From an uncultured Gammaproteobacteria bacterium (GTDB lineage: Bacteria > Patescibacteriota > Patescibacteriia > UBA9934): 64,000 bases of DNA. Positions 1 to 64,000 of the stretch are shown in pieces. The stretch spans positions 192,593 through 256,592 of the forward strand of contig CAYFMS010000002.1 of the NCBI GenBank assembly GCA_964344415.1. Reading direction: 5' to 3'. The translations under genes were made by a program, and so were the position numbers. Under the pieces are notes generated by a model. It saw only the letters and a list, made by a program, of their open reading frames with translations. It was not told where the DNA came from and searched no databases. Within the stretch, counting starts at the first letter, position 1, and every line of letters begins with the position of its first letter.

Positions 1-464
1 ACACCGTGAATGCCGATATCGGCAAAATAACCTTCGACGAATTGTAATGCAGCAGAGTTGACCTGCTTTCCAAAGCCTTGAAAACGCGCGACGCCGGTGT
101 CATTGAATGAACATCCATCACAAACGGCATATCCTGTTGCCCAATCGAGCTGTTTTTGTGTTGGATTATCGTCAAGAATCAAACTCTGCTCCTTTTGAAG
201 AAGAACGAGCAGCACTTTTGGGTTAATTCCAGCTTCTTGTGATGCATTCCAAACAATATCGAGCGCCGACATATGGTCGCCCTCCCAGTTCTTCGTTTCA
301 TATTCGCCAAGATATCCACGGTCCAAATGTCGCTTTACCTGATCTTTCGTAAGCGCTCTTTCATCGAGGAATTCACTATCAGATATAATAAATTCAGGAT
401 CAAAACTAAACGCAAATGCCGTTTGCGGCACAAGTAATGTTACTAACAGAGCGAAAATACTCAT
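1..464 (-). CDS. Hypothetical secreted protein with N-terminal signal peptide; its C-terminal part lies beyond the left edge of the window
   Basis: Reverse-strand ORF starts with ATG at 462-464 (MSIFALLVTLLVPQTAFA...) and stays open to position 1. The hydrophobic N-terminus is consistent with a signal peptide. It is absent from the ORF track because it is truncated by the window edge. Confidence 0.45.
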   Translation of the reverse strand, partial: MSIFALLVTLLVPQTAFAFSFDPEFIISDSEFLDERALTKDQVKRHLDRGYLGEYETKNWEGDHMSALDIVWNASQEAGINPKVLLVLLQKEQSLILDDNPTQKQLDWATGYAVCDGCSFNDTGVARFQGFGKQVNSAALQFVEGYFADIGIHG

Positions 465-527
465 TCTTATCATACCCTGACAGTATACAATAATTGTGGT
501 GACGAATCATCCTAAGTATGCCGGTCA

Positions 528-556
528 TTGCTGAACCGCAAACATTTTAGTAATTT
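528..556 (+). promoter_or_regulatory. Candidate sigma70-type promoter for dnaG (TTGCTG-N17-TAATTT), predicting a leaderless or near-leaderless transcript
   Basis: -35-like TTGCTG at 528-533 and -10-like TAATTT at 551-556 with 17-nt spacing. The dnaG ATG sits at 563, about 7 nt downstream, with no SD. Confidence 0.3.
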
Positions 557-562
557 ACATAC

Positions 563-2347
563 ATGGAACCAAAAGATGAGATCAAAGAACGGCTTGATGT
601 TGCGGAGATTATATCGGGTTATATTGAATTGCGACCGGCTGGAATGAATGGCTTCAAGGCGATTTGTCCATTTCATAGTGAAAAAACACCTTCGCTGCAT
701 GTTTCGAAGGAAAAACAGATTTGGCATTGTTTTGGTTGCCATAAAGGCGGAGATATTTTTAGTTTTGTGATGGACATGGAGGGAATGAGTTTTGTTGAGG
801 CTTTAAAGCAACTTGCGCAAAAAGCAGGCGTGGAATTGCCTGAAAAATCATTTCGCGGGCAAGACAAGAAGAAACATGACGTACTATTTGAAGCGAATGA
901 ACTTGCGACGCGCTTTTATCAAGCTATTCTTGCAAAACATGACTCTGCTAAGGATGCGCGTGAGTATTTGGACAATCGAGGCATCGATAGTGATTTGATT
1001 ACAAAGTTCAAACTTGGATTTGCGCCAGAGGGATGGGATACATTTATTGCATTTGCGAGGAAGCGCGGATTACTACCGGAGCGGCTTGAAAAGGCGGGAC
1101 TAGCAAAAAAAAGAAGAAATGGGTCGGGCCATATTGATCAATTCAGGGGGCGGATTATGGTACCGATTATGAATGGGGCCGGCGCTGTTGTTGGATTTAC
1201 GGGCCGTATTTTAAAAGGTGAAGGTCCTAAATATGTAAATACCCCAGAGACGCCTATTTATCAAAAACGAGATCTGCTTTATGGCTTGCATCTTGCAAAA
1301 ACAGCTATACGCATGAATGATGCTGTGATTGTTGTCGAGGGGAATCTCGATGTCATTGCTTCGCATAAGGCTGGTATTGAACATGTCGTGGCAAGTTCGG
1401 GTACGGCTCTTACAGAATTGCAAGTCAGCAGTCTGAAGAAATTGACCAAGAATATTATCTTTTCTTTCGATTCAGATAATGCTGGATTTCAGGCAGCAAA
1501 TCGGGGAATTCAAATCGCTCTTAAATCTGGTATGAACGTATCCGTTGTACGTATTCCGGATGAGCTCGGTAAGGACCCAGATGATGTTGTTCAGCGCGAT
1601 CCAAAGGCTTGGGCTAATCTCGTGTCAAAACCGGTGCATATTATGGATTTTTACATTGAATATGCATTTAAGATGAACGATATTCAAACAGTGCAGGGGA
1701 AAAAGGGATTTTCGGATTTTGTGCTCAAGGAAATATCGAGAATTGATCATGCTGTTGAGCGGGAACATTGGCTTCAGAAAATAGCGGATATTCTTCATAT
1801 GGACATTAATGTTCTGCGTCGAGAGCTCGGACAGCCGGAAAGAAAGACTCCGCAGATGGTGCAGAAGGCTGAAATTCCAAAGAAAAAAAGCAAAATTGAA
1901 AAGGCTCTTGCAACTGTGATGGGAATGTTTATCGTATTTTCAGAAATGAGAGAAGAAATTGCTTCGTCGGGAATTCAAATGGATGCATTGCCCGAAAATT
2001 GGGCTAATGTTTACAAAAAAATCATAAGCAGATATACTGCCAGCAACACGACAAGTTCAGCGAAAACAAATCAATTAGATGACTATGGTGCACTTCTTGC
2101 ATTCGTTGGGGAAGAGAATGAGCCGTTAATACGGTCGGCAATTCTCGAAGCCGAGCAAATGCTTGAAGGAAACGGTCATGAATATGTGCGCAGTGAACTT
2201 CGTCGATATATACAAGTGATTTTGAATATCCAATCCACGAAGCAGCGTTTGCGGATTGAAGCTGATATTCGTAATGCTGAATCAAGTGGCGACGAAGAAA
2301 AACTCCGTCAATTGCTTGATGCCTATCAGCAAATAATTAAAGGGTAA
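563..2347 (+). CDS. dnaG: DNA primase DnaG
   Basis: CHC2 zinc-finger (CPFHSEKTPS...HCFGCHKGGD), a TOPRIM region (VVEGNLDVIA...SFDSDNAG) and 594 aa. It sits immediately upstream of rpoD, the conserved macromolecular-synthesis operon arrangement. Confidence 0.9.
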   Translation: MEPKDEIKERLDVAEIISGYIELRPAGMNGFKAICPFHSEKTPSLHVSKEKQIWHCFGCHKGGDIFSFVMDMEGMSFVEALKQLAQKAGVELPEKSFRGQDKKKHDVLFEANELATRFYQAILAKHDSAKDAREYLDNRGIDSDLITKFKLGFAPEGWDTFIAFARKRGLLPERLEKAGLAKKRRNGSGHIDQFRGRIMVPIMNGAGAVVGFTGRILKGEGPKYVNTPETPIYQKRDLLYGLHLAKTAIRMNDAVIVVEGNLDVIASHKAGIEHVVASSGTALTELQVSSLKKLTKNIIFSFDSDNAGFQAANRGIQIALKSGMNVSVVRIPDELGKDPDDVVQRDPKAWANLVSKPVHIMDFYIEYAFKMNDIQTVQGKKGFSDFVLKEISRIDHAVEREHWLQKIADILHMDINVLRRELGQPERKTPQMVQKAEIPKKKSKIEKALATVMGMFIVFSEMREEIASSGIQMDALPENWANVYKKIISRYTASNTTSSAKTNQLDDYGALLAFVGEENEPLIRSAILEAEQMLEGNGHEYVRSELRRYIQVILNIQSTKQRLRIEADIRNAESSGDEEKLRQLLDAYQQIIKG

Positions 2348-2371
2348 CTCGGGACTCCGCATAGCGGGTCT

Positions 2372-3532
2372 TTGGTTCATTTTATGCCTGCAACAAAGAA
2401 AACAAGCACCAAAGTAGCAAAAAAAGAGCGCTATAAAAAATCAGCGCCACCCAAGGAGGAAAAATTGAATCGATTAATTGAACGCGGAATGACAAGAGGG
2501 TTCCTCACTGAAAATGAGGTTCTTTATGGATTCGGAGAGCTTGAAGATCATCTGACGGCACTCGAGGATTTTCTTGATCTTGTTGAGTTGAAGGGGCTCC
2601 ATTTTATTGAAATGAAGGAGGGGTTTCTTGGCACTTCAGGAACAAAGGAAGGTATTTATGAAAAAATTCGGCAAAAGCATGAACCTGGAAAGGTAGATTT
2701 TTCAGAGCTCACGCATGATTCTATTCAAATGTATTTGCGTGAAATCGGTAAAATCCCTCTTCTTTCTGCCGAGGAAGAGATTGCGCTAGCGAAACGAAAA
2801 GAAAGAAATGATAAAGAGGCAGAGCAGCGACTTATTGAAGCAAATTTACGTCTTGTTGTTTCTATTGCAAAGAAATTCGTTGGAAAAACATTGACGCTTC
2901 TTGATTTGATTCAAGAGGGGAATGTTGGATTATTCCGAGCGGTAAAGAAATTTGAATATCGTAAAGGGTATAAGTTTTCAACCTATGCGACATGGTGGAT
3001 TCGTCAAGCGATCACGCGTGCGCTTGCAGACCAATCGCGAACCATTCGTATTCCCGTTCACATGGTTGAAACGATTAATAAATTCAAGAAAATTGAACGT
3101 CGCCTGATTCAGGATTTGGGTCGTGAGCCTCTTGCGGAAGAAATGGCGGCTGAAATGGACTTGCCGATTGAAAAAGTGCGTCATATTAAGAAAATTTCTC
3201 AAGAAACAGTTTCCCTCACTGCTTCGGTTGGTGATGATGATGAGGATTCAAAGCTCGAAGACTTTATCGAGGATACAAAGACAATTTCACCATCAAAACA
3301 GGCTGCACGCGAGCTTTTGAAGGACTATGTTGGCGATGCAATGAAGGATTTGACGCCACGTGAACAAAAGATTCTAGAAATGAGGTTTGGACTCACGGAC
3401 GGCGTCTCACATACTTTGGAAGAAGTTGGACGAGAATTTGATGTAACGCGTGAACGTATTCGACAAATCGAGGCGAAGGCGCTTGAGAAGATTCAACAGA
3501 AGGAAATCATCCACAAATTGCGTGATTATTAA
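2372..3532 (+). CDS. rpoD: RNA polymerase primary sigma factor (sigma-70 family)
   Basis: Region 2 motifs ([40 protein letters not shown]), region 3 and a region 4 HTH ([24 protein letters not shown]); 386 aa. Confidence 0.9.
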
Positions 3533-3696
3533 TAAAAAAAGTCCGCCTACGTCGAGAGGAACGATGACATAGACGGAGATTGCTCGGCGGCGAGCGGCGA
3601 TAGCTTCAAAGAGGATTGGCTGGGAAGCTACCAGCTGAGCTCAAGCTCACCGAGCGCAAGAATATTGCCAAAATATTAATGCATTGTCAATAGAGT

Positions 3697-3936
3697 ATGG
3701 GTAAAAACAAAAAAGTCATTTCAAAAGTTCATGAAAAAGCCATTGGATACATACTTGCTGCATTTGGTTTAGTAGCCGGTCTTGCATGGAATGAAGCCAT
3801 CAAAGAGGCAATTCAAGTGTTGTACCCGCTTGACCAAGACTCACTCACAGCAAAATTCATCTATGCCGGCATCATGACCGTGATTGTTGTGATTGTGTCT
3901 GTTGTATTGTTGCGTGGGAGTGGGGAGAAGAAATAA
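3697..3936 (+). CDS. Small membrane protein (79 aa), hypothetical
   Basis: ORF with two predicted hydrophobic helices (ILAAFGLVAGLAW; IMTVIVVIVSVVLL); no recognisable family. Confidence 0.4.
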   Translation: MGKNKKVISKVHEKAIGYILAAFGLVAGLAWNEAIKEAIQVLYPLDQDSLTAKFIYAGIMTVIVVIVSVVLLRGSGEKK

Positions 3937-3960
3937 TTATCTTATTCGGGAATTCATAAA

Positions 3961-3990
3961 AATAAGCCCTCAGGGGCTTATTTTGTATTT
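3961..3990. terminator. Bidirectional intrinsic terminator between convergent genes (small membrane protein + / clpB -)
   Basis: Hairpin TAAGCCC-TCA-GGGCTTA (3963-3980) flanked by an A-run upstream and TTTTGTATTT downstream. Confidence 0.55.
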
Positions 3991-6608
3991 ATCACGACAT
4001 TGTCATTTTCCATGTCGACGATGATTTTGGCTTCTTCGGGGACTTCGCCGGAAATGATTTTCATGGCGAGGGGATCCATAACCTGATTCTGAATCACGCG
4101 TTTGAGTGGCCTTGCGCCATATTTTGGATCAAATCCTTTCTTGGCGAGGTATTTCTTTGCAGCTGCTCGGACAGTTAATTTCATTCCGCGTTGTTTTTCG
4201 AGTCTCGCAGCAACTTCTTCAATCTGAAGCTGTACAATATCAGCGATATTTTCAGGTGTTAATGAGTGGAAGAAAATAACATCATCAACGCGATTCAAAA
4301 ATTCTGGACGGAAATGATCGCGCAATTGCTTCACAACATGTTCTTTCGTGGCATTCTCAACCGTATCCGTTTCATCTTCAAAACCAATACTTCCATTTTT
4401 ATCCGAATTCAGGATGATATCAGACCCAATATTTGATGTCATGATAATGATGGTATTCTTGAAATTCACTTTTCGGCCTTTTGAATCAGTGATATGTCCA
4501 TCGTCAAGAATTTGCAGGAGAAGATTGAAAATGTCCGGATGCGCTTTCTCGATTTCATCAAATAGTACGACAGAGTAGGGGCGTCGACGGATTTTTTCTG
4601 TAAGTTGACCCGCTTCGTCATAACCAACATAGCCCGGAGGAGACCCAATCATTTTGCTGACAGAATGTTTCTCCATAAATTCGGACATATCGACGCGGAT
4701 AAGCGCTTCTTCGTCGTCAAACATAAAGGTAGCCAGCTCTTTTGCAAGTTCGGTTTTTCCAACCCCGGTCGGACCAAGGAAAATGAATGATCCGATTGGT
4801 CGCTTTTCTTCTGAAATACCAGCTCGAGAACGCCTTAAGGCATTGCTAACAGCCGTAATAGCCTCTTCCTGACCGATGATATGCTTCTTAAGGTCAAGCT
4901 CCATATGGGAGAGTTTTTCCATTTCACTACGAAGCATTTTTGAAACTGGTATATTCGTCCAACGCGATACAATTCCTGCAATCTCTTCTTCGGAAATCTC
5001 TTCTTTCAATAGGCCGCGCTCTTGCTGGAATTTACGAAGCTCAATCTGAGCATCTTTTAGCTCTTCCTGTTTCTGCGGAATTCGTCCATATCGAATTTCA
5101 GCAACTTTTTGTAGGTCGCCGCGACGCTCTTCTATATCTGATTCTGATGTTAATTTATCGATTTCGTCTTTCAGGATTTGAATCTTTTTGATGAGCTCTT
5201 TTTCATTTTTCCATCTCAACTCCAAATCTCCAGATTGTTCTTTTAGATCGGCAATCTGTTTATCGATTTCTTTCAATCGTGTTTTACCTTTCTTGGTTTT
5301 TTCCTGAAGAAGTGATTGTCTTTCAATTTCAAGACGCATTTCTTCACGCTTCAATCGGTCAAGCTCTTCTGGCATAGAATCGATTTGCATTCGAAGTGCA
5401 GCTGCAGCTTCGTCGACAAGATCAATGGCCTTATCCGGTAGATTTCGGTCGGTAATGTATCGATTCGAAAGCTCAACTGCTGAAATGATGGCATCGTCGG
5501 AAATACGAACACCATGATGAATTTCATATTTCTCTTTAATCCCGCGAAGAATGGCAATAGCATCTTCGCTTGAAGGCTGGGCGACCATAACGGGCTGGAA
5601 TCGTCGTTCAAGGGCCGCATCTTTTTCAATATATTTCTGATATTCATTGAGCGTTGTAGCACCAACAACACGCATTTCACCGCGGGCTAGGGCAGGCTTG
5701 AGTAGATTTGATGCATCCATTGGCGAATCATCACCTTTACCGGCTCCCACAAGTGTATGAAGCTCATCAATAAAGAGAATGACTTGTCCATCTGTACTTT
5801 CAATTTCACGAATCACGGCCTTCAATCTTTCCTCAAATTCTCCACGGAATTTTGTTCCGGCAATAAGAGATCCTAAATCGAGTGACATAATGTCTTTGCC
5901 GCGAAGCATTTCCGGGACATCATCATTTGCAATACGTTGCGCGAGTCCCTCGGCAATGGCCGTTTTACCAACGCCAGCTTCACCTACTAAGACGGGGTTG
6001 TTTTTTGTTCTGCGCACTAAGATTTGCATGATACGTCGAATTTCTTCATCGCGACCGATGATTGGGTCTAGTTTTCCGTCCCTAGCTCGCTTTGTGAGAT
6101 TGATGGCATATTTCTCAAGAGCTTGAAATTTAGCTTCAGGATTCGCCGAATCGACTTTATGACTACCACGAACATCTTTCAATGTTTTCAAAACGGTTTC
6201 TTCATTCACACCGTATACAGAAAGGAGCTTTCCAACACTGCGATCTTCAAGAAGTGCCAAGAGCAAATGTTCCGTTGAAATATATTCATCACCAAATTTC
6301 TTTGCTTTTGCGCCAGAACCTTGCAAGACTTTTGCGAGGGCAGGGGTAAGCAGAACCTGGCCAATTCCACCTGTTTCAAAAGAATTGACTCGGGGTAATT
6401 GCCGTAAAAAATGATCGGCATCCTTTTTAAGGCCAGAAATATTAATATTGAGTTTTCTAAAAATAGTTAAAACAATGCCATCTTCTTGGGTAAGAAGCGC
6501 AATAAGTAAATGTAATGGTTCAATCCCTTGCTGCCCATTATCATTCGCAATAAATTGCGATGTTTGAATGGCCTCTTGAGATTTGCTTGTAAAATTGTTT
6601 GGAATCAT
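3978..6608 (-). CDS. clpB: ATP-dependent chaperone ClpB (two AAA+ modules with coiled-coil middle domain)
   Basis: 876 aa with an N-terminal Clp-N domain, Walker A GEAGVGKT (NBD1) and GPTGVGKT (NBD2), a long coiled-coil M-domain between them and sensor motifs. Confidence 0.93.
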
Positions 6609-6621
6609 ACTCCTGATGTGA

Positions 6622-6648
6622 TTAGCACTCTCTAGTATAGAGTGCTAA
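6622..6648. promoter_or_regulatory. CIRCE operator (HrcA binding site) upstream of clpB
   Basis: Exact match to the CIRCE consensus TTAGCACTC-N9-GAGTGCTAA (ttagcactc tctagtata gagtgctaa), 14 bp upstream of the clpB start codon in the divergent promoter region. Confidence 0.75.
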
Positions 6649-6690
6649 TTTTGACTCGTCAAGTGAATACATTTTTGATACAGTCTATGC

Positions 6691-7098
6691 ATGAATATTT
6701 TCGGAATACTATGTTTTGTCATGCTAACACTCGCACTTCATGCAGCGGGAATGCATGATTTATATTGGACAATTTCTTGGTATGATGCTCCAGTTCATTT
6801 TGCCGGCGGTATGGGAAGCGGCGCTATCGGGCTTTATATTTGGCTTCATTCAGGGATTAAAATGGAATCAGGAATGCTAATGAAATATGTCATTTCGTTA
6901 TTATTTGTATTGGGTGTCGCCGCACTGATTGGAATTGCCTGGGAATGGCATGAATACCTTTTGGATGTGTATCATGATGTATTTATTAGGCAAGAAAATG
7001 TTGCAGATACCATGCAGGACTTTTTCATGGATTTAACGGGCGCTGCGCTCATTTATGTCATATTTGGAATTCGAGCTATTAGAAAAAATCAGCAATAA
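6691..7098 (+). CDS. Hypothetical integral membrane protein (135 aa)
   Basis: Four predicted TM segments; no family recognised. Confidence 0.4.
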   Translation: MNIFGILCFVMLTLALHAAGMHDLYWTISWYDAPVHFAGGMGSGAIGLYIWLHSGIKMESGMLMKYVISLLFVLGVAALIGIAWEWHEYLLDVYHDVFIRQENVADTMQDFFMDLTGAALIYVIFGIRAIRKNQQ

Positions 7099-7873
7099 AT
7101 CACAGGATTTAACTGTTGAAATAATTCTTGAGCAGATTGATGAAGCGATTCAAAATCGTGACTTTTTCGATATTTTCACTGTGAATCCAGAATATACATT
7201 ACTTGCATTGAAAGAGCATGAGGTATTCAAAACAATATCGAATGCAGCACTTATTCTTCCTGATGGCATCGGTCTTGTTTATGCGGCGATTGCATTCGAT
7301 ATCCCATCATTTTATCGTTTTACGGGTGCAGACATGGTTCAAAAAATCATTGATCATAGTGCGAAAAATAATTATCGAATACTCATTTTGGGTGATGAAT
7401 CGGCAAAGATTGCGGTGAATAAATGGCGCGAACAATACCGAGGCCTTGATATTCATGAACTGAATCCAGGCAAAATTGAATATCATATTCATAATGGGAT
7501 ACATCCAAATATCCTGATGAAAATAGAAGACATACAGCCCGATATTATTCTTGTGGCGCTACCAATGAAAGCGCAAATTGCTTATGCAAATCATCTGAAA
7601 GAACAGGGGATTCAGACTGTTATTATGGGTGTTGGCGGCGCAATAGATATGGCTGCCGGTACGCGAAAACGCGCACCTGAATGGTGGCGGCAGCTGGGAA
7701 TTGAGTGGCTTTGGAGGCTTGCAATTGAACCAAGGAGGTATTCGCGAATTTTTGCAGCTGTGATCCGCTTTCCACTTCGAATTGCCTATGTTACGCTAAG
7801 GCAAAATCGGCTATTCACAGCAATATATAAAGTTTTTAAATATCTATTTGGATTCGGCTATGAAAAAGGTTAG
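7055..7873 (+). CDS. WecB/TagA/CpsF-family glycosyltransferase (N-acetylmannosaminyltransferase-like)
   Basis: Family signature block GVGGAIDMAAGTRKRAPEWWRQLGIEWLWRLAIEPRR plus NYRILILGDESAKIA. The 5' end overlaps the previous ORF; the true start may be internal. Confidence 0.7.
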   Translation: MSYLEFELLEKISNKSQDLTVEIILEQIDEAIQNRDFFDIFTVNPEYTLLALKEHEVFKTISNAALILPDGIGLVYAAIAFDIPSFYRFTGADMVQKIIDHSAKNNYRILILGDESAKIAVNKWREQYRGLDIHELNPGKIEYHIHNGIHPNILMKIEDIQPDIILVALPMKAQIAYANHLKEQGIQTVIMGVGGAIDMAAGTRKRAPEWWRQLGIEWLWRLAIEPRRYSRIFAAVIRFPLRIAYVTLRQNRLFTAIYKVFKYLFGFGYEKG

Positions 7874-9311
7874 AACTCGCATCGCGCCATCGCCAACGGG
7901 CTATGTACATATTGGGACATTGAGAACGGCACTTTACAACTATTTCTTTGCAAAAAAAGCTGAGGGAGATTTTATCATTCGCATTGAAGACACGGACCAG
8001 AAGCGCTTTGTTGAAGGTGCGATGGAGAATTTGCTATCCGTGATGAAACGCATGCATATCAATCATGATGAAGGGCCGGTGATTTCGGATGATGGTGCAA
8101 TTGAGGAGAAAGGAGAATTCGGACCTTATATTCAGTCGCAGCGCAAGGATATTTACGCAGAGTATGCAGACCGGCTGATTGAGCAAGGTGATGCATATCA
8201 TTGTTTTTGTACGAGTGAGCGATTGGCTGAAATGCGTGAAGCTCAGAAAAATGCCAAGCAGACGCCAAAATATGATCGTCATTGTTTGGGATTGAGTAAG
8301 GAAGATGTGCAGGCAAGAATTAATGCGGGTGAGTCCTATGTTTTGCGCATGCAGATTCCTGAAGGAAAAACAGAATTCGACGATATTATTCGTGGAAAAA
8401 TTGTTATAGATAACAACGAAATCGACGATCAGGTTATTGTGAAGTCCGATGGAATGCCTGTGTATCACTTTGCGGTGGTCATTGACGATCATTTAATGCA
8501 AATTTCACATATTATTCGAGGTGAAGAGTGGATTAGTTCGACGCCGAAGCATGTGACGCTTTATGAAATGCTGGGATTTGATCAGCCGAAATTTGCACAT
8601 GTGCCACTTCTTTTGAATGAGGATAAAACAAAGCTGTCAAAGAGGCAGGGTGATGTGTCAGTTGAGGATTTCCTAAATAAAGGATATTTGCCTGATGCTC
8701 TGATTAATTTTGTAGCAACGCTTGGTTATAATCCAAAAGGCGATCAAGAAATATATGAAATGGACGAGTTGATTAAGCTTTTTGATCTTTCGAAGGTGAA
8801 TAAATCTGGCGCGGTGATGAATATTGAAAAGCTTGATTGGATGAATGGAGAATATATTAAAAAATTGAGCGATGAGGCATATCTTGAAATTGCAGCTGAA
8901 TTTACTGGTGAAATGACGCAGGTGCAACGAAATGCGGCGATTGTGGAAAAGCAAAGAATTCAACGATTTGATGAGCTTCCGCAGCTTATTGGTCAATATG
9001 ACAAATTGCCAGAATATGATGCGAATATAATTGTGTGGAAGAAGGCAGACGCAGCGGATGCAACAATGCAATTGAATGGATTATTGGAACAGATTGATAC
9101 TATCCCTTTTGATGGTCAGGTTTCTGATATCGAGGAGGTGGTAAAGGGATACATTTCTTCTAATGATTTGCAAAATGGAAATGTGCTTTGGCCATTAAGA
9201 ATTGCGCTTTCGGGGCAGGAGAGGAGCGTGAGCCCATTCGATCTTCTTTGGATTTTGGGGAAAGATGAGTCAAAAAGTCGTATTGAGATTGCCATTAGTA
9301 AACTTGGCTGA
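7848..9311 (+). CDS. gltX: Glutamyl-tRNA synthetase
   Basis: Class I HIGH region (RIAPSPTGYVHIGTLRTAL) and KMSKS-type KLSKR motif; 487 aa. Confidence 0.9.
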   Translation: MDSAMKKVRTRIAPSPTGYVHIGTLRTALYNYFFAKKAEGDFIIRIEDTDQKRFVEGAMENLLSVMKRMHINHDEGPVISDDGAIEEKGEFGPYIQSQRKDIYAEYADRLIEQGDAYHCFCTSERLAEMREAQKNAKQTPKYDRHCLGLSKEDVQARINAGESYVLRMQIPEGKTEFDDIIRGKIVIDNNEIDDQVIVKSDGMPVYHFAVVIDDHLMQISHIIRGEEWISSTPKHVTLYEMLGFDQPKFAHVPLLLNEDKTKLSKRQGDVSVEDFLNKGYLPDALINFVATLGYNPKGDQEIYEMDELIKLFDLSKVNKSGAVMNIEKLDWMNGEYIKKLSDEAYLEIAAEFTGEMTQVQRNAAIVEKQRIQRFDELPQLIGQYDKLPEYDANIIVWKKADAADATMQLNGLLEQIDTIPFDGQVSDIEEVVKGYISSNDLQNGNVLWPLRIALSGQERSVSPFDLLWILGKDESKSRIEIAISKLG

Positions 9312-9329
9312 ACTTGCTATAATTGATTC

Positions 9330-10508
9330 ATGATAAAACCGTTACGCCTCATTGCATCTATTTTGCTTAGTGCCATGATGTTCGCCACTACGAGCATGGC
9401 TTTTGCGAATGATATTGATGATCTTGAAAATGAAATATCTGTCCGTAAAGCTCAGATTCAAGAGCTCTCGGATGATATTGCGGCATATAGGGAGCGTCTC
9501 GATGAATTAGCGGGGCAAAAGTCTACACTGAACAATGACATTGAACTTATTCAAAATCAGGTTGCATTGACGGAGCTTGATATTCAGGCCACGCAAATTG
9601 AAATAGAGGCAGCTCAGCTTAATCTTGATTTGCTGAATGAGCAGATTAGACGTGAAACAGCCCATGTTAAAACACAGCGGGCGTTACTGAAGAATTCTTT
9701 ATTTGAGCTTTATCGTTCGAGCAATGTATCAACAGTAGAATTGGTTTTTAGCTCGCAGAATTTCCATGAATTATTTTCATCGATTGAATATCTTGAAACA
9801 TTGAGTACGAATTTACATGATACGCTCGATGAGACAAAAAAAGTCAGGCAGCAGCTCGAAGAACATCGGACAGATCAACAAGATCAATTAGATGCGCTTC
9901 AGGAGCTTGAAAATGATTTAACGGGGAGAATTGCTGCGCTTGAGGGTCAAAAACGTGCCGTTGATATCCTTCTTGAAGCAACGCAGAGTTCAGAAGCAGA
10001 ATATGAACGATTACTGAGCGAATTACGCGGCGAGCAAGAATATGCCAATGCTCGAGTTTCGCAGCTGCAGCAAGAGCTAGAATCAAAATTGCGGGAATCA
10101 GGCGGTGAAGAGTATGTCAGTGATACAAGCATGGTGTCTCCGCTTGATAGCTATATTGTGACGGCTACATTCCATGACCCGACCTATCCATGGCGCCATA
10201 TTTATGAACATTCAGGTCTTGATATGGCTGCACCAACGGGTACGCCTGTTCGGGCCGCTACATCTGGGATTATTGCTTGGACGCGTACAGTGAAGTCCTA
10301 TGGAAATTACATCATGGTTATTCATGATAATGGTTTGGCGACGCTTTATGCTCATCTTTCTGGGTTTAATGTAACTGCTGACCAGTTCGTAGGGAAGGGG
10401 GATGTGATTGGGTATGTAGGTAGCACGGGATTTTCAACGGGACCACATCTACACTTCGAGGTTCGGTCTAATGGTATACCGGTGAATCCTCAGAACTACA
10501 TTCCATAA
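9330..10508 (+). CDS. M23-family metallopeptidase with N-terminal signal peptide and long coiled-coil (EnvC/NlpD-like murein hydrolase or activator)
   Basis: C-terminal M23 motifs (HSGLDMAAPTGTPVRA...GNYIMVIHDNGLATLYAHL...GSTGFSTGPHLHFEV). The N-terminal ~250 aa is predicted coiled coil. Confidence 0.85.
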   Translation: MIKPLRLIASILLSAMMFATTSMAFANDIDDLENEISVRKAQIQELSDDIAAYRERLDELAGQKSTLNNDIELIQNQVALTELDIQATQIEIEAAQLNLDLLNEQIRRETAHVKTQRALLKNSLFELYRSSNVSTVELVFSSQNFHELFSSIEYLETLSTNLHDTLDETKKVRQQLEEHRTDQQDQLDALQELENDLTGRIAALEGQKRAVDILLEATQSSEAEYERLLSELRGEQEYANARVSQLQQELESKLRESGGEEYVSDTSMVSPLDSYIVTATFHDPTYPWRHIYEHSGLDMAAPTGTPVRAATSGIIAWTRTVKSYGNYIMVIHDNGLATLYAHLSGFNVTADQFVGKGDVIGYVGSTGFSTGPHLHFEVRSNGIPVNPQNYIP

Positions 10509-10848
10509 AGAATTCGTATTCCCATCTCTCCTAATATTTTACGACACTATAGAATATATGATGAGGGTGGAGGGGTAATGCATATTTAAGATTGCAATCC
10601 TCTTATAGAGTAAACGGATATAAATATATTAGTGAATACAAAAATTATAGAGATGAAATTTTTCGACGAGCAAAATTACGCTGTAAAATAAGCATAAAGC
10701 GACACTGATCATATATTGTGTTCATCATCTATATAATGCAATGTACTGCTATACCTCTCGAAATATCCTGTAGTGTCGTATAAGATATATTGTGCGACGC
10801 ATCTATTATTTTTAAAACAGATGTGGTTGAGGGTATGTTCTGTGCAAC

Positions 10849-11721
10849 CTATTTAATGTACACACGGTCTGAGAACCGTATATCAATATACTCAATGCCC
10901 TGTATATCACTAGAACGCTCTTCAAGTATTTGATTCAAAACAGAAATCTGTTTATCTGTATCCGCGATTAGCTCAATAAGAATATCAAAACCAAGTTCGG
11001 TTCTTACGCGAACCCATGTGTCATCTTGGGATTCAAAAATATAAACAATGGGCTGAATCCCCTGTTCAATTAATTTTAAATTTACTGAATCGATGCTAGA
11101 GAAAATATCTTCCCCTACCCCGTTTTGATTTAAATTCCGAATGAATTCGATAATGGGTACATCAACCGGTATATGGGCATTATCCGTCCCCTCTCCCCTG
11201 TTTATGATGGATGATACCGAATCAAGCTCTAAATCTGTGAGTACATGTGATTCACCATTTCTATAAAATTTCGTCCATTCATCTGCATTGTGAATGATGA
11301 TAAATTGTGTATTTTCTTGAACATTAATCTGTAAATGACGTTTATTCCTAGAAATATCAAGTTGTCGTATAGGAAAACTCGACATCAGAAGTTCAGATAA
11401 ATCATCAGAATTATGAAACCAGATGTGACGATTTGAATACCAAAGACTCTGCTTTTGATGATATGCATGAACAACATCCCAAATTTCATGTTCCTTAATA
11501 GCCTCCGTGCCGCTAATTTCGATTGTTTCAATATAAAAGGATGGGAGCTTTATGGTTAATGTAATAGGAATAGCAATAATAATGCATGCAGTGAATATGA
11601 AAATCGCTGCCCGTATGAATTTTCTTGGAATGCGAAATTTTCTCCTTTTTACAGGGTTTTTGTACTGATTCGTTTCGAACCGTTTTGTTTCTTCTGTTCT
11701 GAGGAAATTCCTCCTTTTCAT
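10849..11721 (-). CDS. FtsQ/DivIB-like cell-division protein (single TM + POTRA-like domain), tentative
   Basis: Basic N-terminus, one TM helix and then a beta-rich extracytoplasmic domain. It sits in an operon with alr and serS. The assignment rests on architecture only. Confidence 0.4.
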   Translation of the reverse strand: MKRRNFLRTEETKRFETNQYKNPVKRRKFRIPRKFIRAAIFIFTACIIIAIPITLTIKLPSFYIETIEISGTEAIKEHEIWDVVHAYHQKQSLWYSNRHIWFHNSDDLSELLMSSFPIRQLDISRNKRHLQINVQENTQFIIIHNADEWTKFYRNGESHVLTDLELDSVSSIINRGEGTDNAHIPVDVPIIEFIRNLNQNGVGEDIFSSIDSVNLKLIEQGIQPIVYIFESQDDTWVRVRTELGFDILIELIADTDKQISVLNQILEERSSDIQGIEYIDIRFSDRVYIK

Positions 11722-12848
11722 ACTATTTTACGTGGAAGCAAGGGGCTAATTCTCGTTACGACCTCATAATTAATTGTGCCAGATATATCAGCCAAATGCT
11801 CGGCGGTTATTTCATTCATTCCATTACGGCCGAGTAATGTCACTGTATCGCCAATCTGAGCTTTTGCAATGGATGAAACATCGACCATGAACATATTCAT
11901 ACAAATAATACCAAGAATGCGGCATTTTCTTCCATGGATGAGCACATGACCGTTTTTCGCATATGTACGAGTATAGCCATCGGCATACCCAACAGGAATA
12001 ATGGCAATGCGCATTGACTTATCGGCAACAAATGAACATGCATAGCCAACGCTATCGCCCGGCTTTATATCTTTTATTTGAGCGATAACACTTTTCCATG
12101 TTAGAACAGGCTTTAATTGAATGGAATTCTTGGAAATAAGATTTGCTTTTCTGGATGATTCAGATGACCAAAGCCCGTATTGCCCAATACCAATACGCAC
12201 CATATTGAATTGACTATGTAATTCATGAATAGCGGCTGCAGAGCATGCAAGATGAACAAAGGATGGTTTAAGCCCCCTTTTGAAAATATGCGTTGCAATA
12301 TCACTGAATGTATCGATTTGTGTATGGGTAAAATCCCGATTCTCAAGATCTTCAGCATTTGCAAAATGAGAGTGAATACTTGTTAATTCAATCGATTCAT
12401 TCTGCTTGATGAATTGTAAAAATGTATCAAGCGATGATGCATCGATTCCCTGTCTATGAGTCCCTGTTTCAATTTTTAGAGAAATTCTCGCTTTTTTTTG
12501 TAATTTTTGTGCGAGCTCTGCAAGCACTTTCAAATCTTCATAATTATAAAAAACTTGTATGAAGCTATTTCTAATCACTTCCGCATAATCAGTATGCATT
12601 GTATATCCAAGAATAAAAATCTCTGCATTTGGAGCTATTTTCTTCACTCTTATAGCTTCAGAAATATTATCCACAGCAAAATGATTCACTCCATTTTCAC
12701 TCTGCATACTTACAATCTCCTCCAGCCCATGACCATAAGCATTCGCTTTCACGACAGCACAAAAAACGACCTCTTCATGAAGAAGAGATCGAATTTGTTG
12801 AGTATTATGCTCAAGCGCAGATTGAGATATTTCAATCCATGATTTCAT
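11718..12848 (-). CDS. alr: Alanine racemase
   Basis: PLP-lysine motif AVVKANAYGHG near the N-terminus; 376 aa, alanine-racemase N- and C-domains. Confidence 0.85.
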   Translation of the reverse strand: MKSWIEISQSALEHNTQQIRSLLHEEVVFCAVVKANAYGHGLEEIVSMQSENGVNHFAVDNISEAIRVKKIAPNAEIFILGYTMHTDYAEVIRNSFIQVFYNYEDLKVLAELAQKLQKKARISLKIETGTHRQGIDASSLDTFLQFIKQNESIELTSIHSHFANAEDLENRDFTHTQIDTFSDIATHIFKRGLKPSFVHLACSAAAIHELHSQFNMVRIGIGQYGLWSSESSRKANLISKNSIQLKPVLTWKSVIAQIKDIKPGDSVGYACSFVADKSMRIAIIPVGYADGYTRTYAKNGHVLIHGRKCRILGIICMNMFMVDVSSIAKAQIGDTVTLLGRNGMNEITAEHLADISGTINYEVVTRISPLLPRKIV

Positions 12849-12849
12849 A

Positions 12850-14169
12850 TTACGATTTTGGTTCTAATTTCGTCAGTCCATGCATATACGGGTGCAATGC
12901 GTCTGGAATATTAACGGAACCATCTTCATTCTGATTATTTTCAAGGATTGCTACAAGGATTCGTCCAATAGCGAAAACAGTGGCGTCATTCATATGCAAG
13001 AGTTTTGTCCCGTCTTTGATTTTGTATCGAGCTTTAAGCCTTCTTGATTGATAATCACCCATTAAGTCTGCAGAATGTGTTTCTCGATAGCATTCTTGTG
13101 TAGGAATCCATGTCTCAATATCAATTTGGCGCGCATCAGGCTTCCCCATATCTCCAGTACAAACCATGACTCGCTGATATGGAAGTCCTAGTTCTTGCAG
13201 GAGATATTCCTGAATAGCAACAAGAAAATCCTGCTCATCTTTTGCATGCTCTTCCGTTGTAAATGACTCCATTTCTAATTTGTCGAATTGATGCTGGCGG
13301 ATAATGCCTTTTGTATCCTTTCCATATGACCCAGCTTCCCTTCTAAATGAAGTAGAATAACCAAGGTATCGCCGTGGCAAACTACCCTCATCAAGAATTT
13401 CATCCATATGAAGAGGTCCGAGTGTATGCTCTGCGCTTCCAATAAGGTAAAGATTATCTTTTTGCAGATAATACCGCTCATCTTCGACATCGGCGCTTAA
13501 GCGAGCCATCCTTTGATAAACATCGGGTCGAATCATGACAGGAGGAATAACAAATTCAAATGGCTTGTCAGAAATATTGAGATCTGCATTTTTTGCAATC
13601 TTCGCCAGTGTTTCACGGTCGGTTAATGTTTTTAGTACGAATTGAATAAGGGCGAATTGAATAAGGGCCGCGCCATTCTTGAGATAGGTAAATCTTGATC
13701 CCGATACATCCGCCGCCTTTTCGCTATCAATGATATTAAGCAGCTTTCCAAGCTCGACATGGTCTTTTGGCTCAAAATCAAAACTTTTTGGCTCACCATG
13801 CTTTGAGACAACAACATTTTCACTTTCATCTTTTCCAATTGGCACATCGTCAAGTGCTGGATTTGGGATTTGATAAAGCGCTGTTTGTAATTCAATATCA
13901 ATAGGTTCCAATTCCTCTTTTAAGCGAGCCGCTTTATTATCAAGATCCCGCATTTCGCTAATAAGTCGCTCTCTTTCATCCCCTTCTGAAACAACAATTT
14001 CCTTTGAAGCATTATTCTTTTGTGATGCGATTTCTTCCAAAGATGCACGCAAATCCCTTACTTTTTTATCAAGAGATAATATGTGATTCCCATCGATCTC
14101 AATATTTTTATCTTTTGCCGCTTTCTCGAATGTGGCTGGATCATGACGAAAGGCCTTAATATCAATCAT
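12850..14169 (-). CDS. serS: Seryl-tRNA synthetase
   Basis: N-terminal coiled-coil arm and class II core motifs; 439 aa. Confidence 0.88.
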   Translation of the reverse strand: MIDIKAFRHDPATFEKAAKDKNIEIDGNHILSLDKKVRDLRASLEEIASQKNNASKEIVVSEGDERERLISEMRDLDNKAARLKEELEPIDIELQTALYQIPNPALDDVPIGKDESENVVVSKHGEPKSFDFEPKDHVELGKLLNIIDSEKAADVSGSRFTYLKNGAALIQFALIQFVLKTLTDRETLAKIAKNADLNISDKPFEFVIPPVMIRPDVYQRMARLSADVEDERYYLQKDNLYLIGSAEHTLGPLHMDEILDEGSLPRRYLGYSTSFRREAGSYGKDTKGIIRQHQFDKLEMESFTTEEHAKDEQDFLVAIQEYLLQELGLPYQRVMVCTGDMGKPDARQIDIETWIPTQECYRETHSADLMGDYQSRRLKARYKIKDGTKLLHMNDATVFAIGRILVAILENNQNEDGSVNIPDALHPYMHGLTKLEPKS

Positions 14170-14590
14170 ATGAATACATTATTGAGCTTTTAAATTCATC
14201 CTCTTTATGGGGTTTTAATACCGTGATTTCGAATTGTTTATCATTTTTCTCCATCCACTTTACCATATCATTTCTCAAATCTTCCTGATCATACCCAAGT
14301 GCAATCATATCCGGATTAATTTGTTGAAGTGCTTGATAATGACCAATATAAGTATCCCCAAGTACTGCGTCGTGAACATGGACGGAGTTTTTCACATTCT
14401 GAAGTCGCTCATTTTCATTTTCATGTGGAGCGCGGCCCTTCAAATCATGGACAATGGAATCACGAGCGACAATGGCCGTAACCTGTCCAAGCTCTGCCGC
14501 CTGTTTAAGAAATGATTCATGACCTGGGTGAAGATGGTCAAATACTCCAAAAACGGCGATGCTATTCATTTTCTGACTCTGACTGTTCAT
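14162..14590 (-). CDS. Nucleotidyltransferase-superfamily protein (cytidylyltransferase-like HxGH fold; RibL/FAD-synthase- or PPAT-like)
   Basis: HxGH motif FGVFDHLHPGH at the N-terminus of a ~135-aa Rossmann-like protein. The true start is probably the internal Met (MNSIAVFG). Confidence 0.5.
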   Translation of the reverse strand: MNSQSQKMNSIAVFGVFDHLHPGHESFLKQAAELGQVTAIVARDSIVHDLKGRAPHENENERLQNVKNSVHVHDAVLGDTYIGHYQALQQINPDMIALGYDQEDLRNDMVKWMEKNDKQFEITVLKPHKEDEFKSSIMYSYD

Positions 14591-16046
14591 GTTGAGGTTT
14601 TAGTGTTGGGAAAAGAATCACCTCTTTAATATTGGTTGATCCCGTCATAAGCATTGCTAGACGGTCAATTCCAAGTCCATAACCCGCTGCGGGTGGCATA
14701 CCATGCTTAAGGGCTGCTAGATAATCGTAGTCAATTCTCTGTGCATCTTCACTACCGCGATCACGAAGTGCCTCCTGATCATTAAATGCATTTTCCTGGT
14801 CAACAGGGCTATTTTGTTCATTGAATGCATTCCAGATCTCAATGCCCTTTACAACGAGTTGAGCACTGGCACTGTATTGAGGTTTATCGTCCCTCGCTTT
14901 TGCAAGCGGTTTCATTGCTGCCGGATAATCCGTAACAAAAGTTGGCTGAATGATATTCGGACGGACATCATGCTTATAAAGCGTATCTACAAGCTCGCCA
15001 TATCCGATAATATCGTCCATATCCCTTCCCTGCCTTTTGAGCTCCGCCTTCAATGCATCTTCGGTGTCGAATTTATCTAAATCAATACCTGTTTTCTCGA
15101 GAACAACTTCATGAAATGTAACGCGTTTTAATGGCGTTTTGAATGATAGATTATCCTCCTGATGCTGGACGGTGCTACTTCCTGTACTTGAAATAGCAAC
15201 ATGTTCGAGAAGCTTTTCAATATGTTGCATTAAATCTTCGATATCTGCATAAGCCCAATATGCCTCGATTTGTGTAAATTCAGGATTATGCTGGGGGCTA
15301 ATGCCTTCATTGCGATAGCAGCGTGCATATTCATAGATTTTCTCAAATCCACCAACAAGTAGACGTTTCAAGTACAATTCTGGAGCTATACGCAGATAGA
15401 AATCATGATCCAATGTTTCATGATGTGTGATAAATGGCTTTGCTGTTGTTCCGCCTGCAATTGGCTGCAAAACAGGAGTTTCAACCTCGAGAAAGCCTTC
15501 TTGTTCAAGGAAATTGCGAATAGCTTGAACAATCAGACTTCGAGTTCTTGCGGTAATCATTGTTTGCTCATTTGAAATCAAATCAAGATATCGCTGACGA
15601 TAACGTTTTTCTGTGTCGGTAAGGCCATGCCATTTCTCGGGAAGCGGCAGAAGCGATTTTGTCAAAATCTTGTATTCAGACACGTCAATTGAATGCTCGC
15701 CCTTCTTTGTGGTAAATGCTGTGCCGGTAAATTCAAAGAAGTCGCCAATATCAGCTATTTCATGAAAATGTGTATATGCTTCTGTGCCGATATTATCGCG
15801 CCTGAAAACTGCTTGAAATGTGCCAGAAGCGTCCTGAAAACGAATAAAAGATAGGCCTCCATGTTTTCTAATGGCCTTAATTCGTCCGACAAGTGTAGCG
15901 CTTTCGCCCTTGTCCGACATTTCAGTGAATGCAGCGTCGAATTCGCTAACAGAATGTGTTCTTTTTGTTGAAGCTGGATAGGGATTAATGCCACGCTCTT
16001 CGAGCATATGCAGGCGCTCCCTTCTCACAATCTCCTCTTGATTCAT
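14562..16046 (-). CDS. lysS: Lysyl-tRNA synthetase (class II)
   Basis: N-terminal OB anticodon-binding domain and class II catalytic core; 494 aa. Confidence 0.9.
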   Translation of the reverse strand: MNQEEIVRRERLHMLEERGINPYPASTKRTHSVSEFDAAFTEMSDKGESATLVGRIKAIRKHGGLSFIRFQDASGTFQAVFRRDNIGTEAYTHFHEIADIGDFFEFTGTAFTTKKGEHSIDVSEYKILTKSLLPLPEKWHGLTDTEKRYRQRYLDLISNEQTMITARTRSLIVQAIRNFLEQEGFLEVETPVLQPIAGGTTAKPFITHHETLDHDFYLRIAPELYLKRLLVGGFEKIYEYARCYRNEGISPQHNPEFTQIEAYWAYADIEDLMQHIEKLLEHVAISSTGSSTVQHQEDNLSFKTPLKRVTFHEVVLEKTGIDLDKFDTEDALKAELKRQGRDMDDIIGYGELVDTLYKHDVRPNIIQPTFVTDYPAAMKPLAKARDDKPQYSASAQLVVKGIEIWNAFNEQNSPVDQENAFNDQEALRDRGSEDAQRIDYDYLAALKHGMPPAAGYGLGIDRLAMLMTGSTNIKEVILFPTLKPQHEQSESENE

Positions 16047-16050
16047 ATGA

Positions 16051-16533
16051 TTAATCTATTGAAATAACGGTGTAAATAATGAGTCCTGATGGTGCCTCGA
16101 CCTCGGCATTTTCTCCTATTGCTTTTCCAAGAAAAGCCTTGCCCATTGGTGAATCACTACTAATTTTGCCAGCTAATGGGTCAGATTCCGCTGCTCCAAC
16201 AAGTTCAAAATGCTTTTCATCTCCCCCTTCTCGCTTTGCTGTGAATGATGCGCCAACCGTAATGGTATCTCCCCCGCTCTTTTTATCGACGATAATGGCT
16301 CTCGCGATTTGATCACGTAGTGCAATGATTTGTGTTTCATTCTGAGCCTGCCGCTCTTTTGCATCTTGGTATTCAAAATTTTCAGACAAATCTCCCTGAT
16401 CTTTTGCTGTAGAAATGCTTTCAGCGATCGCTCGCCTTGTCTTTGTTTGCCTCTCTGCGAGTTCATCTTTTAATCTTTGTAATCCTTCGCTTGAAATATA
16501 ATGGTCTGCCATAAGAATATAATGAACCGCCAT
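16051..16533 (-). CDS. greA: Transcription elongation factor GreA
   Basis: 160 aa with an N-terminal coiled coil (acidic tip DxxE) and a C-terminal FKBP-like domain. Confidence 0.85.
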   Translation of the reverse strand: MAVHYILMADHYISSEGLQRLKDELAERQTKTRRAIAESISTAKDQGDLSENFEYQDAKERQAQNETQIIALRDQIARAIIVDKKSGGDTITVGASFTAKREGGDEKHFELVGAAESDPLAGKISSDSPMGKAFLGKAIGENAEVEAPSGLIIYTVISID

Positions 16534-18441
16534 TTACTCGGAAGTGGCGGATGCATTTATAGTACCTCGATTCAGATTTTCGTCAAACCATGCAGAGAAG
16601 ATTTTATGTGCAATATTCGTTGCAGGGCTTTGCTCAGCACCTTCTTCCGTAATAATCGTAATCACAATTTCTGGATTGTCATATGGGGCGAATCCTGTAA
16701 ACCAACTATGAGGAGTTTTGACGGATGACCATTGAGCCGTTCCGGTCTTTCCTGCCACTTCGACATTCAATGTATTCAAAGACATTGCACTTCCCGCTGT
16801 TACAGTGCGTCTCATACCATCCTTTATGATTTGGGCTGTATCTTCATCGAGAATTTGATGCTTCTCACTTTCACGACTCATATTGAGTATTGGCGTCACA
16901 AGATGTCCTTCATTCGCAAAAACAGCTGTCGCGCGAGCGATTTGCAATGGGGTAACAAGTACATCACCCTGCCCAATTGATACATTATATGTATCACCAA
17001 TAAACCAGCGCTCTCCTTTTACGCGCTCTTTCCATTCTTTTGAGGGCAAAAAGCCTTCAGATTCACCCGGTAAGTCAATACCCGTTTTTGATCCAAGTCC
17101 ATAAAGCCTTGCATAATCGGTTAATTTCTCGACACCCATACCTGCAAAGTCATCGTATCCGCCACCGATGATATAGAAATAGGTATTCACTGAATCCGCG
17201 ATAGCATGGTACATATTGGTGATTCCGTGACCTCCTGCACGCCAATCTGGAAAAAAACGTGGTCCAACCTGCAATCCTCCAGTTGACGAAAATGTGGTCA
17301 GTGGAGTCACAATCCCCTCCTCGAGAGCGGCCGCGGCATAAATTGTCTTTATCGTCGATCCAGATGGCAATTCACCTGATATTGCTCGATGGAAAAGTGG
17401 ATTATCGGGATTCTCAATGAGTGAGTTATATTCTGATTGAGAAATTCCTTCAGTGAATGAGTTTGAATCAAATGCAGGCCAAGATACAAGTGCATATACT
17501 TCCCCATTATTAGGATTCATAGCGATGACAGCAGCACGATTTGCTTCTGAGCCTGATAAATTTTCAGAAAGAATATCCTCGATTCTACTTTGAAAATCAA
17601 TATCAAGAGATAATTGCATATCCAGTCCATCCATCGATTCCGTGTAATTAATGACACGCTGAGGTATGCCCTGTGCATTGACCTCGAATCGTTCAATACC
17701 ATTCTGACCGCGTAACATCTCTTCGTAAAATTGCTCAATTCCACTCTTACCGATATGGTCAATAATTCGATAATCATGATCGAGCGATTCGTATTCATCC
17801 GCATTTATGATGGCCGTATACCCAATAACATGAGAAAGTGATGGAATTTGATCGGTGATATAAGACCTCCTGCTTCCTTTTGTGACGCGTAAGCCATCAA
17901 TCGAATGCAGAGAAGACATAAGCGATAAAGCATGCTCTTTCTCAACTTCCTGAACCAGAACAAATTCACGCTCATGTTCATCTTGCAAAGTATTATAAAG
18001 ATCCTCTTTTGAAAGAGATGGGATAAGATCCGTCAACTCTCCAATAATATTATCGATCTCTTCGCCTTCAAGTGTGCTGATATATGCATCTGCCATTATG
18101 TTAAATACAGGTGTATTGAATGCTATAATTTCACCATTTCTGTCTGTAATTACGCCCCGTTCTGCCGGATCTATGCGTTCGACGAATCGGTTGTTTTCTG
18201 AAAGAGATTCAAAAGATTCACCATGTATGACTTGCATGAAAAAAAGTCTGGAAATGAAAATGATGAATATAACCGAAATAAAGATCGAGATATTGCGTCT
18301 CTTTCTTTTTGAAAAACGATTCCCAATAAATGGCGCATCATCCATCGATTCACTCGAAATTGAAACATCATCAATAGAAGATAATGGACTGCTTTCATTA
18401 TGATTGTATTGAATCGTGAATATGTCTTTTTCATTTGACAT
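16534..18441 (-). CDS. mrdA: Penicillin-binding protein 2 (peptidoglycan D,D-transpeptidase, elongasome)
   Basis: Single N-terminal TM, dimerisation domain and transpeptidase motifs SGSTIK (SxxK) and KTGTA. It lies immediately upstream of mreD-mreC-mreB. Confidence 0.85.
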   Translation of the reverse strand: MSNEKDIFTIQYNHNESSPLSSIDDVSISSESMDDAPFIGNRFSKRKRRNISIFISVIFIIFISRLFFMQVIHGESFESLSENNRFVERIDPAERGVITDRNGEIIAFNTPVFNIMADAYISTLEGEEIDNIIGELTDLIPSLSKEDLYNTLQDEHEREFVLVQEVEKEHALSLMSSLHSIDGLRVTKGSRRSYITDQIPSLSHVIGYTAIINADEYESLDHDYRIIDHIGKSGIEQFYEEMLRGQNGIERFEVNAQGIPQRVINYTESMDGLDMQLSLDIDFQSRIEDILSENLSGSEANRAAVIAMNPNNGEVYALVSWPAFDSNSFTEGISQSEYNSLIENPDNPLFHRAISGELPSGSTIKTIYAAAALEEGIVTPLTTFSSTGGLQVGPRFFPDWRAGGHGITNMYHAIADSVNTYFYIIGGGYDDFAGMGVEKLTDYARLYGLGSKTGIDLPGESEGFLPSKEWKERVKGERWFIGDTYNVSIGQGDVLVTPLQIARATAVFANEGHLVTPILNMSRESEKHQILDEDTAQIIKDGMRRTVTAGSAMSLNTLNVEVAGKTGTAQWSSVKTPHSWFTGFAPYDNPEIVITIITEEGAEQSPATNIAHKIFSAWFDENLNRGTINASATSE

Positions 18442-18454
18442 GCGAAGTAGTATG

Positions 18455-18910
18455 TCAGGATTGATCGATACGAACGGCGAATTGATACAGGGGCGTAGCT
18501 ACAATGATCGATATAAGAACATAGAAAAATGTCACATTTATAAAGTCACGGATCAGGATAGAATCTAAAATGAGCCATGAAATGAGAAGTGATATATAGA
18601 GGCCCAAAAAAGCGAAAATAGACCGTTTCGCGAATACTTTTTTAACGAGAAAATATGTCATGATGGAAAGAATACCTGTAGAGATCAAGCTTATATGCTC
18701 AATATGGAAAAAGGACAGAATCATTGTCCATGCGAAAAAGAGTGCAATTCCTATGGCGATGCCATATCTATGAGCGATGATTGCAAAGAATATAAGCCCT
18801 ATTGATATCGCTGAAAATGGAAAAGGCAAAGCTTTCATGAAGCTAATTTCCACGAATAAACTCATCCAAAATATAATGACTATAATGGCATTACGGAGCA
18901 TATGAACCAT
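18455..18910 (-). CDS. mreD: Rod-shape determining protein MreD-like membrane protein
   Basis: 151-aa polytopic membrane protein located between mreC and mrdA; assignment is by position and topology. Confidence 0.5.
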   Translation of the reverse strand: MVHMLRNAIIVIIFWMSLFVEISFMKALPFPFSAISIGLIFFAIIAHRYGIAIGIALFFAWTMILSFFHIEHISLISTGILSIMTYFLVKKVFAKRSIFAFLGLYISLLISWLILDSILIRDFINVTFFYVLISIIVATPLYQFAVRIDQS

Positions 18911-19712
18911 GTACGATAACGGATGTCACCAATTCATGATTAATAATCGGTTCAACATGAGCTGATGCGAAGGTCGCCGAAGAATCTCTTGTGATTTCGG
19001 AAATGATCCCGATCACAAGTCCAGATGGTAGAATTCCATCAATTCCCGAAGTAACGACAAGGTCGCCGATTTCAAAATCTCCTTGCAATTCCAAGTACTG
19101 CATTTCAAATGCAAAACCTTCTTTTCCGGTTACAAGACCGTCATATGTATTATCGGATAGAATTTTTGCTGGTATTGATGAATATTGTGACTCGAGCAAT
19201 GTGATTGTTGAAGAATATTCACGAATTTCACTCACAACACCGATCAAATGTCCGTCGAATGCAATAACGGGACTTGAATGTTGAACACCATGTATAGCCC
19301 CTCGATTAATGATTGCCTCATGCGCACCCATTGCAGATTTCGAGATAATCATTGCAGTAATTTCATTTTCATCCTCTGTCGACTGTCGATATTCGAGCAA
19401 TGATTCAAGTTCCAAAATACGTTCACGCTCTTCATATAGAGTCGCTTCTTCAATCGTGTGAAGTTGCAATTGTGATCGCAGAACTTCATTTTCTCTCACT
19501 AAATTCGCCTTTTTTGCAAAGATAAATCCAGATATAGCATTTACTCCCGTTGCTGAAGTAATGGCAGCTCCTTGAAAAAGTTGTCTGAATGGAATGAAAA
19601 AGGGCGTAATGAAAACAGCCCCTATGATAATAATCATCCCAAAAACGCGAAGTAATTCAGAGCTGAGATTCTGAATTCTTGATCGACCTGATTTGGGAAT
19701 ACGTAATTTCAT
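18891..19712 (-). CDS. mreC: Rod-shape determining protein MreC
   Basis: N-terminal TM plus coiled coil, then a beta domain; sits downstream of mreB. Confidence 0.75.
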   Translation of the reverse strand: MKLRIPKSGRSRIQNLSSELLRVFGMIIIIGAVFITPFFIPFRQLFQGAAITSATGVNAISGFIFAKKANLVRENEVLRSQLQLHTIEEATLYEERERILELESLLEYRQSTEDENEITAMIISKSAMGAHEAIINRGAIHGVQHSSPVIAFDGHLIGVVSEIREYSSTITLLESQYSSIPAKILSDNTYDGLVTGKEGFAFEMQYLELQGDFEIGDLVVTSGIDGILPSGLVIGIISEITRDSSATFASAHVEPIINHELVTSVIVHGSYAP

Positions 19713-20764
19713 GATCGATATATATCAGTGGATGTTGACGGTAATGCGATAAGTGTTAGCAATTCTTTATCATCAAGTAATGCCCCCGTTCCTCGCGCTG
19801 CGCATGTGAGCGGGTCATCGGCGATTCTGACAGGTATTTCAGCTTGTTTTGAAATGAAGGAGTCTATTCCTCGAAGTAATGATCCGCCTCCGACCAAGAC
19901 AACACCTCGTTCATAAATATCTGCCACAAGTTCAGGAGGTGTTGATTCGAGTGTTGATTTAATATTGCTCGCAATGGTATTTACAGATTTATGTAGAGCT
20001 TCCCTGATTTGTCCATCATTTACGATAATCTCCTTTGGAAGTCCTGTGATTAAATCGCGCCCACGCATTTCAATTTCCATGGTTTCGCCGCTGGATGTTG
20101 CCGAACCGATACGAATTTTCACTTCTTCTGCTACACGCTCTCCGATAAGAAGGTTGAAAACACTTCGTGCATACTGAACAATGTTTTTTGTCATTTCAAT
20201 TCCCGCGGTGCTGAGAGATCTCCATGTCACAATTCCACTAAGAGATACAACTGAAATTTCCGTTGTCCCTCCCCCAATATCCACAATCATATTTCCGACA
20301 GAGTCCGAGACTGGCATTCTAGCACCAATTGCAGACAGGAGAGCTCCTTCAACTAAATCAACTTTTCTTGCTCCAGCAGACAAAACAGCATCTTCAACGG
20401 CTTTTCGTTCAACTTCTGTGATTTCAAGAGGCGCGCCGATCACAACATGCGGTCGCGGAATCAAATTAAAATTCTCTTCATGAATTTTATCGATGAAATA
20501 TTTGATCATTCTCTCCGTCACTTCGAAATCAGAAATAATCCCTCCGGAAAGAGGCTTAACAATATCTAAATGTGGCGGGGTTTTTCCAAGCATGTCATTG
20601 GCCGTCCTTCCAACGGCGATGATTTGCTGCAATCTTGTATTGAGGGCAACAATACTTGGCTCATTCACTAAAATCCCTTTATCTTTTACAAAAAAACGAA
20701 CATTCGACGTTCCAAGGTCAATACCAATATCCTCCGAAAATCTGCCGAGCAACCTCTTAAGCAT
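19709..20764 (-). CDS. mreB: Actin-like rod-shape determining protein MreB
   Basis: Actin/Hsp70 fold motifs (IGIDLGTSNVRFFV...DIGGGTTEISVVS...LVGGGSLLRGI); 351 aa. Confidence 0.92.
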   Translation of the reverse strand: MLKRLLGRFSEDIGIDLGTSNVRFFVKDKGILVNEPSIVALNTRLQQIIAVGRTANDMLGKTPPHLDIVKPLSGGIISDFEVTERMIKYFIDKIHEENFNLIPRPHVVIGAPLEITEVERKAVEDAVLSAGARKVDLVEGALLSAIGARMPVSDSVGNMIVDIGGGTTEISVVSLSGIVTWRSLSTAGIEMTKNIVQYARSVFNLLIGERVAEEVKIRIGSATSSGETMEIEMRGRDLITGLPKEIIVNDGQIREALHKSVNTIASNIKSTLESTPPELVADIYERGVVLVGGGSLLRGIDSFISKQAEIPVRIADDPLTCAARGTGALLDDKELLTLIALPSTSTDIYRS

Positions 20765-20783
20765 AGGTGCTCATTTTACCAGA

Positions 20784-21185
20784 TTAATGTGTAGAATCAA
20801 CAGAATCGTTTTGACCGAACTTTGAAAGAAAAATGTATTCGAGAATTCCGATACCAACAATGACAAGAAGGAAGCTCCAAATGGAAAGAGAATCCGTGCT
20901 TGCCAGGAAGAGTGTCAGCATAATCATGATGGAAAGAACGGCAGCCTGTCGAAGCGAAGTCAAAAGTAAATCATGCATGCTAATCTGTTTCATTGTAAAA
21001 TATCGCATTATTGTAAAGAAAAATGCGAGTGTACCCATAATCGCGACAAAAAGCGTAAGGAAGAAAATTGTAATGCCAATATTGCCCGTCGCAGCAGGAT
21101 CAATGCGCAAAAGAACTTGAAGCCATGCGATCCAAGCAAGAAGTGAACCAGTCGCGAGGTAAGTGAGATAACTTCTAATCGTCAT
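20784..21185 (-). CDS. Hypothetical membrane protein (133 aa, 4 TM)
   Basis: Hydrophobic ORF; no family recognised. Confidence 0.35.
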   Translation of the reverse strand: MTIRSYLTYLATGSLLAWIAWLQVLLRIDPAATGNIGITIFFLTLFVAIMGTLAFFFTIMRYFTMKQISMHDLLLTSLRQAAVLSIMIMLTLFLASTDSLSIWSFLLVIVGIGILEYIFLSKFGQNDSVDSTH

Positions 21186-21197
21186 GCCAGCAGTATA

Positions 21198-21509
21198 TCA
21201 TTCATTGAATGTATACTCGATTCTTTTGATCTGAACTGCCGGAAAATCAGAGTGAATTCTGTCCATGAGATTGGATTCGCAAGCTCTCAGCGTGTCGATA
21301 ATAAGCGGTGTTTGAAGATAAATACGCAGAACGTCATTTTTATGCGACAAAACTCGATACTTATCTGTAAATGTTCCGGCCAGCAATTCCTGCATATGCT
21401 TTGCTGCGGATTGTACAATCATTGATGACTGAACTTGTCTGCCGATGCCGTGACGTGCAATGGCGGACTTCGCAAGGTCGCTGAATGCATTTGGTTTATA
21501 TTTCTTCAT
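21198..21509 (-). CDS. DUF721/DciA-like small protein
   Basis: 103 aa. Its C-terminal pattern LSHKNDVLRIYLQTPLIIDTLRACESNLMDRI resembles the DUF721 consensus (..L..G.L.V.V.S..W..EL......I...I). Confidence 0.45.
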   Translation of the reverse strand: MKKYKPNAFSDLAKSAIARHGIGRQVQSSMIVQSAAKHMQELLAGTFTDKYRVLSHKNDVLRIYLQTPLIIDTLRACESNLMDRIHSDFPAVQIKRIEYTFNE

Positions 21510-24500
21510 ATATTCCCTTCAATTAAATCTCGTTCAAAAGCTTGAATCCCCTTGATGCTCTGTTCATAATGATCGACCGATGGGAAATCAAGTTGCATTA
21601 TCTTTTTATGAATAGCATGAATCAGTTTTTTAAGATGTTCAATTTCATCAGATGCAAACATTGTTTTCAGCGTATGTATTCCTTCAATGGTATCGCCTTG
21701 GACGAATTCAATAAGACCTGATTCTGTTTTCCAATCCGTATATTCACGTGATTGATCAATCAGAAGATAATAAAAGAGTAATTGCTGCCTAAATTGATGT
21801 GTTTTGATTTTATCGGTTGGTGAACCTTTTGACCATGAAGATATTGCCTTTCGCGTTTTAAAGTCTACAACCTCCAACCGTTTCTCATCTTCATGAAAGA
21901 TTATTCGATCGATTTTTCCAGATAGCGGAATATCATCGAGATAGATATTTTTTATATCCTTTTCACAAATGCCCTTGTTTTTGTATTGAGTAACATAGTA
22001 GTCATAATACGACTCAAGAAAGATATCTGCACTTTTTTTGTACTTTATCGCCTCTTTCTTCGAAAAGGCAGAAGCGTCAAATAATGTATTAATTCGATCA
22101 TTAATCTCGCCTTTTTCAAGAAGTGTATCCGACATATACATCATTTGAAGCACATCATGGATAATGGATCCATACATGCCGCTTGGGCTACGACCTTGAG
22201 GAAAGCGCAATAGGTTCTTTTCAAAGAAGTACTGCGGCCCGCCCTTTGTAACATCGAGAAAATTATTGAGATGCGTCACGCTGAGTACATATTTCTCGAG
22301 AATAGGCGCAAGGAAATTCTTATGATCACTAATGAGTGCCTGTGTCTGATCATTTTTAACAATCGGCCTGTGAACCTCACTGTTCTCATTTGCTAATTGC
22401 TCATCGATGTATGGAAATGGCAAAACTTCCTTTCCCGTATCCGTTAATCGATAATAACTAAAATGAAGATGTGATTCGGCTCTTGTGGCTGCCACAAATA
22501 ATAGACGGATCAGCTCGTCATCATCATGCTTTGGCGAAAGAGGCAAGAATGATGGAAATGATAATTTCTGTATTCCTTTCGTTTTCCAATGCGCGAGATT
22601 TGCGTGAATAATGTATACATGTGGAAATTCCAGTCCCTTTGCCTTATGCGCAGTAAAAAGTGAAACAGCATTTTGTTGATCTCGATGCTTGAATACATTT
22701 TTAATCCGAATTTCATTTTGCAAGTGAAATTCAATGTACTCAATGATTTTTTCAAGTGATGCATCATTGACGCCTCGTAAATGGCCGATGAATGTCTGGA
22801 GTGCGCTTAGATGGTCATAATAAGTCGCGGGCCGCTGTTCACGAATTTTATCCGAGAAAAACATATTTCGAATACTCCAATCACCTTCCGACAAAATGAC
22901 ATCTATTAATGCTTCGATATTAAGATCATGCGAACGCTTGAGTAGCTGCTGTATATTGGCCGCGAGAATTTGAATGGTTTCATGTTCAGATTTACGCATC
23001 AATGATAGCCAATTCGTCCTTGTTTCATGCGCCGTTAACGACAAATCCCAATATGCTTCATCGGGAATCTGATAGATCTCATTTGAAAGGATTTCAGATA
23101 AATAGACATTCATTTGCCTTATATCCTTTTTCTGATAAGCCTGAACAAGGAAAAGATATTTGATAATCAATGACACAATATCATCATCAAAAATATTTGA
23201 TTCTCTCTCAAATGAAACAGGAACTCCGCGTTCATTCAATGCCTGCGACATACGAATCAAATCACTATTTTTACGCGTGATAACAGCTATGTCTTTTGCA
23301 GGAATCCCTGATTGAATTTGAACGGAAATGTTATTTGCGATTTCTTGAGCTTCCGAGTAAGCATCCTGATATTTGGTAAATGTGATATCGGTTTGCATTT
23401 CACCTGATTTCATTGACTCTAAATCTTTTTCAATTTCATCAAAGAAATGCTGCATTCGTGAACTAGAATCATGAATAATTGACTGCGCAAAATCAAGAAT
23501 CTTCTGACTAGACCGATAATTTTGTGCAAGAGTAACAAAAGTGACATCTTTGTATGTCTTGGTGAATTGTATGAGATTCTGAAGCTCGGCACCCTGAAAG
23601 GAGAAAATTGCCTGATCATCATCACCGACGGCCAAAATATTTGCATCTTCGTTTGTGATCAGATTTAGCAGTTTTAATTGTGCACCTGATGTATCTTGGA
23701 ATTCATCAACGAGAATAAATTGATACTGTTCTTGAATATTATATTGCAACGTTTTATTCGATTGTATGTTGTTAATGACCTCAAGAATCATGTCATCAAA
23801 ATCGAAAAAACCGCGCTTTTTCATCTCTGACTGATACTGTTCATACACATCTGCAAGTTCAAGCATTTTCTCGCAGCGTCGAATATCTTTCAGGACATAT
23901 TCATTCTTCTCATCCTTTTGGAGGTAGGCTGATTTCCATTTACTGACAGGTTTTGTTGTTTGCTGATCAGCCGATTCCATGAGAGCTTTGGCAAGCGATG
24001 TTTTAATGATGTCATGTGCCGGCACATCACCTGACGGTATTTTTGAAAGAAATTCATCAATATGGGCGATGGTTTTCATGCTTAGTCTTGGCGCGAATGC
24101 TTCAGGAATGCCCTTTTGAACTTCTGCTAAATACTCAAGATTGTTCTGAATAGTTGAGCGAAATTCTGTTGGTGACAATCCAGCGCGCCGAATATTGCTA
24201 ATACATGAAGCGGCATCCTTCAGATAAATGTATCCACCGTGATCCGGATGATAGCTTGAGAGTTGCTTTTGAAGCGGAAGCTCCTCAAAAATGGATTGCA
24301 ATACCTGCAATTTTGTCATTTCATCGGCGGGTTCAAGGCGAATATTATTAAAAAAGTCCTCTGGATATCGGCGGATAATCGAGCTTCCAAATCCATGAAA
24401 TGTATGAATAGCCACTTTATAAGCATCCTTCCCAATCAGCCCAATAAGTCGCTTACGCATATTTTCGGCAGCAGATTCGGTGAATGTCAAGCAAAGAATG

Positions 24501-24670
24501 TTTTGAGGTAAAACATCGGTTTCTTTCAAAATATTTGCCGTACGCATGCCAAGAAGTTCGGTCTTTCCCGATCCGGGCCCCGCAATAACGAGAACAGGCC
24601 CGTAAATGGTATCAACGGCTTTTTTCTGTCCCTGATTCAATTTTTTATATCGATCTGCAAAAGAGCTCAT
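21506..24670 (-). CDS. UvrD/PcrA-family SF1 DNA helicase fused to a C-terminal PD-(D/E)xK nuclease domain (AddA/AdnB-like helicase-nuclease)
   Basis: Walker A AGPGSGKTELL, DExx (VDEFQDTSG) and UvrD motifs III-VI. The C-terminal ~250 aa carry a D...E.K pattern (IDRIIFHEDEKRLEVVDFKTRK) typical of RecB/Cas4-type nucleases. 1054 aa. Confidence 0.8.
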   Translation of the reverse strand: MSSFADRYKKLNQGQKKAVDTIYGPVLVIAGPGSGKTELLGMRTANILKETDVLPQNILCLTFTESAAENMRKRLIGLIGKDAYKVAIHTFHGFGSSIIRRYPEDFFNNIRLEPADEMTKLQVLQSIFEELPLQKQLSSYHPDHGGYIYLKDAASCISNIRRAGLSPTEFRSTIQNNLEYLAEVQKGIPEAFAPRLSMKTIAHIDEFLSKIPSGDVPAHDIIKTSLAKALMESADQQTTKPVSKWKSAYLQKDEKNEYVLKDIRRCEKMLELADVYEQYQSEMKKRGFFDFDDMILEVINNIQSNKTLQYNIQEQYQFILVDEFQDTSGAQLKLLNLITNEDANILAVGDDDQAIFSFQGAELQNLIQFTKTYKDVTFVTLAQNYRSSQKILDFAQSIIHDSSSRMQHFFDEIEKDLESMKSGEMQTDITFTKYQDAYSEAQEIANNISVQIQSGIPAKDIAVITRKNSDLIRMSQALNERGVPVSFERESNIFDDDIVSLIIKYLFLVQAYQKKDIRQMNVYLSEILSNEIYQIPDEAYWDLSLTAHETRTNWLSLMRKSEHETIQILAANIQQLLKRSHDLNIEALIDVILSEGDWSIRNMFFSDKIREQRPATYYDHLSALQTFIGHLRGVNDASLEKIIEYIEFHLQNEIRIKNVFKHRDQQNAVSLFTAHKAKGLEFPHVYIIHANLAHWKTKGIQKLSFPSFLPLSPKHDDDELIRLLFVAATRAESHLHFSYYRLTDTGKEVLPFPYIDEQLANENSEVHRPIVKNDQTQALISDHKNFLAPILEKYVLSVTHLNNFLDVTKGGPQYFFEKNLLRFPQGRSPSGMYGSIIHDVLQMMYMSDTLLEKGEINDRINTLFDASAFSKKEAIKYKKSADIFLESYYDYYVTQYKNKGICEKDIKNIYLDDIPLSGKIDRIIFHEDEKRLEVVDFKTRKAISSWSKGSPTDKIKTHQFRQQLLFYYLLIDQSREYTDWKTESGLIEFVQGDTIEGIHTLKTMFASDEIEHLKKLIHAIHKKIMQLDFPSVDHYEQSIKGIQAFERDLIEGNI

Positions 24671-25524
24671 GCTTTGATTCCAAAAAGTGTTTCTGTATTA
24701 TGCGTCGTCATTTCTGCAATATCGTTCAGATTTTTATCAAGAAGTTCAGCTAAAAATGTGGCGATAATTTTCACATTCTTTGGCTCATTGCGCTTTCCAC
24801 GATGTGGCGGCGGAGATAAATATGGAGAATCCGTTTCAATCAGAATTTGTTCAAGTGGAATTTGTTTCACTGTTTCTTGCAATTCTTTACTGAACATCAA
24901 AATGCCATTCAAGCCTATATAAAATCCAAGTTCTCGATATTTTTCCGCATCTTCAGCATTACCGGTAAATGAATGAATCACACCTTTTTTCGCCAGTCCA
25001 CCTGAATCAATTTCATTCTTCAGAAGTTCATATTGATCTTCATGAGCATCTCGGCAGTGGACAATAATCGGTTTATCAAATTGCGATGCAAAACGCATTT
25101 GCTTCGTAGCTTCCCTTTTTTGAGTTTGTATAACTTCATCTCTGTCATTCCCCTCTGGAATTCTGTAATAATCCAATCCCAACTCTCCCACAGCAACAAC
25201 CTTTGGATGCGAAACAAGTTCAATGTATTCATCAGGATCAAAAGATTCACTTCGGGTTTTAATTTTGTCAGTTTCCAATTCTTCTGGAGGTAATTCGTCT
25301 GTGTCGTAAAAGCTCTGCTTGTGCAGATGATTTGGATGCAGGCCAATGGTAGCCCAGACTCCTTCATATTTTTCCGCAAGTTCGATAGATGTTCTGCTTG
25401 TGGTCGATTGCGTACCGACTGTAATCATAGAAACGCCCTCATCGAGAGAGCGTTTCACTACTTCATCCATGTCATCTTTATAGGCATTGAAATGAACATG
25501 GCAATGCGAGTCTATGAATTTCAT
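24667..25524 (-). CDS. tatD: TatD-family metal-dependent hydrolase/DNase
   Basis: N-terminal IDSHCHVHF motif and TIM-barrel TatD pattern; 285 aa. Confidence 0.85.
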   Translation of the reverse strand: MKFIDSHCHVHFNAYKDDMDEVVKRSLDEGVSMITVGTQSTTSRTSIELAEKYEGVWATIGLHPNHLHKQSFYDTDELPPEELETDKIKTRSESFDPDEYIELVSHPKVVAVGELGLDYYRIPEGNDRDEVIQTQKREATKQMRFASQFDKPIIVHCRDAHEDQYELLKNEIDSGGLAKKGVIHSFTGNAEDAEKYRELGFYIGLNGILMFSKELQETVKQIPLEQILIETDSPYLSPPPHRGKRNEPKNVKIIATFLAELLDKNLNDIAEMTTHNTETLFGIKA

Positions 25525-26972
25525 ACATCGCGTCTTGGGAAAAGCGGATCGCCGGTAAGAATTGTTCCGCCACTATATCTTCTGAGTATTTCTTCTGATG
25601 TTTGTGGGATAATCGGACGAAGCGCATATGCTGCAAATACGATCATTTGAGCAACTTCGGTCAATACAGATTTGGCTGCCTCTGGATCATCCTTCACGAG
25701 CTTAAATGGCTGTTTTTTGTCGATAATGTCATTCGCAGAAGCGATAATGCCAAAAACAATATCAAGATAATCTTTGAATCGGATCTCATTCATTTCGGCA
25801 TCTAGCTGCACATTGACCTCTTGAAAATCACCATTTAAATCTCCAAGTTTGCCATCGAAGTATTTTTGCGACATCGCAGCGACTCGACTCACCAAATTAC
25901 CAAGCTGATTCGCTAATTCGCTGTATCGAATCTCAATCCGCTCTTTCGAAAGATCACCATCACTTGCATATGGCATCTCGCGGAGCAAGAAATATCGAAT
26001 AGCATCTGTGCCAAATTCATCCGTCAATTCTTTCGGATGAATAACATTTCCAATCGATTTCGACATCTTTTCACCCTCAATCGTGAAGAATCCATGAACA
26101 AATACATCACTTGGTGGCTGAATTCCTGCAGATATTAGCATTGCAGGCCAATACACAGCATGGAAACGAATAATGTCTTTACCGATCACATGAATCGTTC
26201 TTGCATCATTCCAAAATGTCTCGAATTCCGCTGAGTCATCTGCATAGCCAAGTGCCGTAATGTAATTACTGAGCGCATCGAACCAAACGTACATGACCTG
26301 ACTTTCGTCATTAGGAACAGGTACACCCCAATGCTTTGCACGTTCCTGTGAACGTGAAATAGAAAAATCTTCCAGTCCAGATTTTATGAATGAAAGCACT
26401 TCATTTTTTCGCGTTTGCGGGTAGATTTTGATTTCATCTGATTCAATAAGCCGTTCAAGCTCTTCCTGATAATTACTTAATTTGAAAAAATAATTCTCCT
26501 CTTCGATTTTCTCGAGAGATTTTTTATGTGTAGGGCAATTTCCATCTGGGCAATCTTTCTCAGTATAAAAAGATTCACAGCCAACGCAATAAAGGCCGGT
26601 ATATGATTTTTTGTAAATATCTTCAGGTTTGCATGCCGACCAGAGCTTCTGAGCGCCTGTAATATGTCTCTCTTCACGCGTGCGGATAAAATCGTCATAT
26701 GAGCCATCTAAAACACCCTCGAGCTTCTTAAATTCTTCCGCATGTCTTTCGACGAAGTTCGCAACATCTTCCCCAGCAGCCTCCGCAGCCTGAACATTTT
26801 TCAAGCTATTTTCATCACTTCCCGTCTGCAGTCGAACATGATCAGCCCCAAGCTTTTCACGATAATATCGCGCAAGTGCATCCGCCTGAACATACTCAAG
26901 TCCAAAACCAATATGTGGCTTTGCATTCACATATGGGATGGATGTTGTGATATATACATTATTTTTGTTCAT
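25521..26972 (-). CDS. metG: Methionyl-tRNA synthetase (short form, no C-terminal tRNA-binding appendix)
   Basis: HIGH (PYVNAKPHIGFGLE), zinc-knuckle cysteines (CVGCESF...CPDGNC) and KMSKSIGN. Confidence 0.9.
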   Translation of the reverse strand: MNKNNVYITTSIPYVNAKPHIGFGLEYVQADALARYYREKLGADHVRLQTGSDENSLKNVQAAEAAGEDVANFVERHAEEFKKLEGVLDGSYDDFIRTREERHITGAQKLWSACKPEDIYKKSYTGLYCVGCESFYTEKDCPDGNCPTHKKSLEKIEEENYFFKLSNYQEELERLIESDEIKIYPQTRKNEVLSFIKSGLEDFSISRSQERAKHWGVPVPNDESQVMYVWFDALSNYITALGYADDSAEFETFWNDARTIHVIGKDIIRFHAVYWPAMLISAGIQPPSDVFVHGFFTIEGEKMSKSIGNVIHPKELTDEFGTDAIRYFLLREMPYASDGDLSKERIEIRYSELANQLGNLVSRVAAMSQKYFDGKLGDLNGDFQEVNVQLDAEMNEIRFKDYLDIVFGIIASANDIIDKKQPFKLVKDDPEAAKSVLTEVAQMIVFAAYALRPIIPQTSEEILRRYSGGTILTGDPLFPRRDV

Positions 26973-27654
26973 ACTTTTTTGGGGCTAAAACGATAACGAA
27001 TTCACCTTTTGCTGATTCTGGAATCATATCCATAACCTGTTCAACGGTTCCGCGATACGAATCTTCATGCATTTTTGTTAATTCCCTACCAACAAAACAG
27101 TAACGCTCTTTCGGGAGGGCGGCAAGTGTTTTCATGATTCGATGCTTGCTTTCATAAAAAACAACCGCATGATCGATGCTATCCATTTTTTTAAAATAGG
27201 TATTACGCCCTTTTTTTGTTGGAGGAAAGCCGAGAAATGTGAATATATTTGCCGGAAATCCACAAATCGATAATGCAAGCGTCGCTGCAGAAGGTCCAGG
27301 AATCCCCTTTACATCAATGCCTTGATTATATGCTAGTTCGGCAAGAATGCCTCCAGGATCAGATATATTCGGTGATCCGGCATCGGAAACATAGGCGATA
27401 TATTCACCGTCATGAATACTTTTCACTGCTTGTTCAAGCTCAGATGTCGTTGAATGCTGATGAATGGTCAAGAGTGGCGCATCAATCTCGAGCCTCTCAA
27501 TCAATTTCCTCGTCACGCGAGTGTCTTCACAGTATATCGTTTGCGCGCCCCGCAGGATTTCAATCGCGCGTGCAGAGAGGTCGGAAAGATTCCCGATTGG
27601 TGTAGCAACAAAATAAATTGTTTTATTACTCTTCATCTTGATTCCGATCAACAT
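26959..27654 (-). CDS. rsmI: 16S rRNA (cytidine1402-2'-O)-methyltransferase RsmI (tetrapyrrole-methylase fold)
   Basis: N-terminal LYFVATPIGNLSDLSARAIEILRGAQTIYCEDTRVTRKL, characteristic of RsmI. Confidence 0.85.
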   Translation of the reverse strand: MLIGIKMKSNKTIYFVATPIGNLSDLSARAIEILRGAQTIYCEDTRVTRKLIERLEIDAPLLTIHQHSTTSELEQAVKSIHDGEYIAYVSDAGSPNISDPGGILAELAYNQGIDVKGIPGPSAATLALSICGFPANIFTFLGFPPTKKGRNTYFKKMDSIDHAVVFYESKHRIMKTLAALPKERYCFVGRELTKMHEDSYRGTVEQVMDMIPESAKGEFVIVLAPKKYEQK

Positions 27655-28759
27655 TGCCTATTTCTGTATCTGGATAATGTGCATTCCAGCACATCCAGAA
27701 TGATTCTGGTGATTCAATTTGATTCAATTGTGTTCCCGCTAATTCACCTTGAAGGGCTTTCCCATGTTCATTCCAAAGAGAATTTGTCTCATCATCACGA
27801 ATCTCTTTTTCATCAAAATCATAGGTAAAGGTCAAAACATTTCCATCATCGTCTAATCGATCAAAAACACGGATAATACCGGTAATCTCTTCATAAAGCG
27901 CAACAATTGGTCGATCACCAATGGATGTATTCGTTGCTTTGAATCCACGTTCAATATCTTTTGAGAATGCAATCTGTCCCTCCTCTGTACTCACGCCATG
28001 AACAAGCCACTTGAGTGTTAGGTCAGAAACATCGTAATTTTGAGGAAAATAGAGCTGTTTATTCACGTCATAATCAAGATATGGATGTCTCGTATAGTCG
28101 CGAGTATGTCCAGTTTCATTCGATAGCGCCATGCCATCGGGATAAATCTCTTTCCAATCACCCCATTTCAAAATGGTATGAGGATATGTTTCTAGCTCCT
28201 CACCTGTTCGATCTCCTTGAATCGAGATTCCAGTTAGCTGACTCCAAAGTGATCCCGTTTCGTCGTCTTGAATCAGGATATTTGTATTGTAATTTTTGGC
28301 AGCAGCCGAGAATGACTCATCTGTTGAAAATACATGAGAGCTTCGGCAGAATGGCCCATGCGTAATGACAAGATTCTCACCGAGAAATTCATCCATGACG
28401 ACTTGATGCCAATTCATGATTTGAAATGAATAAAAACGATGCTCACCTTTCACCTCGACATCAATTCCATACACGCTATCGTCTAAATATTCATCAGCGA
28501 CATCTACACTGTCGAATGTGGGATTCACAAGCGCTGGCACATCTTCGGCTTGAATACCGCTGTCCACAATGTCTTGAACAGGAACAAGATATCGTTCACC
28601 TTTAAATTTCTGAATTTCAGAGTAAAAACCGCCATCAATTGGATCCATGAACAGACCCTTGATTGTATTATTTACTCTAATATTTTTGATAATAAAAAAT
28701 CCGGCGACGAGAACAAGAACGAGTACACCAAATCCTATCTGTTTTCTATATTGATTCAT
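27626..28759 (-). CDS. DUF3179-family protein with N-terminal signal-anchor
   Basis: Region DVPALVNPTFDSV...HRFYSFQIMNWHQVVMDEFLGENLVITHGPFCRSSHVF matches the DUF3179 signature (IDNPKF...YPL.ILNWHEIVND...V.YCPLCGS). Confidence 0.6.
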   Translation of the reverse strand: MNQYRKQIGFGVLVLVLVAGFFIIKNIRVNNTIKGLFMDPIDGGFYSEIQKFKGERYLVPVQDIVDSGIQAEDVPALVNPTFDSVDVADEYLDDSVYGIDVEVKGEHRFYSFQIMNWHQVVMDEFLGENLVITHGPFCRSSHVFSTDESFSAAAKNYNTNILIQDDETGSLWSQLTGISIQGDRTGEELETYPHTILKWGDWKEIYPDGMALSNETGHTRDYTRHPYLDYDVNKQLYFPQNYDVSDLTLKWLVHGVSTEEGQIAFSKDIERGFKATNTSIGDRPIVALYEEITGIIRVFDRLDDDGNVLTFTYDFDEKEIRDDETNSLWNEHGKALQGELAGTQLNQIESPESFWMCWNAHYPDTEIGNVDRNQDEE

Positions 28760-28774
28760 AATGAAGACAGGTTA

Positions 28775-29005
28775 TCAGATTTTGAGTAATTCTTTCAACT
28801 TTTCCTCGTCATACCCAATGAGGATGTCCCCATCGATTTCAGTGACGGGTACACCCATTTGGCCAGTTTTGTCGATCATTTCCTGAGCTTTCTTTTGATC
28901 TGCTGAAACATCAATCTCATCATATTCGACATGATGATCATCGAGAAAGGTTTTAATTTTCTTACACCAACCGCATGTTGGCGTTGAGTATACAGTTACA
29001 TTCAT
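28775..29005 (-). CDS. Glutaredoxin-like protein (NrdH/YruB-type, CGWC active site)
   Basis: 76 aa with YSTPTCGWCKK, a thioredoxin-fold redoxin. Confidence 0.7.
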   Translation of the reverse strand: MNVTVYSTPTCGWCKKIKTFLDDHHVEYDEIDVSADQKKAQEMIDKTGQMGVPVTEIDGDILIGYDEEKLKELLKI

Positions 29006-30504
29006 AATGACTCAATATAGTGAAGCAATGTTGAGACTCCAAATCCGGATCCTCCGTATCGAGTATAACTGTTTAATGATCGCTCGGCAAAGGCTGGGCC
29101 AGCGATATCTAAATGCACCCATTTTTGATTCTCTTCGATGAAGTTTTGAAGGAAAAGTGCGGCTGTCGTCGATCCAGCATAACGAATCGTGGCAATATTT
29201 CGTAGATCGGCAATCTTTGACTCGATGAATCTTGCATAACGAGCACGCAGTGGTAATTGCCATATCGGTTCACCGGCTATGCCAGCGGATATAAGAATCT
29301 TTTTTGCCGTTTCATCATCATTTGAGAAAAGTGCCGCGACTTCTTCTCCAAGTGCGACAACGCAGGCACCCGTCAATGTGGCCAAGTCAATGACGGTGTC
29401 TACATTTTGTTCCTGAGCATAGGTGAGTGCATCGGCAAGTGTTAGTCGGCCTTCTGCATCGGTATTAAGGATTTCAATCGTTTTTCCATTCGACGCACGT
29501 ACGACATCTCCAGGACGTATTGCTTTACCAGATGGCATATTTTCTGTTGCAGCGATAATCCCATGCACCTCGACGTCAGGTCTTAGCGTTCGTAGAGACT
29601 CGAAAACACCAAGAACAGCCGCTGATCCAGCCATATCGCATTTCATCGTTTCCATTCCTTTTGATGGTTTTAATGATAGACCACCAGAATCAAAAGTTAC
29701 ACCTTTTCCAACGAGGGCTATGCTTGCCTTTGTATGTTCTGGACGATAATGCAAGTGAATGAATTTCGGTTCGCTATCTGCTCCAGCAGCAACAGCTAAA
29801 TATGCACCCATTCCCCTAGCCTCACATTCTTCCCGCGAAAGAATCTTTGTATGAATCAGGCCCTGAGAGTCCTCGGATATTTTAATAGCAGCATGCGCGA
29901 GATGTTCGGGGAGCATGTCTTTTGCGGGCGTATTAACTAGATTTCTTGCCAGAATAATCCCGCGCGCTCGATCTGCGCTCAGCCGCATTTCTCTATCGAG
30001 TATTTCGCGTGAATGATTTTGCTTTGTGTAGATCTCAATATTCCCTACGCAAAGTGATGTCTTTTTTGTTTTATATGCGTCGAAATCATAAGCGGACAAA
30101 TGCAGAGCTTCTGTCATGGCGCTGACAACGGCAGGGATATTTGCATTAGCCACATGCTCACCAGGCATTTGAATGGCAATGCGATTAGCGCCTAATCTCT
30201 GACCAAGTTTTACCGATGATCCAGCGATCTCTCGTGCTATATCGGTATGAAAGTGTTTTGCATCGCCCATACCCATAACAGCAATGTATTTTGCGGATAC
30301 ATTTTGTGGTGCTGGTAAATAAAATTTCTGACCAGGCTGAGCTTCGAATTCTGCAATTTTGGACTGTAATTGATACCCGCCATTCGTCAAAGCATCTAAT
30401 TGTTCAATAATTGGACGTCCAGAATGCTCTTGTGTTGATATTGGCAGTACAATCAGATCGGACGATGTCTGAAAAATCTCTCCCGTGCTTACATTAATAT
30501 TCAT
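29002..30504 (-). CDS. pepA: Leucyl aminopeptidase (M17 family)
   Basis: NTDAEGRL signature plus metal ligands (VGKGVTFDSGG...MKCDMAGSAAV). I trimmed the start to the internal MNINV because the first 23 aa of the tracked ORF look non-native. Confidence 0.88.
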   Translation of the reverse strand: MNINVSTGEIFQTSSDLIVLPISTQEHSGRPIIEQLDALTNGGYQLQSKIAEFEAQPGQKFYLPAPQNVSAKYIAVMGMGDAKHFHTDIAREIAGSSVKLGQRLGANRIAIQMPGEHVANANIPAVVSAMTEALHLSAYDFDAYKTKKTSLCVGNIEIYTKQNHSREILDREMRLSADRARGIILARNLVNTPAKDMLPEHLAHAAIKISEDSQGLIHTKILSREECEARGMGAYLAVAAGADSEPKFIHLHYRPEHTKASIALVGKGVTFDSGGLSLKPSKGMETMKCDMAGSAAVLGVFESLRTLRPDVEVHGIIAATENMPSGKAIRPGDVVRASNGKTIEILNTDAEGRLTLADALTYAQEQNVDTVIDLATLTGACVVALGEEVAALFSNDDETAKKILISAGIAGEPIWQLPLRARYARFIESKIADLRNIATIRYAGSTTAALFLQNFIEENQKWVHLDIAGPAFAERSLNSYTRYGGSGFGVSTLLHYIESL

Positions 30505-30583
30505 AGGTTTTGTTTGATCCTTTTTACAATGGATAATTGACAAAAGCAAGCAAAAACAGTACCATCCCTGCATAAATAGAATT

Positions 30584-30718
30584 ATGCCGCATAATCATCA
30601 ATTAAATCGAAAGAAAGCTCGAGCCGTTGAAGCGAAAAAGCGTGTAATCGCAGCTCGAAAGCGTCGAAAAGCAAAAGCAAAGCGCCTTGCGAAGCAAGAA
30701 GCTGAAGCTGCTAAATAA
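30584..30718 (+). CDS. Small highly basic protein (44 aa, Lys/Arg/Ala-rich), possibly ribosome- or nucleic-acid-associated
   Basis: ATG at 30584 and TAA at 30716-30718 encode MPHNHQLNRKKARAVEAKKRVIAARKRRKAKAKRLAKQEAEAAK. A strong intrinsic terminator follows directly. Below the 60-aa ORF-track cutoff. Confidence 0.35.
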   Translation: MPHNHQLNRKKARAVEAKKRVIAARKRRKAKAKRLAKQEAEAAK

Positions 30719-30720
30719 AT

Positions 30721-30746
30721 AGACCCGCGAGGGTCTGTTTATTTTT
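30721..30746. terminator. Intrinsic terminator (bidirectional; serves small basic ORF + and bcp -)
   Basis: Perfect hairpin AGACCC-GCGA-GGGTCT followed by GTTTATTTTT; an A-rich stretch lies on the other side. Confidence 0.65.
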
Positions 30747-30748
30747 AG

Positions 30749-30839
30749 GTACAGGCAGGACTCGGAGGCCGGAATGACGCGAAGCTCTTAAAATCTCCTC
30801 AATCTCTTTTATCTCCTTCGCACTTATCTCATCTCCTTC
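30749..30839. repeat. Dispersed repeat family member A (ggaatgacgcgaagctc + spaced AATCTC motifs)
   Basis: ggccggaatgacgcgaagctcttaaaatctcctcaatctcttttatctcc is about 85% identical to 44030-44100 and partly to 63000-63100. It overlaps the 3' end of bcp. Confidence 0.6.
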
Positions 30840-31288
30840 AAATCCTCGATAACCTGCTTCGCATGCTCTGCAGGCTTCACCTTTTCATAAGTCTTCGCGA
30901 TCTTACCTTCCGGATCAATCAAATATGAATTGCGCAGAATACCCATATATTTCTTTCCAAACATCGATTTCTCACCAAGACACTCATATGCTTGAATCAT
31001 TTCAGTCGATTCATCTGATAGTAGCGTAAAGTTCAATGATTCTTTCTCCTCAAATTTCTTATGCCTCGCAACCGAATCTTTGCTCACACCAAGCACAACA
31101 GCGTCAAGATTAGCAAAATCAGGTTGAGCATCTCGCAAGGTGCATGCTTCAACAGTACATCCAGGAGTCATGTCTTTTGGATAAAAGTAAATAAGTACCC
31201 ACTTTCCACGATAGTCAGAGAGTGAATGTTCTTTTCCATTCTGATCAGCGAGTGTAAATTCTGGTGCAATCGTTCCAACTTTTAGCAT
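30824..31288 (-). CDS. bcp: Thiol peroxidase, Bcp-type peroxiredoxin (AhpC/TSA family)
   Basis: Peroxidatic Cys context DMTPGCTVEAC; 154 aa. Confidence 0.85.
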   Translation of the reverse strand: MLKVGTIAPEFTLADQNGKEHSLSDYRGKWVLIYFYPKDMTPGCTVEACTLRDAQPDFANLDAVVLGVSKDSVARHKKFEEKESLNFTLLSDESTEMIQAYECLGEKSMFGKKYMGILRNSYLIDPEGKIAKTYEKVKPAEHAKQVIEDLKEMR

Positions 31289-31295
31289 ATGGTTA

Positions 31296-31787
31296 TCATA
31301 ATATATTGATTACAGTGTATTCTGCTTCATTTAGATAGAATATATCACCAATTTTCTTATTCCGCATCTCTTTCCCTAGCGGCGAATGCCAGGAAATAAA
31401 TCCATTAGCTGGATCGGATTCAAGTGAATCTACAATGGTGTACGTTTTCTCACCCGCTGGAGTTTTGATGGTAACAACGGATCCAAGCTGCACAGAATCT
31501 GATCCATCATTTTGAATCTCGATCACATTTTTTAGCCGTTCATTCAGAACAAGTAATCGTGTTTGCATGCCCCGCATTTTTCCTTTTGCGATTTGATAAG
31601 CAGCATTTTCAGATAAATCGCCCATTTCTCTCGTTTCTTGAACAGTGGCAATTACATTTGGCAATTCTACCTTAATTCTGGCAATTTCACGATGTATTTT
31701 CTCGATTCCCTGCTTCGTCAAATAAATAGGTCCGCTTCTTTGCTTTGACCTGCGTAATTCTTCTTTGTGGCGTTTTGGAACTCTCAT
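31296..31787 (-). CDS. Second GreA/GreB-family transcript cleavage factor paralog
   Basis: N-terminal coiled-coil arm (GDLSENAAYQIAKGKMRGMQTRL) and C-terminal FKBP-like domain. The start is set at internal MRVPKRH, which then abuts the mutY stop. Confidence 0.65.
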   Translation of the reverse strand: MRVPKRHKEELRRSKQRSGPIYLTKQGIEKIHREIARIKVELPNVIATVQETREMGDLSENAAYQIAKGKMRGMQTRLLVLNERLKNVIEIQNDGSDSVQLGSVVTIKTPAGEKTYTIVDSLESDPANGFISWHSPLGKEMRNKKIGDIFYLNEAEYTVINIL

Positions 31788-31788
31788 A

Positions 31789-32676
31789 TTAGTCTGGTAA
31801 ATAAAGCATATCATCTTTCACAGTAATCAATCCGTCATTTTCTAATCGATGAATCATGTTATTAAACCAATCTGTGTCTTTTTGGGTAAATGCCTCGTCG
31901 ACAGTCATGGCAATGCGATTTGGGTCGGATTCACCATCACGTACAGCTTTTAGAATTCTCCCGCGGTAAATTCTGTCGGGAAATTGCTTGCCGCTCTGTA
32001 TTCGCTCTGTAGATTGCTTCTTTTTCGGTACCTTGAACCTCCCAGTAACAAATTTCTCCGACGCCTTACAATGATCACGAATTGGGCAATTGGCGCAGGA
32101 GGGTATTTTCAGACAATGACTATTTGCAAGGTCGAATAATGCCTGAGGGATATCATAAAATTCATCTATATCCAGAAGCTCTTTTCGCATTTTCTTTCTC
32201 AGCTTCTTATCTAATTTCTGTCTTGGAAATGTAATACCGTAAAAGACCCTTCCGAGCACTCGACGAATATTTGTATCTATCGGTTCGGCTCTGTGTCTTA
32301 AGCTGAATATAGTAAGCGCCGCTGCTGTATACGGGCCAATGCCTTTCATTTTTAGCCATTCTTCTTCAGAATCAGGCACACCGTTCTCAGCAACCTGTTT
32401 TGCAATTTCATGCAATGCGAGTGCGCGGCGATTATACCCAAGGCCAGCCCAAGCATGCAGTACATCCGATCTAGGAGCCTTTGCGAGTGCATTCCAATCT
32501 GGAAATTGCTTTAGCCATTGATCAAAATATTCAATGACACGCGATACTTGCGTCTGTTGCAACATAATTTCGCTAATCAAAATAAGGTAAGGATCGGTTG
32601 TATTTCTCCAAGGCAAATCCCTACCCTCTTTTTTGTACCAATTGATGAGCTTTTCAGCTGCAGTCATGTTATTCAA
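31789..32676 (-). CDS. A/G-specific adenine DNA glycosylase MutY-like (HhH-GPD + 4Fe-4S), lacking the C-terminal NUDIX-like domain
   Basis: LPWRNTTDPYLILISEIMLQQTQVSRV plus an HhH-GPD motif and a Cys cluster CLKIPSCANCPIRDHC; 295 aa. Confidence 0.75.
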   Translation of the reverse strand: MNNMTAAEKLINWYKKEGRDLPWRNTTDPYLILISEIMLQQTQVSRVIEYFDQWLKQFPDWNALAKAPRSDVLHAWAGLGYNRRALALHEIAKQVAENGVPDSEEEWLKMKGIGPYTAAALTIFSLRHRAEPIDTNIRRVLGRVFYGITFPRQKLDKKLRKKMRKELLDIDEFYDIPQALFDLANSHCLKIPSCANCPIRDHCKASEKFVTGRFKVPKKKQSTERIQSGKQFPDRIYRGRILKAVRDGESDPNRIAMTVDEAFTQKDTDWFNNMIHRLENDGLITVKDDMLYLPD

Positions 32677-32983
32677 TCACCACGGCAGTACCAAATGCAA
32701 CAATTTCCGAAATTCCAGCTGAGATTGACGATGTTGCAATACGCAGCCCGATAACAGCATTCGCTCCTTGTTCTTTGGCAGCAGATTCCATGCGGTCAAT
32801 GGCTTGCTTTCGTGTGTCCTCCATTAATTTTGTATACCCTTTGATCTCGCCGCCAACAAGGCTTTTGAGGCCTGCCCCAATGTCGCTACCAATATGCCGA
32901 GCTCGTGTAGCGCTACCTTCGACAAAACCAATGGTTTTCGTGATTTTTTTATCTGAAAGTTGATCCGTTGTTGTAATTAACAT
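32669..32983 (-). CDS. ybjQ: YbjQ/UPF0145 (DUF74) family protein
   Basis: 104-aa protein with the characteristic GxxGGEI...AVIGL pattern. Confidence 0.75.
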   Translation of the reverse strand: MLITTTDQLSDKKITKTIGFVEGSATRARHIGSDIGAGLKSLVGGEIKGYTKLMEDTRKQAIDRMESAAKEQGANAVIGLRIATSSISAGISEIVAFGTAVVIE

Positions 32984-33011
32984 ATATTTTATTTAACTCA
33001 TTTTTACCATT

Positions 33012-33677
33012 ATGCTTACAAATGCTCAAGAAAAACTCATTCGTAGTCTCCATAAAAAGAAATATCGTAAACATCTCGGCTTATGTCTGGTTGAAGGTCA
33101 GAAATTTGTGGATGAAGCAAAAGAATATCTTGATCTCACTTTTACAGATGAAGATACGAAGCATTTTGAAAAGCTCATGACAACGGAAACGCCTCAGACA
33201 ATTGCTGGTATTGCGAGGATACCAAAGTGGACAACATCTGATATTAAGGAATGCGACCAAATTATTATTCTCGACGGCCTACAAGATCCGGGAAATGTCG
33301 GCACAATTATTCGAGGCGCTCTCGCATTTAATACGGGGATTATTCTCATTGAGTCTGCAGACCCGACATCACCCAAGGTTATCCGTTCCTCTGCTGGGTC
33401 AATATTTCATATTCCATGGATTGAGGTCGGTAGAGATATAGCGGGTGACGTTATTAGGGAGTTACAAAGGCCCATTCTGAGGCTTGAAAAAACCGAAAAC
33501 AGTCACTCACTTTCAGCCATCAAAAACGATAAATACGCGATTATCATTGGTTCCGAGGGATCCGGTATTCAGCTGCAAGTAGATGGACAATCTGTCATGA
33601 TTGAACATAATCCAAAACTAGAGTCATTGAATGCGGCCATGGCTGCAACAATTGCCCTCTATCACCTGTCCGGTTAA
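33012..33677 (+). CDS. SpoU/TrmH-family RNA 2'-O-methyltransferase (SPOUT)
   Basis: IIILDGLQDPGNVGTIIRGALAFNTGIILIE and the C-terminal LNAAMAATIALY are SPOUT motifs. Confidence 0.8.
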   Translation: MLTNAQEKLIRSLHKKKYRKHLGLCLVEGQKFVDEAKEYLDLTFTDEDTKHFEKLMTTETPQTIAGIARIPKWTTSDIKECDQIIILDGLQDPGNVGTIIRGALAFNTGIILIESADPTSPKVIRSSAGSIFHIPWIEVGRDIAGDVIRELQRPILRLEKTENSHSLSAIKNDKYAIIIGSEGSGIQLQVDGQSVMIEHNPKLESLNAAMAATIALYHLSG

Positions 33678-33752
33678 TAAAATAATCCTAAAATAAAACT
33701 CTGCACGTTTTGGTCTGTTCGACCGAAAATATGCAGAGTTTTTTGTATGTGT

Positions 33753-34157
33753 TTATCCAAGTGGGATAAAACCAAATCCGCCCAATGTGAGAATGACACC
33801 GACCACAAACCAAATGAGCGCAGAAAAATGCAGAAGATTCAAGCTCATAAACTTCTTTAACACCCCCACTCCCCAAGACGGAAGAAGGAAAATCATAATA
33901 CCTTTCAAAACTCCAAGCCAACCAAATACAGTGATAATTATCGACCAATCCGCTCGCCAAACATTATGCATTAGAACAATAATAAGTCCTACGAGGAGCG
34001 CAATTGTTCCAGCGAGGAGCATACTGAGATGATTATCTTCAATTTCTCCTACTAAGTTTTCCCAGCGATATTTATTAACCGCAAGCGCGAGCGCGCCCAT
34101 AATCATGAAAATACCGAGTATTTTTGCGAGGAATAATGTCAAAGCTATGTCAGCCAT
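33753..34157 (-). CDS. Hypothetical membrane protein (134 aa)
   Basis: Four hydrophobic helices. Confidence 0.35.
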   Translation of the reverse strand: MADIALTLFLAKILGIFMIMGALALAVNKYRWENLVGEIEDNHLSMLLAGTIALLVGLIIVLMHNVWRADWSIIITVFGWLGVLKGIMIFLLPSWGVGVLKKFMSLNLLHFSALIWFVVGVILTLGGFGFIPLG

Positions 34158-34386
34158 ATTGTTTCTTTAAATATTGAATAATGTCTTCGCTTTCATACAT
34201 TTGTCTATTTGTAGAGTCATCAATAAGAAATGGTACTTGATGTTTGCCGCCAATGCTGAGCAACTCCCGACGCTCAGGAGTCCCTCGCGGTGCAATCTTT
34301 GATGTCCATTCAATGCCAAGCTCGCCAAGAACGCTCCTTACTTTTTCACAATACGGACAATGCATTGTGTGATAGAGCGTGATCAT
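34150..34386 (-). CDS. Glutaredoxin (CPYC active site)
   Basis: 78 aa with TMHCPYCEKV, a glutaredoxin fold. Confidence 0.7.
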   Translation of the reverse strand: MITLYHTMHCPYCEKVRSVLGELGIEWTSKIAPRGTPERRELLSIGGKHQVPFLIDDSTNRQMYESEDIIQYLKKQYG

Positions 34387-34388
34387 AA

Positions 34389-34808
34389 CTATTTATTCCG
34401 TTCAACGGATGCAAAGATTCCGAAGAGAAGGATAGCGTACAGAATTCCCGCCCAAAGAAGATAGTCCGAGAAATAAAGTGCATAATCCTTCACAAACAAA
34501 GGAATGGTAATGATGATGTCAAGAAGAACACCGGTCAATACAATAACCGCCCCTGCCTTAATTCCGTCTTCAAACTTCCCTTTTTTGACGGATTTGAAGT
34601 ACATATTTGTTAATACCCAAACAAGCACCGTTAATACAATGAAGTGAGCGGTATATCCCCATGCATTCAATTCAAACCCAGCATCTGACATTGTCGCAAG
34701 CGCTGGCGTGAATCCAATAATGGACATGGAAACAAAAATAATAAGCCACATAAGAACCCCGTACCCTAATTGTTTTTTGATATTTTTCATATGCTTTAAG
34801 TATAACAA
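34389..34808 (-). CDS. Hypothetical membrane protein (139 aa)
   Basis: Four TM helices; forms an operon with the glutaredoxin and membrane protein downstream. Confidence 0.35.
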   Translation of the reverse strand: MLYLKHMKNIKKQLGYGVLMWLIIFVSMSIIGFTPALATMSDAGFELNAWGYTAHFIVLTVLVWVLTNMYFKSVKKGKFEDGIKAGAVIVLTGVLLDIIITIPLFVKDYALYFSDYLLWAGILYAILLFGIFASVERNK

Positions 34809-34832
34809 AACCTCCCGGGTGGGAGGCCTTAT

Positions 34833-35348
34833 TTATTCACTTTTTAAGTATTCAATCATCGTATCAACATCACTCACCTCGAATGGATCTTCTTCATGAT
34901 TGTCTTCTTTTCCATCTTCAATGAACATCTTTTCAACTATTCCATCCTTCACAACCATGCTATATCGCCAGCTGCGATCACCGAATCCCAAATTTCGCTT
35001 TTTCACGAGCATATCCATCCCTTCAGTAAATTCAGCATTTCCATCGGGAATCATTTTTACATTTCGTACATTTTGATCTTTAGCCCATGCATTCATAACG
35101 AATGTATCATTCACGCTCAGGCAGTAAATCTCATCAATGCCAAGTTCTTTTAATTCATTCGCTTTCACTTCATACCCAGGAAGATGCGTTGATGAACATG
35201 TTGGTGTAAAAGCTCCGGGAAGTGCAAAAAGCACAACACGTTTTTCATTGAAGAGCTCATCCGTTGTCACTTCACGCCATTCATATTCATTCTTGTCATT
35301 AAGCGCACGTGTTTGAAAGGTTGCATGTGGTATATGTTGATTTTCCAT
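34833..35348 (-). CDS. Peroxiredoxin, Prx5-like/redoxin subfamily
   Basis: [17 protein letters not shown] contains the peroxidatic Cys in a Prx5-type context; 171 aa. Confidence 0.8.
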
Positions 35349-35407
35349 ATCTGTTTTACTTATTTATGCGGCAAGTTTATCAGATTTTGCTACTCATGTC
35401 AGTGATC

Positions 35408-36499
35408 CTATTTTTTTTCTTGAATAAATTCGACTTCCCCTTCTGGCATCTCGATTTTAAAATAGATTCTTCCCAAAACCTGACCTCTTTTTGTTTGAAC
35501 ATCAACTCTCCAGCGCCCCGGCTCAACAGCTGATTTAACGGAAAATCCGCGATAGCCGTCTTCGCGTCCTCCGGTGATCGGAAATGAGATTTTGTCCCGC
35601 GACACCCAGCTATTCTCGTCTGGATCATGGAATTGCCATTCATGAACAATTGTTGTCATAAGCTCTGCCGGTGCAAAGATAGAAGACCAGACATAAACAG
35701 GATCACCCTGATCAATATGAATCACCTCACCGGGAGTTATTTTCTCAATGAATGTTTGCGTTTCACTTATAAGTTCATATTGCGACCCAGCTCTTTGAAT
35801 AGAGTGAAAAACGCCTGCTTCTCTTATCGAAAGAGGTATTGGTGGGATGATATTCAAAAAATACAGAATATGCATGACTGAATATACAAGAATGGTGAGT
35901 CTCGTAATATCTTTCTTCTTTTCTTGGATGGGGCGAATAAGAAGTCCTAATAATGCAATGTAAACCTGCATGATGGCAAAGCTTGCAATTCCGGCCAGTA
36001 AGAATACCCAAATAGCAAGAGAATTGAATGCATAAGGGAGTGTCAGTATCAAAAATGAGAATAAAACAAAATAATACATCGTTAATTGCACACTTGGACG
36101 AAGCAATTTCTCTCGAAAGACATCATTACTCACCATGAGAAATGTCAGGAAGAGAATAATTGGCCAGCTGGCAGAAATAGATCCACTAAACCAATAGAAA
36201 ATAAACGATGCACTGAGAAGAGCTCCGAATGTAAATTGGACGATAAGCGGCGAAATGAGCCGTGCATATCCGAGCAATGATTTACGAACAGCATTATGAC
36301 GCTCATCATGATAATGAATAATCGCAATGGCCAGAGATCCGATAATAAGATAGGTGCCGAGTATAAGAAATGCTGTCTGAATCTCTATTGTTTTAAATGT
36401 GATGAAGTCAACAATCAGACCCGAAATCAACATGGCCGGCAAAAGAAAACGCTCATGCTTTTTAAATCGCTGCTTTAATCTCGTAAATGAATGACGCAT
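35408..36499 (-). CDS. Hypothetical polytopic membrane protein with C-terminal extracytoplasmic domain
   Basis: About 7 TM helices followed by a ~130-aa soluble domain; no family recognised. Confidence 0.35.
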   Translation of the reverse strand: MRHSFTRLKQRFKKHERFLLPAMLISGLIVDFITFKTIEIQTAFLILGTYLIIGSLAIAIIHYHDERHNAVRKSLLGYARLISPLIVQFTFGALLSASFIFYWFSGSISASWPIILFLTFLMVSNDVFREKLLRPSVQLTMYYFVLFSFLILTLPYAFNSLAIWVFLLAGIASFAIMQVYIALLGLLIRPIQEKKKDITRLTILVYSVMHILYFLNIIPPIPLSIREAGVFHSIQRAGSQYELISETQTFIEKITPGEVIHIDQGDPVYVWSSIFAPAELMTTIVHEWQFHDPDENSWVSRDKISFPITGGREDGYRGFSVKSAVEPGRWRVDVQTKRGQVLGRIYFKIEMPEGEVEFIQEKK

Positions 36500-36502
36500 A
36501 TG

Positions 36503-37189
36503 CTAATTCATTACACAAAACTCATCGAAATTGTCTTTTTCGAATTCGGTAAATTTTGAATAGAAGAAATCACGCTTTTCATCGTCAAAGACATCAAATG
36601 GACAGACGGCGGTTGTATAAACGGTCGAGTTATTCCAATCTTCATTATCAACAAATTGATTCTCATGATCGTCGAGATAAACACCAAAATCCCAAATACC
36701 ATAAATCGTTCCCGTCGTATAACCAATCAAATCACCGGCTTGAAATTCAATACTCTGTTCCGCAGGGACGGTATGTGACGTTTTTGATGCTATCTGATTT
36801 AATTGATCTATTATGATTTGTAGAGGCTCGGTCACATGATCGAAGCGATAAGAGTAACCACAATCAGTATCAAAATCGAGCATATATTCACCCTCTTCCG
36901 TCAATTCAGAGTAAAAGATGCCTGATGTGAGTACGGAGTCAGCCGGAGCATAAACCGGTACGCGCTTCAGTCTTGTATCGAAATATCCATGCGTTTTTAA
37001 ATGGCCCTGAATAAGTGAAGGTGGAGGAATAACAGCCTCGATAGCATCTGTATCCGTTGGATAATGTGTAAAGATTAATTCATTTCCACATTCGCGAAGC
37101 ATTCTTTGTTCCTGCGCATCGTAAAAACCGAGATAGATCAGAGCCACTATCCCGGTTATCATGAATAAAATGATCAATCCCTTTCGCAC
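36503..37189 (-). CDS. Hypothetical secreted/membrane-anchored protein (228 aa)
   Basis: N-terminal signal-anchor; no family recognised. Confidence 0.35.
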   Translation of the reverse strand: MRKGLIILFMITGIVALIYLGFYDAQEQRMLRECGNELIFTHYPTDTDAIEAVIPPPSLIQGHLKTHGYFDTRLKRVPVYAPADSVLTSGIFYSELTEEGEYMLDFDTDCGYSYRFDHVTEPLQIIIDQLNQIASKTSHTVPAEQSIEFQAGDLIGYTTGTIYGIWDFGVYLDDHENQFVDNEDWNNSTVYTTAVCPFDVFDDEKRDFFYSKFTEFEKDNFDEFCVMN

Positions 37190-37190
37190 A

Positions 37191-38603
37191 TTAATAGCTG
37201 AAGTAGAAATTCAATGCACAGGTATCCCCATTATTGTCCGTATGATACGACTTTAGATTCAGGTTTGGGCATGATCCTCTCCATGATGGAATGACTTCAT
37301 ATAGACTCGAAGCATAGCTCGCGAGTGCTGCGTCCGCCTGCTTGCATGAAGTTGGGCCAACATACCAAAGGACTAAATTACTTGCTACCGATGCTAAGCT
37401 CGGTTCAAGTGTTCCGGTTGCCCAATCAATTGCTCCGTCGATCGCAGCTAAACAATTTTCGGGCTCCGAGCTTGTATCGCTCGACATATCTTCTGACGAG
37501 TCACTTGAATCGCTTGTGTCTGCAGAATCGGATGAATCACTACTATCTGATGAGTCGGACGTATCAGAAGTATCCGAGGATGTGTCGTCCGAAGATGATG
37601 AATCATCCGAACTAGTATCTTCACTTCCACCATCATCACTCGATCCAGAAGTTTCTTCCGTGCCATCATCACCTGAATCACTTTCGCTACTGTCATCCGA
37701 ATCGGACTCCGATGAAGATCCTGATGTTCCTTCGTCTCCACCAGATGTGTCAGTTTCATCCGATCCCGAATCAGAACTCTCCTCCTCTACCGATTCTGGC
37801 TGCTCAACAATATCTGCCGGGTCATCTCCAGGAATAAGTGTAGGCGGCGGCGTTTCCTCATCAGTTGGATCTCCGCTTGGCACAGAGATCAATGCTGTCT
37901 CATCTTCAACACAAACAACATCGAGTGGTGTCTTGGTAATTCGATATGTGATAGAGCCATTCGTTACCTCTTCGATCTCCAAATCACCGTCATACGTCTC
38001 ATCCGCAGGGTCGCATGGAGTATCAATGATATGTCGCATTGATCCTAGGTGATCAGACTCCTCAATCAAATTTACATATGCTTGGTATTCCGCTTCCTCG
38101 TCGGACAATCCTTGATTCAGTAATTCTTCGATAAGCAGATTCAGTAAGTCACCAATAACCGTGATCGTGAGTCCTGTTGTTCCTCCTGTTAAGTATGATT
38201 CAAGATAGTCAAATCCCTTCTCAACCAATTTTCCAAGGAACGTCTTAATCGGAATATGGTCATAAACGGCGATATCGATATCGAATTCCTCATCACAATG
38301 ACATGTGTCATGACTATAGATTTCATATTCTGGATCAAATTCCAGTGTTTCACCGGATGAGATTTCGAGCGTACCATCTGTAATGTATGACTGCTCATCA
38401 TGCGGAGGATCTAAGGCGTCAACAATGGTGTCGAAGAATATATCTGCCCCACCGAAAAAATTATGGTCATCGTCTATAGTGACACTTTTAATAAAGACTT
38501 GCTGACGGTACATTGTCTCCGTCTTAATTGGTTCAGGATGAGCAAAAGCCGAAGCCGGCAAAAGCAAGACACTCATCAGAAGAATTGAAATCCCCCATTT
38601 CAT
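37191..38603 (-). CDS. Secreted acidic protein with long Ser/Asp/Glu-rich low-complexity tract
   Basis: Signal peptide, then a globular N-terminal half and a C-proximal ~120-aa tract of SDSSDSSDS/TSD repeats, then a Cys-containing C-terminal domain. Confidence 0.5.
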   Translation of the reverse strand: MKWGISILLMSVLLLPASAFAHPEPIKTETMYRQQVFIKSVTIDDDHNFFGGADIFFDTIVDALDPPHDEQSYITDGTLEISSGETLEFDPEYEIYSHDTCHCDEEFDIDIAVYDHIPIKTFLGKLVEKGFDYLESYLTGGTTGLTITVIGDLLNLLIEELLNQGLSDEEAEYQAYVNLIEESDHLGSMRHIIDTPCDPADETYDGDLEIEEVTNGSITYRITKTPLDVVCVEDETALISVPSGDPTDEETPPPTLIPGDDPADIVEQPESVEEESSDSGSDETDTSGGDEGTSGSSSESDSDDSSESDSGDDGTEETSGSSDDGGSEDTSSDDSSSSDDTSSDTSDTSDSSDSSDSSDSADTSDSSDSSEDMSSDTSSEPENCLAAIDGAIDWATGTLEPSLASVASNLVLWYVGPTSCKQADAALASYASSLYEVIPSWRGSCPNLNLKSYHTDNNGDTCALNFYFSY

Positions 38604-38704
38604 AGTTTCGGATTAAATTTGATATTAGTTCAAGTATACATCCGAAATCCGATCTACTTATCCACATCCGAGATCCGATCTCAAATCGGATCTCGGAGGG
38701 AATG

Positions 38705-38732
38705 AATTAAAAAAGAGCTCGGTTGAGCTCTC
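38705..38732 (-). terminator. Intrinsic terminator of the sulfotransferase gene
   Basis: On the minus strand, hairpin GAGCTC-AACC-GAGCTC followed by TTTTTTAATT. Confidence 0.6.
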
Positions 38733-38751
38733 ACGATCTGGTACGCTATCC

Positions 38752-39978
38752 TTACTCTGTTGGGATATTGTACCTCTTCATATACCACTGGAACATCGAC
38801 CGAATCCTGTCTTCATCGAGATCGAATGTTGTGGCATTGTATTTATGTGCACCACGTTTGTCCTTGCGGCCTTCCATCTCAGACTGCTTTTCGCGAATAC
38901 AGTCAGACCCCTTCAGGCCGATTTTTCCGTAGAGTTTCAGCGTTACAAAGAATTGTCTATCCTTGAAATCGCTGAAACGAATCATATGAAGTCGATTCAG
39001 AGATTCGGATTTTGACTCGAACTCCATAGCAGACTCGACAGCACCCATGAATCTCGCGAGGATATATGGCCCAATATTCTTGGGTTTCGCATCGCCAAAC
39101 ATCGACCGTCGCAACAGTGATGTAAGCGAGCTATATGACGGAATCACCTTTGCCGGGTCGCGATGCGTCCAAACAACGTGTGCATCTGGAAAGACCTCGA
39201 AGATCTCTTCCAAAAAACACAGATGATCTGGGCATTTCACGACGAGTCGTTTTGCATCTGGATTCTGGTGCAGGAGGATTTGATAGTTGAGCTTCAGTTC
39301 CTCGTATGCCCAGGTCTGATCCGTTTCCATAAGCCAATCACCAAACTCTGGTACCTCGAATTGCCAATCCTGATTCATGACGGCGAATTGCTGAGCCATC
39401 AAATGCCAGTCCTCTTCAAAGCTGTCCCAACGAACCTCGTGAATGTCCGACTGCTCAGGTGCGAGCGCATATGCGAGTCGCAGCACCATCCATGTACGAG
39501 CTTTGCGCCATAATCGGTCAAAGCGCCTCGGCCAATACGTCGGGAATGGATTTAAGAGCTCCCAGAATCGCGGTGCATACATGTCGGGATGAGCCGCAAT
39601 CAAGTTCTGAAGCGCCGTCGTCCCCGTGCGAGGGAATCCGACGATGAAGACGGGCGCGTCGATGCTGATCTCACGCACCTCGGGATACTTAGCGGCATAC
39701 TCCTCACGCATCTTCCGATTCTTCATCGCTTTGCGTGTGGAGATGTGAACCAAGACTCTACCGAGATTTGTGAGCGGTCGACCAGAAATCTGATCGAGCA
39801 ACTTATCCATCGCGTATACGTACGGATCTCCACGCGAGTGAAAACCGAAACGATCACGAAAATACGACGGCTCGAGAATCGTGAACCAGAAATTCCAGCG
39901 CACGAAAAAACCGAGAACCCAGTCAACAAATCTTTCAATACGCCCGTAGCGCATCGACTCTACTGTTTGCGTTTTCAT
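38752..39978 (-). CDS. Sulfotransferase-family protein (PAPS-dependent)
   Basis: 5'-PSB loop FIVGFPRTGTTALQNLIA and a sulfotransferase-domain layout; 408 aa. Confidence 0.7.
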   Translation of the reverse strand: MKTQTVESMRYGRIERFVDWVLGFFVRWNFWFTILEPSYFRDRFGFHSRGDPYVYAMDKLLDQISGRPLTNLGRVLVHISTRKAMKNRKMREEYAAKYPEVREISIDAPVFIVGFPRTGTTALQNLIAAHPDMYAPRFWELLNPFPTYWPRRFDRLWRKARTWMVLRLAYALAPEQSDIHEVRWDSFEEDWHLMAQQFAVMNQDWQFEVPEFGDWLMETDQTWAYEELKLNYQILLHQNPDAKRLVVKCPDHLCFLEEIFEVFPDAHVVWTHRDPAKVIPSYSSLTSLLRRSMFGDAKPKNIGPYILARFMGAVESAMEFESKSESLNRLHMIRFSDFKDRQFFVTLKLYGKIGLKGSDCIREKQSEMEGRKDKRGAHKYNATTFDLDEDRIRSMFQWYMKRYNIPTE

Positions 39979-40077
39979 GAAAAACTCCTTGCGAATGTGC
40001 GCGTGAAAGCTAACAATTTAAAGACAAATCGTCAATATTTCGCCAACCATTGACAAAATCACGAAATTCGGCTATGC

Positions 40078-41418
40078 TTGGCACTTATGCCACGAAATGA
40101 GTTGAAAGATAGAAATTTCAAAGGTCTGGGTATTCACCCGGACCTTTTTGAGCGTTTAAACGAATTGGGATTCGAGCATCCAACCCCTATTCAGTATCAG
40201 GCGATTCCGCTTGCAAATACTGGACAGGACGTGATTGGAGTTGCGCAAACTGGGTCTGGAAAGACACTTGCATTTACCATGCCTCTTTTGCAGAATCTTA
40301 TCGAAACAGGTTCAACCGGTCTTGTACTTTTGCCTACGCGAGAGCTTGCCATTCAGGTTGAAGAAACGATTAGAAAAATTGCCGGTGCAAGTAATTTGCG
40401 TACAGCAATTTTGATTGGAGGTGCAAACCCTCACCCACAAATCAAGCAATTGAAGAAAAAACCACATATTATTGTTGCGACTCCAGGAAGGCTGATCGAT
40501 ATGGTTGAGCAGCGTCATGCGAATCTTTCGCGCGTTGGCGTTCTTGTCCTTGACGAGGCGGATCGTATGCTTGATATGGGATTCGCACCGCAATTGAATC
40601 GCATTCTTGAATTCATGCCAGAAAAACGGCAGACAATGCTATTTTCTGCGACGATGTCACCAGAGATTTCAAAGATTGCTGAAAAGTACCTACATAACCC
40701 AAAACGTGTAGAGGTTGCAAAACAAGGGACAACAGCCGCAAAAATTGATCAAGAGTTTTTCATTGTTTCAAAATCCGACAAGCCGGAGCTTCTGAAGCGA
40801 CTTCTTGAGGAATACTCAGGATCAGTAATTGTATTCAGCAGAACAAAGCATGGAGCAAAAAAACTGGCATCAATGCTTCGAAAAATGAGGTATACAGCGG
40901 ATGAAATTCATTCGAATCGTTCGCAGAATCAAAGACAAAAGGCACTTACCGGATTCGCTTCTGGGAAATATCGAGTTCTTGTGGCGACGGATATTGCCGC
41001 ACGAGGAATTGACGTAGAAGATATTGCACTCGTCATTAATTACGATTTGCCAGATCAACATGAGGATTATGTTCACCGAATTGGACGTACCGGGCGTGCA
41101 GGAAAATCAGGAAAGGCCATTTCATTTGCCACACCTGATCAAAAACGAGATATTGCACAAATTCAGAGACTTATTAAAAAGTCGGTTCCGATTTATGCAC
41201 TCGATGGAAAACTCCTACCAGACATCGCTCCTTCTGACCGATCTAAAAAGACAAGAAAAGAACGCGGGCAAAGAGGTGGTCGAAGACGATTCGGAGACCA
41301 TAAGCCTCGCAGCAGACGGTCTGGAAAATTTGGAAAGAGAAAGTCGAATTCATCTGGTTATCAAAAGAATGATTCCCGTGGACCTCGCAAACAATCAAGA
41401 AATCACAAAAGAAAATAG
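40078..41418 (+). CDS. DEAD-box ATP-dependent RNA helicase with basic RG-rich C-terminal tail
   Basis: Q-motif, Walker A AQTGSGKT, DEAD (VLDEADRM), SAT and HRIGRTGRAG. The tracked start is TTG; an ATG lies three codons in. Confidence 0.9.
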   Translation: MALMPRNELKDRNFKGLGIHPDLFERLNELGFEHPTPIQYQAIPLANTGQDVIGVAQTGSGKTLAFTMPLLQNLIETGSTGLVLLPTRELAIQVEETIRKIAGASNLRTAILIGGANPHPQIKQLKKKPHIIVATPGRLIDMVEQRHANLSRVGVLVLDEADRMLDMGFAPQLNRILEFMPEKRQTMLFSATMSPEISKIAEKYLHNPKRVEVAKQGTTAAKIDQEFFIVSKSDKPELLKRLLEEYSGSVIVFSRTKHGAKKLASMLRKMRYTADEIHSNRSQNQRQKALTGFASGKYRVLVATDIAARGIDVEDIALVINYDLPDQHEDYVHRIGRTGRAGKSGKAISFATPDQKRDIAQIQRLIKKSVPIYALDGKLLPDIAPSDRSKKTRKERGQRGGRRRFGDHKPRSRRSGKFGKRKSNSSGYQKNDSRGPRKQSRNHKRK

Positions 41419-41428
41419 GCCTAATAGC

Positions 41429-43033
41429 CTATTTTTGCTTTACAAACAATTTCACAAAAAGTGTTTCGGGAATGTATATGAACTTTGTACCCCAATAAGA
41501 ATCCTGCAAAGCTCCATGACAATGCTGTTTGCCACACACAATCAAATCCCCATCTTCATTCAATGTATAGATATCTTGAGAATAGTCTGTTCTAAATAAT
41601 ACGGAACCTGCCTTGGGCAGCATTGGATCACCAAGAGGTAGCGTAGTAAGCGTAGCATCGCTCATAATCGATACCTCGTCCATTGAATCGATATATGAAT
41701 ACAATATTTCTTCATTACTGAATGGCCTTCGGTTAAGTTCATCTGTCACATAGTAAACAGTGTCATATGACGCCCCCTTTATAAACATTCCTGAAACTAT
41801 GGGATCTATTGATTCTATATCCTGCAAATCTGAATCTGTATTCTCCACTGTGGATTCATCGTCTATCTGGTCACAGTCATATTCAATTTTATCCAGCACT
41901 TGTGTGAACACCTGCCTCGCATTTTGAGATGTCTTGATTTGCAAGAAAAGAGTTACTTCATTAGATTGCGGGATTATAAATTTAATCCCACCCGCCATGC
42001 TTTGCCAGGGGGAGAATGAGTCAGCACGATCCTCCAATGTATAGCGGTAATCCCAAGATCCTTCCATTTGCGCAAGTTTTACTGAGACTTCTCTACCCTC
42101 TCCGCATATCCATTCAGACTCCACACTTGAAACACTCGTTTGCGGTCTATGTACGGTCGTACTTCCGGAACTTGATTGAGCAGCTAATGTTAGCTCATAA
42201 ATCGTTTCATTGATATACCCCATCACGAACATTTTTGACCCATCCGCATTCATTTCCATCGATGTCACCCATCCATCGGTGCCCGCAAATTCATAATAAG
42301 AATTCTGATTCACGGCAGTTGAAATATCCCAAGCAGTTCCTAGGACAAACCAATGCAATCGTTCATTCGTTGCCGTTTCGAGGTATAAATTCTCACCATT
42401 ATCACTTATGAACATTGCGAGGACTTGCCCATCGCCAAAATTTGGGACATCGAGCGAGACAGTATCATAAGACATTGTTGAAACATCCCAAGGCGTCGAA
42501 AGCGTATATTGAAAAATCTTATCATCATAATCGCTTTGAACATAAAGCTGAGATCCATCTGGATTCGCACCAAAACTGTAATTATTTTGCCCTTCCCCGA
42601 TATAATAACTATTCGAGCTATAGCTTGTCGTGGTTATGTCATATGGCGTCGACATGGTGTATTCGTAAATGCGACGATCATAAAACTCGAGAGCAAGCAG
42701 TTTCGTACCATCATTACTTACGACGATTTCGTCGAGTCCCGAAGAACCAATTTCGGGCAGGTCATACGTCGCTGAATCATAGCTCGCTGTTGTAATGTCG
42801 TATGCTGACGTAAGCGTATACTGAAAAATTTCCCCATCCCAATCACCAATATAGAGCTTTAAACCGTCATTCGAAAATGACATGCTTCTCGGCCCAGATG
42901 TCTCCGAACCAAAATCGAATGTATTTGCCGATAATGTTCCACTCGATACATCGTATGCGACTGCTAGTACAGAAAGTGGCCTGGCAATAAAAAGCATTAG
43001 AATCAGAGCCAAACAAGCAATTATTTTCCTCAT
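41429..43033 (-). CDS. Secreted repeat protein (4+ copies of a ~45-aa YDIT/WDIS-type repeat, probable beta-propeller) with C-terminal domain
   Basis: Signal peptide. Repeats TLTSAYDITTASYDSATYDL / TMSTPYDITTTSYSSNSYYI / TLSTPWDVSTMSYDTVSLDV / VLGTAWDISTAVNQNSYYEF. Confidence 0.5.
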   Translation of the reverse strand: MRKIIACLALILMLFIARPLSVLAVAYDVSSGTLSANTFDFGSETSGPRSMSFSNDGLKLYIGDWDGEIFQYTLTSAYDITTASYDSATYDLPEIGSSGLDEIVVSNDGTKLLALEFYDRRIYEYTMSTPYDITTTSYSSNSYYIGEGQNNYSFGANPDGSQLYVQSDYDDKIFQYTLSTPWDVSTMSYDTVSLDVPNFGDGQVLAMFISDNGENLYLETATNERLHWFVLGTAWDISTAVNQNSYYEFAGTDGWVTSMEMNADGSKMFVMGYINETIYELTLAAQSSSGSTTVHRPQTSVSSVESEWICGEGREVSVKLAQMEGSWDYRYTLEDRADSFSPWQSMAGGIKFIIPQSNEVTLFLQIKTSQNARQVFTQVLDKIEYDCDQIDDESTVENTDSDLQDIESIDPIVSGMFIKGASYDTVYYVTDELNRRPFSNEEILYSYIDSMDEVSIMSDATLTTLPLGDPMLPKAGSVLFRTDYSQDIYTLNEDGDLIVCGKQHCHGALQDSYWGTKFIYIPETLFVKLFVKQK

Positions 43034-43055
43034 ATGAGAGCATTATACCAGTAGA

Positions 43056-43913
43056 TCAATCTCTATTAATAAAGATCTGTGTAATAAAATATTTTCCGTC
43101 ATCTGAACGTGCCGCTCCAATGCCAGTCATGTCATAGAGAGGGTTTTCCAGGCTATTCTTATGCCCCTCGCTTGTTAACCACCAATTGAGAGCCTGCAGT
43201 CCGGGATCACTACTATAATTCCATGCCAGATTCTCCGCCCCGCCATTATATTCTGTGATATGTGTTCTAATTTTAGCGATACGATCATCGAATCCTTCAT
43301 GACTCGGCTCAATACGGCCTGTTGCCATATCTTCGCTATGTTCGCGAGCAATTTCAGCAATAATATCACTCCATTCAAGTGCATGAACACCAATTGATTC
43401 ACGATGATCATTAATAACTTCATGGGTACGCTGCTCGACATGAGCAAATTCTGCCGCTCGATCATCGGTATCATTAACAGCAATTTGAGCTAAATGTTCA
43501 TTCGCTATCCCAAGACCAGCACCGCGCATAATGTCAAAAGCCGCTGAGCCGTCTTTCATATATGTCACTTCGCTTGTAATAGGGTCGACATAATATGCTT
43601 CGCCATGTTGCTCAACCTGCAAGAGAATATATCCACGCACATGATTAAGAATTGAAGCTTCCCCCCGTTGAACGCGCTCTAAATCAGCATCGGTGATTCC
43701 AAGTCCTAGAAATCGCATGATTTCATATGCATCATCGGGACGGCCAAGAAAATACCGGCGCTGATCTTTTGGGTAGATATACCAAGCCTCACCGTTCTCC
43801 TCGACCTGAAGCAAAATCCGACCACTCAAGTCACTTGAAAGCGATGCATGTGCAAAACCAGGTACACTAAAAAACATCAAAACAGACAATGAAATGATAA
43901 GAATATTCTTCAT
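43056..43913 (-). CDS. Secreted CAP-domain (SCP/PR-1/YkwD-like) protein with two N-terminal ~55-aa tandem repeats
   Basis: C-terminal CAP pattern (AENLAWNYSS...GHKNSLENPLYDMTGIGAARSDDGKYFITQIF). N-terminal repeats RILLQVEENGEAWYIYP... and YILLQVEQHGEAYYVDP... Confidence 0.6.
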   Translation of the reverse strand: MKNILIISLSVLMFFSVPGFAHASLSSDLSGRILLQVEENGEAWYIYPKDQRRYFLGRPDDAYEIMRFLGLGITDADLERVQRGEASILNHVRGYILLQVEQHGEAYYVDPITSEVTYMKDGSAAFDIMRGAGLGIANEHLAQIAVNDTDDRAAEFAHVEQRTHEVINDHRESIGVHALEWSDIIAEIAREHSEDMATGRIEPSHEGFDDRIAKIRTHITEYNGGAENLAWNYSSDPGLQALNWWLTSEGHKNSLENPLYDMTGIGAARSDDGKYFITQIFINRD

Positions 43914-43943
43914 GTCACAATTATAACATCAAAAACAAAACGT

Positions 43944-44098
43944 TCGTCATTCCTGCGAAAGCAGGAATCCATCGCTCATCGTAATACACTGGGTCCCCCG
44001 CCTTCGCTCTCCGAGCTACGGCGGACAGGCACGGCTGGAATGACGCGAAGCTCCTAAAATCTCTCCAATCTCCTAAATCTCTTTTTTCTCCTTCCCCG
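43944..44098. repeat. Dispersed GC-rich repeat family member B (perfect hairpin + cccgccttcgctc/gagctacggcgg module + ggaatgacgcgaagctc/AATCTC module)
   Basis: attcctgcgaaagcaggaat hairpin at 43949-43968. cccgccttcgctctccgagctacggcggacaggcacgg resembles 62585-62640, 62920-62960 (RC) and 60215-60245 (RC). ggctggaatgacgcgaagctcctaaaatctctccaatctcctaaatctc resembles 30765-30830. Confidence 0.6.
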
Positions 44099-44146
44099 AC
44101 CGTACTAACTTTACTCACTTTTTTAACTTTCCCCGCTTTCCTTACT

Positions 44147-44380
44147 TTATTTCTTCTTACACAGTTTGCAATTTTTACACCAACCAAGAAGTTTAAACAG
44201 TGTGCCTACCGCCGCAATACCAACGACGATATAAATCCCGCGCTCTAACCATTCATATGAACCAAAAAGCTCGGTAACAAGATTATATTCAAAAGCACCT
44301 ACCAAAAACCAATTGAGTCCACCGATCACGAGAACCCAGTCGCAAATCTGACAAAGCGAACATGTTGAGCAATTTTTCAT
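44147..44380 (-). CDS. DUF378-family small membrane protein
   Basis: LVIGGLNWFLVGAFEYNLVTELFG...IYIVVGIAAV matches the DUF378 pattern. Confidence 0.6.
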   Translation of the reverse strand: MKNCSTCSLCQICDWVLVIGGLNWFLVGAFEYNLVTELFGSYEWLERGIYIVVGIAAVGTLFKLLGWCKNCKLCKKK

Positions 44381-44451
44381 ATGATTACGATTATGATTAA
44401 GTTAATGTTAGTATATCAATCAAGAATTACTTAACGATAATTTATCCACTT

Positions 44452-44682
44452 ATGAAAAAAACTACATGTAACGCTTTGCGGGGAGCTTGTGATGTAATTA
44501 TCACAGGATCAACGCCAGAAGAAATGGGAAATAATTCAAAAAAACATGTTATGGAAATGGTTGCTGCGGGTGACCAGGCTCACCTTACCGCCATCGAAGA
44601 CATGAAAAAGCTCAGTCCAGAGGAGCAGCAAAAATGGTATCAGGAGTTCTTAGCAAGTTTTGATTCACTACCTCAAGCCTAA
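44452..44682 (+). CDS. DUF1059-like small protein
   Basis: 76 aa with C..C-D...GST-EE layout, a short helical protein; weak family match. Confidence 0.4.
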   Translation: MKKTTCNALRGACDVIITGSTPEEMGNNSKKHVMEMVAAGDQAHLTAIEDMKKLSPEEQQKWYQEFLASFDSLPQA

Positions 44683-44693
44683 AGCAACTAAAT

Positions 44694-45140
44694 ATGAAAA
44701 TTGAAGCACAAACATTGATCAAATCAGATATTGAAACTGTTTTTGATGTTTTTACGGATTTAGAACATGCCGAAGAGCGTATTCAGGGAATCAAAAACAT
44801 CGAAATCATCGATCCTCCTGCACAAATGCAGGTCGGTACGAAGTGGCGCGAAACACGCGTCATGTTTGGGAAGGAAGCGGATGAAACAATGTGGGTTACG
44901 GAATTAAATCCGAATAAAAATTATGTCGTCGAGGCCGAGTCGCACGGAACGCATTATCGCAGCGAGTATAATTTTGAGGAAACGGATGAAGGTATTTTGG
45001 TAAAAATGAGCTTTGAAGGAATCCCTCTTAGTTTTGCATCAAAATTAATGGGCTTTATGTTCATTTTCTTTGCAAAGTCTACAAAAAAGCTGCTCGAACA
45101 GGACATGAAGGATTTGAAGCAGTTCATTGAGAAATCCTAA
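44694..45140 (+). CDS. SRPBCC (Bet v1-like / polyketide-cyclase-like) domain protein
   Basis: 148 aa, beginning IEAQTLIKSDIETVFDVFTDLEH; SRPBCC topology. Confidence 0.55.
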   Translation: MKIEAQTLIKSDIETVFDVFTDLEHAEERIQGIKNIEIIDPPAQMQVGTKWRETRVMFGKEADETMWVTELNPNKNYVVEAESHGTHYRSEYNFEETDEGILVKMSFEGIPLSFASKLMGFMFIFFAKSTKKLLEQDMKDLKQFIEKS

Positions 45141-45248
45141 GATCCAGCGAAGGGAGTTCCGAAGATTCCAACTGCTAATTCAGCCCAGATCAACATCAGA
45201 AGCAAGACAATAGTAAGTAAAGCGACTATTTTACCGATTTTCATATAC

Positions 45249-45614
45249 TTAATTCTTCCGTAAAATGTTATCCATTGACTTCCCTTTCGCAAGTTCATCA
45301 ATCAATTTGTCGAAATAGCGAATTTCACGCATAGTTTTTTCTTTTACATCCTCGACGCGTATACCACAAACGACACCTTTAATCAGTTTTCGATTAGGAT
45401 TGAGTGCCGGAGCTCCTTTTATAAAGGTCTCAAAATCTGTTTCCTTTTTAAGCTGAGCTCCGAGTTGTTTTTTCGTATACCCCGTTAGCCAAAGAATAAT
45501 TTCATCTACTTCCTTTTTGGTTCTTCCCTTCTTTTCAGCCTTGGTAATGTAATGAGGGTAAATACTAGCGAAGCTCATTTTGTAAACTGAATGCTTTTTT
45601 GGCATATACATCAA
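45249..45614 (-). CDS. DUF2200-family protein
   Basis: [38 protein letters not shown] is a close match to the conserved DUF2200 N-terminus. Confidence 0.55.
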
Positions 45615-46024
45615 GTAATAATAGATCTCATCGGCTCCTCTATTAATTTTTTAAGTTTCCGTAAGTACTTGTAATCGAATGGATCAGTTAGATTGCCTCC
45701 TGCAACCCATTCATGATATGTAAGCTCTGTTTCATCAGGCGATAGCGTTCGGTAAGAATATCGGACATGGTAGCCAGAGTTTTTTCTCCGAAGAGTGAAG
45801 ATATTATGCTCTTTCAGTTCAATAACAACATACTCATCCCATACCGATTCATCCGAAGTATTCCGGTAAACTGTGCCAATTTTTGGTGGAAACTCATTTG
45901 ATTTTTCCTCTAATATTCCACAGATCCAAAGATGTGTATTAGCTGGATTGGTTGTGAATTCAAAAACTTCACTTATTGGTGCCTGAATGTTTATTATCAA
46001 CTTAAGTTCATCCATACCGATCAT
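45611..46024 (-). CDS. SRPBCC/AHSA1-like domain protein
   Basis: 137 aa with [25 protein letters not shown], an SRPBCC-type N-terminus. Confidence 0.5.
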
Positions 46025-46047
46025 TCAATTTGTTCAAATCTGAATCG

Positions 46048-47274
46048 CTATGCTGACATCTCAATCAACATATTCCACGCATCTCTAGGCTCAATGTCCT
46101 CTTCAAGTGCCATGTTATTTACAAGCTCTCCAAATTGATTCAATGCATTCACTGCTTCAAGCGATACCAGATCCGCGTCAATTTTATATTCTTTTACCCA
46201 AGCTTGAATTTCCTCTTCATATTTTTTCTTATAGTAAATCACATCGACATTTTGTATATGTACTTCTTTACCTAACAGCACGCCTTCCCCACCCCAATCA
46301 AGAATCTCTTCTCCTTCTATGGACAGACCTGCAATTGTTGCCTTTTGTTTTGCTTCATTTATACCAAAACTAACCTGATACTCATCAAACCAATGCAATA
46401 CCTGATAGCCGTCATGCGGATTACCACGGCTCGCATAGACATTCCCAAGCTTCTTGTTCACATGTTTCTCTCTTATAACTTCTCCCGTTTGAATTGTAAG
46501 ATTTCTTCTCGTTAGTTCACTACTTGAGAGTAAGCATTGTTGCTCACCAATCCCTGCAAGTGCCGCTGATCCTGTTGTATGACTGTAATCTGGTGCTCTA
46601 TACCCACGATCAATTAAATTCACAATTTCATTCACCACACCTTGCTCTATAAACGTAAATTTTTCTATGAGAATATTGCGTTCAGGCATCAATACCCAAT
46701 CACCATCTGGGTCATGGGATTGTAGTTGACCCATATAAGGATTATCTACGTTACGCCCTGTCGTTCTACCAGAAATAATACGAGAGTCCTGTACAAAACG
46801 TTCATGATAAAATTGAATATATTGAGATATAGCTGCAATTTGTTTTGAAGGCAATTCTCGACAATACGCATTTTTAAAAGCTTCGAAAGATGAAAAATTT
46901 GATAATAATTCCGGAGCCTTCTCTGACTCAAATTGGGATGCCAGATAGAGTTGATACATCAATTCGACAGGTTCAATGTTCTCCACATCTACACCATAAA
47001 ATTGTTCTGTTGCATCGAATAATTCCTGCAGTTTTGTAACAAAATGTGACTCAAGCTGCTCAAGATTCACACTCTCGCGTTCAAGTAATTCATCAAGTGC
47101 AAGGTTAGGAAGTGCCTTGATTTCCGGAATGCGTTGATTTCGTAATTCCATGTTTTCACGAATCGATATATATGCCTCAGGAAGCATGTCTACTTGTTCC
47201 ACTTGATACTCCAAACTCTTCTCCGCTACTTCGACAGATGGTTGCATCTTTTCTTTAAAAGGTTCTCTTTTCAT
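46048..47274 (-). CDS. Hypothetical protein (408 aa), encoded immediately downstream of MutS-HNH, unknown function
   Basis: No recognisable motifs; mixed alpha/beta; a 56-nt gap to the upstream MutS-HNH gene suggests co-transcription. Confidence 0.45.
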   Translation of the reverse strand: MKREPFKEKMQPSVEVAEKSLEYQVEQVDMLPEAYISIRENMELRNQRIPEIKALPNLALDELLERESVNLEQLESHFVTKLQELFDATEQFYGVDVENIEPVELMYQLYLASQFESEKAPELLSNFSSFEAFKNAYCRELPSKQIAAISQYIQFYHERFVQDSRIISGRTTGRNVDNPYMGQLQSHDPDGDWVLMPERNILIEKFTFIEQGVVNEIVNLIDRGYRAPDYSHTTGSAALAGIGEQQCLLSSSELTRRNLTIQTGEVIREKHVNKKLGNVYASRGNPHDGYQVLHWFDEYQVSFGINEAKQKATIAGLSIEGEEILDWGGEGVLLGKEVHIQNVDVIYYKKKYEEEIQAWVKEYKIDADLVSLEAVNALNQFGELVNNMALEEDIEPRDAWNMLIEMSA

Positions 47275-47330
47275 ATGATGTATATATTATCATGAACAAA
47301 TGTTGGGTGACGACAAATACCTCGTACTAT

Positions 47331-50321
47331 TTAAGCATCAACATCGAGCTCTAGGCCCGCGCTCGTCATTTTAAAACCTTTAATATTAACCTCTCCGGCA
47401 TGTACTTTTTTATGGCAAGCCTTGCATAAAGGTACAAGATTGTATTTATGATCCTTGTGAAAATGCTTAATATGACCATGCTCATTGGCATTTTTTTGGG
47501 GGGCAATATGATGGATATCCGATATTATTCCACTACAAAGGGTACAACTTGTGGCATACAAATCGCTATTATAGGTATTAATCTGCTTGTTCGTTAACAA
47601 TGTTAAATCATCTTCTTCTTGAGCAATTTGCTGACGGATTTTGGCAGCTAAAGCGAGGAATTTCTTGTCCATATGCAAAGATTCCGCAAACTCCAAACCA
47701 TAGACACTGCTACCACTCCCGGCTTGTAATGTACGATCAAAAATCAATTTATCCGCTTGTTCATCGTAATGCACATGTAAATGCACACTCACCACTTGAG
47801 GTAGAGATTTCAACAGATCAATGTTATGCAGTTGATGTAGATGGGTGGTAAACATGAACAAAGATCCGATTTCCGAAAGACGCTGTATTGTCGCGGTTAC
47901 AATAGCTAGAGCGGATAGTGTTTCTGTACCTCGACTGATTTCATCACCTAATATGAGACTTTGAGCCGTTGATCGATTAAAAATATTCTTCATTTCCATC
48001 ATTTCCACCGCAAAAGAAGATAGTCCTTTTTCAAAGTTATCCCTTGCAATAATGCGAGTGAAGATTTCGTGGAAAAGAGTGAATCTCATTTGTTTGGCTG
48101 GAACATAAAAACCGCTCTGAGCCAAAATGACACAAATACCCAAGCTTTTCATGAGCGAAGACTTACCGCTCGAGTTAATTCCATATAATAAAACTCCACG
48201 CGTATCTTCATCCGTCATCTGCGCCATGGTGCAAGAAGCAATTGACGCTTCCTGCAATGACTTGTCGCCCATCACTACGTCATTTGGAACATAAATCCCA
48301 TTTTCTTCACGAGCTTCCACCAGTGGATGTCTAACCTCTAATAATTCTAAATACGACGTTTGCTCATGGCTCGTAATTATTTGCGGGCGAACTAAATTAT
48401 GCAGCAAAGAAGATTTGATATTCGAAAGGGCTACATCAATCTTTCCAATCGTCGTGATGAGCGTATTCATCAACTCAGAATATTGTGTATCGAGTCGCTC
48501 TAATTCAGTATGGAAAAAATTACGGACTAATGCAGAGATCTTTTTATTCAAGAGCGTAATTTGTTCAGAAATATCACCAATAATTTTTGCTGTGATTTTA
48601 ACATTGCCCGTTTGAATCTTTACCGTGAAATCGTTCAGTGCATACACCGTGCCATCAATCGAAACAAAGCTATCAGATAACATTTGTTCAATTAAAAAGT
48701 ACCTGCTTTTTGTGATTGAAATATGATGTCCTTCCTTTTCAAGATGCTTAATCACGACATAATCTCGTTCAGGTTTGCCGGTTTGTTGTTCAATCAAGTG
48801 GACAAATTCAGTCCTAATTGTTTCCAATTTCTCCTGAAGTTCATTCTTTTGCTTGATAAGACTATCGATCTCAGCATTAAATCCAGCTTGAAAAAAACTT
48901 TGACTAATTTCACCTTGTGAGTACTTGCTGGTTTCATCCAAATTGAAAATTGCTTCCAAATCAAGAATAGCTTTTTCGAGTAGTGGCTGCTGCTCGACAA
49001 GTTCCGGTAGAATCGACGAACCGTCAATACTGGCCAAATGCATTAAGATGCTTTTACTCGCAATCAAAGAATCATAGAGAAAATTGATTTCAAAAGGATG
49101 CAGGCGACCAAGCTGAATACGACGTTTTAAGCGATCAATATCATAAATATGTTTCAGTTCCGCATCGATTTCTGCATAGATAAAAATTAGCGCATCGGAA
49201 AGATCATAACGAGCTTCAAGCTCCGTTTGGTCAATGATTGGATTCATGAGCCGTTCCCTGAATAGGCGGCGACCAAGGCTGGTACGAGTATTATCGAAAA
49301 AACTTAATACGGTCTGTTCATTTGGGTTAGATGAAATAATATTGAGTTGCTCGAGTGGATTATTGCCCAAATATAGGAAGTTTTTGTCATTAATATGCTG
49401 TGGTTCGATAATATTTTTTACCACTTCCCTGTCATGCTCAATAATAAATTCAAGCAAAATTGCCAAAGCTTCCGCTGCCAAAGGTTTTTTCTCTAGGTTT
49501 AAATACTCAATCGACGACAAAAACGATTTAATTTCATAGCAATGTTTAAATAATTCATTCTGATAGCTAATAGATAAACGTTTATTGTCAGTATGAACAT
49601 TCAGACTCTCCGATAGCTCCAGATATTGCTGAACAGTTTCTGGAACAAGATCCTTACCTCCACATGTTAGGAGAACTTCATTTGGTTCATGTGATTTAAG
49701 TAAAGAAAAAAGCTGGTCTAATGCATACGTGGAGTCCTCCTGAGTGCTGTGGATTTCAAAAACTGAAGTTCTACCAGTGGTAACGTCAATTGCTGCATAG
49801 CCAACCGAGTAATTGTCCTTATGCTTCTCAACAATTAAAGAAGTGGTGAAATTGTCATCATTATTGAGAGTATATTCAAAGTTAACACCGGGAGATAAAA
49901 TATTGTCCAAGTAACGTGTTACATTTGGTGGTGCGCCTTTTTGCTTGATAATGACAATCGTGTATTTATTTTCGCGAATCAGTTTTTGAACATAGCGATC
50001 GAATGTGGCCGTAGGAAAACCAGCCATAAGTGGATTTTTGACATTGTTTTCCTGAATGTTTTTATTCTTTCGCGTTAATTGAATATTCAAAATTTCAGCA
50101 ATTTCTTTTGGTTTACCAATTTGCTTCGTCGCATTATCAACTCCGTAAATTTCAAAAAATGACCCGATTTCCATCAGCACAACTGTGTCAGTTCCATACT
50201 TTGCTTCGAACAGCTCTTGTAGCTGTAAATAGATGGCAATCAACGATTGATTCGTGTCATCGAGTAACTCCTGAACACGTGCTTGCATACCCATAATGCT
50301 CTGCATTTTATCAGCTCTCAC
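47331..50321 (-). CDS. MutS-family protein with C-terminal HNH endonuclease domain (MutS7-like architecture)
   Basis: N-terminal mismatch-binding-like domain I (VVLMEIGSFFEIYGVDNA). MutS ATPase domain V (LLYGINSSGKSSLMKSLG...ILGDEISRGTETLSALAI...FTTHLHQL). C-terminal HNH with CTLCSG...HHIAP...HG...N...LCKACHKKVH. 996 aa. Confidence 0.8.
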   Translation of the reverse strand: MRADKMQSIMGMQARVQELLDDTNQSLIAIYLQLQELFEAKYGTDTVVLMEIGSFFEIYGVDNATKQIGKPKEIAEILNIQLTRKNKNIQENNVKNPLMAGFPTATFDRYVQKLIRENKYTIVIIKQKGAPPNVTRYLDNILSPGVNFEYTLNNDDNFTTSLIVEKHKDNYSVGYAAIDVTTGRTSVFEIHSTQEDSTYALDQLFSLLKSHEPNEVLLTCGGKDLVPETVQQYLELSESLNVHTDNKRLSISYQNELFKHCYEIKSFLSSIEYLNLEKKPLAAEALAILLEFIIEHDREVVKNIIEPQHINDKNFLYLGNNPLEQLNIISSNPNEQTVLSFFDNTRTSLGRRLFRERLMNPIIDQTELEARYDLSDALIFIYAEIDAELKHIYDIDRLKRRIQLGRLHPFEINFLYDSLIASKSILMHLASIDGSSILPELVEQQPLLEKAILDLEAIFNLDETSKYSQGEISQSFFQAGFNAEIDSLIKQKNELQEKLETIRTEFVHLIEQQTGKPERDYVVIKHLEKEGHHISITKSRYFLIEQMLSDSFVSIDGTVYALNDFTVKIQTGNVKITAKIIGDISEQITLLNKKISALVRNFFHTELERLDTQYSELMNTLITTIGKIDVALSNIKSSLLHNLVRPQIITSHEQTSYLELLEVRHPLVEAREENGIYVPNDVVMGDKSLQEASIASCTMAQMTDEDTRGVLLYGINSSGKSSLMKSLGICVILAQSGFYVPAKQMRFTLFHEIFTRIIARDNFEKGLSSFAVEMMEMKNIFNRSTAQSLILGDEISRGTETLSALAIVTATIQRLSEIGSLFMFTTHLHQLHNIDLLKSLPQVVSVHLHVHYDEQADKLIFDRTLQAGSGSSVYGLEFAESLHMDKKFLALAAKIRQQIAQEEDDLTLLTNKQINTYNSDLYATSCTLCSGIISDIHHIAPQKNANEHGHIKHFHKDHKYNLVPLCKACHKKVHAGEVNIKGFKMTSAGLELDVDA

Positions 50322-50376
50322 AATAAAATCTAGTAAATAGTAAACATAAAAACCAACCTTACGGTTGATTCTTTGC

Positions 50377-50542
50377 TGGCTCTGGGGGTGATATATAGCC
50401 TCGCTCTATACAAACCTTCGGTTTGACCGCTCGGCAGGATCCCACCCCAGCATCTGTTCCATGAATACCTAGAACATCTGCACAGCCTGACGGCTGTTAA
50501 GCCAAAAGAAAACAACCCTGACGGGTTGCATTCTTTTGGCTC
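50377..50542. repeat. 166-bp direct repeat DR1; begins with a 14-nt copy (tggctctgggggtg) of the tRNA-Asn 3' terminus
   Basis: 3 mismatches in 166 bp versus 56100-56265. Internally it holds a nested hairpin gccaaaagaa...(aaccc tgac gggtt)...ttcttttggc. Confidence 0.85.
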
Positions 50543-50590
50543 CCCGTGTTACATGATTACCGAACTGGTGGATGTGTATCAGATGGTGCA
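50522..50590. repeat. Degenerate tRNA-3'-half-like remnant R1 (ttggctccc...gattaccgaactggtgg)
   Basis: About 70% similar to 52212-52280. It resembles the tRNA-Asn acceptor/T-loop segment (tggctc...ggattcgaaccc) on the same strand. Confidence 0.4.
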
Positions 50591-50880
50591 AAAAAGTATG
50601 AACCGGATTAATGGTTGATCTTTTGTGTCGAATGTAAGCGTGTAAATGATGTCAGAACATTTAAGAACTATAGGGGGTGACCCCCATCCCATGGCCTGGA
50701 TATAACTTATTGTTACGCTCACCGGTTAAAATACAACAATCAACAACCTGAACCCGCTGTTATTTGCGATAGGTCAGGCAAATTATAGTGATCCTTTTTA
50801 TTCTGTATATATTAAAAACCTCCGTAGCTCAGTTGGAGCAATGGAGGTTACGACCCTGTCGTCGGCAGGATCAGATGAGT

Positions 50881-52071
50881 TTACGCAGATTTGCGCCTAC
50901 GGGCATCGAAAATGGCGTCGATCACCGCATCTGTCTTTGGACGGCGGTGTGAGTAAATCTCGTCAGCCATCTCTGGGACCTTGTTTGCTAGGCGCTGAAG
51001 ATCGTCTTCTTTCAAAGTGAAACGTTCGATCAGGCACCGAACAGCTTCTTCCATTCGGACCTGTGTGCGTATGCATAGCCACAGGGCGCGTTCGCTTGCG
51101 ATGTTCAGATCTATGAGACTTGCTGCTTGTTTACGGTATTCAAGACTGCGTCCAAAGTCGAGAATTTCAGCAAGACAATCCGGATCCGTGCAGTTACGCC
51201 GAAGCAACTCTTCGCTAGCAATGTCGCTAAATCCGCTTAACACGGTAGTAGACAAGACCACGTCACTTGGATCAAGAGAGAGAAAGGTCTGCCACAGCAT
51301 TTCATCGAGCTCTCGTACTTTACGAAACCACTTTGCAAAAACGACAGGGTCATCGCAACCGTTGAAGAGCTTCTGTTTGGCGTCTTCACGGAGCTCTTCG
51401 CTCATATTACCGATCCAAAGAAGTTGATCTTCGCTGAAGTTGTGGTCACGCAGAAACCGACGCGCTCGATCCAGTAGCTCCGGAACCCTTGCGATATCCT
51501 TTAGCTCGTACATCCCGATCCCCCTGACTTCTAGTATCTGCCAGGCCTGTTCCCTGAATTCTGGACAGTGTATCGCCACACGAGTCAGGTGCGTGAGGTC
51601 TACTACATCAAGCTTGAGCTGTTTCCATGCACGTCCACGCAGGTCTGTAAAATGTCTCATGATCTGCGTGACTGCCCAGTTACAGCGAAGTCGACGCGGA
51701 TCGGCCCTGCCGAGCAACCAATTCGTGAAACGTTCCCACAACGTAAGCTCGAGATCCTCGAGGTAGTCGAGAACCGCTTCGGCAATGGATCGCGTGCTCG
51801 GCAGATCGTTGTCAATGGAAATCGCTAGATCGGTGCCGTTCATATCCGCCGCCATCAGTTGCGCCGCGTGTTGACGGAACAGCGAGCATCCTCGCACCAC
51901 ATCTCTCAGCGTATGACAGTTGATACCTTGAATCAAGGTTAATCGCCAGGCTTCCCGACAAATGTGTTCAGGAACATCGTCCCGAACGAAGTAGCTGTAG
52001 TGCCAGTTCTTGGCTCCAGGTTCGCTGTTGAGTAGCGCAGTCCAGAGTTCCTCTGCTGTTTGTTCGTCCAT
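50881..52071 (-). CDS. Hypothetical protein (396 aa), all-alpha, Trp/Leu/Arg-rich; compositionally foreign (GC-rich) gene
   Basis: The ORF is visibly much GC-richer than its flanks (which resemble the rest of the window), and several spurious antisense ORFs co-occur in it. No recognisable catalytic motifs. Confidence 0.5.
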   Translation of the reverse strand: MDEQTAEELWTALLNSEPGAKNWHYSYFVRDDVPEHICREAWRLTLIQGINCHTLRDVVRGCSLFRQHAAQLMAADMNGTDLAISIDNDLPSTRSIAEAVLDYLEDLELTLWERFTNWLLGRADPRRLRCNWAVTQIMRHFTDLRGRAWKQLKLDVVDLTHLTRVAIHCPEFREQAWQILEVRGIGMYELKDIARVPELLDRARRFLRDHNFSEDQLLWIGNMSEELREDAKQKLFNGCDDPVVFAKWFRKVRELDEMLWQTFLSLDPSDVVLSTTVLSGFSDIASEELLRRNCTDPDCLAEILDFGRSLEYRKQAASLIDLNIASERALWLCIRTQVRMEEAVRCLIERFTLKEDDLQRLANKVPEMADEIYSHRRPKTDAVIDAIFDARRRKSA

Positions 52072-52211
52072 TCGGCCTCCAAAAGAGCATTGTAAAATTT
52101 TTAATTCGTGTGAGTATTTTGAACGCTCAACGAATAAATTATAGCAAGAATATACTTATGTCAATAAAAGGTCAGGCTTAGCACAGCCAAATAAAAATCC
52201 TCCGCACAAGA

Positions 52212-52280
52212 CGGTGAATTTTTATTGGCTCCCAACATTACGTGTTTACCGAACTGGTGAGTATCTACCAAGCGGTGAAG
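52212..52280. repeat. Degenerate tRNA-3'-half-like remnant R2
   Basis: ttggctcccaacattacgtgtttaccgaactggtgagtat, similar to R1; same orientation. Confidence 0.4.
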
Positions 52281-52314
52281 TTGAGCATGCCACGCATTCA
52301 AAGCTGTATGTTCG

Positions 52315-52965
52315 CTATTTCGCAATAAGATGTTTATCAAACCCTTGATCAACAAGATGCTGGTAGGCCTCTAATACGTTGTCTGGTATTTCTTGCGAGA
52401 TCTGGAACCCCTTATCAGGGTATTCGATGATTCTTTGAAGATCGCCAACCATAATGTTTACAAAAGCATCTGTATCAATCGATCCATCATCATAGTCTTC
52501 AAAGTTCAGCTCTGGAGATGCAAGAATCAATTCTTTCTCAGGCCAATGCACTTTTCCAGTTGCATACGCACGGCGCTCCATATACGGCTTCGTGACAATA
52601 ATCGCACTTGAAAATTCGATGCCTTTTTCTGTGAGCAGCTCACCACTCAGTTTGAAGTTGTCGCCAGTATTTCGCGCTTCTTTCTCAAGAATGATGCTGT
52701 CATCCGGAACTCCCGCCTTTATCATCACATCAGCAAACTCTTCCGCCTCAGTTCGTTTCCATCCAGTATCAAGTAGGTCGCCAATGTGAGCCATGCCACC
52801 AGAAACGACTACTATGGGTGCTAAACCTTTTTTGAACAAATCAGCAGCATACTCTGCTACACGGATATCGTGACTACCTAAAACAAGGATAATGTCAGCC
52901 TTCTCAAGCAACTGATTGAGTTGATGATATTTGTAGAGCAATTTCGCGCTTTCCGCTATATCCAT
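52315..52965 (-). CDS. DUF218/YdcF-family protein
   Basis: ADIILVLGSHDIRVAEYAADLFKKGLAPIVVVSGG is the canonical DUF218 core. 216 aa; last gene of a 5-gene minus-strand operon. Confidence 0.65.
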   Translation of the reverse strand: MDIAESAKLLYKYHQLNQLLEKADIILVLGSHDIRVAEYAADLFKKGLAPIVVVSGGMAHIGDLLDTGWKRTEAEEFADVMIKAGVPDDSIILEKEARNTGDNFKLSGELLTEKGIEFSSAIIVTKPYMERRAYATGKVHWPEKELILASPELNFEDYDDGSIDTDAFVNIMVGDLQRIIEYPDKGFQISQEIPDNVLEAYQHLVDQGFDKHLIAK

Positions 52966-52966
52966 A

Positions 52967-53320
52967 CTAGAAATCTTCTTTGAAGTCTGCTTGAATCGAG
53001 AGTTCCTCTCCCTTTTTTATATCTCTCAAAGCAACATCAGCATCTAGCTCGTAGTCCACGTATACATTCGGGTCTTCGTATCGATTTACGTGTCGTTCTG
53101 GGTCTGGGTAGTAATAAATGATTCCATATCTTTTGTGTGTAAAGTGTTTCTCAGACGCAGGAAGATTCTTGAACTCTTCTTCCGTGAGAGTCTTCAAATT
53201 GTACTGAATCACCACTTCACCCTTCTTGAAATCTCGAAACGCAAATACACCAAGCCCATCATTGAATTGACCAATGCCAGACTCCCTAATTTCAACATCT
53301 CCGAAAATTTGTTTATTCAT
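52967..53320 (-). CDS. SET-domain protein (small bacterial SET, putative lysine methyltransferase)
   Basis: GLGVFAFRDFKKGEVV (SET-N), HVNRYEDPNV (NHSCxPN-like) and EELSIQADFKE (post-SET-like ELTFDY). The start is set at internal MNKQIFGD, which avoids overlap with the upstream gene. Confidence 0.55.
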   Translation of the reverse strand: MNKQIFGDVEIRESGIGQFNDGLGVFAFRDFKKGEVVIQYNLKTLTEEEFKNLPASEKHFTHKRYGIIYYYPDPERHVNRYEDPNVYVDYELDADVALRDIKKGEELSIQADFKEDF

Positions 53321-53336
53321 AGTACTGGTTAGTATA

Positions 53337-54287
53337 TCAACTACTTGAGAGAGAAAAATCCTTGTACATAAGGTCACATAAACAATCATGAAGCCTATTC
53401 ATATTCTCAACATCCTCTCTGGTGAATGTATGGTTAGGAGAAAGTGATGCACCGTGAACAAGGCCCTTGTTATTTCTTAGATGATTCCATGCATGTACAT
53501 GGCTTAAATAATATCCAAATCCTTTTCCAAGACTCTTTAAAAACTCCTGCACCCTATCCTTTGTTACACCTTTGTTATTTATATTTCCGGGCGTCAACTT
53601 TCTTTTTAAAGCTTTTTTCTGTGAGTCAGACAAACCCAACTCCTCAATCTGTAAGACCGTATTTTCTATAATGCTATTCAACTTACTCCAATTAGCACTT
53701 TCTTTTCTTTTATCGACAATGGAGGTTTTTACACTTTCTGTTTTAGATAAATGCTCTATTAGAGCATACTCACTCATAAATCTAACATCAGCAATTGCAA
53801 GGGTATTGATTTGAAGCATTGGGAGTAGCATTTTTCTAAAAAAATGACTCTCTTTTAGTCGGGCTAGTCCGTGCTCAATGGTCGCTACAGGATGAGCGAA
53901 TAGATGTTTTCTATTTCTATTGATTTGACAACCTCCTCCTAGGTTGAAATTTTTTGGAATAGCAGAGAATGGAAAATCATTGTTATGAAATAAAATGGTC
54001 ACATTATCAGCCAGTAAATATGATAGTACGAGTGAGATTCTCCATAGTAAATCCTTATCTTCATCCTCTAATGTTACAGTCAGAACTAATGTGTTGTACC
54101 GAACAAGCTGCAGCTCAAGCTCTCCCTTAAAGATATTAAAGGTGAACTGCGTTCCGGTGTTAAGCACTTCTTTCTGCTTGCTTGGAATACTACCTAACTC
54201 ATATTTCATTTTCAGCAACTTACCAGTCTCCTCAAGATAAATCTGTCGCTCTCTGTGTAGATTGAACAAGTTGCGCACCTCGGGCAT
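53337..54287 (-). CDS. Hypothetical protein (316 aa) with C-terminal Rx6H (HEPN-like) motif; candidate Abi/HEPN-type protein
   Basis: C-terminal SHVHAWNHLRNNKGLVHGASL contains R-x6-H, as in HEPN nuclease motifs. No other family recognised. Third gene of the operon. Confidence 0.35.
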   Translation of the reverse strand: MPEVRNLFNLHRERQIYLEETGKLLKMKYELGSIPSKQKEVLNTGTQFTFNIFKGELELQLVRYNTLVLTVTLEDEDKDLLWRISLVLSYLLADNVTILFHNNDFPFSAIPKNFNLGGGCQINRNRKHLFAHPVATIEHGLARLKESHFFRKMLLPMLQINTLAIADVRFMSEYALIEHLSKTESVKTSIVDKRKESANWSKLNSIIENTVLQIEELGLSDSQKKALKRKLTPGNINNKGVTKDRVQEFLKSLGKGFGYYLSHVHAWNHLRNNKGLVHGASLSPNHTFTREDVENMNRLHDCLCDLMYKDFSLSSS

Positions 54288-54302
54288 ACAAGTTTACAAG
54301 CA

Positions 54303-55196
54303 CTATACTGCTTGATGGTTTGATGAATACTTATCTGTCAGCAAAGTAACAGCACCTTCATTGAAGAAGAAATACAAGTTTCCGTTTGAACGTGTAGAGA
54401 ATACCTTTCCGAGGTACTCCTGTTTATTATCAATCGTGTTGTAGCGTAAACCTCCGGCGTATGAAGAATATTGAGAAGCAATATCCGTACCCTGTTTCTC
54501 TGATTCTGATGCTTTTGACAGCACAATAGCACCAACCTCTCCCGTTAAATCAAAAAGAGATTTAGGAAATCCAGATTTATGGCCGTGATGAGGTGCCACC
54601 AGAATGTCTAAGCCATTTTTCATTGTTCTAATAAAATCCTTGTCATTGGCTGCAAGCCAGTCCCATCCAGCCTGCTCAAGGTCACCACCAAATAGAATAC
54701 GAACGTTTCCATACCTCACGTACCTCAAGATGCTAGAGTTATTTTTCTGTTTATCATTGAGCTCCGAATTGCTCTTAACCTGATGCATTGGGATGAGGAA
54801 GACTCTGTTTTCGTGAAATCCCCAGCCGTCGAACTTAATTGAGGCACCTCGATATCGTAAATCGATATGGTTTTTATATTCGTCATGAATATTTTCACCA
54901 ACATCAAATGATTCATGTCGTCTACGGTGAACGAGGTAAGGCGACAATTTTTCAGAAACCTTTTTCGCATTCTTTACATGGTCATCATCTGGATGGGTAA
55001 CGTGCAGTAGCGTTAGGTCGTACCCATTATAACTTTTCATTTTCAAAAAACTGTCCTTCAAGTGAAGCACTCGGTCTACGGGGCAATCCTTTTCCGCGTT
55101 ACTTCCACAATCAATCATCATGCTATATCCGTTTGGACAAACACATAGATTGCATGCAGCGTTATTTACATCAAAGACAACTAATTTTGCACTCAT
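54303..55196 (-). CDS. Standalone ComEC/Rec2-type metallo-beta-lactamase-fold nuclease domain protein
   Basis: Matches the ComEC C-terminal domain pattern: VFDVNNAACNLCV...MMIDCGS, LLHVTHPDDDHV (HxDxDH), ILFGGDLE and ILVAPHHGHKSG (PHHGS motif). The start is set at internal MSAKL, which gives an ATGA overlap with the upstream membrane-protein gene. Confidence 0.7.
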   Translation of the reverse strand: MSAKLVVFDVNNAACNLCVCPNGYSMMIDCGSNAEKDCPVDRVLHLKDSFLKMKSYNGYDLTLLHVTHPDDDHVKNAKKVSEKLSPYLVHRRRHESFDVGENIHDEYKNHIDLRYRGASIKFDGWGFHENRVFLIPMHQVKSNSELNDKQKNNSSILRYVRYGNVRILFGGDLEQAGWDWLAANDKDFIRTMKNGLDILVAPHHGHKSGFPKSLFDLTGEVGAIVLSKASESEKQGTDIASQYSSYAGGLRYNTIDNKQEYLGKVFSTRSNGNLYFFFNEGAVTLLTDKYSSNHQAV

Positions 55197-55858
55197 ATCT
55201 TTCTCTTTAAATTCAACTGAATAATTTTGTGTACCAATCCTCTTGCAACTCCACGGGCTCTCCAGAGAAAAATTAGTGCTATAGCGAAAGCAATGACGCT
55301 TAGTTCTCGATAATCCTGAGTAAATAAAAGCAAGCCAACAAGCAAGAAGACGAGGAAGATTACGCGACAAAAAAGATACGAAGCGTTCGACTGAACTATT
55401 TCTGAAGTGCTGGAAACCTTGCTATATAGCCTCCAAAATATGCTCTGTGACAAATCGTCAGCCTGCTTTGTATCATCGCCCTTAAAGATGAGAGGAATAT
55501 CTGAATACTCTCGGTCAATCAAAGCTCTTTCGTTTGTATTAAGGTCAAGCAACTTCAACAACTCTTCACGTTTGTAATCACTCTTGAGTACAGGGTTCTG
55601 CTTATATAAAAAGACCTTGGAAGGCCTTCTCATGCGAAAGAAAATATCAACAAAAAATTCAAGGGAGTGGGCAAGTGTTTGTAAAACTTCGCCGGCAATA
55701 AAAGCGGCACAAAAGAATAGGAAAGTATAAAGAAAGTCTAAGTCCTGATTAAAGTACACGGAAAACGTTTCGCTATATAGTGCCAGTGCCACTCCTAGCA
55801 GGAGACCGCCCGGCATAACTCTAATCATTAAGTCTTCAAAACTGAATTTGTCCAACAT
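55193..55858 (-). CDS. Hypothetical membrane protein (221 aa, 2+2 TM), first gene of the island operon
   Basis: Hydrophobic helices at both ends with a charged central region; its stop overlaps the MBL-gene start (ATGA). Confidence 0.4.
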   Translation of the reverse strand: MLDKFSFEDLMIRVMPGGLLLGVALALYSETFSVYFNQDLDFLYTFLFFCAAFIAGEVLQTLAHSLEFFVDIFFRMRRPSKVFLYKQNPVLKSDYKREELLKLLDLNTNERALIDREYSDIPLIFKGDDTKQADDLSQSIFWRLYSKVSSTSEIVQSNASYLFCRVIFLVFLLVGLLLFTQDYRELSVIAFAIALIFLWRARGVARGLVHKIIQLNLKRKI

Positions 55859-55924
55859 ATTTAATCTAATTTTGGTAATACTGCTTGTACGACTCCTTGA
55901 ATGCTATTAAAGGGGTCAGGTCTC

Positions 55925-55950
55925 ACGTCGTTCGTGAACGACGTGAGGTC
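55925..55950. other. Perfect 12-bp-stem hairpin (ctcacgtcgttc gtga acgacgtgag) upstream of the island operon
   Basis: Inverted repeat seen directly in sequence. It sits in the operon's 5' flank, so it is more likely an operator or structured leader than a terminator. Confidence 0.4.
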
Positions 55951-56099
55951 GTTTATTGTCGCTTTTTTTGTAAAATAAAGTCATGGCACGACCTCCTAGA
56001 ATAGAATATAACGGAGCTCTCTATCATGCAATGTCGCGTGGACTGTCCTACCTCCTTCAAAGTAAAATAAAAACAATCCCTGATGGGATTATTTTTATT

Positions 56100-56265
56100 T
56101 GGCTCTGGGGGTGATATATAGCCTCGCTCTATACAAACCTTTGGTTTGACCGCTCGGCAGGATCCCACCCCAGCATCTGTTCCATAAATACCCAGAACAT
56201 CTGCACAGCCTGACGGCTGTTAAGCCAAAAGAAAACAACCCTGACGGGTTGCATTCTTTTGGCTC
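56100..56265. repeat. 166-bp direct repeat DR2, immediately abutting (6-nt overlap) the tRNA-Asn 3' end
   Basis: Near-identical to DR1. The layout is ...tggctctgggggtg-DR body-ttttggctc | tgggggtgggattcgaaccc (tRNA). Confidence 0.85.
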
Positions 56266-56616
56266 TGGGGGTGGGATTCGAACCCACGACCAATTGGTTA
56301 CACGTAATCCTATAGTTTCCTATAAGCATGGACTATATCATCATCCTTCTCAATGAGTGAGGATGCGAGGCGCTTCGAGTCTTGCGACCCTACTCCATAA
56401 AGGATAGTCTCTGAACCGGCCTTCGCCAAGGCTTCGTCCGACAGGTCTTCCTGCTCGGTCCTTGATGAAGGATTGGCTGCTGATTGCCATATTCTTTCGA
56501 ATGAAGGTTTCCAGCAATTCACCTCGTTTTCATTCCACTGTTTCCAGTGGAAGCTGCGTTAGGCGCTCGATTGAGCTGTGCCACAGCCAACTGCTCTGCC
56601 ACTGAGCTACCCCAGA
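56260..56616 (-). tRNA. tRNA-Asn(GUU) interrupted by a group I intron in the anticodon loop (exons 56584-56616 and 56260-56300)
   Basis: 5' exon TCTGGGGTAGCTCAGTGGCAGAGCAGTTGGCTGT. 3' exon TAACCAATTGGTCGTGGGTTCGAATCCCACCCCCAGAGCCA. The spliced product has a canonical cloverleaf with anticodon loop CUGUUAA and a T-arm GTGGG-TTCGAAT-CCCAC, with CCA encoded. It is close to bacterial tRNA-Asn sequences. Confidence 0.8.
56301..56582 (-). ncRNA. Group I self-splicing intron (282 nt) inserted between anticodon positions 35 and 36 of tRNA-Asn
   Basis: Conserved group I core elements are present. P-like GAAUUGCUGGAAA, Q-like AAUCAGCAGCC, R GUUCAGAGACUA, S AUAUAGUCC. A P2 hairpin has a GAAA tetraloop (CCACUG-GAAA-CAGUGG). 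A P9 hairpin has a GAAA tetraloop (CUUAUAG-GAAA-CUAUAGG). The intron ends in a G (omegaG). The 5' exon ends in U with a candidate IGS GCAGCU. Confidence 0.75.
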
Positions 56617-56858
56617 TTATTATCTCGTATTCGTTTTAGAAACTCTTTTCCGTAGCCCGATTTTAGGTATCTTTCCCTTGCTCGCGCCGAGGGTCTATCA
56701 GTTACCTGTTCGGTGTACAGCAGAGTCCATGGTCGGTAGGCTTTCGTAGAAGAAACCCTACCAGCGTTGTGCTCCGATATTCTACGTTCGATATTTCCTG
56801 AAAAGCCCACATAAATTCTACCATCATGTTGACTTGCAATTGCGTAAACGTGATACAT
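56607..56858 (-). CDS. GIY-YIG nuclease-domain protein (UPF0213/YhbQ-like, 83 aa)
   Basis: YHVYAIASQHDGRIYVGFSGNIERRISEHNAG...KAYRPWTLLYTEQ...ARARERYLKS matches the GIY-YIG (GIY...YVG...R...H...E) YhbQ-type pattern. Its last 10 nt overlap the 5' end of tRNA-Asn. Confidence 0.7.
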   Translation of the reverse strand: MYHVYAIASQHDGRIYVGFSGNIERRISEHNAGRVSSTKAYRPWTLLYTEQVTDRPSARARERYLKSGYGKEFLKRIRDNNLG

Positions 56859-56873
56859 ATTTTGTTAACTGCT

Positions 56874-56894
56874 CCCTGCCTGCCGGCAGGCAGG
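56874..56894. repeat. Perfect GC-rich palindrome ccctgcctgccggcaggcagg(g), copy 1
   Basis: Inverted repeat seen directly in sequence. A second, complete copy lies at 60183-60204. Confidence 0.7.
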
Positions 56895-56914
56895 TGCCAC
56901 TGAGCTACCCCAGA
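56895..56914 (-). repeat. Duplicated 20-nt fragment of the tRNA-Asn 5' end (tgccactgagctaccccaga)
   Basis: Identical to 56597-56616 (tRNA positions 1-20). It lies 280 bp upstream of the real tRNA start, on the far side of the GIY-YIG ORF. Confidence 0.7.
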
Positions 56915-56994
56915 ATTTCAAATTGTGAACATTTTTCAAAAGAACGGTGACGAAATGGTATCATGCATTTTAGTAATCGTCAATAATTTATTCT

Positions 56995-57195
56995 ATGAAA
57001 AAGAAAAAAGCTTTTCTTCAATTGGCGGGTTCCATATTCGCCACTGTTGCCCTGCTCCATGCACTCCGCGTAGGCATGGAATGGGACGTTATTCTTGATT
57101 CTTATGAATTGCCTCCCGCGCTGAGTTTGTTAACAGCAGGTGTGGCAGGGACACTTGCTTATGCATTGTTTTACTATTCAAATCATAAAAAATAA
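56995..57195 (+). CDS. Small membrane protein (66 aa)
   Basis: Two hydrophobic helices; first gene of a plus-strand cluster. Confidence 0.3.
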   Translation: MKKKKAFLQLAGSIFATVALLHALRVGMEWDVILDSYELPPALSLLTAGVAGTLAYALFYYSNHKK

Positions 57196-57197
57196 GT

Positions 57198-57581
57198 ATG
57201 AATGAATCATTATTACTAGCTCAATTTATAGGTCCCGTCATGATTATCGGCGGACTGTCAATGCTCGCGAATCGACAATTCTATGTAGATCTCGGAAAGC
57301 GAATTCACAAAAGCCCCGTAGCTGTCATGTTCATGAGTTACATTGAACTTATCCTCGGTATTGGAATCGTTCTCCATCACACCACATGGGCAACTGCGCC
57401 AGAAGTCATTGTGAGCATTGTTGGTTGGGGCGCAATACTCGAAGCAATTCTCCTTCTCTTCATGACGAAGAATTATGAAAAGCTCATTGTTCGATTCACA
57501 AAGCCAGCTGTACTTCCATATGCAGCAATTGCTGCTCTCATTTTGGGAGTGTATATGACTTGGTTCGGTTTCTTCGCATAA
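57198..57581 (+). CDS. Hypothetical membrane protein (127 aa)
   Basis: Four predicted TM helices. Confidence 0.35.
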   Translation: MNESLLLAQFIGPVMIIGGLSMLANRQFYVDLGKRIHKSPVAVMFMSYIELILGIGIVLHHTTWATAPEVIVSIVGWGAILEAILLLFMTKNYEKLIVRFTKPAVLPYAAIAALILGVYMTWFGFFA

Positions 57582-57582
57582 T

Positions 57583-58242
57583 ATGAATTCAAAGTTATTT
57601 TTAAAGATCCTCGTATGCACGGGGATCTTTTTAATCTCGACGCATATAATCGGTCAATGGATGTTCCTACATGCCGTCATTCCAGATTTCTGGTCAGATG
57701 TTATTTTGCGATTCAATGTAGATCACGAGGCCAGCATTCCAACTTGGTTTGCGCAAACAATACTTCTCATTCTTTCCGTTCTGGGATTCGGCCTGTCTGG
57801 TACTGATAAAAAACGGAAAGGATCTTGGATGCTATTTGGTGCATTATTTTTATACCTCAGCATCGACGAGGGGTCGGAAATACATGAATTAGCCATCGAG
57901 CCATTCCAGCATGCATTCGATATTTCAAGCGGCCCGCTTTTCTTTGCTTGGGTTATCCCTGCAATTGGATTACTCGCTCTACTCGCAATTATTTTCTGGA
58001 AATTTTTCTGGTCACTTCCAAAAAAGACAAGGTTATTACTTATACTATCAGCAGTACTCTTTCTCAGCGGAGCAATTATCATGGAAATGATTTCAGGGAA
58101 TTATTGGCAAGCGCATGATTTTCAATACGACTTTACCTATCGAATCATGAATGCTATCGAGGAAGGCTTCGAATTTTCTGGCGTTATTCTTGCCATTTAT
58201 GCCCTAATGAGCTATAAGGAGTCCTTAACATCATCAAAATGA
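57583..58242 (+). CDS. Hypothetical membrane protein (219 aa)
   Basis: About 6 TM helices; its stop overlaps the start of the downstream GTPase. Confidence 0.35.
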   Translation: MNSKLFLKILVCTGIFLISTHIIGQWMFLHAVIPDFWSDVILRFNVDHEASIPTWFAQTILLILSVLGFGLSGTDKKRKGSWMLFGALFLYLSIDEGSEIHELAIEPFQHAFDISSGPLFFAWVIPAIGLLALLAIIFWKFFWSLPKKTRLLLILSAVLFLSGAIIMEMISGNYWQAHDFQYDFTYRIMNAIEEGFEFSGVILAIYALMSYKESLTSSK

Positions 58243-59171
58243 AAAGGATACCTGTTACGGTTTTAACCGGATTTCTTGGCGCCGGAAAAACGACATTACT
58301 TAATCATATTCTGAATGCGAGCGATGAAAAAATCGCCGTTATTGTTAATGAATTTGGAGATATTTCGATCGATGACCGGCTTCTTTTGCGAAGTGATGAA
58401 GAAGTGATCGAGCTTGCGACAGGCTCTATTTGCTGCGCCGTAAAAAATGACGTTGTAAAGGTTCTTACACGACTGGCTGATAATAAAAATCAGAAATTTG
58501 ATCGTGTCGTCATTGAAACGACAGGACTGGCTAATCCTGCCCCACTTATTGAGGCATTTGAATCGAAACCAGGACTCCGACCATTCAATGTCGAGCATAT
58601 CGTGACGCTTACAGATAGCTATCATATTCTTGAACAAATCGACCGAACACCAGAGGCACGCGAGCAGATCGCATTAGCGGACACGGTTATTCTGAATAAA
58701 ATTGACCTCTGTCCGGATGTCGATGCTGTTCGTGACATTGTTTTACGCATTAATCCTCTTGCGAAAATTATTGAAACGAATCAAAGCAAGGTAGAATTAC
58801 AAGCTATTCTTTCAACTGCTGAGTTCCCAGAAATACGACATCATGCACATGACCATGATTCGCATCATCACGATTCGGAACTTCAGACATTCTCATTATC
58901 TGAATCAAGACCACTTAGCTTAGACAAAGTTTCTCATTGGATCGCCGAGCACATTATTCTCAATGGAGAAAATCTGCTCCGATACAAAGGCATTCTCAAC
59001 ATCGACGGAATGAATGAGCGCTTTGTATTTCAGGGACTGCATATGCATTTTTCGAATACAAAAGATCGACCTTGGCATGAAAATGAAGAGCGGATCAGTG
59101 AAGTTGTCATCATCGGGAAAAATCTAGACCAAAAAGAATTCGAGGACTCATTCAGAGAATTAGCCGCGTAA
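58239..59171 (+). CDS. COG0523-family G3E GTPase (CobW/YjiA/ZigA-like metallochaperone)
   Basis: P-loop VLTGFLGAGKTTLLNHIL, CxCC-like metal motif (GSICCAV) and a His-rich stretch HHAHDHDSHHHDSE typical of zinc-associated COG0523 members. Confidence 0.85.
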   Translation: MKRIPVTVLTGFLGAGKTTLLNHILNASDEKIAVIVNEFGDISIDDRLLLRSDEEVIELATGSICCAVKNDVVKVLTRLADNKNQKFDRVVIETTGLANPAPLIEAFESKPGLRPFNVEHIVTLTDSYHILEQIDRTPEAREQIALADTVILNKIDLCPDVDAVRDIVLRINPLAKIIETNQSKVELQAILSTAEFPEIRHHAHDHDSHHHDSELQTFSLSESRPLSLDKVSHWIAEHIILNGENLLRYKGILNIDGMNERFVFQGLHMHFSNTKDRPWHENEERISEVVIIGKNLDQKEFEDSFRELAA

Positions 59172-60143
59172 AACGATATAAATGATATACACGATGTACA
59201 GAAGGAGGAATCCAGCTCCTTCGAATCTTGAAATTCCAGTTGATGTGAATTTGTCTTTTGAATATTGGTCAACGAATATCGTGAAGAAGAGGATGATCAT
59301 TGCAATAAATGCAAATAAACTATCCCAAACAACATCTGTTCCCACCTGAAGTGGACTCGGTGAAATAGTTGCCGTAATTCCAACCACCATTAAAATATTA
59401 AAAACATTTGACCCAATAATTCCCCCAACAGCCATATCCATTTCACCCTTCTTCGCTGCGACGAGTGATGAAACAAGCTCTGGCAGAGATGTACCGATGG
59501 CGATGACCGAAACAGCGATAAGCCCCTCAGATATCCCAATAGCTAATGCTATTGATGTTGCGCTGTCAACGGTTAATCGGGCTCCGATCATCAATCCAAG
59601 AAGTCCCATGATTGTCATCCCAATGGCAATCCAGGTTTTTCTCTTGGGTTTTTCCAGTTTTTTCTTTGAAACCTGCCTTGCAGAAAGCACCAAATAATAC
59701 ATGAACACCGCGAAGAATCCGAGAAGCGCAATTCCATCCATCCGTGAAAGTTCAAAATGCTCTGCTTGTGAAATGAGTGGGTCCAGCAAGAATAGCATCA
59801 TCATGACGCCCGCGAGCAACATGAATGGCATTTCTTTCACTACGGTTCTGCTTCGCACGGGAATATGCGAAATCAGTGCAGATGCACCTAGAATCAACAA
59901 AATATTCGCGATATTAGATCCGTTGATATTCCCAAGAGCTAATTCCGCGCTTCCCTGCAGAGCTGATAAAATATTGACCACTAATTCAGGAGCAGATGTT
60001 CCAAATGCAACAATAGTGAGCCCAATAACAATTGGAGAGATTTTGAATCGCTTTGCGATCTCGCTCCCCCCTTCGACTAAATAATCAGCACCTTTTACAA
60101 GGAGCATAAGCCCCGCAACGAGAAACAAAATTTGAGTCGGCAT
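59160..60143 (-). CDS. Ca2+/Na+ (cation) antiporter, CaCA family (YrbG-like)
   Basis: Two alpha-repeat regions (GSEIAKRFKISPIVIGLTIVAFGTSAPELVV and GISEGLIAVSVIAIGTSLPELVS); 327 aa. Confidence 0.8.
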   Translation of the reverse strand: MPTQILFLVAGLMLLVKGADYLVEGGSEIAKRFKISPIVIGLTIVAFGTSAPELVVNILSALQGSAELALGNINGSNIANILLILGASALISHIPVRSRTVVKEMPFMLLAGVMMMLFLLDPLISQAEHFELSRMDGIALLGFFAVFMYYLVLSARQVSKKKLEKPKRKTWIAIGMTIMGLLGLMIGARLTVDSATSIALAIGISEGLIAVSVIAIGTSLPELVSSLVAAKKGEMDMAVGGIIGSNVFNILMVVGITATISPSPLQVGTDVVWDSLFAFIAMIILFFTIFVDQYSKDKFTSTGISRFEGAGFLLLYIVYIIYIVLRG

Positions 60144-60182
60144 ACTCAGCTAATTATACCACCTTCCACCGTCATCTCGAGC

Positions 60183-60204
60183 CCTGCCTGCCGGCAGGCA
60201 GGGA
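60183..60204. repeat. Perfect 22-bp palindrome ccctgcctgccggcaggcaggg, copy 2
   Basis: Identical to the copy next to the tRNA-Asn 5' fragment. It is followed by a member of the cccgccttcgctc/gagctacg repeat module (RC orientation) at 60210-60250. Confidence 0.7.
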
Positions 60205-60342
60205 ATGCGCCTGCACGACGTAGCTCTGAGAGCGAAGGCGGGAGGGGTCTCTAGTTTTTCTTCTTACTTTTCTTTAAAGAAAAGTAAGCAAAAGAACGCC
60301 GCCAGTGCTCGCTTTGTCACATGCATAGAGCGTCATCGCTCG

Positions 60343-60418
60343 GGCAAAACAGAGAGTAGGAATGTCTTTATTTTTCTTAGTGCAATGATGCGTTCATTCC
60401 TATCGGCTGTTTTGCAAT
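60343..60418. other. Long imperfect inverted repeat (~21-nt arms, gcaaaacagagagtaggaatg ... cattcctatcggctgttttgc) in the 430-bp intergenic region
   Basis: Seen in sequence. A second 10-bp-stem palindrome cttacttttc-tttaaa-gaaaagtaag lies at 60262-60287. Confidence 0.4.
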
Positions 60419-60571
60419 TCCTCGCTCCTGCCGCATGCAATGTGACAGTCTCACAGGTGGCGGCAGATTCGTGCAGCGAAATCCTGAGCCTGTCGAAGGA
60501 TCTCTTCAAACCGTTCAGTATCCGACATGACGGTTGCTAATGGATCCCAGCTCGGAGGCCGGAATGGCGAA

Positions 60572-61369
60572 TTATGAAAGAGGCATGGTGAGGCATTTGC
60601 ATGCGCCTCCGCCCTTGATAAATTCCGACATTTCAACTTGATGCACAGTATATCCCCTCTGCTCAAGCTCTTCTGTTATATCCTCAGCACCGGCAGGCAT
60701 CACGATGTCATTTCCGAGTACGAAACTATTGCAGGCAAACTTCAGCGCATCTTCATCCGAAACCTCGATCACCGTATCAAACTCTTCTTTTATCTTAGCA
60801 AGCGATTCAGACTCAATGGCTGCAGGGTAACAAATAGCAAGATCTTCCGTGATAGGACAAAAACAGGTGTCCAGATGATAAAAACGATCATCCGTCAGCC
60901 CTATAGATATCAACTCAACCTTACTCACTTCATTCAAGTATTTTCCAATTTCATTATGCGCTTCACGATCTGTTCGAAAACCATACCCGCAAAACAATCG
61001 ATTTCCCGACCATAAAGAATCACCATGCCCTTCAAATTTCAAATCTGGTGAAAGCTCCCTAATTTCATAGCCAGCACCACGAAACCAGTCGATGATATGT
61101 GGCCTTTCACCCTGGCGTTCAGGAAATGCAAAGTTAGATGGAATAAATACATTACCAAGCTTCACACCAACGTCGACATAAACCATATCTGGCTGATCCG
61201 GCTGAGGATGCATAAGCTCGATCTTCATTCCAAGCCCTTTATATACCTCCGTGAGGTCCTTCCATTGCTGTGATTTATCTCCCGATGCTTTGTGATGAAT
61301 ATCCATCCACGGATTAATCGAATACTCAATATCAAAATAATCCGGAGGGCACATTAATACTTTTGTCAT
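60572..61369 (-). CDS. Amidinotransferase-superfamily enzyme (DDAH/arginine-deiminase-like)
   Basis: N-terminal VLMCPPDYFDI and the C-terminal catalytic-Cys motif GGGACKCLT are typical of DDAH and arginine-deiminase-type hydrolases. The start is set at internal MTKVLMCPP (ATGA overlap with the NUDIX gene). Confidence 0.6.
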   Translation of the reverse strand: MTKVLMCPPDYFDIEYSINPWMDIHHKASGDKSQQWKDLTEVYKGLGMKIELMHPQPDQPDMVYVDVGVKLGNVFIPSNFAFPERQGERPHIIDWFRGAGYEIRELSPDLKFEGHGDSLWSGNRLFCGYGFRTDREAHNEIGKYLNEVSKVELISIGLTDDRFYHLDTCFCPITEDLAICYPAAIESESLAKIKEEFDTVIEVSDEDALKFACNSFVLGNDIVMPAGAEDITEELEQRGYTVHQVEMSEFIKGGGACKCLTMPLS

Positions 61370-61788
61370 AGATTTTGCGAGTAGAATACACCGTTGAGAT
61401 AGCATTGTATAGCCATTCTGCTTGCATCAAAATGAGGCTCAGGCAATTCTCGTGGATTCACCCATTCCCATGACTCACATTTTTCTGGTTCGCAAACAAT
61501 TGGGGCTTCGCTCGGCGCATCCGCTACAAGCACAATGGAGATTGAGTGAAAGCCTTCATCCTCGTATGTTTCAAGGTTATTCGTGCAGGCAATAACTTTT
61601 GGATTTACAGATAATCCCGTTTCTTCCATAATTTCGCGTGCAGCTCCTTCTTCGAAACTCTCACCCATTTCAAGACCTCCTCCCGGAATTGAAAAATAAG
61701 GAGCATGACTCCCCTTCCTTTTTCCAACAAGTATTTTTCCCTCCTGATTCACTAAAATCACTCCAAGTCCAACAACGGGTTTACTCAT
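61366..61788 (-). CDS. NUDIX hydrolase
   Basis: Nudix box GGGLEMGESFEEGAAREIMEETGL; 140 aa. Confidence 0.8.
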   Translation of the reverse strand: MSKPVVGLGVILVNQEGKILVGKRKGSHAPYFSIPGGGLEMGESFEEGAAREIMEETGLSVNPKVIACTNNLETYEDEGFHSISIVLVADAPSEAPIVCEPEKCESWEWVNPRELPEPHFDASRMAIQCYLNGVFYSQNL

Positions 61789-62209
61789 ACTGTTTCTTCA
61801 TTTTTTTTACAGAGTTTTTGATGAGCTTTTTCAACTGTGGAATCGATACATCTTCAAGCTTTTTGATGTACAGGCAGGATTTTCCTGTTTTGTATTTTCC
61901 AAGATTTTTCATCGTTTCTTTATCTTCTTCAAACCCAGTCATAATGTAAACGGTCGAAAATTGCGCACGAGGTGAAAAGGCAGTCACAGGCCAATCACCT
62001 TCACGACCGCTTGCATATTTATAGGTATAAGTCCCGAAACCTACAATTGAATCTCCCCACATAACCGGCTTCTCTTTCGTCACCGATTCAAATATTTCAA
62101 GTAATGCAAAAGCATCTTCCTTACGTTTTTCATTTTTGATAGATGAAAGAAACTTTTTAACACTCCTTTTATTCGGCCTTGTTTTCATATTCTTTGTAAG
62201 GATATTCAA
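61781..62209 (-). CDS. DUF1801 (YdhG/YdeI-like) domain protein
   Basis: 142 aa, N-terminus VKKFLSSI...KRKEDAFALLEIFESVTKEKPVMWGDSIVGFGTYTYKYASGREGDW, typical of DUF1801. Confidence 0.5.
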   Translation of the reverse strand: MNILTKNMKTRPNKRSVKKFLSSIKNEKRKEDAFALLEIFESVTKEKPVMWGDSIVGFGTYTYKYASGREGDWPVTAFSPRAQFSTVYIMTGFEEDKETMKNLGKYKTGKSCLYIKKLEDVSIPQLKKLIKNSVKKMKKQYE

Positions 62210-62450
62210 CTTTGTGAAATTTTGCGAGGGTAGAATAGATAATCAGCTCCACAATTCCAAGAGTAATTCCGAAAATGGCGCCAATAATCGGCATTCCAAT
62301 AAGAGCGCCAAAAGCCAATAATGTTCCTTGATTTATCCCCGTTGTTGCAAGATCTGCGATCAAGCCTCCAACAGAATAAAATATGCCAGCCAGCAGACCA
62401 AGAACCGTAAAAGTGATCGCATGGAATTTTATGATTGAGAAATGCTTCAT
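62169..62450 (-). CDS. Small hypothetical membrane protein (93 aa, Gly-rich TM helices)
   Basis: Two or three TM helices (LGLLAGIFYSVGGLIADL...AFGALIGMPIIGAIFGITLGIV). Confidence 0.35.
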   Translation of the reverse strand: MKHFSIIKFHAITFTVLGLLAGIFYSVGGLIADLATTGINQGTLLAFGALIGMPIIGAIFGITLGIVELIIYSTLAKFHKVEYPYKEYENKAE

Positions 62451-62574
62451 ATGCGTACATTATATCGCATATGATCGCAGGTTCTCATACTGTTTCAATT
62501 TTGTATGTTAAAACCCCTAACGTAGTCCATATCATTCTGTAATTATGGAAATATATTTGGACGAAGTGGGGTGG

Positions 62575-62737
62575 CGGAGAGGACCCGCCTTCGCTCTTCC
62601 CCCTTCGCTCGACTAGCCGGGCTTCGGAGGGACATGTCGAGCTACGGCGGGCAGGCAGGATTGAACCCATGATCGCAGGTTCTAATCCCGTATTCAAGCA
62701 ATCCGACATAGCCTGACCAAAGTCAGGCGACGGCGGA
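62575..62737. repeat. Repeat-family member C adjacent to tRNA-Ser; begins with a 13-nt copy of the tRNA-Ser 3' terminus (tggcggagaggac)
   Basis: tggcggagaggac at 62575-62587 duplicates 62738-62750. It is followed by cccgccttcgctc...gagctacggcgggcaggcagg, shared with the elements at 43985 and 62920 (RC). Confidence 0.55.
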
Positions 62738-62825
62738 TGGCGGAGAGGACAGGATTCGAACCTGCGAGGGCTTGCACCCAACACCCTTTCCAGGGGTGCG
62801 CCTTAAACCGCTCGGCCACCTCTCC
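62738..62825 (-). tRNA. tRNA-Ser(GGA), class II tRNA with long variable arm
   Basis: Reverse complement GGAGAGGTGGCCGAGCGGTTTAAGGCGCACCCCTGGAAAGGGTGTTGGGTGCAAGCCCTCGCAGGTTCGAATCCTGTCCTCTCCGCCA. It has a 7-bp acceptor, a 3-bp D stem, anticodon loop CUGGAAA, a long variable arm, a T-loop TTCGAAT and encoded CCA. Confidence 0.8.
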
Positions 62826-62882
62826 ATGTTAATCTTCCAATTTTCGCTGCACTTGCCTCCGACCTGTTTGTAAAACATCTTC

Positions 62883-63125
62883 GTAAAACAATCAAGTTTA
62901 AGGTGACATCGTAATCCCAGCCGTGCCTGCCCGCCGTAGCCGCAAGGCGAAGGCGGGAGCTGGGATCCACTCGACAAACAGGGGATTCCGGGTCAAGCCC
63001 GGAATGACGGGCGGTAAACTCCGTTAAATTCTAAAAACTCGTTTAAACCCCGGCACGAAAGTAATCTCTCCAATCTCATAAATCTCCTTTATCACCTTCG
63101 CATCTCTAAACCCTACCCCCTACAC
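62883..63125. repeat. Repeat-family member D (nested GC-rich hairpins + ggaatgacg module + AATCTC-spaced tail)
   Basis: atcccagc...gctgggat outer stem enclosing cctgcccgcc...ggcggg; ccgggtcaagcccgg hairpin; ctctccaatctcataaatctcc tail similar to 30800-30830 and 44060-44090. Confidence 0.5.
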
Positions 63126-63148
63126 CCTAGCTAAGCTATAATGAAAGT

Positions 63149-63556
63149 ATGAAGCTTATATATAGAGAAAATGACCTGATCAATCCACTTCCCGTCCTTC
63201 GCAAGGCGGGATATTCACATTTTACCGATCCAAAAACAAAAAAAGAAAGCTATGTCCTGAGAACAGGACCAGATTATTATCCTCGATTTCATTTATATAT
63301 CGTTCAAAGAAACGATGAAAAAACGGAGCTTGATTTACATCTCGACCAGAAAAAACCACAATATGCTGGTGCACATGCCCACAATGCCGAGTATGATGGC
63401 CCAACGGTTGAAAAGGAAATGAGACGCATCGCGCAGTGGGTATTGAAAGAGCGTCGATCATATCCGCTCAATACCCATCAAGTATTACAAGCACCCGAGC
63501 CAAAACCTAGTGAGGATAGACAAACAAGTCCGAAACAATTTGGCGGGATTTTCTAA
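63149..63556 (+). CDS. Hypothetical protein (135 aa)
   Basis: ORF with a plausible start directly after the repeat region; no family recognised. Confidence 0.35.
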   Translation: MKLIYRENDLINPLPVLRKAGYSHFTDPKTKKESYVLRTGPDYYPRFHLYIVQRNDEKTELDLHLDQKKPQYAGAHAHNAEYDGPTVEKEMRRIAQWVLKERRSYPLNTHQVLQAPEPKPSEDRQTSPKQFGGIF

Positions 63557-63596
63557 AATAAAAAGACCCGTTTATAACGAGTCTTTTTTGTTTAAA

Positions 63597-64000
63597 CTAT
63601 TCCGCAAGCAAACTGTCGATGATTTGAGAGAAGTTGCTATATGGCACTGCTCCAGAAATCAATTGGCCATTTACGAATGTTGCTGGTGTTCCACTTGCTC
63701 CCGCCGCTTGTGCTGAAGCCAGATCTTCCGCTACATCCGTCGCATGATCCTGATTTTCAAGACAATTCTCGAATTTATTTGTATTCAGGCCAAGATCCGC
63801 CGCCAGTTGTGAGTAAAGCGCAGATCCTAGATTCGTTTGATTTTCAAATAATGCATCAGAATACTCCCAGAATTTCCCCTGGTCAGCCGCACATTCTGAC
63901 GCAAGAGCTGCAGGAGTTGCTTCAGGATGGAATGAAAGCGGTAAATGACGATACACCCAAGCAACATCATCACCATAATCTTCTACAATTTGAACAAGCG
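63597..64000 (-). CDS. DsbA-like thiol:disulfide oxidoreductase, C-terminal part (N-terminus with the CxxC site lies beyond the right edge)
   Basis: C-terminal thioredoxin-fold pattern GTPATFVNGQLISGAVPYSNF. The reading frame stays open past the GTG chosen by the ORF track to position 64000. Confidence 0.5.
   Translation of the reverse strand, partial: LVQIVEDYGDDVAWVYRHLPLSFHPEATPAALASECAADQGKFWEYSDALFENQTNLGSALYSQLAADLGLNTNKFENCLENQDHATDVAEDLASAQAAGASGTPATFVNGQLISGAVPYSNFSQIIDSLLAE

Follow-up and report, generated by a model that had tools for sequence, protein, structure and literature searches.

A probable tRNA-adjacent mini defence island with a candidate membrane protein-nuclease pair and a probable HEPN abortive-infection protein

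Five tightly packed genes in a 64,000-nucleotide window of DNA from an uncultured gammaproteobacterium are probably best explained as an islet of independent modules, not as one five-component system. The stretch appears to be a mini defence island with three kinds of content: a candidate system made of a small transmembrane (TM) protein and a stand-alone ComEC-type MBL-fold protein, which represents a new partner variant; a 316-aa protein that is probably a single-gene HEPN abortive-infection protein; and unrelated cargo. The original prediction treated the five genes as one candidate accessory module, but only the TM and MBL genes travel together elsewhere. The five ORFs are present on the minus strand, and separate gene calling on the source contig returns the same genes. 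Together with a sixth gene and the elements that bound the islet, they are as follows.

56260-56616, minus strand: probable tRNA-Thr(UGU) gene that contains a group I intron of ~282 nt at about 56303-56584
56086-56265, no strand: left direct repeat, 180 nt, which begins within the final 6 nt (GAGCCA) of the tRNA and takes in the tRNA terminator hairpin
55193-55858, minus strand: 4-TM protein, 221 aa (ORF call, hydropathy, PADLOC Csx27 match)
54303-55196, minus strand: stand-alone ComEC-type MBL-fold metallo-hydrolase, 297 aa (Pfam Lactamase_B, PADLOC PDC-M48B)
53337-54287, minus strand: 316-aa protein, beta-rich in its N-terminal domain and with a probable helical HEPN/Abi_C-like domain at its C-terminus
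52967-53320, minus strand: small protein with a SET domain, 117 aa when started at the ATG of 53320 (Pfam SET)
52315-52965, minus strand: YdcF/DUF218 family protein, 216 aa (Pfam DUF218)
50881-52071, minus strand: sixth islet gene, an orphan ORF of 396 aa (ORF call; no family match)
50363-50542, no strand: right direct repeat, 180 nt, directly before a MutS-like gene

The junctions between these genes can be read from the sequence. The TM and MBL genes overlap by 4 nt (ATGA), a 15-nt gap separates the MBL gene from the 316-aa gene, and a single nucleotide lies between the SET and DUF218 genes. The longest SET ORF (140 aa from 53389) overlaps the 316-aa gene by 53 nt, whereas the 117-aa form that begins at 53320 leaves a 16-nt gap. 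The shorter form is favoured because homologues in 80 related metagenome loci align from its residues 4-8. The DUF218 gene is 243 nt from the 396-aa ORF. No strong internal terminators are predicted across the five-gene stretch, and the islet genes, packed head to tail, are probably co-transcribed. The ORFs, their close spacing and the motifs that were first noted are all found.

The islet spans ~5.5 kb and is bounded by direct repeats that are 95% identical and spaced 5723 nt apart, as established by a repeat search and alignment. One repeat overlaps the 3' end of the tRNA gene, as expected of a tRNA-targeted island, and each copy carries an identical terminator-like hairpin (56252-56235 and 50529-50512). 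The intron within the tRNA gene matches Rfam RF00028 with 83.9 bits. When it is spliced in silico, with cuts after U at its 5' junction and after G at its 3' junction, a 75-nt tRNA-Thr(UGU) results (ARAGORN; exons read from the sequence), and the exact exon/intron junction is presumably as placed here. The earlier view that accessory genes reside on a tRNA-adjacent islet is supported, and the tRNA linkage itself becomes sharper, with 180-nt repeats of which one begins in the tRNA end. Counting against the islet explanation, no integrase or recombinase domain is found in any of the six islet genes or in the genes within 10 kb on either side.

The 297-aa MBL protein is probably a nuclease or a phosphodiesterase. 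Lactamase_B is its sole Pfam match and lies above threshold. The motifs H-P-D-D-D-H (H68..H73) and APHHGH (H203-H206) are invariant in an alignment of 20 family members, as are D29, H68, D70, D72, H73, D172, H203 and H204; the metal-binding site is intact, as originally stated. Its assignment to the ComEC type is also borne out. ComEC domains are the only PDB sequence matches, and the ComEC MBL domain 9ic4 is the top Foldseek match (E 1.7e-11) of an AF2 model with a pLDDT of 89. Ranks second to fourth are taken by the pneumococcal phosphorylcholine esterase Pce/CbpE (E 2e-9), and since Pce is the second-best structural match, the substrate could be something other than DNA. The HMMs for related MBL proteins that PADLOC and NCBIfam provide all describe defence-system nucleases (LmuA, DRT RTasMBL, Avs1a and 6A-MBL). 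By inspection, the protein has no signal peptide. The statement that this domain is normally found only fused to ComEC was too strong, since the stand-alone form of ~300 aa occurs in at least 209 homologue clusters at 90% identity. A split ComEC with its channel gene nearby was also considered and rejected: gene calling over the 10 kb to each side of the islet returns no gene with a Competence domain.

Hydropathy segments of the 221-aa protein at residues 9-27, 40-58, 154-172 and 186-204 indicate 2+2 TM helices around a soluble loop of ~80 aa, and its C-terminus is basic (LWRARGxARGLV). Its translation is coupled to that of the MBL protein through the ATGA overlap. Homologues with E values of 1e-38 to 1e-74 lie directly upstream of the MBL gene in 13 other distinct loci, among 33 loci with MBL homologues. 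This pair is kept across phyla, with its two genes overlapping or spaced by no more than ~4 nt, and its hosts include Paceibacterota, Moraniibacteriota, Prolixibacteraceae, Hyphomicrobiales, Lentisphaeria, Elusimicrobia and Melioribacter, among others. A 24%-identical plasmid relative likewise has a 2+2 TM partner. Other MBL loci have different membrane or patatin partners. The MBL protein exchanges its partner, which can be a patatin phospholipase or come from at least four small multi-TM families unrelated to one another; the swapped partners include PDC-M48A (E 1e-43 to 1e-48), Csx27-like proteins, patatin and a 4-TM protein of 258 aa.

Restriction-modification (R-M) and mobile-element genes dominate the surroundings of MBL pairs. 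Methyltransferase models of R-M systems are the commonest PADLOC matches among 78 neighbours, and one TM-MBL pair is embedded within a type I R-M operon (hsdM-hsdM-[TM-MBL]-hsdS-hsdR). The surroundings also hold HinfI/ICEA R-M genes, an ICE relaxase/T4SS region with a NACHT gene, PglZ with AAA_21, and a serine recombinase. Elsewhere, TM+MBL pairs are followed downstream by unrelated genes, among them integrase, hsdS, MBOAT, helicase and methyltransferase genes.

The TM+MBL pair is probably a partner-swapped variant of PDC-M48, a predicted phage-defence candidate in PADLOC that combines a ~164-aa 4-TM protein (A) with an MBL-fold protein (B). The islet MBL protein matches PDC-M48B (PDLC04675) almost end to end, with residues 3-274 on profile positions 5-272 of 291 (E 3.9e-22). 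Members of the same ~300-aa MBL family pair with PDC-M48A in loci L004 and L033 (E 1e-48 and 5e-43), and in PDC-M48 as in the islet a small multi-TM gene abuts the MBL gene. However, the islet partner belongs to another family, with 221 aa, 2+2 TM helices and a central soluble loop. It has no PDC-M48A match even at E <= 1, and hhalign gives a probability of 3.4% against M48A-like partners. The expectation that the genes match no described system is correct only in part, since the MBL protein is the B component of candidate PDC-M48, albeit beside another kind of membrane protein. PDC-M48 was not found by name in the literature searched. To our knowledge, neither it nor the islet variant has experimental validation.

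Other known systems share fewer elements with the pair. The C-terminal beta-lactamase-like nuclease domain of ComEC/Rec2 (for example, 9ic4, 9vcb and 9vcf) is the nearest to the islet MBL protein among solved sequences and structures, and ComEC presumably shares with it the H-x-D-x-D-H metal motif and the PHHG(S/H) motif. Unlike ComEC, the islet MBL protein is soluble, lacks the Competence channel domain and OB/DUF4131, and scores 23 bits with TIGR00361, against a cut-off of 190; its partner has four TM helices, not a ComEC-like polytopic channel. Csx27, the membrane accessory of type VI-B CRISPR-Cas13b, gives the only model match of the 221-aa protein, a full-length alignment with a low score of 24.5 bits (E 7.6e-6) to a PADLOC model that has no curated threshold. 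Two further MBL-partner families match Csx27 weakly. Both Csx27 and the islet protein are small, multi-TM and nuclease-adjacent, but the nuclease in the islet is an MBL protein and not a HEPN RNase. Neither cas13b nor a CRISPR array adjoins the TM gene: there is no ~1100-aa ORF near the islet and no repeat array in 50200-57000, and the TM gene is flanked by the MBL and tRNA genes. The 6A-MBL anti-phage system of Pseudomonas aeruginosa (NCBIfam NF058524) is described as incorporating ubiquitin-related elements (PMC13276650). Its MBL-fold component shares the N-terminal metal-binding region with the islet protein (E 1e-12, residues 8-80), and a distant plasmid relative of the islet MBL protein adjoins a JAB/MPN protein, but the match covers only the N-terminal quarter (73 residues) and reaches 47.8 bits against a cut-off of 220. 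The islet has no ubiquitin-like, E1/E2 or JAB genes; its MBL gene neighbours TM, HEPN-like, SET and DUF218 genes instead.

The 316-aa protein belongs to a rare family, for which a set of 1.84 billion representatives yields 24 relatives. Across these 24 sequences both R271 and H278 are invariant, with an R-x4-6-H spacing in the family and R271-x6-H278 in the islet protein, which corroborates the Rx6H HEPN-like motif recognized earlier. A beta-rich N-terminal domain (residues ~1-115) is joined to a probably helical C-terminal HEPN/Abi_C-like domain. Abi_C matches the protein with E 0.012 (16.1 bits, below the cut-off of 24) and recurs in 5 of the 24 relatives (best E 0.0013). No curated HEPN-type Pfam family is above threshold, and no significant structural match was found for the N-terminal domain. 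The closest known proteins are HEPN proteins of abortive infection and HEPN toxins, namely the C-terminal domain of AbiA (8oz7), Abi_C (PF14355) and the toxins 5yep and 7ae2. Unlike AbiA, the 316-aa protein lacks a reverse transcriptase or polymerase domain, and unlike HEPN-MNT pairs, its gene has no adjoining MNT-type antitoxin gene in the window or in the loci of five relatives. The defence-island neighbours of the relatives include Septu (PtuA E 1e-161, PtuB) or methyltransferases, and never MBL. The protein is plausibly a HEPN protein, and it is probably an independent single-gene module for abortive infection.

The SET and DUF218 domains that had been named at the outset both exceed their Pfam thresholds (PF00856, 36.4 bits versus 22.4, E 7.5e-9; PF02698, 68.1 bits versus 27.6, E 9.5e-19), and the DUF218 protein also matches YdcF in the PDB (3ca8, E 9e-4). 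Canonical SET proteins have NHSCxPN and EELxFDY (ELxF/YDY) motifs with a catalytic Tyr. The motifs read from the islet sequence, HVNRYEDPN and GEELSIQADF, appear divergent, and the His and canonical Tyr are not where expected. A suggested SAM link between SET and DUF218 draws no support from the comparative data. Both families are widespread; that of YdcF/DUF218 is very large, with 6374 homologues, many of them named YdcF and the best having 72% identity in CPR bacteria. No homologue of the DUF218, MBL, 316-aa or TM gene and no conserved neighbour is found near SET relatives in 80 loci, nor is there a SET neighbour beside the two closest DUF218 homologues. The 396-aa ORF has a higher G+C content (~47%), no family match in Pfam, PADLOC or NCBIfam searches and no homologue in any fetched locus. 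These three genes appear to be unrelated cargo, and no functional tie between them and the TM+MBL or 316-aa modules can be demonstrated.

TM+MBL is the sole conserved linkage among the five genes. A relative of the 316-aa, SET, DUF218 or 396-aa gene occurs in none of the 33 MBL-homologue loci. When 80 SET loci, 5 from the 316-aa family and 2 for DUF218 are added, samples that are small for the 316-aa and DUF218 families, no two of the 316-aa, SET and DUF218 genes occur together and none of them occurs with MBL. The original prediction had given scattered genes without co-occurrence as the outcome that would speak against it, and this is what is seen for SET, DUF218 and the 316-aa gene. The MBL and HEPN-like pairing, for which it had proposed a neighbourhood comparison, is not conserved. 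Some of the cluster may plausibly serve in defence.

In the arrangement we favour, the MBL protein would be a metal-dependent DNase like the ComEC domain, and would work with, or under the control of, a membrane-acting partner. Invading DNA might be destroyed at or near the membrane, or membrane damage might be triggered in an abortive-infection response. The 316-aa protein would be a stress- or phage-activated RNase toxin that acts through its C-terminal HEPN (Abi_C-like) domain, with the N-terminal beta-rich domain as a putative sensor.

Several alternatives can be weighed against this arrangement. TM+MBL might serve mobile accessory physiology instead of defence, as a membrane-associated phosphodiesterase that acts on envelope components (removing phosphocholine or another head group, as Pce does) or on DNA that is taken up or turned over. 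The structural similarity to Pce/CbpE, the membrane or lipase nature of the MBL partners and the envelope enzymes near the pair in locus L020 (MBOAT and a family 9 glycosyltransferase) all fit such a role. It is nonetheless unlikely, given that ComEC nuclease domains are the best sequence and structure matches, that a signal peptide is lacking, that the related HMMs are all defence nucleases, and that R-M and mobile-element genes dominate the contexts, with one pair inside a type I R-M operon. Less probable still, TM+MBL and, separately, the HEPN protein could be addiction or toxin modules that stabilize a mobile element instead of shielding the host from phages. No cognate MNT-type antitoxin gene adjoins the 316-aa gene, either in the window or in the loci of five relatives, and no mobility genes remain in the present islet for such a module to stabilize; toxin-antitoxin and abortive-infection roles are in any case not mutually exclusive.

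The islet junctions could also be an assembly artefact, in which the metagenome assembler threaded into the chromosome a small circular element with ~180 nt in common with the region downstream of the tRNA. The short repeat spacing and the missing integrase are compatible with such an element. An independent Logan assembly of the same run likewise yields a separate 5617-bp contig, which coordinate arithmetic places at window positions 50513-56129 and which ends inside both repeats. A break at such repeats is in any case to be expected from De Bruijn assemblers, however, and the 768-kb ENA contig passes through both. The copies are distinct sequences, not one collapsed repeat, because they differ at about 5% of positions. 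We consider an artefact very improbable, and the conclusions on gene content and linkage do not depend on the junctions. Least credible is a single integrated system in which a membrane sensor, a nuclease, a HEPN RNase, a SET methyltransferase and a SAM-binding DUF218 protein work together. The five genes do share one strand and one repeat-bounded islet, and no gap or overlap between them exceeds 16 nt unless the 53-nt overlap is taken at one junction, and coupling of all five could be specific to this lineage because the tight spacing and lack of internal terminators fit co-transcription. Yet the 316-aa, SET and DUF218 genes are combined with MBL or with each other in no other locus sampled, and the genes downstream of TM+MBL pairs differ elsewhere. 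In defence islands, unrelated defence genes are normally packed tightly.

A broader reading of the islet of independent modules is speculative, and we regard it as doubtful. Stand-alone ComEC-type MBL proteins with interchangeable membrane partners could constitute a widespread, uncharacterized class of membrane-coupled nuclease defence, of which the islet would hold a previously unlisted partner variant beside a new beta-domain-HEPN abortive-infection family. If so, the pair would resemble a 'decapitated ComEC', a nuclease held at or activated from the membrane that destroys DNA on entry by phage injection, conjugation or transformation. In that case the TM or patatin partner would be an anchor, a sensor or a second effector.

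Five closely packed genes, read in the original prediction as a single accessory module, lie with a sixth, orphan gene in a repeat-bounded islet.

55193-55858, minus strand: 221-aa protein with four transmembrane segments (TM221)
54303-55196, minus strand: 297-aa ComEC-type metallo-hydrolase (MBL)
53337-54287, minus strand: 316-aa protein
52967-53320, minus strand: 117-aa SET-domain protein
52315-52965, minus strand: YdcF-like DUF218 protein
50881-52071, minus strand: 396-aa orphan ORF, G+C about 47% compared with about 39% for its neighbours

The five minus-strand genes were confirmed at these positions by the ORFs of the window and by an independent gene call on the source contig (768 kb; ENA metagenome assembly ERZ930061). 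As read from the sequence, the TM221 and MBL genes share 4 nt (ATGA), 15 nt separate MBL from the 316-aa gene, and the SET and DUF218 genes are spaced by 1 nt. The longest SET ORF overlaps the 316-aa gene by 53 nt, and a start at the ATG at 53320 leaves a 16-nt gap. This latter start is favoured because the alignments of 80 homologues to the 117-aa version start at residue 4-8. Pfam searches returned the predicted Lactamase_B, SET and DUF218 domains above threshold and no match for TM221 or the 316-aa protein.

Co-occurrence was assessed in 31 fetched genome loci and five further contexts by searching every ORF with the six islet proteins. These comparisons link only two of the five genes, TM221 and MBL, so that a five-gene system was rejected on co-occurrence in the comparison loci; that the five form a system specific to this lineage is highly improbable. 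The fetched MBL loci contain no relatives of the 316-aa, SET, DUF218 or 396-aa proteins. Conservation of the MBL and HEPN-like pair, which had been proposed as a check, also fails: no 316-aa relative occurs near 33 MBLs, and MBL is never found beside the 316-aa relatives in five loci. The original interpretation thus holds in part: the cluster genes are accessory and defence-like, but they do not constitute a five-gene module. Because only two of the five are evolutionarily linked, operon-like tight packing within an island is no evidence of a multi-gene system, a lesson that applies to annotation in general.

In 13 further distinct loci, which span seven or more phylum-level lineages, a TM221 homologue (E values of 1e-38 to 1e-74) is encoded directly upstream of MBL, with a gap or overlap of at most about 4 nt. 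No recurrent third gene was found 3' of the pair, where downstream genes vary. In loci that lack the TM221 family, MBL adjoins a patatin phospholipase or a different small multi-TM protein. The alternative partners are bona fide PDC-M48A, a component of a candidate pair predicted by PADLOC (E values of 1e-48 and 5e-43); a Csx27-like family of about 198 aa; a 258-aa 4-TM family that is followed by a second MBL paralogue; and patatin. By hhalign, TM221 shows a distant relationship to the 198-aa group (E value of 5e-5) and none to the 258-aa family or PDC-M48A. A plasmid-borne MBL relative with 24% identity likewise has a 2+2-TM partner. From the conservation of TM221, the swapping of TM and patatin partners and this plasmid arrangement it follows that the evolutionary unit is MBL together with a partner that acts on membranes or lipids. 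Exchange of membrane and lipase partners is unusually free, and it would help to tell sensor from effector roles. Three comparison loci (L022, 3390-5939; L027, 3261-7073; L006, 3835-6912) carry two MBL paralogues around a 4-TM gene, or a patatin-MBL together with a TM-MBL arrangement, which suggests tandem or composite forms of the module.

The well-conserved MBL family comprises stand-alone proteins of about 300 aa, in at least 209 clusters with 47-60% identity. CPR bacteria and Bacteroidota are among its sources, and its metal-binding motifs are all invariant. The 'ComEC-type' label of the original prediction is correct, because ComEC MBL domains are the only PDB matches to the family profile and the closest structure to the AF2 model (pLDDT 89) is the ComEC beta-lactamase-like domain 9ic4 (E value of 1.7e-11, TM-score 0.64/0.70). 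The protein itself is not a ComEC: it lacks the channel and OB domains, and its vicinity contains no ComEC gene. A split ComEC was rejected, as the 10 kb on each side hold no channel gene. In PADLOC, MBL matches PDC-M48B over nearly its full length (E value of 3.9e-22), with weaker matches to the MBL proteins of the Lamassu, DRT and Avs1 systems. NCBIfam gives sub-threshold matches only, to 6A-MBL (47.8 bits, cut-off 220) and ComEC (23 bits, cut-off 190). Membership in 6A-MBL, Avs1a, LmuA or DRT-MBL was rejected, since the similarity is sub-threshold and confined to the N terminus.

No MBL relatives were found in phage databases. Plasmid databases hold only relatives with 22-26% identity over most of the length and one match limited to 42% of the query (33% identity). 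One such relative (22% identity), on Sphingobium baderi plasmid NZ_CP128179.1 (L128, 1-4915), lies downstream of genes for a metallohydrolase, a Mov34/MPN/PAD-1 (JAB) protein and a hypothetical protein. This gene set resembles the ubiquitin-related architecture of 6A-MBL, and the locus adjoins a type I restriction-modification system.

Restriction-modification and mobile-element genes abound around the TM+MBL pairs. Methyltransferases accompany HinfI and ICEA enzymes, and a NACHT protein is encoded in an ICE relaxase/T4SS region; further neighbours are PglZ and AAA_21, serine or tyrosine recombinases, LexA-like S24 peptidases and Dam methylase. Restriction-modification methyltransferase models are the commonest PADLOC matches among 78 neighbours. 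In a Paceibacterota MAG (L037, 3381-12091), the pair resides inside a type I restriction-modification operon, hsdM-hsdM-[TM-MBL]-hsdS-hsdR, with all six genes on one strand and separated by small gaps. These neighbourhoods support a defence role without proving it.

MBL may act as a metal-dependent DNase that works with, or is controlled by, its membrane partner. Its target would be invading DNA, or it might serve within an abortive response. The structures that rank next after 9ic4 are of the pneumococcal phosphorylcholine esterase Pce, and it is possible, though unlikely, that the pair is instead a Pce-like envelope phosphodiesterase. Less likely still is that TM+MBL and, separately, the HEPN-like protein are addiction modules. 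If TM+MBL does work in defence, it would tie the nuclease chemistry of ComEC DNA uptake to immunity in a compact two-gene system distributed across CPR bacteria, Bacteroidota, Proteobacteria, Lentisphaerota and Elusimicrobiota. A search of one literature library found no mention of PDC-M48. The novelty is modest. It amounts to a variant, with a new partner, of a system that is predicted but unvalidated, together with a rare HEPN family, both on a degenerate islet beside a tRNA gene. About 60 nt upstream of the TM221 start is a hairpin with a perfect 14-bp stem (55919-55950; GGTCTCACGTCGTT...AACGACGTGAGGTC), which could be an operator, a terminator or a recombination site.

A word-indexed search with the 316-aa protein found only itself, and an exhaustive HMMER search of 1.84 billion representatives recovered 24 relatives, each about 316 aa long. 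Their alignment has no conserved stretch of 7-10 residues. E173, R271 and H278 are invariant, and the R-x4-6-H spacing across relatives bears out the predicted HEPN-like Rx6H motif. The only recurrent weak Pfam match, found in five of the 24 members and spanning the motif region, is to the HEPN-type family Abi_C. The AF2 model (pLDDT 87.6) has a beta-rich N-terminal domain and a helical C-terminal domain; Foldseek against the PDB gave nothing significant, and GHKL-like matches were weak. Relatives adjoin Septu PtuAB (E values of 1e-161 and 2e-57), DNA methyltransferases, an HNH gene or a PDC-S54-like gene. The protein likely belongs to HEPN and is probably an independent, single-gene abortive-infection or toxin protein, and its family would represent a rare sensor-HEPN architecture. 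A 759-aa HEAT-repeat protein and a 65-aa ORF precede the closest relative (38% identity; L009, 1694-6957), and the group is located directly downstream of a PtuA/PtuB pair.

The proposed SAM link between the SET and DUF218 proteins did not hold. None of 80 SET loci carries a DUF218 gene, and neither of the two closest DUF218 relatives has a SET neighbour. The SET loci also lack MBL, TM221 and 316-aa homologues and any conserved neighbour. The DUF218 protein is unexceptional within YdcF, a very large family (6374 matches, with a PDB YdcF match). Methyltransferase activity of the SET protein is not assured, because its motifs, as read from the sequence, are divergent (NRY for NHS; the canonical ELxFDY tyrosine is missing). 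The 396-aa ORF matched no family in four libraries and has no homologue in the fetched loci.

The islet is linked to a tRNA gene, as originally predicted.

50363-50542 and 56086-56265: 180-nt direct repeats, 95% identical, start-to-start spacing 5723 nt
56260-56616, minus strand: tRNA with a group I intron of about 282 nt in its anticodon loop (Rfam RF00028, 83.9 bits; missed by ARAGORN)
47331-50321, minus strand: 996-aa MutS homologue
56607-56858, minus strand: 83-aa GIY-YIG ORF

On the minus strand, the left repeat (56086-56265) begins with GAGCCA, the last six bases of the tRNA. In silico splicing at the U|...G| junction, whose exact position is inferred from that rule, yields a 75-nt tRNA-Thr(UGU). 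No integrase or recombinase is present in the islet or in the 10 kb that flank it on each side. In the Logan assembly, made independently from the same run, a 5617-bp contig breaks inside both repeats by coordinate arithmetic. An assembly artefact at the repeats is very unlikely.

The tRNA 3' end, the 14-mer CACCCCCAGAGCCA, occurs once in the tRNA (56260-56273) and once per repeat (50377-50390 and 56100-56113). Inside the repeats, the 14-mer is preceded by about 75 nt with vaguely tRNA-like acceptor pairing. A tRNA-like piece here was rejected (folding z = -1.6, not significant; no ARAGORN or Rfam call). The MutS homologue, directly outside the right repeat (50363-50542), has MutS domains I, II, III and V and an extra Cys/His-rich C-terminal tail that is HNH-like by eye (CxxC...HH...CxxCH) and has no Pfam call. 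The stop codon of the GIY-YIG ORF falls within the 5' end of the tRNA. The 5' part of the tRNA is partially duplicated upstream of this ORF (56914-56895 and 56874-56867), and the perfect 20-nt palindrome CCTGCCTGCCGGCAGGCAGG (56894-56875) splits the duplicate. This region (56607-56914, minus strand) looks like a free-standing homing-endonuclease-type insertion beside the intron-bearing tRNA.

Follow-up and report, generated by a model that had tools for sequence, protein, structure and literature searches.

Evidence for a group I intron of the Asn.4Ug class in the anticodon loop of a tRNA-Asn(GUU) gene from an uncultured bacterium

Background

According to the available text of a preprint in which about 80,000 genomes were scanned (Williams 2020, bioRxiv 10.1101/2020.01.27.920355), the number of tRNA/site classes of group I introns rose from 4 to 21. 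The same text gives the four earlier classes as Leu.3Ug, Arg.5Ug, fMet.2Ug and Ile2.5Ug, all of subgroup IC3, and includes 'Asn.4Ug' (seed Pam37.Asn.4Ug) among the 21. Group I introns hinder tRNA detection (PMC8172020; PMC8450103), and tRNAscan-SE was not built for them (PMC8450103). No peer-reviewed account of tRNA-Asn group I introns was found in the literature searched, where the matches were mitochondrial or chloroplast genome papers. A 2017 cyanobacterial paper with group I introns in tRNA-Arg/Gly/Lys was set aside, as its inserts (22-49 nt) are too short for group I ribozymes.

The classical IC3 tRNA introns are those of Anabaena/cyanobacterial tRNA-Leu(UAA), Azoarcus tRNA-Ile(CAU), Agrobacterium tRNA-Arg(CCU) and cyanobacterial tRNA-fMet. 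The IA introns of phages (T4 td/nrdB-type) and of tmRNA (T-loop introns, Williams seeds) have a P7.1/P7.2 architecture and reside in protein-coding genes or tmRNA.

Here we describe a locus in a 64-kb stretch of DNA (the whole analysed stretch is called the window) from an uncultured bacterium. It is very probably a gene for tRNA-Asn(GUU) with an anticodon loop split between U35 and U36 by an ORF-less 282-nt group I ribozyme intron. Like the classical IC3 introns, this intron takes P1 from anticodon-arm nucleotides and is small (about 200-300 nt in that group), but the host tRNA and the loop position are different. It shares P7.1/P7.2 with the phage and tmRNA introns, whereas its host is a cellular tRNA-Asn gene.

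Results and discussion

The split tRNA-Asn gene

The split gene lies at 56616..56260 on the minus strand. A first-pass annotation of the same DNA had given exactly these limits (56260-56616) and left the strand unstated. The gene and the terminator-like hairpin after it are composed as follows.

56616..56583, minus strand: tRNA-Asn 5' exon, 34 nt (acceptor 5' strand, D arm, anticodon stem 5' strand, loop C32 U33 G34 U35; U-1 is 56583)
56582..56301, minus strand: group I intron, 282 nt, subgroup-IA architecture, ORF-less (RF00028, covariation in 17 homologues, MFE fold)
56300..56260, minus strand: tRNA-Asn 3' exon, 41 nt (U36 A37 A38, anticodon stem 3' strand, variable loop, T arm, acceptor 3' strand, G73, encoded CCA)
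56235..56252, minus strand: intrinsic-terminator-like hairpin and T-run, directly 3' of the tRNA-Asn CCA end

Read from 56616 to 56260, the gene consists of TCTGGGGTAGCTCAGTGGCAGAGCAGTTGGCTGT, then 282 nt, then TAACCAATTGGTCGTGGGTTCGAATCCCACCCCCAGAGCCA. When the two exons were joined, ARAGORN called a tRNA-Asn(gtt) of 75 nt including CCA. The cloverleaf has an acceptor stem of 7 bp, a D stem of 4 bp, an anticodon arm with stem GUUGG/CCAAU and loop CUGUUAA, a variable loop of 5 nt and a T arm GUGGG-UUCGAAU-CCCAC, ending in discriminator G and a CCA that the gene encodes. ARAGORN in default mode did not detect the split gene in the window. No other tRNA-Asn gene was found within the 64-kb window by ARAGORN in default and intron modes, and no rRNA was found there in the Rfam search.

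The first-pass annotation had proposed a group I core and had named a search with Rfam Intron_gpI (RF00028) as one way to check it. When this search was run, the minus-strand interval 56592..56309 was matched by the model over its whole length (positions 1-253 of 253), with 83.9 bits (gathering score 50 bits) and an E-value of 7e-20. The match is far above chance. All the motifs quoted for the core were also found, namely GAAUUGCUGGAAA (P3/P4), AAUCAGCAGCC (P4'/P6), GUUCAGAGACUA (P7) and AUAUAGUCC (P7').

Structure of the intron

Intron nucleotides are numbered from window position 56582 (nt 1). The helices are given below in intron order.

56588..56583 with 56557..56552, minus strand: P1, exon GGCUGU (-6..-1) with guide GCAGCU (nt 26-31), 6 contiguous pairs, plus G1-C25
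56558..56582, minus strand: P1 loop with small hairpin GCUC-AAUC-GAGC, the position of the HNH ORF in relatives
56534..56551, minus strand: P2, GAAA loop, nt 32-38/43-49, compensatory changes in all 7 pairs
56520..56526, minus strand: P3 5' strand CGAGGUG, nt 57-63, pairing with 56372..56366; 3 pairs compensatory, e.g. CG 11 / UA 6
56478..56516, minus strand: P4-P5-P4', with P4 nt 67-72/100-105 and P5 nt 76-96 (GAAA), from alignment and MFE fold
56415..56477, minus strand: P6 GCC/GGU, nt 106-108/166-168, with an expanded multi-hairpin insert, from alignment and MFE fold
56405..56411, minus strand: P7 5' strand G-A-GACUA (bulged A; guanosine-binding helix), nt 172 and 174-178, invariant in 17/17
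56377..56404, minus strand: P7.1 (nt 179-181/187-189) and P7.2 (nt 193-197/202-206, GCAA loop), the subgroup IA hallmark
56366..56372, minus strand: P3 3' strand CGCCUCG, nt 211-217, from the covariation set
56342..56365, minus strand: P8 hairpin, nt 218-223/236-241, 4 pairs compensatory
56330..56335, minus strand: P7 3' strand UAGUCC, nt 248-253, pairing with the P7 5' strand
56302..56329, minus strand: P9.0 AUG/CGU (nt 254-256/279-281) around P9 (nt 257-263/268-274, GAAA); 6 pairs of P9 compensatory

The P1-P9 fold was checked with a single-sequence MFE fold and with the covariation set, a sequence-only MAFFT alignment of 17 ORF-less homologues, and both support the helices. The MFE fold (-100.6 kcal/mol, z = -3.7 against shuffles) recovered P1-P9 except for the P7 pseudoknot, a type of structure outside the scope of MFE folding. 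RNAalifold recovered P1-P6, P7.1, P8, P9 and the exon anticodon stem from the 17-sequence alignment, with compensatory changes in 28 of the 52 pairs. When the full structure including the pseudoknot and P9.0 was applied to the alignment, 93.3% of the cells were paired, against 34-44% in slid controls with partners shifted by 1-3 columns, and the covariation score was 0.356 against 0.109 or less for the slid versions. Two-sided changes were observed in 27 pairs of this structure, and none of 500 shuffles reached the observed values. P4, P6 and P7 are invariant in the alignment and thus uninformative, in the case of P4 and P6 partly because the search pattern itself fixed them.

In P1, 17/17 sequences share the segment CUGU/GCAG, including the U35·G pair (nt 26), without change, and covariation is seen at the following pair. 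Changes in P7.1 are confined to one side, while P7.2 is free to vary in sequence with its fold always kept. All three P9.0 pairs are formed in the window intron and the middle one co-varies (CG 9 / UA 7; alignment columns 343/368), which sets ωG as nt 282, that is G56301. The GNRA caps that had been proposed for P2 and P9 are both GAAA, and the proposed terminal ωG is this G56301. There is one U·U mismatch in P5 of the window intron, and P10 has 2 bp at best. The first 21 nt of the intron could fold on themselves, in competition with the P1 extension G1-C25.

Subgroup assignment

In the window intron, P7 and P3' are 32 nt apart, of which the P7.1/P7.2 insert makes up 28 nt. Two hairpins were found between P7 and P3' in 30/30 family members where the anchors could be placed. 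The window intron is of IA type due to the presence of P7.1 and P7.2, an assignment made by architecture and by likeness to published seeds rather than with a subgroup-specific model. In the IC3 seeds (Azoarcus, Anabaena-type Leu and Arg), P3' follows P7 after about 3 nt, in contrast to this insert. The window core reads UUCAGAGACUA, and the window has the 'UUCAGAGACUA / GAUAUAGUCC' pattern, typical of IA introns and unlike IC3. None of the IC3 features (P7 nearly abutting P3', core GUAGAGACUA and a GCCGAGCC-type P6) was found in the window intron. Global pairwise identity to four published seeds, including IC3 Azoarcus, was 78-85% of the aligned columns for each seed and was thus non-discriminating.

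Relatives and the Asn.4Ug class

One-genome-per-species contigs were searched with the pattern AATTGCTGGAAA N10-40 AATCAGCAGCC, which corresponds to P3/P4...P4'/P6 of the window. At least 119 stretches matched, and 62 of the matches listed are in split tRNA genes. Among these 62, at least 33 besides the window are tRNA-Asn genes split as CUGU/UAA. Their hosts, among the matches listed, are mainly CPR/Patescibacteria (Saccharibacteria, Paceibacterota/Parcubacteria, Magasanik-, Morani- and Peregrinibacteria); the others listed are three uncultured gammaproteobacterial MAGs, one Bdellovibrionales MAG and one MAG labelled Planctomycetia. At other loop positions, the same core was also found in the tRNAs for Leu(CAA), Met/fMet, Phe and Asp. 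The core variant AATTGCTGGAAA...AATCAGCAGCC is present in at least 120 viral contigs, and none of the 120 viral core matches listed has a split tRNA context. BLASTn against phage genomes gave matches of 45-65 nt to the conserved core only, mostly in DNA-polymerase introns, which are uninformative on the host gene.

The window intron was then compared with the seed Pam37.Asn.4Ug. In the available text of the preprint, the seed likewise lies in tRNA-Asn after the fourth anticodon-loop nucleotide (CUGU/UAA), with U-1, ωG and P7.1/P7.2. Its P3/P4/P6 sequence is GAAUUCAAGGAAA...CAACCCUGAUCC, and that of the window is GAAUUGCUGGAAA...CAAUCAGCAGCC. The Asn(GUU) host, the site, U-1 and ωG that define Asn.4Ug were all found in the window intron, which belongs to this already catalogued class, common in uncultured bacteria. 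The first-pass annotation had called the insertion site unusual. This is correct relative to the four classical cases, but the class has already been published and at least 33 further examples were found here. Novelty is therefore low, as Asn.4Ug is both catalogued and common.

The locus L037, from an uncultured Gammaproteobacteria MAG, was compared closely. Its tRNA matches that of the window at 73/75 positions, and the other two make up a compensatory 3-70 pair. Counted from the guide sequence on, the introns share about 84% identity, and no flanking genes common to the two loci were found. Another relative, L117, shares the P6 expansion of the window, but L037 lacks it. Thus, the window and L037 introns are relatives, and the window intron is no simple deletion derivative.

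Intron-less tRNA-Asn genes with an identical anticodon arm were found on at least 120 metagenome contigs, and these genes are potential homing sites. No close intron-less counterpart of the window locus was found among the 120 tRNA-Asn loci listed; the nearest tRNA has 4 differences and no shared flanks.

Open reading frames and the HNH endonuclease of the family

A 70-aa ORF (56522..56310, minus strand) spans P3-P9 and had been judged spurious at first pass. This judgement stands, because the ORF has no Pfam match and its reading frame is not conserved among the homologues. In these, frames that start at this GTG extend over 6-86 codons, and P7/P7' occur in all three phases relative to it.

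It had also been stated that the intron is too short to carry an ORF. This is true of the window copy, in which no intron-encoded homing endonuclease was found, but not of the family. In thirteen relatives, a gene for an HNH endonuclease of about 105 aa in the P1 loop brings the length to 524-609 nt. The ORF is intact in 11/13; the L037 copy is frameshifted and L050 has no ATG-initiated ORF of 50 aa or more. The protein has the motifs CxxC...HH...CxxCH and matches Pfam PF01844 (28.1 bits; L007 copy) and phrog_2255 (E-value 3.7e-29; L039 copy), so that it resembles phage-type HNH families. The ORF continues in frame across the guide sequence (...ACG CAG CUU..., or T-Q-L); its stop codon lies in P2, or for some copies in P3/P4. 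In the mobile form of Asn.4Ug, the 3' end of the HNH gene doubles as guide sequence and P2. The window retains the ACGCAGCUUCC segment and has a 25-nt loop in place of the HNH gene. As 13 relatives encode the endonuclease, the family is mobile and the window copy is not autonomously mobile.

The tRNA-fMet intron of Synechocystis encodes I-Ssp6803I, a PD-(D/E)XK enzyme. The long Asn.4Ug relatives are likewise bacterial tRNA group I introns with their own homing endonuclease gene; in contrast to I-Ssp6803I, however, their enzyme is of the HNH type and the window copy has no ORF.

Splicing and the state of the window copy

In the precursor, the guide GCAGCU would pair with exon nucleotides G30-U35 to form P1, in which the U35·G wobble would mark the 5' splice site. 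Exogenous guanosine bound in P7 would attack after U35, and P9.0 would dock the terminal G (56301) in the same P7 pocket. The freed 3'-OH of U35 would then attack after G56301 and join CUGU to UAA, which would restore the loop CUGUUAA. Processing by RNase P would yield mature tRNA-Asn, with the CCA already encoded in the gene. The family would spread by homing through its P1-loop HNH endonuclease. Judged from its intact conserved elements, the window copy, an immobile passenger, is probably still splicing-competent.

It is improbable that the intron is instead a decayed, non-splicing relic in a tRNA-Asn pseudogene, with an intact copy elsewhere supplying the cell. The missing homing endonuclease gene, the expansion of P6 relative to L037 and the P5 mismatch would be in line with decay, and the view covers 64 kb of the genome, out of a contig of 768 kb. 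However, the conserved core positions of the family (the invariant alignment columns) are all intact in the window and all intron helices are paired. The exon cloverleaf is perfect, and where its acceptor stem departs from that of L037 the change is compensatory, a sign that the tRNA has remained under selection. The gene is followed by a terminator, and the window contains no other tRNA-Asn. There is also a precedent in complete CPR genomes, in which the full tRNA set is reached only when intron-bearing tRNAs are counted (PMC8172020).

Splice junction and identity of the host tRNA

The splicing-competent reading above takes the host to be tRNA-Asn. Sequence alone permits two junctions, each with a U before the intron and a G at the intron end. 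The first is CUGU/...GUG/UAA, which gives Asn(GUU). The second lies 2 nt upstream (CU/GUGG...ACG/UGUAA), so that the intron would follow U33 of a tRNA-Thr(UGU), and it is also the solution returned by ARAGORN in intron mode, as tRNA-Thr(tgt) with a 282-nt intron. This formal ambiguity is shared by 19/33 homologues among the matches listed.

The Thr(UGU) reading was rejected and is very unlikely to be correct. In P1, U33 would form a Watson-Crick U-A pair, while the wobble falls on U35, and the Thr register gives a guide-sequence match of at best 2 pairs in the window against 6 contiguous pairs for Asn. The P9.0 covariation sets ωG at 56301 and not at 56303. The remaining 14/33 homologous introns among the matches listed have no G at ω-2 and therefore permit the Asn junction only. 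By the E. coli identity rules, U1-A72 and G73 are Asn-type, whereas tRNA-Thr has G1-C72 and A/U73. U1-A72 together with G73 was found in 34/34 family tRNAs. As the P1 U·G pair, the P9.0 covariation, the 14 homologues and U1-A72/G73 agree, the host was called Asn and not Thr. The first-pass reading of a tRNA-Asn(GUU) host is thus upheld by ARAGORN on the joined exons and by the identity elements of all 34 members, and its 282-nt intron inserted between U35 and U36 by P1, P9.0 and the homologue junctions.

Other elements at the tRNA-Asn gene

Directly upstream of the tRNA-Asn gene, an 83-aa ORF (56858..56607) has a GIY-YIG nuclease domain (E-value 7.9e-17). It is flanked by two copies of tRNA nt 1-20, one at 56914..56895 and one belonging to the real tRNA, and a perfect 20-nt palindrome comes after the upstream one. 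The same cassette layout was observed beside the split tRNA-Asn of L094. Homologous GIY-YIG ORFs were found just upstream of 7/120 intron-less tRNA-Asn genes listed and of one tRNA-Ser. Most of these homologous loci have an upstream tRNA 5' fragment and then a hairpin, with no second complete tRNA. Cassettes of the same layout therefore occur on unrelated metagenome contigs upstream of tRNA-Asn with or without an intron, and of tRNA-Ser. When an empty site was looked up for the cassette, the BLAST matches of the flanks were mostly short repeated elements. T4 SegB is the nearest described analogue (PMC2330249), and no description of a tRNA-5'-targeting GIY-YIG cassette was found in the literature searched.

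That the 83-aa protein acts in trans as the homing endonuclease of the intron, as one mobile unit with it, is suggested by the abutting of the ORF on the split tRNA-Asn, by the repetition of this adjacency in L094 and by a weak NCBIfam match ('group I intron endonuclease', 17.9 bits), but is highly doubtful, as the match is far under the cut-off of 56, no adjacent GIY-YIG gene is present at 31/33 other Asn.4Ug loci among the matches listed, homologues stand upstream of intron-less tRNA-Asn (7 loci) and tRNA-Ser (one), the cassette has its own boundaries in the tRNA 5'-end repeats and an HNH gene already belongs to the intron family. The occurrence of the cassette at intron-less tRNAs indicates that it is independent of the intron.

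At the other end of the gene, the last 14 nt of the tRNA-Asn occur three times on the same strand, against 0.01 expected by chance. A 180-nt direct repeat with 95% identity (56086-56265 and 50363-50542) lies at the tRNA 3' end and brackets 5.7 kb. The G+C content of this segment is locally raised. No integrase was recognised in it with Pfam and NCBIfam.

We tentatively suggest that this single tRNA-Asn gene may serve as a nested hotspot, used by three selfish elements that are independent of one another. These would be the anticodon's group I intron, the 5.7-kb segment with 180-nt repeats that include the tRNA 3' end, and the GIY-YIG cassette in the tRNA 5' half, which would regenerate the tRNA 5' end and leave a 20-nt tRNA fragment and a palindrome upstream. 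It is a possibility that we hold as less likely than its opposite.

Conclusions

The known workings of group I introns are unchanged by the window intron. Beyond the available text of the Williams 2020 preprint, the present comparison adds the IA-type architecture of the Asn.4Ug family, its HNH-bearing mobile form and its spread over CPR, gammaproteobacterial, Bdellovibrionales and Planctomycetia-labelled genomes. The comparative set also provides a rule for junction mapping, in which the P1 U·G wobble is used together with a co-varying P9.0.

The main value of the finding is for annotation, as ARAGORN is blind to the gene in default mode and mis-assigns it to Thr in intron mode. When tRNA finders miss or mis-assign such a gene, the genome would be reported without a tRNA-Asn, or with an extra tRNA-Thr(UGU).

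GIY-YIG cassette upstream of the tRNA-Asn gene

An 83-aa GIY-YIG nuclease ORF (PF01541, E-value 7.9e-17) was found immediately upstream of the tRNA-Asn gene, with its stop codon within tRNA nucleotides 8-10. The first 20 nucleotides of the tRNA are present twice and flank this ORF.

56597-56914, minus strand: GIY-YIG cassette (ORF and flanking tRNA 5' copies)
56914..56895: upstream copy of tRNA nucleotides 1-20
56858..56607, minus strand: GIY-YIG nuclease ORF
56616..56597: nucleotides 1-20 of the tRNA-Asn gene

On its 3' side, the upstream copy is followed by a perfect palindrome, CCTGCCTGCCGGCAGGCAGG, and then by GAGCAGTT, which matches tRNA nucleotides 21-28. Homologous cassettes, most with a tRNA 5' fragment and hairpin upstream, adjoin tRNA-Asn genes with or without an intron, and in one case a tRNA-Ser gene. 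These were found in another Asn.4Ug locus (L094, 7344-7719) and in the metagenome loci L243, L270, L275, L280, L295, L307, L350 and L344. From its sequence arrangement, the unit looks like a mobile cassette aimed at the 5' half of tRNA genes, of which no account was found in the literature searched.

HNH endonuclease in long Asn.4Ug introns

Long introns of the Asn.4Ug class (524-609 nt) encode an HNH endonuclease of approximately 105 aa in the P1 loop, at intron nucleotides ~30-360 (L007, L020, L039, L047, L061, L063, L084, L101, L106, L107 and L111). The ORF is frameshifted in L037, and in the L050 intron no ORF that starts with ATG reaches 50 aa. The HNH reading frame crosses the internal guide sequence, where ACG CAG CUU codes for T-Q-L, and stops within P2 (within P3/P4 in some copies); thus, the same nucleotides serve as coding sequence and as ribozyme helices. 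TATAAT/TATACT-like motifs were also observed right behind the 5' splice site in several long introns.

The same intron core in other tRNAs

Among the matches listed, the core variant of the window's intron also splits other tRNAs at other loop positions (L005, L016, L017, L027, L031, L035, L043, L051, L053-L055, L062, L067-L069, L074, L075, L081, L093, L095, L100, L103, L108, L115 and L119). Hosts include cultured strains of Vibrio, Photobacterium, Alteromonas, Rheinheimera and Aliiglaciecola.

Insertion sites of the same core in other tRNAs
Leu(CAA): after loop nucleotide 1
Met/fMet: CUCAU/AA
Phe: CU/GAAGA
Asp: CUGU/CAC

The ARAGORN intron-mode labels Arg(CCG), Gln(CUG) and Leu(CAG) at many of these loci were rejected, as the sole U-1/ωG junction gives CUCAU/AA (anticodon CAU).

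One match to this bacterial/phage-type core, outside any split tRNA, was found in a MAG labelled Candidatus Bathyarchaeia archaeon (L018, contig CAYFXU010000003.1). It could be a bacterial contig mis-binned into the archaeal MAG, as a passage in Williams (2020) suspects for a similar case. It could also be a genuine archaeal group I intron.

Direct repeats and neighbouring genes

A 180-nt direct repeat (95 % identical) starts within the 3' end of the tRNA-Asn gene, with its second copy 5.7 kb downstream. Three same-strand copies of the tRNA's terminal 14-mer, CACCCCCAGAGCCA, are present, versus 0.01 expected.

50363-50542 and 56086-56265: direct repeat
50377-50390, 56100-56113 and 56260-56273, same strand: 14-mer
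52967-53389, minus strand: SET-domain protein
60572-61405, minus strand: DDAH_eukar-type protein

ORFs in the repeat-bounded 5.7 kb code for DUF218, metallo-beta-lactamase-fold and SET-domain proteins. A further ORF of 396 aa matches no family and lies in a stretch where G+C reaches 0.54 versus ~0.40 in the surroundings. No integrase was recognised in this segment with Pfam and NCBIfam. The segment may be a decayed island once integrated at tRNA-Asn.

Near the tRNA-Asn gene, the SET-domain protein and the eukaryote-like dimethylarginine dimethylaminohydrolase (DDAH_eukar-type), together with the window's G+C content of ~41 %, hint at a host-associated lifestyle of the source organism.

Follow-up and report, generated by a model that had tools for sequence, protein, structure and literature searches.

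The GIY-YIG nuclease gene beside tRNA-Asn in the 64-kb (64,000-nucleotide) stretch of DNA analysed here, called the window, is part of one copy of a recurrent cassette, which comprises a pseudo-5′ tRNA carrying a palindrome (P), a spacer, an open reading frame (ORF) for a nuclease of about 80 aa, and an intact tRNA. The cassette probably arose by a selfish, nuclease-driven insertion in which the tRNA is preserved by duplication and not by splicing, through a mechanism that we infer. In the openly searchable literature no description of the cassette was found, and the sequence of P searched as text matched no paper. The features of the locus are as follows.

56955–56983, minus strand: promoter-like site (TTGACG, 17 nt, TG-n-TACCAT) upstream of the pseudo-tRNA copy; a consensus match alone, 9/12 plus an extended -10 TG
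56895–56914, minus strand: pseudo-5′ copy, part a, tRNA-Asn nt 1–20 (acceptor 5′ strand, D-stem, D-loop); 100% repeat
56875–56894, no strand assigned: palindrome P, CCTGCCTGCCGGCAGGCAGG, between nt 20 and 21 of the pseudo-copy
56867–56874, minus strand: pseudo-5′ copy, part b, GAGCAGTT, nt 21–28 (3′ D-stem strand, start of the anticodon stem)
56859–56866, minus strand: A-rich 8-nt spacer AACAAAAT ahead of the start codon, read from the sequence
56607–56858, minus strand: 83-aa single-domain GIY-YIG ORF, UPF0213/SLX1-like (Pfam, AF2 and PDB relatives)
56260–56616, minus strand: intact tRNA-Asn(GTT) with encoded CCA; exon 1 at 56583–56616, intron at 56301–56582, exon 2 at 56260–56300
56235–56252, minus strand: terminator-like hairpin and T-run directly 3′ of the tRNA, from a terminator scan
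56098–56113, minus strand: 16-nt copy of the tRNA 3′ end, an exact repeat of 56258–56273, with its own terminator-like hairpin at 56075–56090
60183–60202, no strand assigned: second P copy, solitary and intergenic, an exact match

The nuclease ORF ends inside the tRNA, as the first-pass annotation had proposed: its last 10 nt are nt 1–10 of tRNA-Asn (tRNA +1 at 56616), and its TAG stop codon at 56609–56607 is tRNA nt 8–10. TGCCACTGAGCTACCCCAGA forms a direct repeat with exactly two copies, at 56597–56616 and 56895–56914, spaced 298 bp apart, and this 20-nt tRNA repeat had no match in 100 shuffles even when 3 mismatches were allowed. The 20-nt duplication of the tRNA 5′ end claimed earlier is exact, but it extends further, to nt 1–28: directly after P the duplication resumes for 8 nt with GAGCAGTT (56874–56867), which is tRNA nt 21–28, and with P removed the upstream pseudo-copy is collinear with tRNA-Asn at 28/28 identity. 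Since GAGCAGTT follows P directly, the 20 bp of P are cleanly inserted into what is otherwise a 28-nt copy of the tRNA 5′ end, and the insertion point, nt 20/21, lies between the D-loop and the 3′ strand of the D-stem. Described earlier as a 21-bp palindrome preceding the repeat, P is indeed a perfect palindrome, but of 20 nt plus one flanking C, and it follows the tRNA fragment in gene orientation.

An AGGGAG Shine-Dalgarno-like motif, formed by the 3′ end of P and GAGC, lies 13 nt upstream of the ORF ATG and, to judge from its sequence, may act in ribosome binding. The promoter-like site is a candidate for the native tRNA promoter, which would now drive the whole unit, and the hairpin at 56235–56252 likely marks the end of the transcription unit; that promoter-like and terminator-like sites bracket the unit counts in favour of insertion. 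The cassette is bounded by a repeat of the tRNA 5′ part and not of its 3′ part. As for the 16-nt copy of the 3′ end, it may be what is left of a displaced tRNA 3′ end or of an att site, and its membership of the cassette is uncertain; a comparable downstream fragment occurred at only one other locus, L013, where the 5′ and 3′ remnants pair together and not with the intact tRNA. A scheme in which the cassette brings its own tRNA and leaves 5′ and 3′ remnants of a split resident tRNA was rejected as a general model on this distribution of 3′ fragments. Neither the ORF list nor a family profile search revealed a recombinase or integrase between, in or beside the cassette repeats, and no GIY-YIG ORF besides the 83-aa one was found elsewhere in the 64-kb window, the surroundings of the second P copy included. 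A truncated ORF start at 55983–56042 resembles a Y1 transposase and obtained no family match.

Judged from its sequence, the 83-aa protein is a single-domain GIY-YIG nuclease of the UPF0213/SLX1-like subfamily. Pfam PF01541 (GIY-YIG) matched residues 1–71 of 83 (E=7.9e-17; 61.8 bits against a cutoff of 22.6), and the catalytic residues R26, H30, N31 and E62 are invariant across 27 homologues, with Y5, Y16 and G18 near-invariant. The AF2 model (pLDDT 95.7) shows the GIY-YIG fold, a three-stranded sheet with helices on its flanks, and has the elements E2-9, E15-20, H23-31, E44-52, H55-66 and H68-82, and this predicted structure was matched by Foldseek to 1ZG2 and SLX1 with probability 1.0 and to I-TevI with 0.77. 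Sequence relatives follow the order 1YWL (2.9e-12), 1ZG2 (7.9e-11), SLX1 (7e-9), I-TevI (7e-3) and UvrC (0.64). UPF0213 proteins (YhbQ-type; EF2693 1YWL, BH0048 1ZG2) and SLX1, the best matches in sequence and fold, share the single GIY-YIG domain of about 80–100 aa. SLX1 depends on SLX4 and on a RING/PHD domain, neither of which is present here, and we know of no UPF0213 or SLX1 protein described in a tRNA-embedded context or with a duplication or palindrome. No residues of the protein lie outside the catalytic domain, which leaves it without a DNA-binding domain. The nuclease family uses both TCN and AGY serine codons, and purifying selection acts on the protein; the idea that the conserved 3′ end of the ORF hides a DNA-level signal was rejected because third codon positions vary freely, so that conservation there is at the protein level. 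Libraries of defence systems (PADLOC) and phage families (PHROGs) contained no match for the nuclease, and an exact-sequence look-up of the 83-aa protein returned no record.

The same arrangement was found in other genomes. All 30 loci retrieved by protein similarity, from Patescibacteria, Bacteroidota and Omnitrophota, are flanked by tRNA or pseudo-tRNA with P-family hairpins, and at each of the 30 the ORF lies on the same strand as, and directly 5′ of, the tRNA or pseudo-tRNA (Asn, Lys, Phe, Arg, Leu, Met, Gly, Ile). Cassettes use at least ten tRNA types over several phyla. The pseudo-copies of the genome loci are collinear with the adjoining tRNA from about -12..+1 to +19..+45, and the interruption is exactly P, or consists of 16–21-nt, tandem or nested P variants. 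A reciprocal search, for P placed in the D-loop (GGTA+P+GAGC), yielded at least 120 loci in metagenomes, and the identical P 20-mer occupies the same tRNA position at about 30 genome and at least 120 metagenome loci. At 63 of the 106 assessable metagenome sites (59%) an ORF is present, starting 4–53 nt after the P+GAGC pattern; the metagenome pseudo-copies end at nt 25–42 (median 33) and have a median identity of 100% to the neighbouring tRNA. The overlapping stop codon, whose conservation had been put up for checking, is conserved as tRNA nt 8–10 in 27/49 ORF-bearing metagenome loci. The three-part architecture was seen at more than 150 independent loci, although both large sets were chosen by exact motifs (KSGYGKEF; exact P), which inflates their apparent uniformity; the locus scan used a 9-sequence alignment, the 27-sequence set being too diverse, and this biases the genome set to KSGYGKEF. 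A single contig can carry several ORFs, each at a different tRNA, and a tandem cassette occurs in L010. Near-identical ORFs were not found in different contexts, and hence there was no sign of very recent horizontal transfer. Among metagenome loci with homologous flanks, none showed mixed ORF-present and ORF-absent states.

Comparison of orthologous tRNA loci, also suggested by the first-pass annotation, uncovered occupied and unoccupied alleles of one site in the Flagellimonas/Muricauda branch, which is not the lineage of the window. In Flagellimonas zhangzhouensis and Muricauda oceani (L207, L208) the mutS / tRNA-Gly / tRNA-Leu locus has no cassette; seven relatives are occupied at the same locus, with AAGTCCT and tRNA-Leu nt 1–25 duplicated. 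The empty sites show that the duplicated leader and tRNA nt 1–25 are local target DNA and that a true insertion took place. The occupied tRNA-Leu allele has a different upstream terminator, and its distribution is incongruent with the mutS tree. The orthologous locus of the window was sought through the neighbouring 219-aa protein, which had no relative in metagenomes, so that no empty site is at hand for the window's own lineage. Insertion of the cassette at the tRNA 5′ boundary with target duplication, as first proposed, agrees with all 30 loci and with the empty sites, but it is not a simple target-site duplication, since P lies inside the left repeat copy and not between the copies.

In the insertion that we favour, an occupied tRNA gene differs from an unoccupied one by three added parts. 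The first is a local duplication of the target that starts a few nt ahead of tRNA +1 and reaches about nt 25–45 (here nt 1–28). The second is a short leader and a stand-alone GIY-YIG ORF of about 80 aa between the repeat copies; this ORF has no stop codon of its own and ends in the regenerated tRNA (here at U8-A9-G10). The third is the fixed 20-bp P in the D-loop of the non-functional upstream copy, placed there with no loss or duplication. The essential tRNA remains functional because the downstream copy is complete. The original tRNA promoter would transcribe the unit as pseudo-5′ / P / ORF / tRNA, and RNase P would free the tRNA from this transcript. The nuclease would break or nick tRNA DNA or P, whereupon the cassette would be copied into unoccupied tRNA genes by recombinational repair, with the two tRNA-derived repeats possibly serving as portable homology arms. 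After fixation, decay of the ORF would leave pseudo-5′ / P scars, in line with the 3 disrupted ORFs and 40 ORF-less sites among the metagenome loci. Several points count against insertion, among them the lack of near-identical ORFs in different contexts and of mixed ORF states between homologous flanks. In addition, the regenerated tRNA is identical in sequence to an empty target, so that a nuclease which recognises tRNA DNA could attack it again, and the variable duplication length (25–50 bp) fits no transposase known to us.

Free-standing GIY-YIG homing genes, SegA–G, occur in T4-like phages, and SegB lies in the T4 tRNA gene cluster (PMC2330249). Like the cassette ORF they are GIY-YIG genes outside an intron and beside tRNAs, and their spread is attributed to break repair in which flanking markers are co-converted; the upstream terminator co-inherited with the occupied Muricauda allele resembles such co-conversion. 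In sequence and fold, the cassette protein is nearer to UPF0213/SLX1 than to I-TevI. Seg proteins are about 200–250 aa long and have a C-terminal DNA-binding domain, whereas the cassette protein has 83 aa and a catalytic domain only; to our knowledge, Seg genes have no target duplication, no stop codon borrowed from a tRNA and no associated palindrome.

It is unlikely that P is itself the primary mobile element, a REP- or MITE-like unit of tRNA loops and junctions that the GIY-YIG nuclease mobilises or processes in the manner of RAYT and REP, with survival of an essential tRNA depending on a partial tandem duplication that restores the gene, the duplication thus being a by-product and the ORF optional. 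The distribution of P speaks for this account, since P is more widespread than the ORF: viral contigs hold 35 P loci, just one of them with an ORF, and the copy at 60183 is solitary. At 43 of 106 sites with P in the D-loop there is no intact ORF (40 without any ORF, and 3 with frameshifted or stop-containing ORFs that are full-length in DNA), and ORF-less sites are mostly at other tRNA types, namely Thr, Ala, Val and Ile. An nhmmer search of the ORF-less spacers for ORF remnants gave just the 3 pseudogenes and one marginal match; together with the other tRNA types, this scarcity suggests that P and the duplication may be the primary event and the ORF a passenger. Extra P-family hairpins, some of them tandem, nested or in either orientation, were found at tRNA nt 7/8, 9/10, 12/13 and 26/27 and in the T-loop, a phage tRNA-Met has P at the variable-loop position, and a 20-nt hairpin at the -1/+1 junction of tRNA-Leu is present or absent among close Muricauda relatives. 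SLX1 enzymes, the nearest structural relatives, cut branched and hairpin DNA. A Verrucomicrobiota relative (L066), however, has the 5′ duplication and the ORF without P, which means that duplication does not need P, and the two P copies in all of the 64-kb window are unlike dispersed REPs. There is also no known mechanism by which insertion of a palindrome yields a one-sided direct duplication of 25–50 bp, and we know of no GIY-YIG enzyme that transposes DNA. The first-pass annotation had considered that the repeat might be generic; this holds for P, with its viral contigs and second window site, but the 20-nt repeat is tRNA-derived. P as an autoregulatory operator was rejected because mirror-image loci have P downstream of the ORF.

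P is short, GC-rich in AT-richer DNA, and identical across bacterial phyla. Bacterial REP/RAYT and Rickettsia palindromic elements are small mobile palindromes, and so are the GC clusters of yeast mitochondria, which are GC-rich (PMC4478555); GC-rich palindromes of Neurospora mitochondria flank tRNA genes, according to a title cited in other papers. P resembles such elements in its clean presence and absence, its nesting and tandem arrays and its concentration at tRNA genes, and differs from them in lying at defined loop positions of tRNA pseudo-copies with an identical sequence across phyla. Unlike REP/RAYT, it is coupled to a GIY-YIG gene and not to a Y1 transposase.

Domestication is quite unlikely; here the insertion or duplication would be old, and the operon that came of it would by now be stable, pass on vertically and express its nuclease together with the tRNA. 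Such a nuclease might clear hairpins or R-loop structures where tRNA genes are highly transcribed, or might homogenise the repeats. The cassette has been kept at one locus despite divergence to 68% aa identity between the window and its closest relative (L080, Uhrbacteria), which share the pseudo-copy end point, and it is retained genus-wide at one Muricauda locus. This persistence also fits a retained host function, as do the long-term purifying selection on the protein and the lack of near-identical copies across contexts, and the continued identity of the pseudo-copy to the neighbouring tRNA points to ongoing gene conversion or constraint. A vertical operon is at odds, however, with the patchy occurrence, the empty sites in close relatives and an occupied allele off the mutS tree, with the at least ten tRNA types across several phyla, with the common pseudogenisation and loss of the ORF, and with multiple copies per contig, and the defence and phage library searches suggest no known host role.

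The tRNA-Asn of the window contains a group I intron (Rfam RF00028; 83.9 bits against a gathering threshold of 50; 56309–56592, minus strand), and because this intron interrupts the tRNA, ARAGORN misses the unspliced gene. From the joined exons (56583–56616 and 56260–56300) ARAGORN recovered a canonical 75-nt tRNA-Asn(GTT) with encoded CCA; the last base is U in the 5′ exon and G in the intron, and splicing restores the tRNA-Asn fold. The first-pass annotation suggested that the nuclease could be tied to this intron. On such a proposal a free-standing GIY-YIG enzyme would cut intron-less tRNA-Asn at the intron site and the intron would protect the resident copy. In collaborative homing, reportedly exemplified by cyanophage psbA / F-CphI, a free-standing endonuclease gene lies beside an intron-containing gene, and by analogy a potential target that is split by an insert, here P or the intron, could become immune. 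The window ORF does abut an intron-containing tRNA-Asn, the pseudo-copy usually ends in the anticodon arm near tRNA intron insertion sites, and blastn with the window's intron detected related introns in tRNA-Asn at at least two further cassette loci (L009 and L020), while Rfam gave no intron report for L009, L014 or L020. The proposal is nonetheless very improbable and is largely refuted by the distribution of cassettes, in which nuclease gene and intron are not consistently together at the target gene, unlike psbA / F-CphI. L080–84, which include the closest relative, have no intron in a tRNA-Asn whose exons are nearly identical to those of the window; cassettes mostly flank intron-less tRNAs (Asn, Lys, Phe, Thr, Leu or Arg); and the tRNAs called beside ORFs in metagenomes are of normal length in 49/49 cases, Lys, Phe and Thr included. 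The protein, which lacks a DNA-binding domain, scored 17.9 bits against a cutoff of 56 for TIGR01453, the group I intron endonuclease family. On the favoured reading, the group I intron came into this tRNA gene separately, as a second invader with no link to the cassette.

Integrative elements of tRNA genes, such as tyrosine-integrase islands and prophages, likewise have the tRNA regenerated at one junction and a displaced partial copy at the other. In those elements, which span kilobases and encode an integrase, it is the 3′ part that is duplicated; the cassette duplicates the 5′ part, adds about 250 bp without a recombinase, and has P in the displaced copy. That the locus is a remnant of such an island, or that a tRNA was randomly duplicated in tandem and ORF, repeat and palindrome became neighbours by chance, has next to no probability: tRNA genes are classical integration sites, the 16-nt tRNA 3′ copy and candidate defence genes lie downstream and the transposase-like ORF start is nearby, but there is no integrase in or beside the cassette, the duplicated part is 5′ and not 3′, and an identical three-part architecture recurs at the more than 150 independent loci.

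Beyond the insertion itself, we tentatively raise the possibility that these cassettes form a previously unrecognised class of mobile element, which invades essential tRNA genes, regenerates them through a 5′ duplication of 25–50 bp, where introns and inteins rely on splicing and integrases on a 3′ replacement, and needs its structure-specific nuclease of about 80 aa for spread. Instead of reading a DNA sequence, the nuclease would respond to P or to the shape of the tRNA DNA, an extruded cloverleaf or four-way junction; this would explain the reach over many tRNA types and several phyla. P would travel along as a second mobile unit, and its presence would both mark the spare copy and disable it. 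The stop codon borrowed from the tRNA would couple expression of the nuclease to RNase P processing, since cutting off the tRNA would leave an mRNA without a stop codon.

For the engineering of safe-harbour insertion, a minimal nuclease guided to tRNA genes by their structure would be of interest, and the hypothesis can be put to a direct test in culturable Flagellimonas/Muricauda species, which offer both occupied and empty alleles. The cassette accounts for a class of partial 5′ tRNA fragments that trouble tRNA annotation, above all in Patescibacteria, and a 20-bp palindrome is identified that spans phyla with an identical sequence at defined positions in tRNA pseudo-copies. If our reading is true, target duplication would be a third way for selfish DNA to reside inside an essential gene, beside splicing and integrase-borne replacement, tRNA genes would be a shared landing pad, and the large, functionally orphan UPF0213/YhbQ branch of GIY-YIG proteins would gain a concrete, testable genomic role.

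The GIY-YIG ORF, the adjoining tRNA-Asn(GTT) gene and the intron of the latter all lie on the minus strand.

Features of the tRNA-Asn locus
56607-56858, minus strand: GIY-YIG ORF, 83 aa (Pfam GIY-YIG, E=7.9e-17)
56301-56582, minus strand: group I intron in tRNA-Asn(GTT) (Rfam RF00028, 83.9 bits)
56583-56616 and 56260-56300, minus strand: tRNA-Asn(GTT) exons, canonical when joined, CCA encoded
56875-56894: perfect 20-bp palindrome CCTGCCTGCCGGCAGGCAGG (P), adjoining the upstream TCTGGGGTAGCTCAGTGGCA copy
56983-56955: promoter-like site, candidate start of the transcription unit
56252-56235: terminator-like hairpin, predicted end of the transcription unit

The intron lies between anticodon nucleotides 35 and 36, and because it splits the gene, tRNA-Asn was not called by ARAGORN at the unjoined locus. 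Position +1 of the tRNA is 56616, and the TAG stop codon of the ORF is formed by tRNA nt 8-10, confirming the first-pass annotation that the ORF ends inside the tRNA 5' end. That annotation also described a 20-nt tRNA duplication beside a perfect 21-bp palindrome. TCTGGGGTAGCTCAGTGGCA (tRNA nt 1-20) indeed recurs exactly at 56914-56895, a repeat with 0 matches in 100 shuffles, and P is perfect and adjoins it, but P is 20 bp long and the duplication goes on beyond it: GAGCAGTT, which is tRNA nt 21-28, directly follows P, and 8 nt later comes the ATG. Since GAGCAGTT resumes the tRNA, the upstream element (pseudo-copy) duplicates the first 28 nt of the tRNA, with P cleanly inserted at the D-loop/D-stem boundary. 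The repeat spacing of 298 bp consists of P (20), the duplicated segment (28) and a unique insert (250).

The same cassette (pseudo-copy with P, short spacer, ORF and intact tRNA) was found in Flagellimonas/Muricauda between tRNA-Gly(GCC) and tRNA-Leu(TAA), downstream of mutS, and the equivalent locus of other species was located through MutS homologues. F. ruestringensis carries the cassette, whereas F. zhangzhouensis and M. oceani have only tRNA-Gly, a terminator, AAGTCCT and tRNA-Leu, without cassette or P. AAGTCCT plus tRNA-Leu nt 1-25 occurs twice in occupied alleles and once in empty ones; because empty alleles hold the sequence once, the repeat must derive from target DNA duplicated at the site, as the first-pass annotation had proposed for the window. 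The duplicated leader completes the TAA stop of the ORF. One upstream terminator is common to 7/7 occupied alleles and another to both empty alleles, and a distance tree of mutS, which carries no support values, places the empty M. oceani within the group of occupied species. As the other terminator would not be restored by simple deletion from an occupied allele, the pattern fits either transfer of the occupied allele with flanking co-conversion or an old polymorphism.

A scan seeded by the protein, with one genome per species, yielded 30 loci, distributed over Patescibacteria, Sphingobacteriales/Daejeonella, Muricauda/Flagellimonas and Omnitrophota. In 21 of them the ORF is followed by a tRNA on its own strand, which starts at most 40 nt from the end of the ORF in 20 (Asn in nine, and Leu, Lys, Phe, Arg and Gly) and at +110 in a Met locus. 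The order is mirrored in five loci (intact tRNA, ORF, pseudo-tRNA), and the remaining four have intron-containing or uncalled tRNAs or contig ends. In gap-tolerant alignments the pseudo-copy follows its neighbouring tRNA collinearly, starting at about -12..+1 and ending at +19..+45, and what interrupts it is exactly P, a 16-21-nt variant, two P in tandem, or P with another hairpin nested inside. Further P-family hairpins lie at tRNA nt 7/8, 9/10 and 12/13, in a T-loop, and at nt 26/27 in L010, a locus where a unit of ORF and pseudo-tRNA is duplicated in tandem after intact tRNA-Arg(CCT) (2590-3310). More distant homologues differ: at a Verrucomicrobiota locus the 5' duplication spans 38 nt and P is absent, and two others have no tRNA. 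At another locus (L013, 3252-3400), the 5' fragment on the upstream side (GCCCCTG) pairs with the 3' fragment on the downstream side (CAGGGGC), whose T-loop contains P, but does not pair with the intervening intact tRNA; an incoming unit of ORF and tRNA appears to have split a resident tRNA gene. In L072 and L075-L077 (1432-2637, minus strand), a large serine recombinase gene lies directly downstream of, and overlaps, the cassette-bearing tRNA-Phe, which is probably also the integration site of another element.

Searching metagenomes for GGTA+P+GAGC returned at least 120 loci. Among the matches listed, 106 sites had sufficient sequence downstream, and at 63 of these a GIY-YIG ORF began 4-53 nt beyond the P+GAGC match; counted per locus, 59 ORFs were intact and three were full-length in DNA with stops or frameshifts. 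Forty listed sites had no ORF, with an intact tRNA usually 10-340 nt after P. Among these same matches, tRNAs were Asn (27), Lys (11), Phe (8) and Thr (3) at ORF-bearing sites and mainly Thr (16), Ala (5), Val (4) and Ile (3) at sites without an intact ORF; the end points of the pseudo-copy ranged over nt 25-42 (median 33), and its identity to the adjacent tRNA had a median of 100%; and the stop-codon overlap seen in the window recurred, at tRNA nt 8-10, in 27/49 loci. Tandem arrays of the pseudo-copy/P unit and full-length tRNAs disrupted only by P were also seen, and some single contigs carry several ORFs at different tRNAs. The ORF-less arrangement (pseudo-5' tRNA with P, short spacer, intact tRNA) is found mainly at Thr, Ala, Val and Ile tRNAs; examples of it, of arrays and of P-disrupted tRNAs within L085-L204 are L116, L132, L104, L110, L142, L089, L136 and L159. 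The comparisons demonstrate insertion with duplication of local target sequence, preservation of the tRNA and conservation of the ORF, as well as the existence of decay intermediates and of both empty and occupied alleles.

P also occurs outside cassettes. A second P lies at 60183-60202, within a 428-bp intergenic region (60144-60571). There P is followed directly by a GC-rich imperfect palindrome, and a long inverted repeat spans about 60300-60480; the region gave neither a tRNA nor an Rfam match. P was present in 35 viral-contig loci, only one of which has the ORF. Two of them (L055, 2239-2330, and L032) carry P in the variable-loop position of phage tRNA-Met; as a 92-nt tRNA is nevertheless called by ARAGORN, the gene may accommodate P as a long extra arm. 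Another 20-nt hairpin, at the -1/+1 junction of tRNA-Leu, is present or absent among close Muricauda relatives, and its presence in the pseudo-copy is independent of that in the intact copy. From this scatter and variable presence, P-family hairpins behave as separately mobile units. A rival explanation, in which the palindrome came first, would draw on that behaviour; we regard it as unlikely. P is almost always in the spare copy, not in the intact tRNA. Hairpins of a second family, CCTGTCTGCCGGCAGGTAGA, lie about 50-100 nt upstream of the ORF in L005, L007, L017 and L019; both orientations occur, and one copy is nested within P. The features of this family, including two conserved G.T wobble positions, point to recognition as single-stranded DNA.

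The AF2 model of the 83-aa nuclease has a pLDDT of 95.7. Its best solved relatives are the UPF0213 proteins EF2693 and BH0048, followed by SLX1, with I-TevI and UvrC marginal; no extra domain was found, it scores below threshold with the intron-endonuclease family profile, and PADLOC and PHROGs gave no match. A domesticated nuclease is a rival reading that we consider unlikely. Catalytic residues are conserved while synonymous sites vary, TCN/AGY serine switches included. Homologues with 45-68% identity are mainly in Patescibacteria, and no second GIY-YIG was found in the 64-kb window.

The group I intron is independent of the cassette. The closest relative of the protein (68% identity), from Uhrbacteria, adjoins an intron-less tRNA-Asn whose exons are 92-97% identical to those of the window and whose pseudo-copy ends at the same nucleotide, and most cassettes adjoin normal-length tRNAs. 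Related introns do occur in tRNA-Asn of two cassette loci, L009 (about 540 nt) and L020, neither reported by Rfam, but the free-standing homing endonuclease tied to the intron that the first-pass annotation proposed is largely refuted and very improbable. At tRNA position 3, T in the window and G in the Uhrbacteria locus, each pseudo-copy matches its own tRNA, indicating gene conversion, constraint or re-creation.

Near the window locus, 16 nt of the tRNA 3' end are repeated at 56098-56113 (within 56049-56116), with a terminator-like hairpin of their own. This copy, which could be a displaced tRNA 3' end or the remnant of an att site or island, abuts an ORF (55983-56114, plus strand) whose start, MARPPRIEYNGALYHAMSRG, resembles the N-terminus of IS200/RAYT-type Y1 transposases and which is truncated after about 20 residues. 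A candidate defence pair occupies 54303-55858 (minus strand), directly beyond the tRNA on its downstream side: the gene for an MBL-fold protein, which matches PADLOC PDC-M48B (E=6e-22) and, weakly, the 6A-MBL anti-phage enzyme, overlaps that of a 221-aa Csx27-like membrane protein (E=8e-6).

We found no earlier description of the cassette, palindrome text included, in the literature open to search without subscription. Each of its nearest analogues resembles it only in part. One is the group of free-standing GIY-YIG homing genes, for example SegB, which lies in a tRNA cluster of T4 (PMC2330249); the others are integrative elements that use tRNA sites, and mobile palindromes rich in GC, for example the GC clusters of yeast mitochondria (PMC4478555). 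In the mechanism that we favour, one transcript would run from the promoter-like site (56983-56955) to the terminator-like hairpin (56252-56235), and RNase P would free the tRNA from it; the processed mRNA would thereby lose its stop codon, limiting nuclease expression. The nuclease would start copying into empty tRNA genes, with the tRNA-derived repeats serving as homology arms.
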